Positions 1 to 64,000 of a DNA stretch of 64,000 nt are shown piece after piece. Numbering within the stretch: position 1 is the stretch's first letter; every line of letters begins with the position of its first letter. The position numbers and the translations under genes were made by a program. The notes under the pieces were generated by a model. That model saw only the letters and a program-made list of their open reading frames with translations. It was not told the DNA's origin and ran no database searches. This DNA is from Eledone cirrhosa (lineage: Eukaryota): positions 21,080,001-21,144,000 of the forward strand of contig OZ024745.1 in the NCBI GenBank assembly GCA_964016885.1, in the 5' to 3' direction.

Positions 1-1047
1 CGCTCAGTCATTCAGTACTATTAAAACCTTCTTTGTCTTTGTGTTGGTTATATTTTCATATTTTTATTGTTTTTTCCATTATTTCCTTTAACATATTTAT
101 TTGTATCTTGGCTATTTTTCCTTCTCGAAACCTCTTGCACAATTTTGTTTCGTTTTACCCCATCAAATTCAAATTTTGTTATGGTTGAATTTAAATGTCA
201 TTACTTTTACGTTTATATAATAAACACCTGATATTAAGATTGATTCAAATCACTAGACCTTTCGAAGCCTTGTGTATTAATTTATTTACGGATGTCATAT
301 CCTATATTTTTCGATAGTAATGCCTTTGAAATCAGCAATGCAATACACCGTGTCTTGTATGAAAATCTGTTGGCAAAGTTGCTATTCTATACGCTTTAAA
401 CATCACTGATTCACTTGAATCGAATGTTTCTTATGATGTAGCTTAGTCGTAGCTTTTGTTGATGGATGTCCCTCTGCAACATTTATTCGAAGAAGCCCAA
501 AGCTCAGTTGTATCAACCCCACCCTTCATTCTCTTTATTAATGAGATACTCACAGCTACGTCAAAGCCTATATCCATCACTCATAATAGATAGATATATC
601 CATTCTCACCTCCATTCACGCACACGTACAGGTTACACCGACATTCAACTTCAATTTCCTTAGTCTAAAATGCTCGTCCATACGCCTTGATATAATCTTA
701 GAATGGCAACTTGACTATTTGGGATTATGAAATAGAACTAACATAAAAGCGCTAAGCCTTTAGGTCTTCTATGTCAAGTTTCTCATGACAGGGACAATAT
801 GCAGCAAGAGGCATCATTCCTGTTTAAAATTGTAGGCTTTCTGATCATTGCTAGCCTTTTATGTTAACATTTCATTCACCCAGTTAGAAATGGTTTCCAT
901 CTTAGTCCCTAAAGTGTATTAGAGATGATGTACTATAACCAAAGTTTAAATACACTTTATATTGCTAATCATGTACATGGGACAGTACACTTCTCACCTC
1001 ATCTCCTACACACACAAACATACTTATATGTGTGTATATGTAAGTAT

Positions 1048-1205
1048 AGGCGGCGAATTTGCAGAGTCGTTAAAACATCGGATAAAAGGTTTTGCTGTAA
1101 TCGTTCTCACCTTAAGCTCTCTGATTTCAAATCTCACCGAGGTCAACTTCACCTTTAAGTGTTCCGAATTCGATAAAAGTTACCAGTGCAATAAAGGGGT
1201 TCATT
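1048..1205 (+). mobile_element. Degenerate tRNA-derived SINE (Nin/Deu-core type)
   Basis: GGCGGCGAATTTGCAG head, B-box-like TTCAAATC, decayed GAGGTCAACTTCACCTTT...TCGATAAAAGTTACCAG core shared with other copies in the window. Confidence 0.6.
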
Positions 1206-1540
1206 TTACCTCTATATACCCCCCACCCATCTCTCTCTCTCTCTCTGGAAGAAATCGGCTGTGAACAGTCCGAGAAAGGAGAAGGGATCTGACAGGTTTA
1301 AAGTGCCCAAGGAACGTTGTGTGTCAGAGCCATGTCCCATGATTTCACCTGAAGTTACGGGTCCATATTTATAAGTACGTATACATATATATGCGTGTAT
1401 ATATGTCATGTATGAATGTGTATATATATATATATATATATATGCATGTATGTATAATAAATTATATATACGTGCACACCAACATAAATATATACACATA
1501 TAGATGTGTGTGTGTGTGTGTGCTATATGTGGATAGACTC

Positions 1541-1684
1541 ATGTCGAGACCTCTGGTGTCCTTGTTCCTCGCTCTGCTTATTTCCTCAGTAAAATCGGAA
1601 ACAATGCAGACAGGTACGAAGAGGAAGAGGTCTGTCAGACCTATTCTACTCGAGGCTTTAGTAAAAGAGGCATTCTCTAGATAA
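1541..1684 (+). CDS. Possible 47-aa small secreted peptide or signal-peptide exon
   Basis: ATG..TAA in a unique island. MSRPLVSLFLALLISSVKS looks like a signal peptide and is followed by KRKR. Possible donor AG|GTACGA near 1613. No homology recognised. Confidence 0.2.
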   Translation: MSRPLVSLFLALLISSVKSETMQTGTKRKRSVRPILLEALVKEAFSR

Positions 1685-1937
1685 CAGCAGAGAAAACGAA
1701 CCTAAAACCGTGTGGTCGCAAAGCAAACGTTTAACCACATAACCCACGCCAAGCCGTATAAGTAAAATTTGGCTGTCAGTGGTAAGCGGTAAACTACGAA
1801 CGTTAAAATTCTTAGACCTTTATATATACCATACCAACTCTGTCTCTCAGTCTCACACATAGCATTACCACACATACACACACATATGTACATACACACA
1901 CATACACACACATGCCCATATACACATACACAAACAT

Positions 1938-2009
<72 letters not shown>

Positions 2010-2169
2010 CAAACGAACCGTTTCAATGTCCAAGAAAACTCACGCTAAAATATATTATATATCTTTATTACGTAAATAAATCAACAACAACATCAGCAGT
2101 CATTTGCAAAAACAACAACAGCCTTTCACAGAAATAATACTATTATTATGGTAATAATCAGTAGCAATG

Positions 2170-2174
2170 CAACA

Positions 2175-2264
<90 letters not shown>

Positions 2265-2285
2265 GCTACTACTACTGCTGCTCTG

Positions 2286-2353
<68 letters not shown>

Positions 2354-3405
2354 GTTGCTGCTGCTACTACTACTGCTGCTGCTACTACTACTACTACTAC
2401 TACTACAAAACAGCAACTACTTCTATTGCTACCGCCATCATTACCAATACTATCACTACGACGACATCAACCACTATCATAACCACTACTACTACCATTA
2501 CCAACACCACCATCTCAACTATCCTTACCACCACCACCGCCACCACCAACACCACCACACCACTACCACCACCGCCACCACCAACACCATCACTACCGCC
2601 ACCACCACAAACACCACTACCACCACCAACACCAAAACCACCACCAGCACCGCTACCACCATCGCCACCACCACCACCACCAACACCACCACCACCAACA
2701 CCATCACTACCACCACCACCACTACCACCACCAACACCACCACACCACCACCACCGCTACCACCATCGCCACCACCACCACCACCACCACCAACACCATC
2801 ACCACCAACACCACACCACCACCACCGCCACCACCACCGCTACCACCATCACCACCACACCACCACCACACCACCACCACCGCTACCACCACCACACCAC
2901 CAACACCGCCGCCACCACCCACACCACCACCACCACCACCACCACCACCACACCACCACACCACCACCACCACCACTACCGCCATCACCACCACCACCAC
3001 CACCATCACCACCACCACCACCACCACCACCACCACCACCACCACCACCACCACCACCACCATCACCACCACACCACCACCACCACCACCACCACCACCA
3101 CCACCACCACACCACCACCACCACCACCACCACCAATAGAACAACAACATTAACACCTCCAGCACCACCAGCACCACCACCAAGACAACCACCACCACCA
3201 CCACCACCACCACCATCACCACCACCACCACCACCACCACTGTGTCAGCTCTAGTTGCCACCAGTGAACCGTCCCACGGTCTGTGACGGTTCATCGACCA
3301 CATTACACAGGCTTGACATTTGCAATTCCGTCAAGTGTGTAAAACTTCGAATCAATGATCGATGGTGGCGACGACGGTAGCCGAGGGTGGTGGTGGGAGC
3401 AATTC

Positions 3406-3445
<40 letters not shown>

Positions 3446-3591
3446 GGTGGTGTTATTATAGTAATGGTGGTAGTAGTGGTGGTGGTGGTAGTATAGTAGT
3501 GGTGGTGGTAGTAGTAGCAGTAGTAGTAGTAGTAGTAATAGCGGTAGTAGTATTAGTAGTAGCGGTGGTAGTAGTAGTGGTGGTAGTAGTT

Positions 3592-3628
<37 letters not shown>

Positions 3629-3633
3629 CTGCT

Positions 3634-3688
<55 letters not shown>

Positions 3689-3702
3689 CAGCAGTAGTAG
3701 TT

Positions 3703-3739
<37 letters not shown>

Positions 3740-3746
3740 CTGCAGC

Positions 3747-3779
<33 letters not shown>

Positions 3780-3833
3780 TGTAGTAGTAGTAGTAGCTGC
3801 AGCAGCAGCAGTAGTAGTAGTAGTAGCAGTAGC

Positions 3834-3871
<38 letters not shown>

Positions 3872-3885
3872 CAGCAGTAGTAGTT

Positions 3886-3919
<34 letters not shown>

Positions 3920-3929
3920 CTGCAGCAGC

Positions 3930-3985
<56 letters not shown>

Positions 3986-5400
3986 CTGCAGCAGCAGCAG
4001 TAGTAGTTGTAGTAGTAGTAGTAGTAGCTGCAGCAGTAGTAGTAGTAGTAGTAGTAGCAGCAGCAGTAGCAGTAGTAGTAGTAGCAGTAGCAGTAGTAGT
4101 AGTAGTAGTAGTAGTGAAGGTGGTTTGTGAAAAGTGTTCATCTCAGCATGTATCAAAATCTATCATGGCCATAATCCCCCCCACCACCACCACCACCATC
4201 ATTTATATCATCATCATCATCATCATCATCAACGTCATCATCACCATCATTTATATCATCATCATCATCATCATCATCATCATTTATATCATCATCACCA
4301 TCATCACCATCATCATCACCATCACCATCACCATCACCATCATCACCATCACCAACATCATCATCACCATCACCAACATCATCATCACCAATACCATCAT
4401 CATCATCATCATCAGTCTTCGTTATCGTCGTAATAAAACAACAACAATAATAATAATTGGTTCTACTTTTGGCACAAGGCCAGAAATCTCCCAGTGTATT
4501 ACTGGTGTCATTTCTGGAAGTCATTCAGCGCTGTCGTTGATGTTGATGTCTTTATTGATGGTTGTGTTGTGTGTGTGTATGTGTGTATATGTGTGTGTAT
4601 GTGTGTGTATGTGTGTATGGTTGTGTGTGTGTGTGTGTGTATGTGTGTGTGTGTATATGTGTGTGTATGTGTGTTTGTCTGTGTGTGTGATTGTGTGTGT
4701 GTATATGTATGTATGGGTGTGTGATTGTGTTGTGTGTGTTTGTGTATGTGTGTATATGTGTGTGTATGGGTGTATGTTTGTGTGTATGTGTGTTTTATTG
4801 TGTGTGTGTGGGTGTATGGATGTGTGGTTGTGTTTGTAAGTATATGTGTGTGTATGGGTGTGTGATTGTGTAGTGTGTGTGTGTATGTGTGTATATGTGT
4901 GTGTATGGGTGTATGTTTGTGTTTGTGCGTATGTGTGTGTATATGTATGTATGGGTGTGTGATTGTGTGTGTATATGTATGTATGGGTGTGTGATTGTGT
5001 GTGTGTGTGTGTGTATATGTATGTGTATATATGTATGTACGGGTGTGTGATTGTGTGCGTGTGTGTGTATGTGTATGTGTATATGTGTATATATGTATAT
5101 GGTGTATCTGTGTGTGTACGGGTGTGTGATTGTGTGCGTGTGTGTTTATGTATATATGAGTGTGTATGAGGGTGTGATTCTGTGCGTGTGTGTGTATGTG
5201 TATGATTGTGTGTGTATAGGTGTGTGATTGTGTGTGTTTGTGTGTGTGTGTGTGTATGTACATGTGTGTGATTGTGTGTGTGTGTGTATGCACGGGTGTG
5301 TGATTGTATATGGTGTATGTGTGTGCGTATGGGTGTGTGATTGTGTACGTGTGTGTGTGTGTATTTGTATGTACGGGTGTGTGTGCGTGTGTGTGTGTGT
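2170..5400. repeat. Compound microsatellite block: (CTA)n, (CAC)n, (TAG)n, (CAT)n, degenerate (TG)n
   Basis: Directly visible; explains the poly-T/L/H/P/V ORFs. Confidence 0.95.
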
Positions 5401-5904
5401 TTTACGAGCTGCGCATAAATAATAAAGAAAAATGAAAAAGGGCGATAAAAAAGAAAAGTAGAGAAAGTAATAAGAAAGGGAGTAAGACACAGAGGAAGGG
5501 GCAGGAGAAGAGGAATAGATGGAGGAAGAAATAGGATTGATGAGTTAGGAGTGGTAAGAAAGGAGGGGGGGAGGTGTTAGGGTGACGGTTAAGTATATTT
5601 GGTGTTGGGCAAGGTTTTCATCGATATTTCATAATTACGAATTGCGCGTAGCGCTTATTGGAGCTTCAGTAATCCCACTCATGCGCAATCTATCGAGCAA
5701 CTGAAACGTGGAAACAAGCAATGCCAAAGCAACCAATCACAAGATTACCTCTCCATCGTATATATATATATATATATAATATGTAACCCATGTGCAACCA
5801 CGCAGTATTCCTCTTTCTTCCCATGTTTTTTATAAATATATATACATATATATAGTGAAAACTTGGACGGGAACAAAAACAGAGAGGCAGTACAAATAAA
5901 TGTT

Positions 5905-5954
<50 letters not shown>

Positions 5955-6053
5955 AACATATATAAGTTAAAACAATGAAATCAAAATTCAAGTCATTAGG
6001 AATATACTTCACTGCTTTACGATCGTTTCTAGGTGATACTTAACCGTGGATAT

Positions 6054-6098
<45 letters not shown>

Positions 6099-6105
6099 TC
6101 TGTAA

Positions 6106-6170
<65 letters not shown>

Positions 6171-6589
6171 CGGAAAAGGAAAAAAAGGAAAACAGTGCCC
6201 AATCGGGAAGAGAGCTGATATATTATATCATTGATTTCTAACCCTTCCAAGGTCTCAGATTCTTTTCTGCATATGCTGCATCGAAAGAAGTACGAAGACG
6301 CTTGTTCTTGAAGATTTTTTTGAGTGAAGAAAGGCCTTGCACTGGACCAATCCCACTCTCTGAACCTCGCTGACAGGTAGCCAAAAAGAAGAATAGATCA
6401 TCATTAACTGTTGTCGAGTCACATGTTTTACATCAGAGTTTTACTTTTAGAATTAGGGGCCTCTCACCCTTGGCGGATTAACCACACCCTCAGATACCAT
6501 AGCGAGTATTCCTATGTCCCCGCACGTACATACACACGCATATACATACATACACACACACACATACATACATATATACATGATGGCTG

Positions 6590-7102
6590 GCCCCTCGTTA
6601 TCGAGTATGGCCATTGCATGATACACCATAATTAATAATTATTAATTAATTCTATCGTGCAATGCCTGTACGTGAAGATATTTTTTAAAGTGAGGAAAGA
6701 CTGTGCACTGAGCCAATCCCACTCTCTGAGCGACAGTAGCTATAACCCGAAAAGAAGAAAAGATCAACATCATTAGTAACTACTGAGCCGCAGGTTTTAT
6801 GTTGGAGTTATCCCAGTTTCCTGAGTTGCCTTCTCCTAGAAGAATGCCCTGACAAAGGCTAGGGGTCCTTCACTCCCAGTGGTTTAACCGCGCGATCGGT
6901 TTACACACTTTTAGATGGCCGTTGACTCTTATGGGTTCTTCCGTCCTTTGTCAGGTTTTGTTTTTTGACCTGCAGGGTGTCCAAAATCACAATCCTCACA
7001 ATGTAAACTTGGTGGGGTTGCAGGTTTAGTCGCCGACGACCCGACCATGCGACAGGTTGTACTGGGTTACATGTTACCTGTAACACTCAAGAGTGACCCG
7101 AT
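6590..7102 (-). mobile_element. Dispersed repeat resembling the 5' UTR of an RTE-type retroposon; older diverged copy at about 6270-6500
   Basis: 6590-6899 is the reverse complement of about 46837-47145. Contains GTCTAGGAGAAGGCAACTC-like and GGCGACTAAA motifs that I associate with RTE leaders. Confidence 0.55.
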
Positions 7103-7796
7103 ATACATACATACATACATACGTACATACATACATACATACATACATACATACATACATACATACATACATACATACATACATTAATGCATTCATACAT
7201 AATACATACATACATACACACACATATATATTTACATATAAATAAATGTGTGTGTATGTGAGTGCGTTTGTGTATGTGCGTGTGTATGTATTATGTGTGT
7301 GTGTATGTATGTGTGTGTGTGTGATAGAAACGACGTCTACTTTTCCAAGTTTTATTTCCATACCTCCTTTCTTTAATATATACGTGTCTGTCTCTGACAC
7401 TTTTTTCAATCAGTTTTGTTGTTGTGTTTATTTCTTTATGTGTAATTGTTTTTGTTATTTTTTTTTTTCAATTCGTCAGCAACCTCTGGGGAAGAATTTT
7501 ATATAGAGACATTTCAGTAGCGCCGGTTTAGACATTCCTCCATCCTTTTCTCCTCTATGTGTCAAAATGACATGACGTCTATCGTGATAGTACCTGTCAA
7601 GACAATCTTTCTAACCCGTTCGAGATTTGCGCCATTGTTATATGTATAAGGCACTAACTTTTCCACTAGATTTCAGTCGACCTACATGAGATGATGCTTT
7701 CCACCATTTTAAATAGATCCTTCGTTGCCATTGATAACATTCATTATATCGCCGTCTGTTTAGCCGTGTGTATATGTGGGTCAATATATGCGCATG

Positions 7797-7918
<122 letters not shown>

Positions 7919-7919
7919 A

Positions 7920-8002
<83 letters not shown>

Positions 8003-8427
8003 AAAAGTTATGAAACGAAAGGAGCTGTGTGGTTACTAAAAACAAGGTTGAGGATGGTGGTTAGGACGGAACAGGAGGAGAAAGGAATTTCCATCGTCAG
8101 CTGTAAATGTATCCCGAACCGATGTTTCGGCGCTGAATTACATGACATCCGTGTAGTTCGGGTGCTCCCGAGGCCTTTTATTAATCAAAAGGCCAGGTGG
8201 AAAAGGAGAGAGAAAGAGAGAAAAAAAGGAGAAAGAAAAGGAAAGTGCGGGAAAGGAGGAAGAACAGATGAGGAGAGAGGAAGAAGGGGAAAAATAGGAA
8301 AGGAATAGAAGAAAAAAAAGTGTACAGATCCCATCGTGGGAAGACACAGGTGAAAGAAACATGCAAAAAAGTAACCGCGGAAAAATAGGGAAAGTAAGTT
8401 GTGGCCAATCTGGGAGACTTTAGCCTG

Positions 8428-8782
8428 GTGGTCAGCTACGACTCAGAGCTGGTATAACCGTGGTCAGCTACGACTCAGAGGTGGTATAACCGTGGTCAGC
8501 TACGACTCAGAGCTGGTATAACCGTGGTCAGCTACGACTCAGAGCTGGTATAACCGTGGTCAGCTACGACTCAGAGCTGGTATAACCGTGGTCAGCTACG
8601 ACTCAGAGCTGGTATAATCGTGGTCAGCTACGACTCAGAGCTGGTATAACCGTGGTCAGCTACGACTCAGAGCTGGTATAATCGTGGTCAGCTACGACTC
8701 AGAGCTGGTATAATCGTGGTCAGCTACGACTCAGAGCTGGTATAACCATGGTCAGCTACGACTCAGAGCTGGTATAACCGTG
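8428..8782. repeat. Minisatellite, 32-bp unit, about 11 copies (TGGTCAGCTACGACTCAGAGCTGGTATAACCG)
   Basis: Near-identical head-to-tail units with no spacers. Confidence 0.95.
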
Positions 8783-8916
8783 CTGTCTCTCGCATAGACA
8801 GGAGAAAGTGAGAGAGAGAGAGACACGGGCAACCAAAAGTGAGGAGGAGAAGGGAAAGGGAGATAATCCAGACGGGTTTTTTTTACGACGGTGGTAAAAA
8901 CGTGCCGCAAAGATTG

Positions 8917-9007
<91 letters not shown>

Positions 9008-9152
9008 TTATCAACTAATACCTTAACACTTCACACAAAGTAAAACATTTCGCTTTAATCATTTTCTAACCCAGAAAAAAGAGAGAGAGAGAGACAATAA
9101 AAAGGGAAAAAAACTATATTTTTCTTCCTCATAATCGTCTCTTTCTCCTTGT

Positions 9153-9222
<70 letters not shown>

Positions 9223-9616
9223 CATTCTGGGGAGAAGTTCTCCGTATGTTCATACTATTAGCGATCTATGTAAAATATATTTCAAATTATTTCTAAAGAC
9301 GGCGGGTAGGGAAGACGTATGTATATTTTCTTACTTTGATAATTTGTAATATATTTTACATAGATCATTAATAGAATGAATATACGGAGAACTACCCACA
9401 GTAACGATCGTAAAATAATGAGTTTTACTATGAATGACCCGTATTTTGTTTAATTTCATTGTTTTCACTATTTGTATTATTTTGACTGTGCTTCCAATGA
9501 ATTATATCGTTGAAATTTTGTATATTAAACTTTGCTTCACGACTTCTTCTACATACGGATTACATTGAGTTCTTCATACGGCTTGGACCCTACCATTTAA
9601 TTGGTATATTTATGTG

Positions 9617-10532
<916 letters not shown>

Positions 10533-10595
10533 ATATATCCGGCATACCGCATATGGACGCATCGTAGCTACCTTAAGACATATATATATATATGC

Positions 10596-10663
<68 letters not shown>

Positions 10664-10831
10664 CAATATGTTGAAAGAGAGAGAGATAGTACGCCATCCA
10701 TCAAACAGGGAAAAACCACCAGTTATGGAATCTATAGCCTATGGAAGGCAGAGTAGACACACGATAATTAAAAGTATAAATTAAAGTGTCAATACATACC
10801 TCGATAACTATCTAACACACACGTACAAATC

Positions 10832-10896
10832 CAAAATAATCTATTTCGCCAAATAAGTTGTTGACAAAACTAATTAACCCATGGTTCATCAGCTAT
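10832..10896 (-). ncRNA. Hammerhead ribozyme-like motif (type I, degenerate)
   Basis: Minus strand: ATAG CTGATGA [ACCATGGGTT...AACTTATTTGGC] GAAA TAGATTA TT TTG; helix I is weak. Confidence 0.45.
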
Positions 10897-11331
10897 ACAT
10901 ATCAGACAACTCTAAGAGAATATAAAGCGACCATGCAGCCACACGTGGGAGAGAGAATTCACAGCGTGCCTAGGGGAGTAACCAGTGGCCTCTGAGGGAC
11001 GAGCTGCTAGAAATGGCAGCCCAAATCACACAGAGAAGTGTGCTCAACCAATCAGAGAGAGGAAAGACTGTTATAAGGAGCGAAATATCACTATAAATTA
11101 ACTGAGCCACAGACTCTCGCTATTCCCGGAGAGTAATGTGCTCAAAAGAAAAGGAATCCCGAGCTCTTTAAAATACAATATGTTGAAAAGATAACACACC
11201 AGAGAGAGAAAGATAGTGCGCCATCAATCAAACAGGGAAAAACCAATTCCAGTCTTGGCAGTCTGGAATTGAACTGCCAAGACTGGAATTGAACCATCAG
11301 CACAGTTGAGGTATGTCATACATCAATTTAT

Positions 11332-11381
11332 ATATTTTATCTGATGAGGACGTACTGAAAAAATAGTACATAATAAAATAT
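11332..11381 (+). ncRNA. Hammerhead ribozyme-like motif (type I)
   Basis: ATATTTTAT CTGATGA GGACGTACT GAAA AAATAGTACA TA ATAAAATAT; perfect 9-bp helix I, poor helices II and III. Confidence 0.5.
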
Positions 11382-11520
11382 CTTTTGATTACGTGAATGT
11401 CTATATTTATTAATATTTAGAATTAATATTAATGACTCCAGAAAATTTAACTGTTGAGTTCTTCTAATCTATTGTAAAACTATATTCATTGATTAATCAA
11501 TGAACCTGTTTAACTTTTGG

Positions 11521-11595
<75 letters not shown>

Positions 11596-11964
11596 AATGT
11601 ATATATATATATATGTATGTATATATATATATATACATTCACATATACCAATATTGATATGTTATAAAATACAGGGAAAACTAAATGTCATATGCGTCTA
11701 TGCGTATGTAAATGCAATTGGATACATACCTATATATATATATATATATATATATATGCATGTATGTGTATATATATATATATGTGTGTGTGTGTGGTGT
11801 GTGTGTGTGTGTGTCTGTGTATGAATTAACCTCATTGATTAACGTATATGGCTACTCTAACCATTTGAGTTTGAATTTTAATAATCCGAACTTAATTGCC
11901 TATTGAGTGAGGGAGAAAAGCACCGAAGCTATGTCCATTTTATTCGACAAGTCTCTTAAATATA

Positions 11965-12051
<87 letters not shown>

Positions 12052-12069
12052 TGAGAGAGAGATACAGAT

Positions 12070-12690
12070 ATATATATACTACTGGTAGTACATTTTATTG
12101 ACTTCGGTGGGATTTGAACTCTGAAATTAAAGAACCGTAACAAATATGACACTCTAATGATTCTACCAGCCACTTCCCTAATAATAATTGTTTCTACTTT
12201 AGGCACAAGGCCAGCAATTACCCAGTGCATTACTGGTATTTTATTTTATCGACCCCGTAAGGATGAAAGGCAAAGTCAACCTCGGCGGGATTTGAACTCA
12301 GATCGTAAAGGGACGTAACTATGCTGGAAAGCATGGCGTCCGACCCTCTACCGATACTGCCAATCCACCGCCCTAATAATAATAATTTCTAATTGAAGCA
12401 AAGGGCTGGGAGTGAGGAACGTCGATTATGTCGACCCCAGTATATGACTAGTACTATATTTAATCAACACCTAAGGCTAAAATCAAAAGTTTTCTTCGAC
12501 AGGATTTGAACCCAGTTTTAAAAGTCTTGGAACAATTTTGTTCCGATGTACTAACGACCCTGACAATCCGGGTTGTTGTTCGTTTTTTTAACATAGGCAC
12601 AAATCCAAGAATTTGGAAGGAGAGTACTGAAGTATATCAACCCCAGCAGATAACTGGTACTATATTTTGTCGACCCTGGAAAAATGTCTT
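12070..12690 (-). mobile_element. Cluster of 3-4 same-orientation tRNA-SINE copies; best copy 12186-12373
   Basis: Reverse complement of GGCGGTGGATTGGCAGTATCGGTAGAG...GAGTTCAAATCCCGCCGAGG...CCTTTCATCCTTACGGGGTCGATAAAAT. Confidence 0.85.
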
Positions 12691-13483
12691 CGTTGTCGAT
12701 CACATAGTTGTCATTATCATCAACTAGTAGCATTAACAGGAAAAACGTGTAAAATATGTAATAATAGCAATACCATCATGATCAGCAGCAATATACCACC
12801 ACCACCACCACCACCAGCACCAGCACAATCGTCACTACCATCACCACCACAACCACCACCCCCACCTCCACCACCATCACCATCACCTCCACCACCATCA
12901 CCACCATCACCACCACCACCACCACCACTACCACCTCCACCTCCACAACCACCACCATCACCACCATCACCACCACCACCACCACCACCACTGTCACCAC
13001 CACCACCATCATCATCATGAACTTCATCACCGTAATGTTTACAATCCCATCACAAGTAATTACGAGAATACAACAACAATAATAGCAACGATAACAAATA
13101 CAACAACAACAACAATCAAATAACAACCACATCAACAACAATCAAATAACAACCACATCAACAACAACCACAACAACAACCACATCAACAACAACCACAA
13201 CAACAACCACATCAACAACAACCACAACAACAACCACATCAACAACAACCACAACAACAACCACATCAACAACAACCACAACAACAACCACATCAACAAC
13301 CACATCAGCAACAACCACAACAACAACCACAATAACAACAACAACAACCAACAAACTATACAAGTAAAGACAAACAAAACAAAACCAATAAAAAACAACA
13401 AAATCAAACTTTGTATCCAATCAACATTGATGTCTGTTCCTTGTGGAACGCTGAGGAGAAAATGTAGGTCTCTCTCTCTCTTG

Positions 13484-13523
<40 letters not shown>

Positions 13524-13911
13524 TAATCTAGCTGTCGTCTGTTCTACAGTGTGGATGTCATTCACTTCGCACAGAAGTTTTGTTCAAATTTATTGAGGAA
13601 ATTTTGTGAGTTCAAACTTAATTTTGATACAATTGTGTAGCTTGACCCTCCGTCTGAACTGTCAGGCGGTGGGTCAGCTCATCTTTACCCCTCCTAGAGG
13701 TGAAAAACCTGTTTTAAAAAATTTTGTGTAAAAAATTTCAATCGTCTAACAGAAATGTTAAACGCAGCGAACGAAAATAGTGGTGGGGGGACAGCGGTAA
13801 GAGTTGTAAGCTCGCACGCTTTAGTCCTCCCTTCCTTCCCAACTAACGTCATAGAGAAGGAAGGAAAAATGAAAATAAAAACGGACGAATCTGCGGAGGA
13901 AAAAAAATTAA

Positions 13912-15636
13912 ATGACGAAAACAACGAAAAAAAAAAAATTTGAAAAATTGCATGACAATACTAATAACACAAACAAAGACACAACAAACAAAAAAATAAC
14001 AGTTGAAAATAACATCATATCAGAAAACAAAGCAGACGACCAGATTTCATTTGCACAGAAAACAAAGAAATCTTTGACTTATATAGCGGAAAACATTTCA
14101 GATGTGGTACGAAGGATCACGGACGCAAAACAATACATAAGTGAAGGTGAGAATGGTATTTTATTGGTAAAAATGCCTCAAGAATTCACGAAAGACATTG
14201 AAAGCCGAACGGTCAAGTTTCGGACCATCAACAACAGTACAAAAAAACCTGAACAGCCTTCTCAAGCAGATATCAAAACAGTACTCGCAGAAGTACTGAA
14301 TGAAACAACTTTCATAAGAAAAGACAGACTGTATGGAAGTCTAGCAATTATCATGAAGAACGAATCGGCAGCAAAAAAATGTGCTTTGTCACCGATTCGT
14401 TCGAAAAATTTCACCTTTTATCCATCTTATATGGGAAAAAAAACTCAACGCATATGGCTGGATGCAATGATGCCAGATGTGGACTACTGCTGGCTCATAG
14501 CTGGCTTCATCGATCCAGTGAATGACAACGTGATTTCCATTGGGAAAACCACAGGCAATGCGTTCAGTGGAACAGGTATAGAGCTGGTAGTACAAATGAA
14601 GCCTGAACGCATCGCCCAAATACCCGACAGAATCCTATTAGAGGACCACGGGTATATAAACATTAGCGTGGAGGGGAGAAGGCCGTCCTGCCATATCTGT
14701 GCAGGCAGAGGGCACCTGAAGGCCGCTTGTCCCCAACTCAACAAAAAGAAAACCCTGCTACCAACACCAGCTCCACCACCACCACCACAACAGATAAACA
14801 AACAACAAAACTCAGTCCCACCCAACCCGTCCCTCAGTAACACCACAACACCACCACAACACAAACAGTCACAACACATTACCCCAAAACAAAATACAGG
14901 CCCACCCAACCTCTCACTCAATAAAACAACACAACCACCGCAGACACAACACACAACACAGTCTAACATAGTGACATCCATCTCCCCCACAAAGAAAACC
15001 AACACGGAAACATTACCAGCAAACATACCTCTTCCCTCCAACACTGAAGATAACCCAACGAATTCGGAGGAAGAAACGGAGTCCTTCAGACAGATTAAAA
15101 GGAAAAAAAGAAAACATGTGCAAAACACACAAGGACAAACAACCCCCACCCAAATCGCAACACAATCTAACAAAACAGAAAACACCCCTCCAGCAACAAA
15201 CAAAACCAAACCTGCCCCTCCCCTCTTCGAAACACTCACACCATCGGAAAAAAAGACATTACACTATACTTACATCAACAGAAACAATAATAAATTAAAT
15301 GAACTCATATACAATAATCCTTCGGTACAAACCGAAGGTGTAAACTTTGTTTCATCAGAAAACCACCCACATTTAAAACTAATAAAAATCCCAATGAACC
15401 TCTACCAAAAACTAAAAAAGGATTTTAAGGAGGACGTAGGACCACCCTCTGTCAAACCCATAAACCGCGTCCTACTAAAAAGCTTTCCCCCTCCCCTTCC
15501 CCTCCCCAACACAACTCCAAACACCCCAACCCCACCACACACCGACGACCCTACACCACCACAAGACACCCCTTCACCCAACACCCCCGACCCCATGGAA
15601 GTCGTGCAACCCGAACCCCGGGAAGCGGAAAGGTAG
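13912..15636 (+). CDS. LINE ORF1 nucleic-acid-binding protein
   Basis: 574 aa; CHICAGRGHLKAAC (CX2CX4HX4C) followed by a P/T/Q-rich tail; ends 33 bp before ORF2. Confidence 0.85.
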   Translation: MTKTTKKKKFEKLHDNTNNTNKDTTNKKITVENNIISENKADDQISFAQKTKKSLTYIAENISDVVRRITDAKQYISEGENGILLVKMPQEFTKDIESRTVKFRTINNSTKKPEQPSQADIKTVLAEVLNETTFIRKDRLYGSLAIIMKNESAAKKCALSPIRSKNFTFYPSYMGKKTQRIWLDAMMPDVDYCWLIAGFIDPVNDNVISIGKTTGNAFSGTGIELVVQMKPERIAQIPDRILLEDHGYINISVEGRRPSCHICAGRGHLKAACPQLNKKKTLLPTPAPPPPPQQINKQQNSVPPNPSLSNTTTPPQHKQSQHITPKQNTGPPNLSLNKTTQPPQTQHTTQSNIVTSISPTKKTNTETLPANIPLPSNTEDNPTNSEEETESFRQIKRKKRKHVQNTQGQTTPTQIATQSNKTENTPPATNKTKPAPPLFETLTPSEKKTLHYTYINRNNNKLNELIYNNPSVQTEGVNFVSSENHPHLKLIKIPMNLYQKLKKDFKEDVGPPSVKPINRVLLKSFPPPLPLPNTTPNTPTPPHTDDPTPPQDTPSPNTPDPMEVVQPEPREAER

Positions 15637-15669
15637 GTCTCTACACTCTCCTTTGGCTCTGCCGCCCAC

Positions 15670-18600
15670 ATGGATGTGTTAAGAGTAGGATGTTTGAATG
15701 CACGTGGCCTGGGCTCAACTTGGAAGCAAGCAAAGCTTCTAAATGACCTCAGGTCATGTAGTATAAATGTAATGGTTATCTGTGAGACTCGAATCAGCGT
15801 CATGCGGCAGCTGGCCCCCACCTTCGATGACTTTGAGGTGCATGCATCTCTCTGTCAACCTGGAGGTGGGGGTGGGGTTGTCGTGCTGATGCAAAAACAC
15901 CTGGGTCTTGCCGTACAGGTTGTGCACTCGGACCCGGAGGGTCGTTTGTTGGTGCTAGACGTTGGCAGTAGTGAAAGTGCGGCCTTGAGACTGGTCGCCG
16001 TCTACTCCCCTTTCGGAGCTGAACGGCCCGACTTCTTCCAGCGTTTGGAGACTTTTCTGGGAACGTCGCGTTCCCTGCTTCTAGCGGGGGATTGGAATGA
16101 CATCCTAGATGCACGTTGGGACTATGCAGGAGCATGTCCTAATAGAGGGGGGTGTAACAGCCTCAAGGGGTTACTCGACCGTTTTAACTTGGTCGATAGA
16201 TATCGACTAGATTTTCCAACTGTGCCTACCTGGACTTGGAGAAACCACAGTGGTCAATCTAGATCGTACTTAGATAGATTCTTAGTTAGAAGTAAGGATA
16301 GGGACATATTAAGCTGTCCAGAAATGCGCACGGTTGGCTACACGGATCACAAATTAGTGACCTGCGTGGTCAATCTCGAGAAAACACATAGACAGGGTCC
16401 CGGTTACTGGAAACTTAATTTGTCTTTACCGGCAAAAGAGACTTACAGAAACCGGATTAGCAGATTAGTTAAGGAGAGGTTGACGGGTGCAATCGTCAAC
16501 AACCGATGGTGGGCATCTCTCAAAAGAGAGATTAGAACAGAATCAATAAGTTATAGCAAGATGTTAGCTGCCAATAGGAATAGAAACGAGAAAGAATTAA
16601 CAGGTAAATTAGAAGAGGCAATCAAGAGCGAAGATGTGGCCAGAGTGCTGGCATCGAGGACGGCCTTGAACCAGTTTTTCGATGCAAAGCATGAAGGCTG
16701 CGTCATTCGAAGTAAAATACGTGCTCTAGGTAATGAGGGGGCCAAAGCCGTTGGATGGGCCCGCGTGACAGAAGCTAAAAGTGGAAATCGATCCACCATC
16801 CGGTCGTTGCAAGACGAAGATGGACGAGTGATCCGGGAGCCTAAGCAGATGTGCGAGGCCTTTCAAAAGCACTTTGCCCGATTGTTCGGGGGAGGCGGGG
16901 GTCCGGGCCGAGGCGTGGATTTCGGTCCATACCTCGACGGCCTGCCGCGTCTCTCGAACAAAGAGGCGGAGTCCTGCGAGGGACCAATCTCGGCTGATGA
17001 GATCGGAGATGCGCTGAGCCAATGCAGCAGACGCAAATCTCCAGGTCTCGATGGTATACCTTACGAACTTTATTTAGCAATGCCGGTCTTCTTCTCCGAA
17101 CTCCTCGAAGCGGTCTACTGCAATTGGCAGCAGAACGGGAGAATTCCTTGTTCTGTAGCCAAGGGCGTAGTCACGCTGGTGAGGAAGGACGAGAACAAGG
17201 GGGATAGTATAAATAATTTTCGGCCCATAACCCTGCTAAACACAGAGTTAAAGATTTTGGCCAAGGTGTTAGCAAAGAGGTTGGCGCTTGTCGTGGGTGG
17301 CCTGGTGGGAGATGCGCAGACATGTGCTATCCCATCCAGGTCCATTCACGATAACCTCCACCTCATGCGATACATCATAGAGAGGGTTGGCAACAAACCC
17401 GGCTTCGGTGGGGCCCTGATCAACTTGGATCAGTCTAAGGCCTTCGATAGGGTCGACCATGGTTACCTGGATGCGGTGCTAGCGGCGGCTGGGTTCGGTC
17501 CTGTTTTCAGAGGCTGGATCACTGCCCTACATAGCAACCACATCTGTTCTAGGATCAAGGTGAACGGCTACCTTTCGAAGCCGTTCGAAATCACACGATC
17601 CATTCGACAGGGGTGCCCTCTCTCCTCCCTTCTGTACGTATTGACTCTCGAGCCTTTACTGAGGAAGTTGGAGTTGTTGCAGGGTATCCCCCTGGAACCA
17701 GGATTGAGCAAAGCGGTGTCGGCCTACGCCGATGACGTAACAGTAATGGTATCAACCGACTCGGAGATCGAGGCGATCGGTACCTTACTGGAGGAGTACG
17801 AAAGGTTGTCAGGAGCGAAACTGAACCGGGAAAAATCCATCGGGCTGCAACTCGGAACGTGGAGAGGCAGACCTATGCCTCCCGATGGTGTCGTCGGACA
17901 CTGGACGGAGGGCCCGGTAAAGTTGCTTGGGGTCTGGTTTGGACCGGACCTCCAGGTGGAAAAGAACTGGAACGAGGTTACGAACAAGGTGTTTGCACTA
18001 ACCCAGAAATGGGCCAAGTGTAAGCTGTCCCTAAAAGGCCGGGCGGAGGTGGCGAACATTTACATAGCGTCCGTCACTTACTACCGCCTGACTGTCGTGC
18101 CTTGCCCTAAGGAAACACTCACCACCATGGAACGCATGCTCTTCCAATTTCTTTGGAAGAAGCGTCCTCCTATGGTGAGAAGATCCATCTGCTGCCAACA
18201 ACCTTCGAAAGGAGGGCTGGGGATGCCGTGGTTGATGATGCGTAGGCACGCATTAAGGCTACGGCACCTACAGGTCTTCCTCACTGGTCAACCGGTGTGG
18301 GCTCCGTTCGTGAAACGAGCCTTTCCGAGACTCGTCTCACTCACCGAGCTACAGTCCTGGGTCAAGCAAAGATCCGGAAAACTGGGAGACTGGCACACTG
18401 AGTGTGCTCAGGCGCTCAGGGCTCTCTGGTAAGCGGGCCGGGCCATCGGTGGAGAATCCACCTCATCATTCTATAGAGGGCTGGTGGCTAGCAGGGGCGA
18501 TGACACCCTTGGAGAGTCGCTGGACATGGAAGAAGACGAACTGGCCAGCCTGTTCGGTAGGACTTTCGGCCCAGGACCAATGGACAACTTCCAGAAGTCA

Positions 18601-19107
18601 CTGGCCTGGCAGTGCTACCGGGGGGCTCTACCCGTTCGAGAGAGGCTCTACAGACACGGGCGCCCGGGCAGGGATCCCTCAAAAAAGATTTGCCCTAGAT
18701 GCGTGCGTCACGAAGAAACCGTAGCGCACGCATTGGTGCAATGTCCGGGCGTGGCTGATCTGTGGGGCTACGCCGAACAACTGCTGTCGCGGGTGGCGCC
18801 GATTAAATTGACCGCCGAGTCTGTGATGACAATCAAACCGCCTCCCCTCTTCACAAAGGAAGCAAAGGCGGTTTTTCTGTGCGTAATAGCCATGTTGAAA
18901 GAGGTTGTTTGGTGGACACGATTGAAAGGTCTGAGGTCAGGCAACTTCCTCTCTGGCCATAGTCTGGTCTACTTCTTCCGATATCACTTCGGAAGAAGGA
19001 TAAGAATGGAGAGAGAGGTGCTTGGCCACAGGCAGTTTTATGAAAGGTGGGTGATAGTGGCGAGAATGGCTCGTGTAAATGGGCCTTCTCTGTATACCAT
19101 CCTGTAG
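15670..19107 (+). pseudogene. LINE ORF2 (APE endonuclease + reverse transcriptase + C-terminal Zn finger) with one in-frame stop at 18430-18432
   Basis: LNARGL, GDWN, YLDR, TDH (APE); KSPGLDG, FRPITLLN, KAFD, RQGCPLS, YADD (RT); CPRC..ETVAHALVQC. ORFs at 15670 and 18484 are in the same frame. Confidence 0.92.
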
Positions 19108-20460
19108 GTAAAGAAGTAAAGGAGAGGGGAGCACCTTCTCCATGTGCTCCCCGGGCAAAGGATTGCACACTTTTTCGGGGGTGTGTGCAACCCCCATCAC
19201 GTCCCCTCCCTTTTGAGGTTATTTTCGATTATTTTCACGTTACACCCTTTTTACTCGATTATATGTAAACTCCCCCTTTGTATTTGTCCCTTCTTTTTAT
19301 GCCTTTATGGTAAATAAAGAAATGTATCTATCTATCTATCTATCCTCCTCTCTCTCTATCTATCTATCTCTCTATCTATCTATCCCCCTCTCTCTCCCTC
19401 TATCTATCTATCTATCCCTTATCTCTCTCTCTCTCTCTTTATATATATATTGCTGGTGGAGGTGGTGGTGGTGGTGGTGGTGGTGGTGGTCGAGGTGGTG
19501 GTGGTGGTGGTGGTGGTGGTGATGGTGGTGGTAGTGATGGTGGTGGAGGTGGTGGTGGTGGTGTTGGTGGTGGAGGTGGTGTTGGTGGTGGAGGTGGTGG
19601 TGTTGGTGGTGGTGGTGGTGGTGGTGTTGGTGATGGTGTTGGTGGTGGTGTTGGTGTTGGTGGTGGTGGTAGTGTTGGTGGTAGTAGTGGTGATGGTGGT
19701 GTTGGTGTTGGAGGTAGTGGTGGTGGTAATGGTGGTGGTGGTGTTGTTGCTGTTGGTGGTAATGGTGGTGTTGGTGGTAGTGGTGGTGGTGGTGGTAGTG
19801 GTGGTGGTGGTGGTGGTGGTGGTAATAGTGGTGTTGGTGGTGTTGGTGGTGGTGTTGGTGTTGTTGGTAGTGGTGGGGTGGTTGGTGGTGTTGGTAGTGG
19901 TGTTGGTAGTGGAGGTGGTGGCGGTGGTGGTGATGCTGGTGGTGTTTGTAGTGGTTGTGTTAGTGGTGGTGTTGGTGGTGGTGGAGGTGGTGGTGTTGGT
20001 GGTGGTGGTGTTGTTGGTGGCGGTGTTGTTGGTGGTGTTGGTGGTGGTGTTGGTAGTAGAGGTGGTGGCGGTGGTGGTGATGCTGGTGGTGTTTGTAGTG
20101 GTGGTGTTAGTGGTGGTGGTGGTGGTGTTTGTAGTGGTTGTGTTAGTGGTGTTTGTAGTGGTGGTGTTGGTGGTGGTGGTGGTGGTGGTAGTGGTGGTGG
20201 TAGTGGTGGTGTTAGTGGTGGTGTTGGTGGTAGTGGTGGTGGTGGTGGTGTTGGTGGTGTTGTTGTTGTTGGCAATGCTGTTGCTATTGTTAAGTTGTTT
20301 TTTTACTGGCGGTTTTGTTTGTATAGTTGTTGTTGGCAATGTTGTTGGTGTTGTTCTTGATTAGGTTTTATTGTGTTGTTATTGGCAGCGTTGTTGGTGT
20401 TGTTGTTGGTATTGTTGTTGGTGTTGCAGAGAGAGAGGGAGCGAGCGAGAGAGAGAGAGA

Positions 20461-20533
<73 letters not shown>

Positions 20534-20989
20534 GGTGGTGACAGTGGTAGGTATGATGAAAATATTGTTATTCCTTCTTTACAGCAGCTGCCATTGTTTT
20601 CCTAATTATTTAGCGTTTGTTGTCACTGTTGTTGTTGTTGTTGTTCTTCTTCTTCTTGTATTTTGAATCTTTTTTTGTTATACTTGTATATGTTATTGTT
20701 GTATTTTCTCTTTTGTTTGTTTTTGTCTCATACTCTCGTATGTTGTTATTCGGTTATTTTTTAAATCTTTTTATCTGTTTTTCATTTTTACTCTTGTGTA
20801 TGTTTTTGTTGTTGTTGTTGTTGCTGTAAACAGTTTATTGTTATGTTTTATTTATGTATTTTGTTATTTATTTATTTTCTTTATGGCATCACATATTTAG
20901 CTGACATGTTTGTATTGTGACAGCCTTGAGGTATTGTAATGTAGTGTAACTTAAAGTGAGATAGAACTGTTGTTTACTATGTAGTGTAA

Positions 20990-21695
20990 TATAGTATGTT
21001 GTGTATAACACAGTGTGTTGTTTGCTATAGTACATAGTATGTGGTATAGTTGGTGTGTGGTATAGTGTAGTGTTGGTGTGTGGTATAGTGTAGTGTCGTG
21101 TAATGAGGTGTAGTGTTGGTGTGGGGTATAGTGTAGTGTTGGTGTGTGGTATAGTGTAGTGTCGTGTAATGAGGTGTAGTGTTGGTGTGGGGTATAGTGT
21201 AGTGTTGGTGTGTGGTATATTTACAATGTGGTATGTTATATAGTTGGTGTGTGGTATAATGTAGTGTTGGTGTGTGGTATAGTGTAGTGTTTGTGTGTGG
21301 TATAGTGTAGTGTTTGTGTGTAGTATAGTGTAGTGTTGGTGTGTGGTATAGTGTAGTGTCGTGTAATGAAGTGTAGCTCAGTATGGTATAATGCAGTGTA
21401 GTGCAGTGTAGTGCTGTGTTGTGTTGTGAAACCCAGTGTGGTATAGTTTGTCATGTAGTATTGTGTAAGGTAACTCAGTATAGTGCAGTAAAACTGTCAA
21501 AGGGTGTATTAGTGTATTAGTGTTAGTGTATTAGTATTAGTGTATTAGTGTATTAGTGTATTAGTATTAGTGTATTAGTATTAGTGTATTAGTATTAGTG
21601 CATCAGTGTATTAGTGTATTAGTATTAGTGTATTAGTATTAGTGTATTAGTATTAGTGTATTAGTATTAGTGTATTAGTGTATTAGTGTATTAGT
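20990..21695. repeat. (TAGTG)-based minisatellite followed by a (TATTAG/TGTATTAG)n array
   Basis: Directly visible. Confidence 0.9.
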
Positions 21696-21891
21696 ACAGT
21701 GTAGTTAAACTGAGTAATCGTACCATGCAATAAAGTTTCCACCTGTGCAGGTGTGCTCGCCTCTAATAAGATTGTGTCGTATGAGATTTGAATGATTGTA
21801 AATATAGGGTCACTTGTCCTGTCATGTCATTTTCCCGGTGACAGAAAATGGGTTTGAACACATAAAGAACTGGAACAAATGCCGATGCCCT

Positions 21892-21958
<67 letters not shown>

Positions 21959-21986
21959 ATCAAAAGATGGTTAAAAGAGTTCCATG

Positions 21987-22057
21987 TATTTTATTATGCG
22001 CATTTCAAAAACAAATATCATCATGCGATGACATTTGCGTTTTCGTCAGATAAAATA
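21987..22057 (-). ncRNA. Minimal type I hammerhead ribozyme
   Basis: Inverted copy of 22179-22249 with intact CTGACGA / GAAA / ATA core. Confidence 0.8.
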
Positions 22058-22178
22058 GGGAGACATGATATGAAGGTTAAAAAATACTTGTGAATAGTGC
22101 AGTTTTAAATCATCATATTATCATCATATAAAACTGCACTATTCACAAGTGTTTCTTAACCTTCATATCATGTCTCCC

Positions 22179-22249
22179 TATTTTATCTGACGAAAACGCA
22201 AATGTCATCGCGTGATGATATTTGTTTTTGAAATGCGCATAATAAAATA
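22179..22249 (+). ncRNA. Minimal type I hammerhead ribozyme
   Basis: TATTTTAT CTGACGA [helix II, 15 of 16 positions paired including G-U] GAAA TGCGCA TA ATAAAATA; 8-bp helix I; palindromic helix III ATGCGCAT. Confidence 0.85.
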
Positions 22250-22368
22250 CATGGAACTCTTTTAACCATCTTTTGTTCTTATATATTATTTATACTCCAG
22301 TCCTACAAACTGTAGAGTACTACTTATCCGATATCTGCATTGCTTTATTGTACTACAATAAAACTCAC

Positions 22369-22414
<46 letters not shown>

Positions 22415-22751
22415 CGCAAGCTCTGATGAATTTACTGGTTACAACTATGTATTGGTGATCGAATGACGCGAAAACAGGCGGGTAGCGATCTCTAGACCTA
22501 CCAGTTCAGAGAAACAATTGTCAGCAATGAGATTAAAAACCTTTTTTGTATAGCAAACCGTATCACTCTTCTTTCCTGATTTATCATTACTCCAAGTGTT
22601 AACAACATAGAAATTACCGCGTACTCGCAGCATCACTATGGAAACGCCTTATTGAGTCAAACTTAGCCAAGCGTTGATACAATACACTACTCGGAGTACG
22701 CTAACTGGACTACATCTAAATGGACTCCCTATAACAATAATCTGTTATCCC

Positions 22752-24723
<1,972 letters not shown>

Positions 24724-24937
24724 ATCCATGTTGTAGAAGAAAAAAGTAAAGGACCATCAAAAGGTTTACAATATGAGGGTTAGCGCTCAACCGTTAAGGA
24801 GCAAGTTAATGTAGGAGGTGAGTTTTATTGTAGTACAATAAAGCAATGCAGATATCGGATAAGAAGCACTCTACAGTTTGTAGGACTGGAGTATACATAA
24901 TATATAAGAACAAAAAGATGGTTAAAAGAGTTCCATG

Positions 24938-25008
24938 TATTTTATTATGCGCATTTCAAAAACAAATATCATCATGCAATAATATTTGTGTTTTCATCAG
25001 ATAAAATA
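24938..25008 (-). ncRNA. Minimal type I hammerhead ribozyme (same family as 22179)
   Basis: Minus strand: TATTTTAT CTGATGA ...GAAA TGCGCA TA ATAAAATA, within a 250-bp inverted copy of about 22129-22371. Confidence 0.8.
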
Positions 25009-25372
25009 GGAAGACATGATATAAAGGTTAAAAAACACTTGTGGATAGTGCAGTTTTAAATCAACATATCAATATATATATATATATATATATATGATAA
25101 ATATGTACACTGGTTTAGACATTGGACTGTATCCATACTGTGACACTTCCCCGAGGGAAAGTAGCCGATCAGCTCCGGTACTTTTTTGTCTGATATTATT
25201 TTATCAACATCTGTTTTTTCGAACTGCTAGTCTATGGAAATATACAGACGCAACAGAAACACCTATATTTAGAGTGGAGTAAGCACTAATGCGAACACCA
25301 CACACACACGTACCTGTGAGTGAGTGAGAGAGAGGGAGAGAGAGAGAGAAAGAAAGAGAGAGAGAGAGGGGA

Positions 25373-25442
<70 letters not shown>

Positions 25443-25596
25443 AAGAAGTTATCGTCCACCAAGTCCCACTAGCACACAATTGGTAAATCGAAAGCTATGG
25501 TAGAAAGTACCTTTCGAGAGTGCTATGCAATGGGATAGAACGTGGAAAGCATGTAGTAGCAAGAACTTCTTCCCCATACAACTATAACTGTCTCTT

Positions 25597-25628
<32 letters not shown>

Positions 25629-26025
25629 TCACACAAACACATAACTCAGCTGTAATAGATATGTTCTTTACACAGCCTCTTACTGAGAAATATAAATGTA
25701 TGTGTGTTTATGTATGTTGTGTTTATGTATGTGTATTTATGTATGTGTGTTTATGTATGTGTGTTTATCTATGTGTGTTTATATATGTGTGTTTATGTAT
25801 GTGTGTTTATCTATGTGTGTTTATCTATGTGTGTTTATCTATGTGTGTTTATATATGTGTGTTTATGTATGTTCTTATAACCTGATCCATCTCTTAATCC
25901 TTCCATCTTTTATTCCAAGTTATATATGTCTTTATAAACATAGATTTATTGGGATTATTTTTATATTATTTAATTCTTTCATTACACTTGTTCTCAATAT
26001 ACTGACAAAAGAACTGTTTTTACAG

Positions 26026-26115
26026 ATGCTGTTGTCGCTCCTTAACACCATGTCTACTATGATTGAAAAGATCTATCATCAAATGCGCTCCAGCTATGAC
26101 CATCTCTGTGCCAAC
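26026..26115 (+). CDS. Candidate 90-bp phase 0-0 exon of an unidentified host gene
   Basis: CTGAC branch-like site, GTTTTTACAG acceptor, AC|GTAAGA donor; only one frame open (MLLSLLNTMSTMIEKIYHQMRSSYDHLCAN). Confidence 0.35.
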
Positions 26116-26374
26116 GTAAGAATTAAAAAAAATCTGGTGTGGGAGGCAGAGCAAGAGGCGATTATCTGAGTATAGATAGCAATATCGTTTATCTCTTAAA
26201 CCTTTAATATCTTGAAAACGAGGCGGCCATTTGGCCAAATTGTTCAAATGTACCATAGAATAATTTACGGTATTCTTTTCGGCTCTCTGTGTTCCAATAA
26301 CCCCAATTTCAGCTCCTTCTTTCGTCCTATCGGGGTTGATAAAAATTGTACTGCTACAGTATTGGAATAGGGTC

Positions 26375-29060
26375 TGTAGTGACCTACATTCCGCGGGCTC
26401 ACATACATTCTCTGTGCGTGATTTGGCTCAGTTCAGCCAATCAGCGCCAGTAGAAGAGGATGTATCCCTACGCGCCCTGAGGAAGAAATTCCCCGCGAAG
26501 ATTTGAAGAATCTCGCTCTGGTACCAGAAACTTCGAGCCAGCAACACGCATAATGTAGCAGTGAGATATTGCACCCCTAGCCTCGCCGGCTTAACGGCGC
26601 ATTGGCACATTCCCTTTTGTAACCTCTTTTTATCTGTAACTTCAACCATATAAATAAACAAACATTTCATCTCTAATTACTGCGGTTGAAGTCGTTGTTA
26701 TGTTACTCGTGTCTCAATGACATCTTTAATCCATGCTGCTGGAATTGGCGACCTGCCGAAAGGAATATTGTAAATAGATGGTAAATAGATCGAGGGACCT
26801 TCCCTCACGTCTATGTCAACAAGATAATCCAACGAGGATACTATCACTTACCACACTGGCAACTAACGACCACTGATTCTACCACCCTGCTAAAGTGGCG
26901 ATAACATCTATAACTAATACTGCTAAAGTGGTGACCGACGTAAGAATATCACGCAGCCCTTCTTATTCATTCAGTTTAACTTTTATTGCCACGTCGCAAC
27001 TTGCGAAAATCCAGAATATTCCTTTTAAGATTTTTGAAAAATTAGCAGTATTTCAAAAACTTTTTCGCCACGAAAAAATTTCAAGATGGCTACCGACATG
27101 TCATGGCTACGCTTGACAACAACAATGACAGCAGCAGCGACAGCGTTGTTTAACCACTGACCAATACGGGGAACAGTGAGTGGCAGCTTCATAACCTTGC
27201 CGACGCCAACCACCACACATCGGAAATTTCAAAACGGCTTGTAACTTTACCGACGCAACCACCATACCTTCTGTCTCGTTACCACAGGGACGCGAGAAAT
27301 TGAGACAGTAATTTTCTCACCATTATGGCGTCAGACGTGACTGCCATATTTGGTGACTCCTACTCTACAGAAGATTCTTTGACATTACTTTAACAATAAG
27401 CAACACTACCGTGTGGCGGGACGGTTAAATGGCCACGAAATCTCACAAAAACACCATACATCTAACCCCTAATGGCATTAACATACTTCTTTTTCAGTTT
27501 TCGGACAGAACTAGTGTCTGTACACTGGTGATCTGTGAACTATTTGACTTTGAAAAACTTTGAACTTATTGAGCAATTTCTCTGCTCCCCTAGATTGACT
27601 TTGAATTATCAGTTTGTTACATTCACATATTTCTTTGTAGAATGCATTTACTTGTTTTGTGCTCTTTTGCTATTTGCTTGCTCATGGTTTTTGTTCATTC
27701 ACATTCTTTGCTGTTTTACATGCCTGCATATGCACACATTTTTTTTATCACACACCAACATGTTGTTCTTGGTATATGTTCTTCAAACGTAATATTCTGC
27801 GTGTCCCTTTTCACCTGGTTGAGATGTTGGCAGCTCACAGAGCTTAATCCACTGGATTCAAACAGTCACCGCAACACGGGAATACTAATTGCCGCTGAAC
27901 TCAAACAGCTTCACATCTCGTTGCACACTGATCGTCCATGACGGCCATCCGTATTGTTGTTTTTGCCCGACTCGCTGGGAAAGCAACAAATTGAACTGGA
28001 CTTGTTAGCATTTCGGCCACTTCTGTGGATTCGCCCGAATTATGGAATTTACACTGCAACCCACCTACAGATTAAACTTGCCTTTTGTTCTTTACAAAGC
28101 AACCAGCCATTTTTTCCTGGCTCCACAGCACATTCGACAATACATCTGGGGGGCCATCATTTTCTCTCCAGCACTGGTAAACTACCATAATAGCTTCATT
28201 CACAGCTACTGGTACAACGCTTACCATTAACATTTAATGCAAGAACAGCAACCTCGCCCATGTCAGACTTTATCCGTTTTTTGTTAGACCTTTGGCGGTC
28301 ACGTATAAACAACAAAACAACTGGTCATTTGACACAGCGGCTCAACACGGCCCGTAGCGCCTCATTTTTGTTCTTGCATGCAACCTTCTGCTCAATTATT
28401 TTTTCACTGATGTGCTCTTTCAGCATTTGTTCTTGCTGATTTAATAATATGTGGGTCCTTTGGTTTCTTCGTTATCGATTTTCGGCTGAAAATCTGGTTG
28501 GAGGTGATGTAGTGACCTACATTCCGCGGGCTCACATACATTCTCTGTGCGTGATTTGGCTCAGTTCAGCCAATCAGCGCCAGTAGAAGAGGATGTATCC
28601 CTACGCGCCCTGAGGAAGAAATTCCCCGCGAAGATTTGAAGAATCTCGCTCTGGTACCAGAAACTTCGAGCCAGCAACACGCATAATGTAGCAGTGAGAT
28701 ATTGCACCCCTAGCCTCGCCGGCTTAACGGCGCATTGGCACATTCCCTTTTGTAACCTCTTTTTATCTGTAACTTCAACCATATAAATAAACAAACATTT
28801 CATCTCTAATTACTGCGGTTGAAGTCGTTGTTATGTTACTCGTGTCTCAATGACATCTTTAATCCATGCTGCTGGAATTGGCGACCTGCCGAAAGGAATA
28901 TTGTAAATAGATGGTAAATAGATCGAGGGACCTTCCCTCACGTCTATGTCAACAAGATAATTCAACGAGGATACTATCACTTACCACACTGGCAATTAAC
29001 GACCACTGATTCTACCACCCTGCTAAAGTGGCGATAACATCTATAACTAATACTGCTAAA
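26375..29060 (+). mobile_element. Non-autonomous LTR retrotransposon (Gypsy-like, TRIM/LARD type)
   Basis: 553-bp LTRs at 26375-26927 and 28508-29060 (2 differences seen); PBS TGGTGACCGACG at 26929; PPT-like GGTTGGAGGTGA; TSD GGTC on both sides; no gag/pol ORF. Confidence 0.9.
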
Positions 29061-29607
29061 GGTCTTTCTCTATATCTTTCTCACCTCCTTTCTATCATCT
29101 CTCATCTTGAAGAAATCGGTTGAGCTCAGATCTGGAGAGGAGGTAGGCTCCATCATTTAAGAAAAAGGCACAAGAAACGCTGTATGTCATTACGGTGCCT
29201 CTATGACTCTATCGGGTGTTACGTAAGGGTCCATTGTCATATCTCCAAAAACACCTAAACTTCACAGCATCTCTTCTTCACTACGTTTAAAACCTAACGC
29301 AATAGTGAATACACCAAATTATTATCAGTACATGTGTCTTATGTCTCTGACAAGATCAACATGAATGAGGAAACGACATAGACATCACGTTGTTTAAACA
29401 GCTAAAAGTCAACATTAACATAAAAGTACAAGACATGTGAAATAGTAACAGTAAATCAAACTGATTTCACTGACGCTGTTGAAGAGATCAACTTATTCCG
29501 TATGTTGCGGTGTTCAGCTCCACAACATGTAACTGATTTTATCGGCGGAGAGAAGCAGAGTAAAGTGAATTAAAAGCTCACCCATATGTTAATAGTATTT
29601 ATGGATA

Positions 29608-29808
29608 TACGAGGGTGGCCAGAAAAGTTTATAGGCTGACAATGAAGGAATGATGCTAGAACTGTGAAATCTTATATGCATTAATTTCAACTTTACATAT
29701 TAATAACTGCTTTGTTTCTTTCCATGGACTATATTGAAAAATAAATCACATTTGGTCATTCCACGAGAGTATCTTGGTCAGCCTATGAACTTTCAGCTGA
29801 CCCTCCCA
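29608..29808 (+). mobile_element. Mariner-derived MITE
   Basis: Imperfect TIRs CGAGGGTGGCCAGAAAAGTTTATAGGCTGAC / GTCAGCCTATGAACTTTCAGCTGACCCTC; left end matches the mariner at 42143. Confidence 0.75.
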
Positions 29809-29896
29809 TTATAGAGCAGACCTATGATCAAACGCATTCAACATATGACCGTTCTGTCTATTAATTTGGCATAGTGTATCTAAGATTCCACTTTGA

Positions 29897-30072
29897 CAGT
29901 ATCGGTAGAGGGTCGGACACTCTGCATTGACGCTTAGAGTTACGGCCCTTTCCATTCTGATTTCAAATCGCGCCGAGGTTAAATTTGCCTTTCATCCTTA
30001 CGGGGTCGATAAAATAAAGTACCAGTAATGCACTGGGTAATTACTGGCCTTGTGCCAAAAGTAGAAACAATT
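29897..30072 (+). mobile_element. tRNA-SINE (Nin/Deu-core type), 5' truncated
   Basis: CCTTTCATCCTTACGGGGTCGATAAAATAAAGTACCAG core. Confidence 0.85.
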
Positions 30073-30160
30073 ATATATGTACTTTTAAAATCATATTTCT
30101 GGCAGGACAAAACGATCCATTAGATCCTTTCATTTCCTCGTCATTTAGCTCCATTGGTGA

Positions 30161-30290
30161 AGGCGTGTGGCTGAGTGGTTAGAGAATTGGATACGCAATC
30201 GTGAGGTTGTGAGTTCAATTCCTGAACCGGGCGATGCGTTATGTCCTTGAGCAAGTCATTTTATTTCACGTTGCTCCTTCTACCTGGAGT
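30161..30290 (+). mobile_element. Second tRNA-SINE family; another copy at 38365-38494 (minus strand)
   Basis: A-box GTGGCTGAGTGG, B-box GAGTTCAATTCC, then TGTCCTTGAGCAAG..TTTATTTCACGTTGCTCC. Confidence 0.75.
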
Positions 30291-31364
30291 TGCGACCGAT
30301 AGATAGTATTAGCAATTGGAAAGACCAACGGAAACATTGTTTCCTCGGTCCGATTTGACGAAAGTCGATCGTTCCTTTTTTTTTTTTAGCTCCATGTCAG
30401 CTCTGATCAGGTAATCCTGTAATCAAAAGGCATTCCAGTCGTGACCATCCTTTGTTCAGATAAATTGTATCTAGGATCATATTATACAAGGTGTTCTTTT
30501 TTACGACGCTAAGATGTAACATGCTACTTCTAACATGCCAAGTAAACAAATAGACCTCTTGGCTGTGTTGCTCTTCTTTTCTGTGTTGTTCTGTTTTTCT
30601 TTTTTGCCTCGGAACCTATGAACAATGATATTCCAGTCGAACCTATCTTGTGTTTTTTGAAAATGTAGTACACCCTGGACAACATTAAATAATTTTGCGA
30701 ACCAACGAGGGGTGATTAGAAGATTTAGCGGCTTTTTGTTCCTATTCCATCTACTATGTCGCTGATTTCAAGGAAGGGCGGTGGATTGGCAGTATCGGTA
30801 GAACAACGGACAACATGCTTTGTGGTATATAGTTACGTTCCATTACATTCTGATTTCAAGGAAGGGCGGTGGATTGGCAGTATCGGTAGAACGTCGGACA
30901 ACATGATAGCGGCGGTGGTGGTAGTGGTAATACCTATAGTAGTAGTGACAATAATGGCGGTAGTAGTAGTAGTAGTGGTAATAGTGATAGCGGTGGTAGT
31001 GGCGGTGGTCGTAGTAGTAATAATAGTGATAGCGGTGTTGGTAGTAATAGCTATAGTGGTAGTGACAATAATGGCGTTAATAGTAGTTGTAGTAGATTTT
31101 TTTTATGCTATTACCCTTGTGGTAATTGTTGCAATGTTGAAAATCAAATAAAAAAAAATCAAATATAAACAACAAGTTGGAGAAGATGACGGGAGAAAAC
31201 CTGATGTAGTGAGTTGTTAAAAGAAGAAAACAAAATGGCGAAAGAATCTTTTTGGCGCCGAATCAACTCGTAAATTCGAACAGACTGCGCTGACAGTTTT
31301 TTGTGGAGGGAAATAGTGTTGACAAACTGAAAGAAAATATGAAAGGATTGTTGACATTCTCACA

Positions 31365-31526
<162 letters not shown>

Positions 31527-31605
31527 ATCTCTCTCGTGACCCCTCTCTATTCTCTCTCTCTCTTGCCTTCCCTCTCTCTCCTTCTCTCTATCCTTCACTT
31601 TCTAT

Positions 31606-31654
<49 letters not shown>

Positions 31655-31721
31655 CTTCTCTATTCTCTCTCTCTCCTGCCTTCCCTCTCTCTCCTTCTCT
31701 CTATCCTTCACTTTCTATCAG

Positions 31722-31774
<53 letters not shown>

Positions 31775-32807
31775 CTCTCGCTTGCCTTCCATCTCTCTCT
31801 TTCTCTTTTCTCTCCCTCTCTCTCTTTGGGTTTCTCTTTTTCTCTCGTCTCTTTCTCTCTATCTCTCCGGCTCTCTCTCTCCCTCATTCATCCCCATCTC
31901 CCCCTCTTTTTCTCGTTTGTCTTCATCCCCACCACTACCATAAGAAATGCTAGCCACTATCGCACAACCATCACCACCATCACCACCACCAACACCACCA
32001 CCACCACCACCATGACCATCACCACCACCACCATCACCACCACCACTAACACCACCACCACCACCACCATCATCACTACCACCACCACCACTACTAATAC
32101 AACCACCATCATCACCACCACCACCAACAACAACAACAACAACAACACCACCACCAACACCACCACCACCACCACCACCACCACCACCAATACCACCGCG
32201 ACCACCACCATCACCACCAACAACAACACCACCATCATCACCACCACCAACACCACCAGCACCACCACCAACAACACCACCACCAACAACACCACCACCA
32301 CCACCAACAACAACCCCACCATCACCAACACCACCAACAACAACCCCACCATCACCAACACCACCAACAACAACCCACCATCACCACCACCACCACCGCC
32401 ACCACCACCACCACCACCACCACCACCAATACCACCACCACCACCAACAACAACAACGGGGTTATCACCACAACCAGCTCCAACCATGCCAACACCCCAC
32501 CACAATACGAAACACCCATCTCTATCAACACAACCAACACCACCAAACAACAAACAACAACAACAACCAGAAGCACCATCACCATCAACACAGTCAACAC
32601 CACCATCCCCCACCAAGGAGACCCCCCCCCCCCCCCTTCCAACATCCACCAACACCACCACTACCTTCATCACCACCACCATCACTACTACCATCATCAT
32701 CTACACTATCACCACCCACCACAACCATCATCATCACAATCACCACACCCGAAGCTACTCCAATCATCACCACTCTACCATCATCACCACCACCATATAT
32801 ATATATA

Positions 32808-33308
<501 letters not shown>

Positions 33309-33313
<5 letters not shown>

Positions 33314-33827
33314 GAAAAATTGAACAGGGACAGAACAGAGAGGCAGTACGATAAATGTTTATTAAATTCACGCTCAGGAGAGTGGGGGGTAGGTGGGGGA
33401 CGACGTTTCGAGCATAAGCCCTTCTTCAGGTGAGAGTTCAAAAGGTGTGTAGGGGAGTGGTGGAGAGACATATAGCGAAAGGAAACGGTGCGAATGAAAA
33501 GTTAGGTAATGCGTGGAAGGAAAGACAAAGTGTGGGAAGGTGTGTAAAGTTCGGAGAAAGGTCACGGCGGATTAGATCGGGGTTGAGCCGGTTGTTAAGT
33601 TAAGTTCCAAGGATGGAGGCCGTGTGAGCGTGTGTTATGTATAATGAAAAATTGAACAGGGACAGAACAGAGAGGCAGTACGATAAATGTTTATTAAATT
33701 CACGCTCAGGAGAGTGGGGGGTAGGTGGGGGACGACGTTTCGGGCATAAGCCCTTCTTCAGGTGAGAGTTCAAAAGGTGTGTAGGGGAGTGGTGGAGAGA
33801 CATATAGCGAAAGGAAACGGTGCGAAT
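33309..33827 (-). mobile_element. Retrozyme / Penelope pLTR-like partial tandem, 332-nt period, with hammerheads at 33400-33431 and 33732-33763
   Basis: 187-bp direct repeats 33309-33495 / 33641-33827; each has CTGAAGA AGGGCTTATGC(T/C)C GAAA CG TC on the minus strand. Confidence 0.75.
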
Positions 33828-34449
33828 TATATGAAAGGATTCAGGACACCGACAGCTCCGGCTGTTTCGACAGCTAGATCTGACAGCTGTCGAAACAGTC
33901 GGGTCTCAACCGTCGGGGCCCTGAATCTTTTCATAATACCTACTCTATTACACCAAGTATCGAGTACTCTGGTACGTTATTGTCCCCCTCTTATCTTACC
34001 ACACCCGCTTTGTTTTACATATATATATACTTATAAGAAAAGGATTTTTTTTAAATAAAAAAAATGAGATGTCCTACACGGGTGAAGGTATAAGGAAAAG
34101 AAATCGAAAATGCAACTGTAGTCTTTATATATATATATATGTGTGTGTGTGTGTAATATGTAGGTTCCCGAGTGGTGATGGTGGTAGTGGTGGTGGTTAT
34201 AGTGGTGATGGTGGTGGTTATAGTGGTGGTGGTGGTGTTGGTGGTTATAGTGGTGGTGGTGGTGGTTATAGTGGTGGTGGTGGTGGTAGTGGTGGTGTTG
34301 GTGGTTATAGTGGTGGTGGTGGTGGTTATAGCGGTGGTGGTGGTGGTAGTGGTGGTGTTGGTGGTGGTTATAGTGGTGGTGTTGGTGGTGGTGGTGTAAA
34401 CTCAACGTAACTCAATTTATTGGTAGAGTATAGGCCTCTTTATTACATA

Positions 34450-37400
34450 TTTCATTTCATTTCATTTCATTTGAGTTTGAGTCCATGCTCAGGCCAAGTC
34501 GAAGACTCCACCCTCAGAGTCTGGTGTGGTTGCCAGGTTGGATTCTCTGTTTAATTTTGACATGTGTAGGAGCGAGTTTGAGTCAGTTTGTGCTCGTTGT
34601 GTATATCCTGGGAGATGGGGTTTATCTTTAATGGTGCTTAAGTATCTATCCAGCTGCAATTTGAATGATTCCACACTGCATCCTGATAGATTTCTGACAT
34701 GTACCGGAATGGAGTTGAATAGTTGTGCCCCTCGAACCAACAGACTTGACTCTCGCAGGGTTTTTGCTGCCTGGCCAGCCTTTTTGTTGATTGGTGGTAG
34801 CTGGCAGCGTCTTCCGTGGCGCAGTGAGTGGTAGGTTTTGATACCAAAGTTTGGTACCTTTTGCTCTATCATTTTCCAAATGTATATAATTCGGTATCGC
34901 TCAAATCTTCTTTCTATTGAGTACATCTTCAAGGTTTTGAGTCTTTGCCAATAGTCCAGGTCCCTCGTTTCTGAGAAGTATGAGGTAAAATTTCTTTGGA
35001 GCGATTCCATCTTAGATAGTTGGCCCTTTGTTGTTGGTGACCACAACTGAGAACAGTAGTCAATCCTCGGAAGTATCATACTTTTCCAGAGGGTCTTCAT
35101 TGTTGAGGTATCTCTTGATTTGAAAGTGCGCAAGATCCACCCGCTGTACTTTCTTGAAGTAAGACAGACTGAGTCAAGGTGTTCTCAGAATTTTAGGCTG
35201 GTTCCCATGTGGATGCCTAAATCTTTCACACACTGTTTTTCCATTATTTGTTGTCCTGATGGGTTTCTGTAGTTTGTTGTATTTTTCAGATCTTGATCTG
35301 TTCCGTAGCGAATTAGTTCAAACTTCTTATCATTGAACATGTTGTTTGTTTCCTGCCATTTGTATATGGTGGTCAGGTCCTTTTGTAAGGCCTCTGTATC
35401 CACCTCGTCTTTGATTTGTCTCATGACCCTGGTGTCATCAGCAAAGGATGAGACGTTGCTGGTTGTATCTTCATCTATGTCAGAGATGAGGATGAGAAAC
35501 AGGATCGGGCCGAGTACTGTACCCTTAGGAACACTGCTGGTCACAGGTGATGGTGTTGAATGGGTTCCATTCACAGTGACTGTTTGAGTTCTATTTGTAA
35601 GGAACTCATGTATCCATGTACCAACTTTTCCTCCTACTCCTAGCTTTCGAAGTTTGTGTCCCAGGATGCCATGATCTACCTTGTCAAATGCCTTGGCAAA
35701 GTCGAGGTAAATAACATCTGTGTTGTATCCATTCTCTAGATTTTCTAGGATTTGGTCATGGTGTGCCAGTAGTTGGGAAAGACATGATCTACCTAACCTG
35801 AATCCATGCTGGTTGCAATTCATCAGATTGTTGGATTCCAGGAACTCAACCAGTTTTCCACGAACTATTCTTTCGAAGACCTTGATAATGTGTGATGTCA
35901 GTGAGATTGGTCGGTAGTTCTTTGGTTTTGATTTGCTGTCCCCTTTATGTATTGGAGTTATGTGTGCTTCTTTATATGTATTTGGTATTTTGCCATTCTC
36001 CATAGATTCCTTCCATATCATGTAAAGGGGTTTCAACAATTGTACCTTGCAGTTTTTAAGTATCATGGCATTGAAAACATCAGGCCCCGCGGCCGAGTGC
36101 ATGGAGAGCTTGTCTATGGCTCTTTCTATATCTTCTGGGTTGAAATCAATGTCGGATAGGGTAGGTTTAGTATGGTCGATATCCTTGAAGAATTCTCCTG
36201 GGTCATGGATCGTCATGGTTTTAGATGGCTCACTGAAGACACTTTCATACTGTTGACCCAACATTTCTGCCATTTCAATAGGGTTATTCACTACATCTCC
36301 ATTTTGTCTCTGGAGAGGTCCTATTGTTGACTTGGTTTTCGAGTATTTCTTTGCAAAACTGTAGAAATATTTTGGATTTTTCTTGATGTTTTCTATGGCT
36401 CTCTTTTCTGCATTGTTACGTTCTTCATCATAGTGTTGTTTTAGATTGTCTTCTAATCTGTATATTTGGTCAAGGACTTTCTGTAGTTCATGTTTTGATG
36501 TCAGCTTAGATGTTTTGTTTCTTAGTCTTGACCTTTTGCGCATCAGGATCTTTCGCTCCCGTGGTTCAGGTTTTTTTGTGGATTTGGTTTTCTTAAGAGG
36601 AATATTTTTTGCACATATTTCTTCTATCTTGTTAAAGAATTTTTTGTGTTTATCTGGCCCAGTAAGGTAGAGATCCCAGTCAATGATTTGTAACTGGTTG
36701 TTAATAGTTTCCCAATTTGCCTGGTGATAATCATACCTGCATAGCTTTGGCATGTCCTTTTGTTTAAGAGTTGTGGCATTGGGCTCATTACCAATGTGTA
36801 AATGCATTTCAATAATATTGTGGTCTGAAAGGATTGTTGGGGTTGAGTGAAGGTCAAATAGCGTGTCCTCGTTGTTGGTGAAAACCAAGTCGATCGTATT
36901 ATTATTTCTAGTTGCTTCTGTCATCATTTGTTTGAGGTATAATTTCTCTGTGACTTCCAACAGTTTGGCTGCCTGTATTTGTTCAGCTTTTGTCCCCAGT
37001 TTTAGTATGTGTCCATGTGGCCAGATGATGTTAGGGAAGTTGAAGTCACCAAGGAGGATAATGTCTGGCATTGGACTCGCCATGTTTCCCAGAATTTGTT
37101 GGAGCTTTGTCAGTGGCTCAGTGAAGGATAATGTTGGGCTGTTTGGCGGTCTGTACATTATTGTTACAACTGTATTAAGTTGGATGATTGTTATGCACAG
37201 CAGGTTGCAGTAGGCATTTGATTCATTGACAAGTTCTATGCATGCATAGGTATCATGGAAATACATGATAACGCCCCCATGGGATCTGACTTGTCTATCA
37301 CATCTGAAGATGTTGAATCCATTGATTGAGATTTCGCTGTTGCGGATGTTTTCGTTGAGATGACTTTCAGTAATTCCAATTATTTTGGAGTTGTTTTCTG

Positions 37401-37850
37401 TTGCTAATTCTTCCAAGAAAGGGACTTTAGACTGTTTTGTTTTCGGATAAAGACCCTGGATATTTGCTGTTATTATGCTTGTTGTACCGGATACATCTGC
37501 CCTATTGTTGGCAAGACTGTTGTAGTTGCTGGGACTGTGCTGACTGGATATTCGGCCTGCTGGGCTGTCTGTATTTGTTGTATGTGCCCTGTAAGTCCAG
37601 GTGTCAGCCTTTGTATCAATGTTGCCTGGTTTTGCTGAAATGTTTTTTATAGGATTGGGACTGTTTCATTCGTATGAAGAAGCAATTTCTGTAATAAATA
37701 GTCGTGTCTTTAAGTTCAGTTATCGTTGTGGTCTTCGATTTTCTTACCTGAAGTTGCTCGCACATTCCTCGGTTTGTTGTTGTTTTTTCGCTGTTTTCTC
37801 TTTTCTTCCCTTTCCCTTCTATTTTCCTTCCCTCCCCTCCTCCGTTTTCC
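34450..37850 (-). mobile_element. CR1-group LINE with a (TGAAA)n 3' tail, lacking most of ORF1; 5' boundary approximate
   Basis: ORF2 APE+RT, short 3' UTR, four TGAAA repeats near 34450-34470. Confidence 0.85.
34489..37665 (-). pseudogene. LINE ORF2 (APE + RT) with one in-frame TGA at 35185-35187
   Basis: NIQGL (upstream of the track start), GDFN, SDH, YRPISLTS, DFAKAFD, VPKGTVLGP, FADD, DYCSQLWSP. The 743-aa and 214-aa ORFs share a frame. Confidence 0.9.
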
Positions 37851-38028
37851 CAATAACTTACCCAGTTATTGAACGTTCTGGGGATAGATATAGAGTCTTT
37901 AAAGCGTTAACGTTGCGCCCTTATAATATCTGTCTCTTTGTCTGGCTATCTGCATTACGACATTATGACGCTGTGTGTGTGTGTGTGTGTGTGTGTACAG
38001 TGTGTGTGTGTGTCTGTGTGTGTGTACA

Positions 38029-38062
<34 letters not shown>

Positions 38063-38174
38063 TGTAACGTTTTTCCAAATATTTACTTCTGCGTTCACAG
38101 ATTCATTTTTTTAGTTTCAGCAGATCCCGTTAAGGGTGAAAGCAGCGATTCTTTGCTTAAACTTTAATCTGTTA

Positions 38175-38212
<38 letters not shown>

Positions 38213-38550
38213 GATATTTTTGTACAGATAGTTTTGCATACACAATAACAAAATATAAACAGACGTATTTATTTCACGAGGCTCCATAAGGATAAATATA
38301 TATCAAATATATAAGAACCCTGGAGCAAATACCAATACCGAGCAACGCCGGGCCATTCTCATTTCTACCGCTGAGTAAACTGGAGCAACCTGAAATAAAG
38401 CGTCTTGCTCAAGAACACTACACAAAGCCCAGTCCAAGAATCGAACTCAGGACCTCATGATTGTAAGCCTGACGTTCTAACTACTACGCCATGCTATATA
38501 TATAATTTGAATGTATTTATACTCTTTCTTATTCAGTTTCTCTCTCTCCC

Positions 38551-38610
<60 letters not shown>

Positions 38611-38639
38611 TCACTCTCTCCCTCCGTCTCCCGCCCCCG

Positions 38640-38692
<53 letters not shown>

Positions 38693-38698
38693 TCACTC

Positions 38699-38822
<124 letters not shown>

Positions 38823-39329
38823 TCCATTCTCTTTTATTTATTTCCGCGTCATTCAATCGTAAAATCTAACGTCACATACGATATGTACCACTGTAAGACC
38901 AATTTGAAGAGCTTACACCAAACATTTCAGTGACGAAACGCCACCACCATACCACAATCACCACCACCACCACAACCACCACCACCACAACCACCACCGC
39001 TACCACCATTACCACCACCACCACCACCACCAGCACCACCACCACAACCACCAGCAGCACCACCACAAAAACCATCACCACCAGCACCACCACTACCACC
39101 ACAACCACCACAACCACCACCACCACCACCACCACCACATTTCCTGCCATGTCATCACTGCCATAAACTAGTATGACCAACACCAGTACAACCATTCTGT
39201 CATCACAATACCTCCATCACCACCACTCTAACCACCACCAACACCACCACTACCACCATCACCACTATAACCACCACCAACACCACCACTATCATAGATA
39301 TATGTATATGAATGGTTATCTGTCTAGGA

Positions 39330-39380
<51 letters not shown>

Positions 39381-40362
39381 TGTGTACATGTGTATATGTG
39401 GATATGTGGATATGTGTGTGTGCGTGTGTTTTCCGAACCTCCAGCAGCAACCAATATAACTATCACCACTTCTATTCTCATCACCACCACCACCAACACC
39501 ACCACTATAACCACCACCACCAACAACACCACCAACACCACCACCACCACCACCACTATAATCACCACCAACACCACCACTATAATCACCACCAACACCA
39601 CCACTACCACCACCACCACTATAACCACCACCAACACCACCACCAACACCACCACTAAAATCACCACCACCACCACCACCACGACCACTATAACCACCAC
39701 CAACACCACCACTACCACCACCACCATTATAACCACCACCACCAACACCACCACTATAACCACCACAAACACCACCACCACCAATACCACCACTATAAGC
39801 ACCACCAACACCACCACTACCACCACCACCACTATAACCACCCCCACCCCCACCCCACCACCTCCACCACCACCACAACAATCCCCACCACCACCACCAC
39901 CACCACCACCACCACAACCAACACCACTACCACTATAACCACCACCAACTCCACCACTATAACCACCACCAACACCACACCACCACCACCACCACCACCA
40001 CTATAACCACCACCACTATAACCACCACCACCACCACCACCACCACCACCACCACCACTACCACTATAACCACCACCAACACCACACCACCACCACCACC
40101 ACCACCACTATAACCACCACCACCACCACCACCGCCACTATAACCACCACCACCAACACCAACACCAGCAGCATCGTATTATCCTTTCATCACCGTCACC
40201 AATTTTAATTGTAGCACACTACCAATTCGCGAACACACACATGCGCATACACGTTCACATAGAAATAGATACACATACACGCGCGCACACACACACACAC
40301 ATACACACATACACACATACACGCACATGCACATACATAACCACACGTATACACACGCACGT

Positions 40363-40453
<91 letters not shown>

Positions 40454-40455
40454 CA

Positions 40456-40502
<47 letters not shown>

Positions 40503-41606
40503 GTACATGCGTGTGTGTATATATATATATAACGGAGACAGAAAGCCTTCCAGCTTTCACTGCCCTCATGGCGTCAATCAGCTGAAATATTCCGGATTAT
40601 ATATTCGGTTGCATCGTACGATTGACGTCACCAGGATCTGGTCCGAAATTTGCCGGATGGTGAACATAAGCCGCTACCGGCAGACACTCATGCGTTCGTA
40701 CACGCACGCACACACACACACACACATACACACACACACACACGTTCGCACAAACACCCACTCACACACACACACAGAGTCACACACACACAGTCACATA
40801 CACTCACATACACACACACACAGTGACATACACTCACACACACTCACACACATATACTTACGCTCACAAACACAGATACACACTCACATTCACACACACG
40901 AAAAAATACACCTCTTTTACACAAACACAAGCTCGCGTTCAAAAACACACCCACTCACATAAACACACACAAACTCACACGTACACACATACAAACACAC
41001 ACACACTCACATCTACACACACACAAACACACACACACTCATATGTACACACATACAAACATACGCACTCACATTTATGCACATTCATTCTCACATACAC
41101 ACACACAAACATTCATGCACATGCACTCACGCACACACACATACACGCATATACACGTACACACTCTCGCATACACACGCACATATTTACACACACGTAC
41201 ACACATGCTCATACTCTCACGTACACACACGTTCATACATTCACGCCTACATATTCACTCTCTTTTATTCTCACACACACAAACTGACACTCACACACTG
41301 TGTCACACACAAACTCATGCTCACACACACACTCATACACAAACACACCCTCACACACATTCATATACACATTCATGCTCACACACACACACATTCATAC
41401 ACATACTCACGCTCACATACACACACACTTGGAAATCGGAGAAGTTCATTTATCTACACATTAAAAAAAACGCTCTCGTTTGTTAGCGAAATTGCAGAGC
41501 CATTGTAGAAAGCGGCTTGCTGTAATATGTGACAAAAGATCTAGGTTTGTAAAGTTAATGGTAGAAATCACGATCTCTAATATGTGGTCCATCTCTTGGT
41601 CCCGGT

Positions 41607-41795
41607 CGTGGATTGGCAGTATCGGTAGAGGGTCGGATGCCATGCTTTGACACATAGAGTTACGGCCCTTGCCATTCTGAGTTCAAATCCCGCCGAGGTT
41701 AACTTTGCCTTTCATTCTTACGGGGGTCGATAAAATAAAGTACCAGTAATGCACTGAGTAATTGTTGGTCTTGTACCAAAAGTAAAAAGAATTAT
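41607..41795 (+). mobile_element. tRNA-SINE (Nin/Deu-core type)
   Basis: GTGGATTGGCAGTATCGGTAGAG head, GAGTTCAAATCC B-box, core motif. Confidence 0.85.
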
Positions 41796-42142
41796 TTGCT
41801 CCGGGTCTCAGGGCTGTGAGTTTGTATTTCGTCGTTGGTACCTCTTTTTGATCTTTCGAGGTCAACAAAATAAAGGAACCATCCGAGATGTCTTGCATTA
41901 TTTGCTACTGCTTTTTCGTTTGGGGCACTTAATTCATTGCCTGGTTTGGCCTCACCACCTGGCTTTTGTGTAGCTCTAGTGGAGTTTTCTTCGACGAAAA
42001 CATTCATACCAGGTCTGCCTATCTTCATCTGACTAACAGTAACCCCCTCCCCCCACCAAAAAAATCGTAGCTGTCACCAAACATGTTTATGTGGCTGTGT
42101 ATGAATGCCTGTACGAGTATCTTTGAAATCTATGAACGTTAT

Positions 42143-42880
42143 ATAGGAGAGTGGACTGAAAGGTTCATAGGCTGACTATTAAGGAGTGATGCTAGTGCTG
42201 TGAAATCTTGAATGCATACATTTCATCTCTTAGTAATAACTGCATTGTTTCTGTCCAGGTAAACTGATATCTGACTGTTCAAAGAATACTTCAAATGTAA
42301 AAGGTAGCGACTTTTATTGAAAATGGACAACATTTGGCATCGTGGTATTATCAAGTACCTGCAGAAAAAGGGTTTAAACCCCAAGGACATTCTTCCTATC
42401 ATAATTACTACATTCGGGGATGACGCACCAGCTTTATCAACAGTGTAAAAGTGGGCAGCTGAATTTAGGAGGGGAGAGGAAGGGAGAGTCTTAAAGATGA
42501 CCCAAGGTCTGGACATTCTGCAACTGCCACTTCCAGGGAAAACATTGATCATGTTCCCCACAAGGTCATGCATGAATGCGATTGACTACAAATCAAATAG
42601 CCAATGCTATTACTTTATCCCGCAAGGTAGTTGAGAATATTCTGTAAAATGAACTTTGCATGGCGAAGGTTTCTACTCGGTGTGTACCACTTCTTCTGAC
42701 ATCTGATTAAAAGTGCACCAGGTTGATCACATCACGGGAATATCTGGTGGTTTTTCAGGCAGATCCAGCTGGTTTCCTTGAACATTTTCTAATTCAGGAT
42801 GAGTGTTAGGCTCATCACTTTGAAGCAGAGCCAAAGAGAATATACATGCAGTGAAAACATTCCTCCTCACCTGCTCCAAG
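42143..42880 (+). mobile_element. Mariner (Tc1/mariner) remnant: left TIR and N-terminal transposase pseudogene from ATG 42323
   Basis: Translates MDNIWHRGIIKYLQKKGL..APALSTV*KWAAEFRRG..DDPRSG..RCVPLLLT..QDE with stops and frameshifts. Confidence 0.85.
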
Positions 42881-44942
42881 TTCGCTTCATCATGTCTGTC
42901 TTATGAATAATTACTTTAATCAAATTATTAGATCTGTTTCAACTGCTTTGTCCCGTATTGTGCTGAATCACCCTTCTCGTTTACGGCTTTTTCATTCACT
43001 AAGTTTCAAAGATTCAAATTCCACATATCTCTTTAACCTCATCCTTTTGTCCTTATTATCGGCCTAGAATTGGTATTGAGACCGCCACTAATACAAGCAA
43101 ACCATTTGTGCTCATTCTCTGTATTGTTGAATATATTTGAAGCAGTTTTATTATTTTGCTATCTTAGCAAAAACCTAACTTACAAATATGGTTCGGTAAA
43201 TTGAACGATTTATGCATAGCTGTATAACTCAGGTATGAGAATGATATAGTTTAGCTTATGTCGCATGAGACACGATCTGAATGTATAGCAAAAGGGCAAC
43301 TTGACTGCAATATCTGAAATGAACTAGAAAAACCTAGAGAATATATTTTCACGCGCAACCGAAATTTAACCGAGCTTTTGGATGGTGGCATCATCTTTCA
43401 GATAGATTAAAATCTGGGCACAGTTAACAATTCTGTGTTGGCGTTGACGGAGTCAAATAAAGGTGTTATAATAAGCGATCATTTATTTTTGTTTCTTAGT
43501 TTTTTTTAATCTCGTTTGACGTTTCTCATATAATATATTGTTTCTCAACTGTGTTTTTCTCAAGCATATTTCTGAAATCGTCAATGTTTCTTGTAATTTG
43601 TCCTTGCAATATCCTGCATCTGCTACCCTTGTGGTGCATATATATTGTTATTTATTTCATTTTACAAAATGTTCAACGGAAAGGGAAAAAACAAAAACGA
43701 AAATTAATTATTCAACCTGAGAAATCATTTCTGAAAGGAACTCAGTTGAACACGAAATATATAAGGATATTTGATAGCGTTGCTAGTTGGTTTTCAACGC
43801 AGGTCAACACTGGAATATGCAGACTTAGGGTCAAAAGTTTGCCTGACGTTATCTTGTCTTACCAGAAAGACAGAGAAGATTATCTAATGTCTCTCTCATT
43901 TCAATTTTAATGTGGTAGAATGTGATTTAAAAATTGTGCTGCTATTTTAATTGACGATACTCGAAAAAAAAAATGGTTACCTCGTGATAATCCGATTTGA
44001 ATATGTTTAGAAAATAAGCTTTTGACTGGGATTACATCATACCAGTGTTGTGGTTGTTGTTTTTGTTTAGTCCCAGATCTATCCTTATCAACCATATGAA
44101 GCCATGACAGTCTCCTTTTGTAGACAGTTTTTTTTGTCAACATTATCTTCTACATTAGTCCTTTATACAGTATTTTAGAGTGTTATAACACAAATTTGAC
44201 AGCTTTTTCTAGCAGGATGAGTGAGTAGACAGAGGTTGCCTTTTGTAAAATTTCATCAAAGATTGCGGTGATTGTAGTAGTGATGATGATGGTGTATAAT
44301 GGTGGTGGTGTTTTTGTTGCTGGTGCTGGTTGTGTTCATGAATCCCCCCCCCCAAAAAAAAACCACCACCACCACCACCACAACTAACACCACCACAACC
44401 TGCAACACCACCACCACTTCCAACACCACCACTCCCATCACACCACCACCACCAGCTCCTCCTCCACCACCATCTCCAACCGCCCCATCACCTCCACAAC
44501 CAACACCATCAACACCACTACCACCACCACCACCAAAAACCTCTCCACCACCCCCAGCTCCTCCTCCACCACACCACCAACACCACCACAACCACCAACA
44601 CGACCGGGACCATCACCACAACCATCTCCACCACCACCACCATCTCCACCACCACCAGCTCGACCCCCCTCCCCCACTACCACAACCTCCTCCCCGACAC
44701 ATACACCACCACAGCCTCCACCACCACCACTATCTCCACCATAGAACGTACAACTTCCGTGCATTAAGCTATTTCTTCATTAGATTTCAGCATCGATTTC
44801 CTCCCAGCGGTCTTTCCTCACAAATATCTGGCGACACGAAAGTCGCTACTAACAAAAGTTAACCTATACATATGTATGTGTGACTGAACTAAATATATTC
44901 TCTCTCTTTCTCTATATATACATACATATTATACACCCACAC

Positions 44943-45035
<93 letters not shown>

Positions 45036-45090
45036 CATATATATATATACATGCATATACATACATACATATATATATAGATATAGATGC

Positions 45091-45158
<68 letters not shown>

Positions 45159-45823
45159 GATATATTCGATATATTCGAACACGAATCTAGGCAATGCTGA
45201 GAGACTTAAAATGTAGTCGGTGTTACAGTTGTATATCTACAGGAATTACACAACTGGTAAGCATAATATACTATATAAATAAAATATATATATATAAATA
45301 TATATATAAATAAAATGTGGTATATATACCACCGATTGCCTCACTGTATAAATAAAATATATATATATAAATATATATATAAATAAAATGGTATATATAC
45401 CACAGATTGCCTCACTGTGCATCTAGATGTTTCTCTGCCTATTTACTTCATCAGCCTCTGTTGAACTAAACCATACAAACATATATATATATATTGTGTT
45501 GTAACATACATTCCCGCCGTTCCTATAAGACTTCTTAATAACAGAACGGCGGGAATCTATGTTACAACCCAATATTTATATATTTATATCTAAAATCAGT
45601 TGCTACAGCGACGAATACAGGTATTTATGTATGTTGGCTTCTCTACTCAAACTCATTCGGGCTGTCATAATTATGACAGCCGGAATGAGTTGGGTAAATG
45701 ACCCAACGAAACGTAAGTACATGTATATGTCACCATTCTAACTGATTATACATGACTCGCGCTGTGGACTGACTGCTTTAAACCCTGGGATATTTATACC
45801 AAGTTTGTTCTATAATATATATA

Positions 45824-45900
45824 TACCCACTCTACTACCTTAAGTATTGAGTACTCTGGTGCGTTATGGTCCACCTGGTTCCTTACCACACGTCCTTCGT

Positions 45901-45933
<33 letters not shown>

Positions 45934-46045
45934 TCGGGTTGAATACCCTATCGCGCGGTTAAATTAAACCGCCTGGGCCACAGTTTTTTTAAGGGCGGTG
46001 GCACAGGCGGTTTAATATAACCGCGCGATCGGGTATTCAACCCGA

Positions 46046-46095
<50 letters not shown>

Positions 46096-46171
46096 CGAAG
46101 GACGTGTGGTAAGGAACCAGGTGGACCATAACGCACCAGAGTACTCAATACTTAAGGTAGTAGAGTGGGTA
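45824..46171. repeat. 348-bp composite palindrome
   Basis: Outer arms are exact reverse complements, each followed by (TA)n of different length; inner arms imperfect. Confidence 0.9.
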
Positions 46172-46728
46172 ATAGGAAAATGTTCCAAGAGTCCATAAAT
46201 AGCCGTCGAAACGGCTTCAGCTCTGCCGTCGGGGTCTTGAACATTTTCATATATATATATATATATAATACATTATAAAGAAAGAAGAAATATTAGATAT
46301 AATTAATAACATATACCATACCTAAATTCCTTAATTACTCCTCGACTACGTAGTTTCGTGGCATATTATGCAAAAACACTACATCACAGAGATACAGTAT
46401 TTTTGTGAGGTTTGCCGACTTATCAAGAGGATACCTCATTTAGAGTTTCAAAACACATCCGTAGGACGCGAGATAGAATCCCGAAAGGCGGAGGGGGAGT
46501 CAATCATGTGATACAGCGGTCAAGAAACAGAGCTAAGCCTCTTACAACCAAGAAAAAATACCACAAAGGCAGAGGGGTATTTATATCAAAGCCGTAGAAG
46601 AGGTGGCTAGGATGGCAAGAAGTTTGAGTAATGATAGCTATCCAGCACTCACTACACTTCAGTGGTTACTCTACCATAGGGAGTTATAAACAATATAAAG
46701 AAATACACAGATACATGCGAACACATAC

Positions 46729-46817
<89 letters not shown>

Positions 46818-46821
<4 letters not shown>

Positions 46822-47145
46822 TTCGGGCTGGATACCCGATCGCGCGGTTAAACCACTGGGAGTGAACGAACCCTAGCCTTTGTCAGGGCATTCGTCTAGG
46901 AGAAGGCAACTCAGGAAACTGGGATAACTCTGACATAAAACCTGCGGCTCAGTAGTTACCGATGATGTTGATCTTTTCTTCTTTTCGGGTTATAGCTACT
47001 GTCGCTCGGAGAGTGGGATTGGCTCAGTGCACAGTCTTTCTTCACTTTAAAAAATATCTTCACGCACAGGCATTGCACGATAGCATTAATTGATAATTAT
47101 ATATATCGTGCAATGGGCATATTCGATAACGAGGGGGTAGCCATC
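46818..47145 (+). mobile_element. Dispersed RTE-leader-like repeat, copy of 6590-6899
   Basis: High similarity to the reverse complement of 6590-6899; bounded by (TA)n on both sides. Confidence 0.65.
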
Positions 47146-47180
47146 ATATATGTACATATATATACATATATATATATGTA

Positions 47181-47254
<74 letters not shown>

Positions 47255-47924
47255 GTGAAAGAGTGAAGAATAACATGGTCAACAGTACAAAAAAGGGTTT
47301 TATTTACAGTATTAACAATAACAATTGTTTCATTGATTAGGGTGTCTAAAAATTGCTAATCACTTGGAGTTGTGTCACTCAATTTAGCTCCTGTATAAAT
47401 TTCTGTCAAAAGCTCCTGTATAGCATCGTGGACACATACACACATAAACCCATAACCATTACCACGACTACGATTAACTTCTGCAACACACCATTTTTCC
47501 GCTACAACGTCTTTACACCACAAAACGTCTTTACACCACAAAACACCACCATCAACATCACCATCACTAATACGATTACTTCTTCCACCAACACCCCCGC
47601 CACCCTCCAACTTCCGTATCTAGGATCTAACCAACTGTGAGTTAAATTAAGGAAAAGGAAACTACATGAAAGCTAAGCTTCGATTGCACCCGTAATTCTG
47701 AGTCAACCTTGTCAGACATTGTGTTGAGTTAATTCTGCTCGAACATTCTGTAATTGATGAACGTATATGTGGGCTATAATGCAATAAGTAGGTAGTTCAG
47801 TTGATTGAAAAACTGAAATATGCAATGTTCGAACTGAAAGATATATACTTCACTTCTAACTATTTACCTTTCTGTCTAGTACTCCTTGTATATATATATG
47901 TATGTATACACACACCCACACCCA

Positions 47925-48033
<109 letters not shown>

Positions 48034-48034
48034 A

Positions 48035-48467
48035 AGGTAGAACACTGGAAGGTAATATCCGTAGTGGTAGAGCACTCAGTCCATGGGACGAGTTAAGTAG
48101 AAGTGGTAACACAACAGTTAGTTTACCATACCGAGAACAATTGTTTCAACTTAGCGGATCTTCGGCTCGGACATATATAATGTTGCATGTATGTATAAAC
48201 CAGTAATTCGAGAAATTTGTTTCGTAACCGTCAGGTCCTGTATAGCATCGTGGGCACATATTCACACATAAACCCACAACCATTACCATGACTACGATTA
48301 ACTCCTGCAACACACCATTTTTCCGCTACAACACCCCGTCTTTACACCACAAAAACACTACCATCAACATCACCATCACTAATACAAGCTGAAGATACGA
48401 GCTGAAGATCCGCTAAGGTGAAACAATTGTTCTTGGTATGGTACTAACTGTTGTGTTACTACTTCTA
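48035..48467. mobile_element. Fold-back element with two opposed hammerheads (48131-48170 minus; 48395-48439 plus)
   Basis: CCGAG CCGAAGA..GAAA CAATTG TT CTCGG and ATACGAG CTGAAGA TCCGCTAAGGT GAAA CAATTG TT CTTGGTAT. Confidence 0.75.
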
Positions 48468-49379
48468 TATATATATATAACTGATTAAGACTATTAAACC
48501 CATTATTCAAATTAGTAATCCATTCTTTAACAAAAGTAGTGTGGAATATATACATCAATACATCCACATTTATATAGATAACGATATATATATATGTAAT
48601 TTTATATTTTAAAACCATACTAACTCCGATATGTTATTCGTAAAGCTTTTCCCCTCCTCTTAAACTTCCACACTTTTCAAACAACTACGCATTACTGTGA
48701 TGTTCGTATTTAAGTTCCGAAATAGAATTCATCCCCACAATCAGCTATGTTCCATAACACAAGTATTTTTAGCTTTACTAGCCAGAGTATTTTTTCTCAT
48801 TGTTTTTTCACTGATTCTATAGCTATATTGTAGTTTCTTAATAACACGGTAGAAAGAAAATACTCTACAAAAGCATTCTGCATACTAATACGAATGTAAG
48901 GTTTCATTTATTAGAGTTAGTGAATTGAAAAACTTCGATCAACAGACATTATCGAAAACATTAACGTTTAACTTTATATGTCGTTTGAAGAAATATCCTT
49001 CGAAGAGCGAACTCATTTTTTCCCTTTGTCCCTAGACTACGGAAGCTTAGACAGTAGTTATATATATATATATATCTATATATCATTGAAAAGAAAGTTA
49101 AACTTTAATTCCTAGGACAATGTCAGTTTATAGATTTTTCAATTCACTAAATCCAATTAATCCAATTTTTGAAACCCTCCCAAAGAATTTTAGATTATCA
49201 CTGAAAAGTAAAGAGTTAAGAATTAATTAAAATAAACATAGAACATCCTAGAACTTCATTATTGTCTTCTGGAAATGTCTTCTATATAGGTGAATTGGCA
49301 GAGTCCTTAGCACGTCGGATGGAATGCTTTCCGTTAATCGGTTCTCTGCACACTGGGTAAATTTTGCCATTCATCCATA

Positions 49380-49581
49380 TACGAGGCTCGGTTGAAAAGT
49401 TCATTGGCTGACCAAGATACTCTCATGGACTGACCAAATGGGGTTTATTTTTCAATATAGTCCTTGGAAAGAAACAATGCAGTTATCAATAAGATATGTT
49501 GAAATTAATGCATGCAGATTTCACAGCATTAGCATCACTCCTTCATAGTCAGCCTATGGACCTCTTAAACGACTTTCGTAT
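49380..49581 (-). mobile_element. Mariner-derived MITE, same family as 29608
   Basis: TA-flanked TIRs CGAGG..AAAAGTTCATTGGCTGAC / GTCAGCCTATGGAC..TCG. Confidence 0.75.
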
Positions 49582-50280
49582 TATAGCTAAACACTGATCT
49601 AAATAGACAGAAAGGAATGTATTTAAATATTACATGCATATAGTACAGCTAAACACTTTCTTAAAAACTACTATACTACGAATTAAACGCATAATTTCTG
49701 GAAAGAAAACAAAACACTAATCTAAAACAAACTCTTGATCCCAGTAGACTAGATAATTTACGAATATATGATACTGTACATTCTCAAATATAAGAATAAA
49801 ATCATTCATAGAAATAGGACAGGCCGAAGAAAGAGTACATAAGGCAAATTAAAACAACGAAAAACAACAAAGCAAGCAACGAGACTAAAAATCTGGTTGA
49901 GAACGGAAACCACGAATATAGATCTAGCTCAAGCGAAACAATAAAAGTAAAGAGGAAAAAAAAAGAAACCTTAGCATACCTGTAGAATAGTGATGAACAA
50001 AAGTCGAAAGATAACGGCACAGACAAATATATGAATAAAAAGGAATAAGAGACATATCTAAAAATAAATTCTAAAGATGGAAATTCTGAATATGACAATC
50101 TGATGGTATAAATAGTTATAAAAACATACAACCGATAGAAGGTTATGGGCCAGGGAAAGACACTCCAAAATATACAATTAAAATAGCATAAAGAATCGTT
50201 AAAAAGAAAGCGCAACCTTGGACAATATAGTTTTAGTGAAAACAGACACGAAGTTCAATATCAAGAGGATAAATAAATAT

Positions 50281-50497
50281 TGGTTTCTGATATAGGAACA
50301 AGGCCAACACTTTTGGGGGAGGGGAAAGTCGATTAGATGAAACCTGGTGCATTACCGGTACTTTATGTTATCGACCCCGTAAGGATGAAAGGCAAAGCTA
50401 AAATCAACAGAATTTGAACTTAGATCGAAAAGGGCCGTAACTCCGGGCCATAAAGCATGTTGTCCGACGTTCCACCGATACTGCTTATCCACCACCC
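50281..50497 (-). mobile_element. tRNA-SINE (Nin/Deu-core type)
   Basis: ATCGACCCCGTAAGGATGAAAGGCAAAG core in reverse. Confidence 0.8.
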
Positions 50498-51793
50498 TAT
50501 AGATAAATATTGATCAGACATAATAGGCATAATTATTGTGGGTACTTCCGTATAACTACTCATATAGGAATATCTAATCCCCAGCAAACAACGTGGGAAA
50601 TAACCATAGAGAGACATAAAGTAAACAAAAGAAGAATATTCTAATTCTTAATTAAGTCATCAACATTAATCCCAAAACAAAATGTGGGAATATTAAAGCA
50701 ATACAACATAGCAACTAAAGAAAGAAAAGACACAAAATCAAAGGTCTAAAAGAAATCTTTAATAAAGATAGCATCTACAACTAAATAATTATACCTTGAA
50801 TAACTGGTACATAATTAATTTGAATAAAGCGAGGTTGATAAGAGGACGAACCACGTTTCTATTAGGAAATATGTCTGTTTTCTCTATTTGGTGGCTGTTG
50901 CGGTCCGATTTCGTATGCGGTCCGATTGCGTATGCCGAGTTTGGGAAGATGGGTGGTCCGCGTTTGGTTTGCTGAATTTCGAGAGTGAGTACAGTTTTTT
51001 TGGCCAGAGTCATGGCTACAGTTTGGCGTTCGATTTAGCGTTTTTGCTGAATGTTTGTGGAACGTTTGGAGCAATGGTGGTCTTATTTACGTATATATTC
51101 CTTGGGATCTCCCTCTAATCACTCAGATACAAATGGAAGACAATCAACCAAATTTTATATAAGAACATCTCAAGCTGTACGTTAAATAAATAGCTAGAAA
51201 CACTGTTATATACAAACAGGGATTCAGTAGCTCGAGAAAGTGTGTGAGTAATACTGTTTTGAAAGTAAACTAATAAAAACCTGTATCATGTTACATCAAG
51301 GTTCGGTAACAGGTAGGCCATTTCAGTGTTTCTCGTGGACCTAGAACTTTTTAATTTGTTCATATGTAACATATGTTATAATATATCAGGCAGCTACGGG
51401 GAAAAATAAAACATTATTAGATCATTGTGTTAGATGAAGAAATTAAACCAAACTAAAACCTTCATATACACAAGAATAAATGAATTAAACATATAACACA
51501 AATAATTGTGGTAGTTTTAGTAATAAGTTCTACTTAAATATTCCGAAATGGTTGCTAAAACAATTAACAAGAATAGACAGGAAAATAAGAAAAGCAATAG
51601 CTAGAGACGTAGGGACAGAAATATTATGTAGACAATGAATTTGAATAAGTAAAGGTCTTCTGTAACTCGAAAATTATTATAAATTATCTACTGTTAAGAA
51701 TAAAGAAATACAAGCTAATACAAATTGCTAAGAAAGATTAAGTAAACAAAATGATTCTGTCTGCTTGCAAACGAATCGAATATTATTATTATT

Positions 51794-51980
51794 TGGATTG
51801 GCAGTATCGGTAGAGTGTCGGACACCATGCTTTGACGCATAGAGTTACAGCCCTTGCCATTCTGTGTTCAAATCTCGCCGAGGTTAACCTTGCCATTCAT
51901 CCTTACGGGGTCGATAAAATAAAGTACCAGTAATGTACTGGGTAATTGCTGGTCTTGTGCCAATAGTAGAAACAATTATT
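51794..51980 (+). mobile_element. tRNA-SINE (Nin/Deu-core type)
   Basis: Head, B-box and core as in other copies. Confidence 0.85.
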
Positions 51981-52565
51981 ATTTGATATAAAACTCACGA
52001 ATACATTTACGTATCCGCTATGTTAGAGCGAAAATACAAATTCTAATTTTGCTTTCAAAATAAAACTGTTTTCAAATAAAATTTAAAGATATACAGAAGA
52101 AGACAGAAACAACAAAAAAACTATTTAAATATATATATATATAACTGCAAATAGGATTCTAAGATATGATGGTAACCGTTTTGTCCACAGAGCGAGGTTG
52201 AGACACTGCTCAGTCTAGGGTGTAGTGACTGTCCCTCTCCTTTTCCTATATTTCATTGCTTAATCTTTCTTTCTTTTTCAACTTTTCATTTTCTATTTCC
52301 ATCCCACTTTACCAGCTGCTATTAAATATTTTTGCTAGTAACCAACAAACTATGGCAAGATGTCAAGAAAAGGCAATAGCAAAATACAACGGAAAAAAAA
52401 TGAAACAAAATAATGAATAAGATCATTTCTACTACTAGGCACGGTAAATTGTGTGTAATTTCTATGTAATTTTTTGAAATATAAGATAAAATAAAACAAA
52501 GAAATCGAAGACGTACAGAAAAGACTCAGACCTAATCCCTGTAGTGGAATGGGCACTTAATAATA

Positions 52566-53112
52566 ATTGTTTCTACTTTTGGCACAAAGCCAGCAATTAT
52601 CCCAGTGTATTACTGGTACGTTATTTTATTTGTCCCCGTAAGGATGAAAGACAAAGTTAACCTCGGCGAGATTTCAACTCAGACCATAAAGGGCCGTAAC
52701 TCTATGCTGCAAAGCATGGCATCCGACCCTCTAGCGATACTGCCAATCCGGTTTCTGATTTAAGCACAAGGCCAACAATTTTTGAAGAGGGGAAACTTAA
52801 TTAAATTGACCCCTGTTTGTTACTGGTACTTTATTTTATCGATCCCGTAAGGATGAAAGGCAAAACTTATCTTGGTGGGATTTGAACTCAGGAAGTAAAG
52901 GGGTGGAACTCTATGTCGAAAAGCATGTTGTCCGATGTTCTACCGATATCGCCGATCAACACACAATATTGATTTCTGATTCAGGCACATGGCCAACAAT
53001 TTTGGTGGAGTGGAACAGTCGATTAAATCGACTCTAGTTCTGATTGATACTTTATTTTATTGAACTCAGAATGACGAAAGGCAAAGTTGACCCATTGCAG
53101 GATTTGAACTCA
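52566..53112 (-). mobile_element. Three head-to-tail tRNA-SINE copies
   Basis: Core motif repeated at about 52630, 52840 and 53060. Confidence 0.85.
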
Positions 53113-53428
53113 ATGTAAAATGTCACAATAGCATTCTTCTTCTTCTTCTTCTTCTTTTTCTTCTTCTTCTTCTCCTTCTTCTTCTTCTTCTTCTTCTTCT
53201 TCTTCTTCTTCTTCTTCTTCTTCTTCTTCTTCTTCTTCTCATTCTCCTTCTTCTTCTTCTTCTTCTTCTTCTTCTTCTTCTTCTTCTTCTTCTTCTTCTT
53301 CTTCTTCTTCTCCTCCTTCTCCCCCCCCCCTCCTCCTCCTCCTTACTAATGTTCAAGTCAACATATATTTCAGTATAACTATCTCTCTTTGTTTCTATTC
53401 CTATATAGCCTGTCTTAGATAACATTAA

Positions 53429-53612
53429 CGGTGGATTGGCAGTATCGGTAGTAGACGCCATGCTTTGACGCATAGAGTTACGGCCCTTTATGGCCAGAGT
53501 TCAAATCCCACCGAGGTTAACTTTGCCTTTCATCCTTACTGGGTCGATAAAATAAAGTACCAGTAATGCACTGGATTATTGCTGGCCTTGTACCAAAAGT
53601 AGAAAGAATTAT
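53429..53612 (+). mobile_element. tRNA-SINE (Nin/Deu-core type)
   Basis: Head, B-box and core as in other copies. Confidence 0.85.
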
Positions 53613-53742
53613 TATAGGTAGTAGTAGCAGTAGCAACAGCAGTAGTAACAGCAGTAGCAACATCAGTAGTACTAGTAGTAGTAGTAGTAGTAGTAGCAGC
53701 AGCAGTAGCAACAACAGTAGTAGTAGTAGTAGTAGTAGTAGT

Positions 53743-53774
<32 letters not shown>

Positions 53775-54119
53775 CAACAGCAGTAGCAACAGCAGTAGCA
53801 ACAGCAGTAGTACTAGTAGTAGTAGTAGTAGTAATGGTACTAGTAGTAGTAGTAGTAGTAGTAGTACTAGTAGTAGTAGTAGTAGCAGTAGTAGTAGTAA
53901 TACTAGTAGTAGTAGTAGCAGTAGCAGCAGCAGCAGTAGCAACAGCAGTAGTAGTAGTAGTAGTACTAGTAGTAGTAGTAGTAGTGGTGGTGGTGGTAGT
54001 AGTAGTTGTAGTAGTAGTAGTAGTAGTAGTAGTAGAAATCGTTGTTGCAGTCGTGAAATTCCTGCATTTGCCACATTAACCGTTTCGTAAAGAAATGGAC
54101 ATGGTGCCTCGAGCCGCAG

Positions 54120-54206
<87 letters not shown>

Positions 54207-54389
54207 AGAGAGAGAGAATCAAATACAAATGACTAAGAGAAACAACGAAAGTATAAATAAGAATATGAAAATATAAAATTCTCCATTGAAAACATGTAAA
54301 GACCACAAAACAACAGCAATCCCAACGATGATCATGATAATGAAATAGTAAAGGAGAAATTACAATAATTTCTACTAAAGTTACAATGG

Positions 54390-54435
<46 letters not shown>

Positions 54436-54493
54436 CACCACTACTACTACTACTACTAGTACTACTACTACTACTACTACCACCACCACCACC

Positions 54494-54534
<41 letters not shown>

Positions 54535-54589
54535 CACCACTACCACCACCACCACCACCACCACCACCACTACTACTACTACTACCACC

Positions 54590-54624
<35 letters not shown>

Positions 54625-56654
54625 CTCAATAAAAACAAGAAAATGAAAGCCATTACTATTACTTCAACTGTAGCAACATTACAACAACAAAACCTACTAT
54701 TGATACCAACAGCATAAAAAAAGGTTACAGCAACGACAACAATACTCACCAAGCTATAACACTGGAACAACAACAACAATACTCACGAATCTATAAGACA
54801 GGAACAACAACAACAACAACAACAACAAGCTATAATATTTGAAAAACAACAACAATACTCACGAATCTATAAGACAGGAACAACAACAAGAACAACAAAA
54901 AGAAGAACAATAACAATTGACGCCATCGGCTAAAAACTCCAGCAACAAAATGACAACAAAAACCACAACATCCATGACAGGAACAACAGCAACAATAATA
55001 ACAACAGCAACAACAATAACAACAACAGCAACAACAATAACAACAACAGCAACAACAATAACAACAACAACAACAACAATAACAACAACAACAATAACAA
55101 CAAGAGCATACAATGTGTAAAGAAAGAAAAAAAACCAAATGAAACAGCAAATGACGAGGACAACGGCAATGTGAGAAATGGCGGCTATGACAGAATAATG
55201 GCGGCAATAACAGCAATAAATACAACAACTACATTAGTAGCATTAGTAGCATCATGACAACTATCATCATCAACTGCAGTATTATCATCATCATCATCAT
55301 CATCATCAATAGCAAAAACATCATCATCGGCATCACCGCCATCGTCAACATCAACAGCAAAACCGCCAACATCATCATCATCATCACCACTATCATCATC
55401 ATCATCATCATCACCAATGTCATCATCATCATCATCACCAATATCATCATCATCATCGTCACCACTATCATCATTATCATGACCATCATCATCACAGTAG
55501 CAGCAGTAGCAAAATCATCATCATCATCAACATCATCATCATCACCATCAACAGCATCATCATCATCACCATCAACATCATCCTGACATCACTACCATCA
55601 TCATTAGCAGCAGCAAGCAGCAGCAAAAACACCGTAACCATCCTCATCACCAACACCACACTCATCAGCAAACTCAACATCATCAACATCATCACCATCA
55701 ACAACATCGAAAATACCATCATCAACATCACCATCATCCTCAATATCAACATCACCATCATCATCATCACCATCACCACTATCACCAGCAGTAACAAAGA
55801 CATCACCTCCGCCACCACCACCACCACCATCACCATCACCACCACCATCACCATCACCACCACCATCATCATCACCATCACCATCACCATCATCACCACT
55901 GCCACCACCACCACCACTACCACCACCACCACCACCATCACCATCACCACCACCATCATCATCACCATCACCATCACCATCATCACCACTGCCACCACCA
56001 CCACCACTACCACCACCACCACCATCACCATCACCCCCACCATCATCATTATTATGGTCCACGACAATAAAACTATGACGTCATTGATTGGTGTGTAGCC
56101 AAAATAAAACCCCAACCAAAAATAAACAAAAAATAACTAAGAATAACAACGAAATAAAAGAACTTACACAAAACTATAACAACAACAAAACAATAACAAC
56201 AATACAATAACAACAACAAAACTATAACAACAACAATACAATAACAACAACAAAACTATATCAACAACAAAACTATAACAACAATACAATAACAACAACA
56301 AAACTATATCTACAACAAAACTATAACAACAACAATACAATAACAACAACAAAACTATAACAACAACAAAACTATAACAACAACAATACAATAACAACAA
56401 CAAAACTATAACAACAACACTATAACAACAAAAAAACTATAACAACAATACAATAGCAACAACAAACGAGAACAAAAACGTGAACCAAACTAAGACCAAA
56501 CTCCACCATGCTGTGTTGCAGACATTCAATTTAGTGGGGAAAATAAAGAATATATATTTACTTTTATATCGATATGTGCTTATGCATATTTATATATGTA
56601 CATATATGCATGTATATATGTATGTGTGCGTCTATGTGTTTATATATATATATG

Positions 56655-56714
<60 letters not shown>

Positions 56715-56759
56715 ATAGAATACTATTAGCTTCTCGCTAAAACAATTTATATACCTTTC

Positions 56760-56839
<80 letters not shown>

Positions 56840-56908
56840 AAAAAAGATGAAATCGAAAATGCAACTGGAGTCTTATTTTTAAAAAATATATATATATTTA
56901 TTTGGTTC

Positions 56909-56944
56909 CTTTACCGGTTTCGTAGTTCTTCTGCTTTTCAAAAG
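56909..56944 (-). ncRNA. Variant minimal hammerhead motif (TTGAAAA core)
   Basis: CTT TTGAAAA GCAGAAGAACTAC GAAA CCGG TA AAG. Confidence 0.45.
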
Positions 56945-56984
56945 TAGAGTTGTGATGGAGGGTCTGTGGTTTTTCTCACATCTG

Positions 56985-57043
<59 letters not shown>

Positions 57044-57227
57044 ACTGAGAAAAAGACGATTATTAGGAAGAAAAACTTTTTTTTTTCCTTTTTTATTTCC
57101 TTCTCTCTTTTTTCTGGGTTAGAAGATGATTAAAACGAAATATTTTACTTTGTGTGAAGTGTTTAGGTATTAGTTGATTTATTTATTAATTAACAATGGC
57201 ATTTATTTATTTATTTAATAATTGTCT

Positions 57228-59095
57228 ATTACCGGTTTCAGCATTTTTATGCATTATCAAATGATAATAATATGTATTGGTGTAGAATGGTGGTGTTGAA
57301 CATGTTAAAGAAATGGTGCAGAAGGAATAATGTTATTTACAAATAAGGTTTATGAAGTGAAAATAAAAAATAAAAAAGGGGCGTAATGTGGAGCATAATA
57401 AGTCAATGTGAAAGAAAAAATGTTATTTACAGGAATAGTTCTTGAAGATAAGCAGATCAAAATGTGTTAATATAGCAAGATTGCTTAGTTGATCCATAAT
57501 GGAGGCAAATGGTGGACTGGGGTTTGATATGATTTCCCTTTTTAGAGAGATAATATGCAGGGGGGGGGGGGTGTAATTCATGCTGGATGATATTTAATTT
57601 ATTTAAGAAAAAGTATTAGGTAGGGTGTGAGGCAGGTAACTCTTTAGAGAAACATAGATATTTGTAAATGTTTGATTGTTCGTTCCAGTTTTAGCTCAGT
57701 CCGAAGTTTAGTGCATTAAGTAGAGGTTGGAATTTGTTAATGAAATGCGTTTCCTTATTGGTACGATGGATGAAAGTAGCGTTTTCTATGAATTTGTAAA
57801 TGGGGAAAATTTTAAAGTTTAGGTGTTGGTTGGGTGCACAATTGGCGATATTTTCACTAAATGCAATCTTTCTGTATTCCTGTATTTTGATTTGTGACAT
57901 ACGTTGTCGGAGGCTGTTTTTTGTCTGTCCTTTGTAGTGCTCTTGACAACCTGAGCAGGTCAAAACATAGATTAGGTTTTTAGATGCACATGTAAAGTTG
58001 TTTTTAACTGTGAAATGTGTCCTTGTTTAAAATGGAATGTTGAACCTTCTATTAGTTTATGCATATGCCACAGTTGGGCCTTCCGCATTTTGTTACTGTA
58101 GGGTTCGTTGTGAGGGTTTGTTGGATTTTGGCATGTGTGAGGATGTTTTTTATGGATTTAGGCTGTGTTTTGCTCTTTATGATGTTGTGTGTTTGGAGGA
58201 TTTTGTTCATTCTTGAGTCTCTTTTTAGTAAAGGAATGTTCTGGAGGATGGTGTCGAATGCCTCATTGTTGAGGTGGTTGTGTGTGGAGATGTATGGTAG
58301 AGTTTTCTGTTGCGGTTCATTCCTGGGTTTGGGGTGTCTGAGTTCCTGGATGTCGAGTTTTAGGGCACGTTGGAATCCATTGTTGATTAGGGATGGTGGG
58401 TAGTTTCTGTTGATAAGTGTGTTTTTTAATTCTTCTAGTCGTGTGTAGCATGTGTATTTATCTGAAACTATTGTGCAGATCCTTTTGGCTAGGTTACTAG
58501 GAATTGCCATTTTGGTGTGTCTAGGGTGGCACGAGTTGAATGGAAGGTATTGTTTGGAGTCTGTGGGTTTGTAGTATATGTCCGTTTCTATTTTGTTGTT
58601 GTTTTTTTCTTGATGAGGATGTCGAGGAAAGTGAGTTGTTCATGGCTGTAATCCATTGTGAATTGTAAGTTTGTGTTGAGTACATTCAGAAAGGTTTTAA
58701 ACTCAATCAGTCTATCTATACTTTCATGCCAGAGGATGAAGCAGTCGTCCAGATATCTCTTCCAGTTCTTTTCTATGTGTTGGTAGAGGGGGTTGCCGTA
58801 TTTGTCTAGAACTTTTCGGTAGAGAGTCGTTTCCAAATATCCCATGACAAGGATGGCGTACGAGAGGGCTACTTTCGTGCCCATGGCAGTCCCATATTTC
58901 TGTCTGTAGTATTTGGCATTGAATTCGAAGAAATTGTTTTCCAAGATGATTTTGAGTCCCTCCAACACAAATTCTTTAGGGATGCGCTGTGGAGGCTCAC
59001 TAGGGAAATTTTCAAGCCAGAATTGTATTGCCTCTATACCTAGGTTGTGTAGGACATTGGAATATAAATTGATGACATCGAAGGTTACTAGTAGG
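57228..59095 (-). mobile_element. 5'-truncated Penelope-like element: RT + GIY-YIG pseudogene (about 57691-59095), 3' UTR, variant hammerhead at 57228-57262
   Basis: FDVINLYSNV, GTAMGT, RYLDDCF, FLDI (RT); KCGRPNCGIC linker; LIYVLTCSGCQEHYKGQT..HRTNKE (GIY-YIG); several frameshifts and stops. Confidence 0.88.
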
Positions 59096-59259
59096 GTATA
59101 TATATATTTTTTTTTTAGTATATGTTGGTTGTATACCAACACCTCAGTATGCAGATTGGAGCACTCGACGAAGTGCGCAGGTTAGTTTGGTTACTCCGGA
59201 GTAATGTAAAATAAAATAAAATAAATAATTCAAATGTTTTTAATTTGGCTTCGTTTATT

Positions 59260-59316
59260 ACTGTTATATATATATTTCGGAGACAGCCATCTTTGGCTGT
59301 GACCTCTTCAGGCAGT
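59260..59316 (-). ncRNA. Minimal type I hammerhead ribozyme
   Basis: ACTGC CTGAAGA GGTCACAGCC-AAAGAT-GGCTGTCTCC GAAA TATATATA TA ACAGT. Confidence 0.7.
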
Positions 59317-59715
59317 TGGAATTAGTGCGGTAGAGACGAGTACGCATGTTGTTGAGGTGTTTAACTTTGTCAATACGCTGATATGCCCAGTTCCTGGTTG
59401 GGTTGTTACTTCACTGAGGAACTGGAATCATATTATTATTATTATTATTATTACTATATATATATATATATATATATATATGCAGAGGTTATATTTAATT
59501 TGTTGGGGTTCAACAAGCTTAAAAAATGTTATAACTGATATAAAGCACTCAACAGCTTAGTGGAGTAAATATTGAATATATTAATAAATGGAAACTATAT
59601 ATATAAAACCATAATTATTTTATTATATATATTTCAAGGGCAACCACTACCCAGCGAACCTCAACCGTTAAGGTTGTCTTTATGCGGGTATATCAATATT
59701 TATAAAACAAATTTG

Positions 59716-59781
59716 TATTTTATCTGATGAAATCGCACCAAAATTTGACTTGGTTGACCTTGAAATATATATAATAAAATA
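59716..59781 (+). ncRNA. Minimal type I hammerhead ribozyme
   Basis: TATTTTAT CTGATGA [..ACCAA..TTGGT..] GAAA TATATA TA ATAAAATA; its 3' part is inverted at 59575-59646. Confidence 0.75.
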
Positions 59782-59823
59782 ATTATGGTTTTATAAATAT
59801 AGTTTCTATTTATTAATATATTG

Positions 59824-59857
<34 letters not shown>

Positions 59858-60500
59858 TATATATATATATTTATATATATATATTTATATATATATATAT
59901 TTATATATATATATTTATATATATATATTTATATATATATATATTTATATAGAGAGCTTATTTGATTTGTGCTATTTATGCAATTTTTTGCATGATTTAC
60001 ACATACTGAATTCATTTGCCAAAATCTGGGGTTTTTTCCTGTGAGTTACACATGTGCTTTTACGGAGCACTCTGTCATCCACAATACTGGCGAACAAAAT
60101 ACCTGGCAGAACAAAATACCTGTTGATAACGTGATATTCCTTGTTTGATCATTATGCCAAAAGCTTATTGTTTTAAGCAGAAAGTGATATTGATTTAGGT
60201 GTCGCAGAAACCCTGTACTGGACTTTATCATCAATTCCAAGGGTCCAGGTTTGTTATATATATATATGTATATGTATATATATATATATGATTATGTTAT
60301 TTATTTTGTCTGACCTGTTTAGCTTTACTTGTTTTTTGGCTTAGGTGGTCTATAGCTTCTTGACCGCCTTCTCAGTTTGTATGGCCTTTTAACCTATGTT
60401 TATTGCTCTGGTCTTTTAGACTATGGAGCGTTTGCCAACATGACTCGGAATTTGCGTTACGTTTCGCTTTTTCTACATGCCAAAATGCGATTCTCGCTGA

Positions 60501-60543
<43 letters not shown>

Positions 60544-60602
60544 TATATACCTATGTATTTATATAAGTGTGTCTATATGTATATGTACATATATTAATAT
60601 GA

Positions 60603-60706
<104 letters not shown>

Positions 60707-61000
60707 ATATGTCTGTATTTCACCGTAGATTTTAAATGAACAGCTTGATTCAATTTTCGATCTTCACGATTCTTATGAAAAACTGTTAATTGATAAAAAA
60801 TACAAAAAAATACAAGAAAAATACAACAATTTCTGTACTCAGTAAAACATCAGTAAGATGAGAATAGGAAACTAGCATCCATCATAATACATCAAGAAAT
60901 ACGTAACCAAAGGCTTCATATACCTATCAGATAATGGCATTACTAGACAATTATCTTCCACAATGTTAGTCCTTAGAAGGTAGTTTATTGTATTATATAG

Positions 61001-61158
61001 TCTATCAAAGTTTTTTCAACACACCTGTGACATCACCAGTGGTACTATTGCTATTGTAATGTCTATTCTGAAAATAGAATAGACATTACAATACAACGGG
61101 AGAAAACATAATTACCACTGATGATGCCCCAGGTATGTGATGAAAGAACTTTGATAGA
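61001..61158. repeat. Nested imperfect inverted repeat with a degenerate hammerhead (61115-61153)
   Basis: Arms 61001-61044 / 61113-61158; inner hairpin 61052-61093; CTGATGA..GAAA. Confidence 0.55.
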
Positions 61159-61247
61159 ATTTATATATATATATATATATTTATATCTGTTTGTCTGTGT
61201 GTGGTTAAATGTATGAAACAGATTGTCAAAAGCTGCGAGAATAATAA

Positions 61248-61445
61248 TAATTGTTTCTTATATAGGCACAAGGCCAGCAATTTTGGCGGAGAGGAAAGTC
61301 GATTAAATCGACTCCAGTGCGTGACTGGTACTTTATTTTATCGATCCCGTAAGGATGAAAGGCAAAGTTAACCTCGGTGGGATTTGAACTCAGATCATAA
61401 AGGGACGTAACTATGTTGGAAAGCATGGCGTCCGACCCTCTACCG

Positions 61446-61447
<2 letters not shown>
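61248..61447 (-). mobile_element. tRNA-SINE (Nin/Deu-core type)
   Basis: Core and B-box in reverse, flanked by (AAT)n. Confidence 0.85.
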
Positions 61448-61487
<40 letters not shown>

Positions 61488-61604
61488 CTTGCTGGGAACA
61501 GCAAGAACCCTCCGATACGTCCTGAATATCTGAGGCTGCAGGTAGTGGCTTGATATTCATTTCAACAAACTTTCCAGTTAACTAACATCAATGACTGAGA
61601 CTCA

Positions 61605-61648
<44 letters not shown>

Positions 61649-61772
61649 TGATGATAAGGATGATGATGGTGATAATGGTGCTAATAATGACAATGATAAT
61701 GATGGTGATGATGGTGATGATGGTGATGATGGTGATGATGATGATAACGGTGATGATGATGATGATGGTGAC

Positions 61773-61815
<43 letters not shown>

Positions 61816-61979
61816 TTGATGATGAGGAGGAGGAGGAGGAAGATGAAATTGATAATGCTGTATCCGTTGATGATATGACGGGGATGTAGTAATAGCATTA
61901 AAGTAAACAATGGTGGCGAATCAGACTTCAGACAATAATGGATGCACAAGATATTTTCATGTATAATGTATATACACAC

Positions 61980-62018
<39 letters not shown>

Positions 62019-62137
62019 TACACACACACATACACTCATACACACATACACACACACACACAGACTTATATATGGTTACACACACATACACACCCACATA
62101 CATACACACATACTTATATATGGTTACACACACACAC

Positions 62138-62216
<79 letters not shown>

Positions 62217-62245
62217 ATATATATATATATATATACATATATATA

Positions 62246-62288
<43 letters not shown>

Positions 62289-62346
62289 GACACACATGTA
62301 TATATTATATATAAATATATATGACATATATATATATATCAATATG

Positions 62347-62377
<31 letters not shown>

Positions 62378-62384
62378 ATATAAT

Positions 62385-62415
<31 letters not shown>

Positions 62416-62424
62416 TGAGTTAGT

Positions 62425-62519
<95 letters not shown>

Positions 62520-62697
62520 GGTGTGTAACTTTTTACGCTAGTATTCGTTCACCAGTTTGATCATGATCAATCGATGCGTAAGGGGGTTCGGTTTACTATT
62601 GATTCCAGAATCTGGCACGATCGATACTGATATTACCTTGAGTTAAACGCACGTCACACCTGAATAAACATAATTTTGACATCACGATCCTACTCCT

Positions 62698-62794
<97 letters not shown>

Positions 62795-62842
62795 ATATAT
62801 TTATATATTTATATATATATATATATATATATTTATATACAT

Positions 62843-62888
<46 letters not shown>

Positions 62889-62909
62889 TTATATATATAT
62901 ATATATATA

Positions 62910-62959
<50 letters not shown>

Positions 62960-63026
62960 CATACACATATATATATATATATATATATATATTGGAATAA
63001 ATGCTCTGAAATAGCGATATATATGT

Positions 63027-63095
63027 GAGGATTAATGGCTCATATACACAGATACTGACGACGGTTAGAACATATCCTGGAAAAAACACGTAACG

Positions 63096-63133
<38 letters not shown>

Positions 63134-63202
63134 CGTTACGTGTTTTTTCCAGGATATGTTCTAACCGTCGTCAGTATCTGTGTATATGAGCCATTAATCC
63201 TC
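63027..63202. repeat. Perfect 176-bp palindrome centred on (TA)n, with a hammerhead core in each arm
   Basis: CTGACGA at 63055-63061, GTTA/TAAC helix II base, GAAA at 63095-63098 running into (TA)n; exact mirror on the other strand. Confidence 0.85.
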
Positions 63203-63545
63203 TTTGCGAATGTTTGTTAGTGTCCTTAGAGGGGAATGGGCTCAAATCTTGCTTTGCATAGCCTCATTTTCGTGATTTTTGTGATTGGAAACGCCCACAC
63301 CTACCGTACGGTGTTAAGAGGACCTCATGCCTTGCCTATTCTGGTGTTCACTAAACTGCTAAAATACAAGAAGTCCCCCCCCCCCCCGCCCTCTGTCTTA
63401 GAACTTTCCAACGCATTCATTACTTCATCAGACGTTGCAGAAATACTGACGACGAAATCAAATATAAAAAGTTGAAATTTAGTAGAATGGAAAGCAGATT
63501 TGTCGTATGTAAATTTGATTCTATGACGGTGTGTTTGTGCGTATG

Positions 63546-63602
<57 letters not shown>

Positions 63603-63782
63603 TGTGTGTGTCGGTGTTTCCACATATATGTATCGATATATGTGTTGGATGTTGGTATGTATAAATACATACAGCGATATACGTATGTATATGTATATAT
63701 AAATATATATGTTCATGTGTCTATCTATGTTATTATAAATATATATATATACGTAGGTATGTATAAATAAATGAATAAATAA

Positions 63783-63849
<67 letters not shown>

Positions 63850-63903
63850 TATATATATACATTTGCATACACCTAGAATATATAATTATACACACGCACA
63901 CAC

Positions 63904-63971
<68 letters not shown>

Positions 63972-64000
63972 GCATACATATATATAGATACATGTATATA

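What the first reader, a model, noticed from the sequence alone, without database searches (positions are those of the whole stretch)
33309..33827. 332-nt retrozyme-like monomer bracketed by two same-strand hammerheads
Seen: 187-bp direct repeats at a 332-nt period, each carrying CTGAAGA-A-GGGC-TTAT-GC(T/C)C-GAAA-CG-TC on the minus strand. The one difference inside helix II (G-U versus G-C) preserves pairing. No ORF. A related fragment lies at about 5865-5910. Established: non-LTR retrozymes are tandem monomers of a few hundred nt that are released by hammerheads and circularise. Inference: a minus-strand transcript would give a 332-nt linear or circular RNA.
Basis: partly seen in the sequence, partly recalled or inferred. 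Interest (0 to 1): 0.75.

Follow-up and report, generated by a model that had tools for sequence, protein, structure and literature searches.

The report
Shortened Penelope retrotransposon with two hammerheads
This stretch is the two ends of a common 4.7-kb jumping gene joined with its middle missing, likely a copying by-product rather than a separate self-cutting circular-RNA element, but the same gene family has left many such short units in this genome, one grown into an 87-kb array, which may show how ribozyme repeats are born.

Summary
The 188-nt repeats, 332-nt period and two minus-strand hammerhead cores are real. They are the terminal repeat (pLTR) of a young 4.7-kb Neptune-type Penelope-like element. 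All 12 long best-hit loci fetched run from the same sequence into a reverse-transcriptase ORF, 10 with pLTRs 4.67-4.75 kb apart. The window copy is pLTR + the first 140 nt of the 5'UTR + pLTR, lacking 4,386 nt, inserted in (TA)n. Its exact junction occurs once in the 3-Gb assembly, so there is no 332-nt retrozyme family. The hammerhead is the Penelope minimal type with a 2-bp helix I; the 332-mer folds no better than shuffles. No RNA run could be tested. The 5.9-kb fragment holds no hammerhead. The family-level picture is more interesting: 26 of 69 sampled 5'-end loci are such minis, nearly all with private junctions. Five repeat their junction within one insertion, and one 416-nt unit forms an 87-kb array. 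This points to repeated copying of short templates (circle or end-to-end jump). The scan noted the same kind of thing on other genomes (e1-9938426, e1-8031083), and a 2026 preprint proposes the Penelope origin of retrozymes.

The parts
33644..33827 (-). Upstream partial pLTR: last 184 nt of the parent unit (positions 4535-4718 of the natural 4,718-nt unit L034:3590-8307)
   Evidence: blastn 99.5% over 184 nt (mapping)
33504..33643 (-). First 140 nt of the parent element's 5'UTR (parent ATG at 462)
   Evidence: 99.3% to unit 1-140; in long copies it continues into the rest of the UTR and the ORF
33503..33504 (-). Junction parent 140 -> about 4527; 4,386 nt missing, 1-nt microhomology
   Evidence: 4718-4386=332; the exact junction has 1 match in the assembly, plus 1 at the same breakpoint in another subfamily
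33312..33503 (-). Downstream pLTR: last ~192 nt of the parent, ending at the family's usual 3' end
   Evidence: 98.9% to unit 4530-4718; by the printed ends, most copies end the same way in (TA)n
33732..33763 (-). Hammerhead motif 1 (Penelope minimal type I; predicted cut 33734/33733; helix I 2 bp, helix II 4 bp, helix III palindrome ACGU)
   Evidence: sequence; helix I tally
33400..33431 (-). Hammerhead motif 2 (same, with G-U in helix II; predicted cut 33402/33401)
33358..33363 (-). AATAAA polyA-type signal of the downstream pLTR (second copy 33690-33695)
   Evidence: sequence
33260..33311 (.). (TA)n target tract at the 3' end; a short TATAT at 33828-33832 marks the 5' end
   Evidence: sequence; same target in the family
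5847..5912 (-). Separate, diverged 3'-terminal scrap of the same superfamily in (TA)n; no hammerhead
   Evidence: 83-84% to the last 55-66 nt

Best explanation
The 516-base stretch is the terminal repeat, the first 140 bases and the terminal repeat again of a 4.7-kb Neptune-type Penelope-like retrotransposon, with 4,386 bases missing, and it was likely written in one insertion by that element's reverse transcriptase copying a short piece of its own RNA about 1.5 times. Shown: parentage, breakpoints, (TA)n target, single-copy junction. Inferred steps: (1) a transcript starts in an upstream pLTR and reads into the 5'UTR. (2) The GIY-YIG endonuclease nicks (TA)n and RT starts at the usual pLTR 3' end. 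(3) After about 190 nt, at a U-rich tract, RT passes to 5'UTR position 140, by an end-to-end or microhomology jump on a linear RNA or across the joint of a small circle. (4) It runs through the 5'UTR and the pLTR again and stops 8 nt short of the first breakpoint. The two hammerheads are the parent's pLTR motif copied twice. With a 2-bp helix I they are predicted to cut poorly, so the locus likely is a dead-on-arrival non-autonomous copy and not a source of a 332-nt circle.
For: 12 of 12 long best-hit loci fetched continue from the same 324 nt (97-99.7% identical) into an ORF with the KPADKG and/or YIDD motifs; 10 of 12 have the second pLTR 4,672-4,746 nt on. The ORF hits RVT_1 weakly (E 1e-4 to 5e-4, below cut-off, 4 of 4) and GIY-YIG weakly (E 0.012). 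331 homologues at E<=1e-20 were found; most of the 120 listed carry PF00078 and some PF01541. The linker reads C-x4-C-x2-C, the Neptune/Nematis mark in PMC8557442. The exact junction has 1 match; 3 loci have any junction within 20 nt. 26 of 69 sampled 5'UTR loci are minis. Their junctions differ except for one segmental duplicate pair. Among 40 minis compared, one more pair shares only the register; the same-breakpoint pair window/L046 was not flagged there because the window's junction was mis-aligned, and comes. 5 of the 26 carry their junction twice, 3 of them starting inside the 5'UTR straight after (TA)n, which a later DNA deletion does not give. Two such junctions searched occur only at their own locus. 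Helix I is 2-3 bp in 20 of 30 family copies and 0-1 bp in 10 of 30. 332-mer folding z = -0.29 linear and -0.01 circular.
Against: The window copy itself crosses its junction only once, so for this locus alone a later DNA deletion is not excluded. No intact full-length ORF was seen among the 12 loci (longest open stretch 938 codons), so a currently active parent is inferred from 97-99% identity only. A second locus (C18, L046) has the same breakpoint, but with another subfamily's markers, which may mean a hot spot or shared descent. The core and helix II are very well kept across subfamilies, the D. virilis Penelope hammerhead also has a 2-bp helix I (PMC4209133), and the anole element's hammerhead cuts only with its protein (PMC11167929), so cutting in vivo is not excluded. 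Circle and linear jump cannot be told apart from these data.
Confidence: 0.72

Rival explanations
1. A full-length element inserted here and later lost 4,386 nt by a DNA deletion.
For: Same end product. Microhomology-mediated deletions disable many Penelope copies in Adineta (PMC3846280, passages). Many family junctions show short overlaps.
Against: Only 1 nt of microhomology here. Breakpoints of the family cluster tightly in the first ~100-580 nt and last ~115-500 nt. 5 of 26 sampled minis repeat their junction inside one insertion.
Confidence: 0.13
2. The locus is a nascent retrozyme: it is transcribed, the two hammerheads cut as a dimer with help from the element's protein, and a 332-nt RNA is released and circularised.
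For: Both cores are intact, helix III is palindromic, and the size is typical (PMC7229834). A protein-assisted Penelope hammerhead is reported. The family makes multi-pass insertions and a hammerhead array.
Against: Helix I is 2 bp; the computed probability of its first pair is below 1e-4 in the two-copy transcript. Penelope minimal hammerheads cut poorly even as dimers; 8 of 9 Xenopus dimers did not cut. No daughter copies of this junction were found.
Confidence: 0.1
3. It is one copy of an established 332-nt non-autonomous family mobilised from a mother locus that is missing from this assembly.
For: Same breakpoint at C18 and a near one at C26.
Against: Those two carry the long-subfamily insertion (1,637 copies genome-wide) and a different 5'UTR variant. 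The window copy is about 99% identical to full-length short-subfamily elements.
Confidence: 0.05

Closest known systems
EN+ Penelope-like elements, Neptune/Nematis type, with partial-tandem pLTRs (PMC8557442, passages read; PMC4209133, parts 1-2 of 4 read)
   Same: RT plus C-terminal GIY-YIG ORF in the parent, C-x4-C-x2-C linker, (TA)n target, partial tandems, minimal type I hammerhead in the pLTR with an extra base after A9, a G10.1-C11.1 pair and a palindromic helix III.
   Different: This copy has no ORF. Helix I is 2 bp, as in D. virilis Penelope, not 4-5 bp; helix II is 4 bp. Neptune versus Nematis was not settled (no tree against named references).
Animal non-LTR retrozymes (PMC7229834, passages and Discussion read; bioRxiv 10.64898/2026.07.22.740005, parts 1-3 of 5 read, supplements not seen)
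   Same: Non-coding tandem unit of about 300 nt with same-strand type I hammerhead motifs; proposed to derive from, and be moved by, Penelope-like elements.
   Different: Not a dispersed family (single-copy junction), minimal rather than canonical hammerhead, GC 47%, no structure beyond shuffles, no RNA evidence. Unlike published retrozymes, its parent and breakpoint can be read at about 99% identity.
Poseidon element of Anolis (PMC11167929, parts 1-2 of 4 read)
   Same: AT-rich target, internal RT start, hammerhead not needed for insertion in vitro.
   Different: No 'tail' ends were found at the two junction hot spots tested (0 matches each).

Membership tests
Penelope-like element (parent family) | Single ORF with RT and C-terminal GIY-YIG endonuclease between direct pLTRs | tested here: met
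   Pfam hits on the family's own copies are below cut-off; motif order and 50-57% identical top homologues with RVT_1/GIY-YIG support it. The copies seen are frameshifted.
Penelope-like element (parent family) | Partial-tandem arrangement with variable 5' truncation | tested here: met
   Upstream pLTR parts start between unit positions 3449 and 4668 in the long loci.
Penelope-like element (parent family) | Minimal type I hammerhead in the pLTR | tested here: met
   Core, extra A, helix II and palindromic helix III are present; helix I is 2 bp.
Neptune/Nematis type | CX2-5CxxC linker between RT and EN; microsatellite target | tested here: met
   C-x4-C-x2-C in P0001; (TA)n ends; definition.
Neptune clade proper | RT phylogeny with named Neptune elements | not tested
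   No named reference set was fetched.
Animal non-LTR retrozyme | Non-coding tandem unit of a few hundred nt with same-strand hammerhead motifs | tested here: met
   1.55 units, two cores. Li et al. ask for two consecutive units with complete motifs, which is met only loosely.
Animal non-LTR retrozyme | Canonical type I hammerhead (helix I about 6 bp, loop 1-loop 2 contact) | tested here: not met
   Helix I is 2 bp here and at most 3 bp in 30 of 30 family copies; Rfam silent.
Animal non-LTR retrozyme | The same monomer repeated at many loci or in arrays | tested here: not met
   Exact junction 1 match in 3.0 Gb.
Animal non-LTR retrozyme | Expressed, self-cleaved, circular monomer RNA | not testable with these tools
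   No RNA holder listed.

The most novel reading that the evidence does not exclude
This Penelope family is a retrozyme nursery caught in the act. More than a third of its 5'-end-bearing copies are new pLTR+5'UTR mini-units, each with its own junction. Some were reverse transcribed more than once round a template that has no genomic mother, meaning small RNA circles made de novo from the parent transcript and not by hammerhead cutting. One unit has grown into a 210-copy hammerhead array. The window is one such birth, and gives base-level parent-to-offspring evidence for the Penelope origin of animal retrozymes.
Probability: 0.3. Interest if true: 0.6.

Novelty: new member of a known kind. Interest (0 to 1): 0.3.

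Why it matters
The locus itself is ordinary transposon debris and a caution: two same-strand hammerheads 300 nt apart in an animal genome need a parent search before being called a retrozyme. The family matters more. The Penelope origin of retrozymes is so far argued from co-occurrence and pLTR similarity, and rolling-circle reverse transcription is proposed, not shown. Here dozens of young minis with a parent at up to 99% identity, repeated private junctions and one large array make both ideas testable at single-base level.

Tried and rejected
Rfam: no hammerhead family, only microsatellite-driven miRNA noise. RNA: no RNA holder listed, which is no evidence on expression. Contigs of 4 runs of unknown kind (2 samples, 1 study) cover the family and show loose ends at 33504 that run on into the parent sequence on both sides. 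No listed piece bridged the window's junction, but the lists were cut (32 pieces shown of 3,796 and of 236), so this is no evidence of absence. Alternative cut at the second GUC: 0 bp of helix I in 30 of 30. A rearranged or long-range helix I, prompted by earlier notes on scrambled hammerheads: none seen by eye in 47 distinct copies; no formal covariation test was run. 'Tail' idea, that insertions end at 5'UTR positions 140 or 192 before (TA)n: 0 matches for both exact patterns. Idea that 5' ends stop at the first breakpoint, which would favour a linear template: by eye 2 of 26 sampled minis lie within 10 nt, not clearly above chance; 3 more such cases, the window included, come from hits chosen by similarity and were set aside. 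PDB: no hit for the ORF. Own-scan sequence look-up: nothing. PMC5785218 (Lunse et al.) is not held and was not read. The automatic junction calls over-extended for about 10 of 40 loci, the window included, so overlap lengths there were not counted. Paper searches listed no study of this family or of multi-pass private junctions; subscription journals and Repbase/Dfam were not searchable, so this is weak.

Full report
Observation. The repeat is 188 nt (33308-33495 and 33640-33827), with one mismatch and a 332-nt period. Each copy carries, on the minus strand, the hammerhead core, an extra A, a 4-bp helix II with a UUAU loop, GAAA and CGUC. The fragment near 5.9 kb matches only the last 55-66 nt and has no hammerhead. 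Rfam lists no hammerhead.

Parent. The window lies in a 3.0-Gb genome. The DNA search gave 66 matches from 38 of 1,354 candidates scored, many ending exactly at query base 324. I fetched 12 such loci at 9.9 kb. All 12 run on into an ORF with KPADKG and/or YIDD motifs, and 10 of 12 have a second pLTR 4,672-4,746 nt further on; the other two are shortened. No copy had an unbroken full ORF. The translated ORF has a C-x4-C-x2-C linker and a GIY-YIG-like end. It has weak own Pfam hits and 331 homologues, most of those listed with RVT_1 and some with GIY-YIG. By the criteria in PMC8557442 (passages) this is an EN+ Penelope-like element of Neptune/Nematis type. On one natural 4,718-nt unit (ATG 462, stop 3260, hammerhead 4601) the window reads 4535-4718, then 1-140, then about 4527-4718, then (TA)n, at 98.9-99.5% identity. 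4,718 minus 4,386 gives the 332-nt period.

Is 332 a family? The 26-nt core has 2,448 exact matches; 28 of the first 30 did not run on into the 5'UTR. The window's exact junction has one match. A second locus on C18 shares the breakpoint but carries the markers of a longer subfamily of 1,637 copies, as does a third on C26 with a junction 8 nt shorter. A 5'UTR probe has 372 matches, roughly 200 of them in one array (estimate). I classified 69 loci: 29 from the first 30 listed (one dropped as the same locus) and 40 more in list order. I skipped places already examined and second units or clustered repeats of one locus, so the sample is near-systematic, not random. 39 were long, 26 were minis and 4 were other. 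The minis have periods from about 210 to about 1,075 nt and different junctions, apart from one segmental duplicate pair.

How the minis were made. Five of the 26 (L115, L118, L155, L162, L165) carry their junction twice. Three of these start inside the 5'UTR directly after (TA)n and end at the normal 3' end. The junctions of L118 and L155 occur only at their own loci. This needs a template crossed twice at the same base: a small circle, or repeated jumps on a linear RNA with a fixed end. A later deletion does not explain it. A review places the Penelope start site in the upstream pLTR (PMC6765202, passages), which supplies such an RNA. The window copy crossed once and stopped 8 nt short of its first breakpoint. 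I infer the same route for it, but cannot exclude deletion. In every case the junction is away from the hammerhead cut site and sequence upstream of the motif was copied, so the template was uncut there or re-joined (inference).

The array. On C8 a 416-nt unit (parent 1-208 joined to 4511-4718) runs from about 31,392,300 to 31,480,141, about 210 units by length. Its junction has 199 exact matches, all on one strand; the 100 listed lie in the array and the total fits the array alone. In the 55 kb fetched, 135 units were counted and 117 matched the core pattern. It starts inside the 5'UTR after (TA)n and ends at the usual 3' end. It meets the tandem-units part of the operational retrozyme rule of Li et al. 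(their energy filter was not applied) but shows no sign of having spread; local satellite-like growth is the likely cause of its size.

The ribozyme. Of 30 family copies, 20 have GUC with a 2-3-bp helix I and 10 have less or lack the U; core and helix II are nearly invariant across subfamilies (the first 30 were selected on that core). This matches Penelope minimal hammerheads, including the 2-bp helix I of D. virilis, which cut poorly in vitro (PMC4209133). The anole element's motif cuts only with its protein and is not needed for insertion (PMC11167929). Canonical retrozyme hammerheads have full helices and tertiary contacts (PMC7229834). The 332-mer has 37 G in 332 and folds like its shuffles (folded one base off the predicted cut).

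Surroundings. The insertion sits in (TA)n between two fold-back repeats in a transposon-rich stretch; no host exon was recognised in an ORF listing that was not scanned against families.

Known versus new. Hammerheads in pLTRs, partial tandems and microsatellite targeting are published, and the 2026 preprint argues that retrozymes derive from pLTRs (its supplements were not seen and may list such families). Earlier notes of this scan describe the same kind of shortened copy in other genomes; they are unchecked and not counted as support. Verdict: real feature, new member of a known kind, interest 0.3; the family-level reading is worth 0.6 if true, at about 0.3 probability.

Noticed in passing
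G000:C8:31392300-31480141 (L031, L032, L140-L143, L152): 87-kb head-to-tail array of a 416-nt pLTR+5'UTR unit of the same family, about 210 units, most with an intact hammerhead core; its junction was not seen elsewhere. Best candidate in this family for a retrozyme-like RNA.
   Followed up: partly
L115, L118, L155, L162, L165, L003: Single insertions that repeat a private junction two or three times (periods about 300-571).
   Followed up: partly
parent 5'UTR positions 126, 140, 192, 472: Junctions often leave the 5'UTR right after CCT (140 in four loci, 192 in three, by eye; post hoc, not formally tested).
   Followed up: partly
L047-L109: Several subfamilies keep the core and helix II but vary freely in helix I, and 4 of 30 lack the cleavage-site U: the motif may serve as a protein-binding hairpin.
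   Followed up: partly
window 33120-33261 and about 33830-33945: Fold-back (MITE-like) repeats on both sides of the insertion; the left one has 67-nt arms, 91% complementary. Sequence like the right one flanks other family copies (L007, L010).
   Followed up: no
window 57892-59091, minus strand: A second, distant and broken Penelope-like ORF, 28-39% identical to P0001.
   Followed up: no
window 13912-19104 (+) and 34492-37665 (-): Two LINE-like ORF sets (open stretches of 574, 931 and 826 codons); named from recalled motifs only, not scanned.
   Followed up: no
window 63055-63174: Near-perfect palindrome around a TA tract, which draws the false miRNA hits.
   Followed up: no
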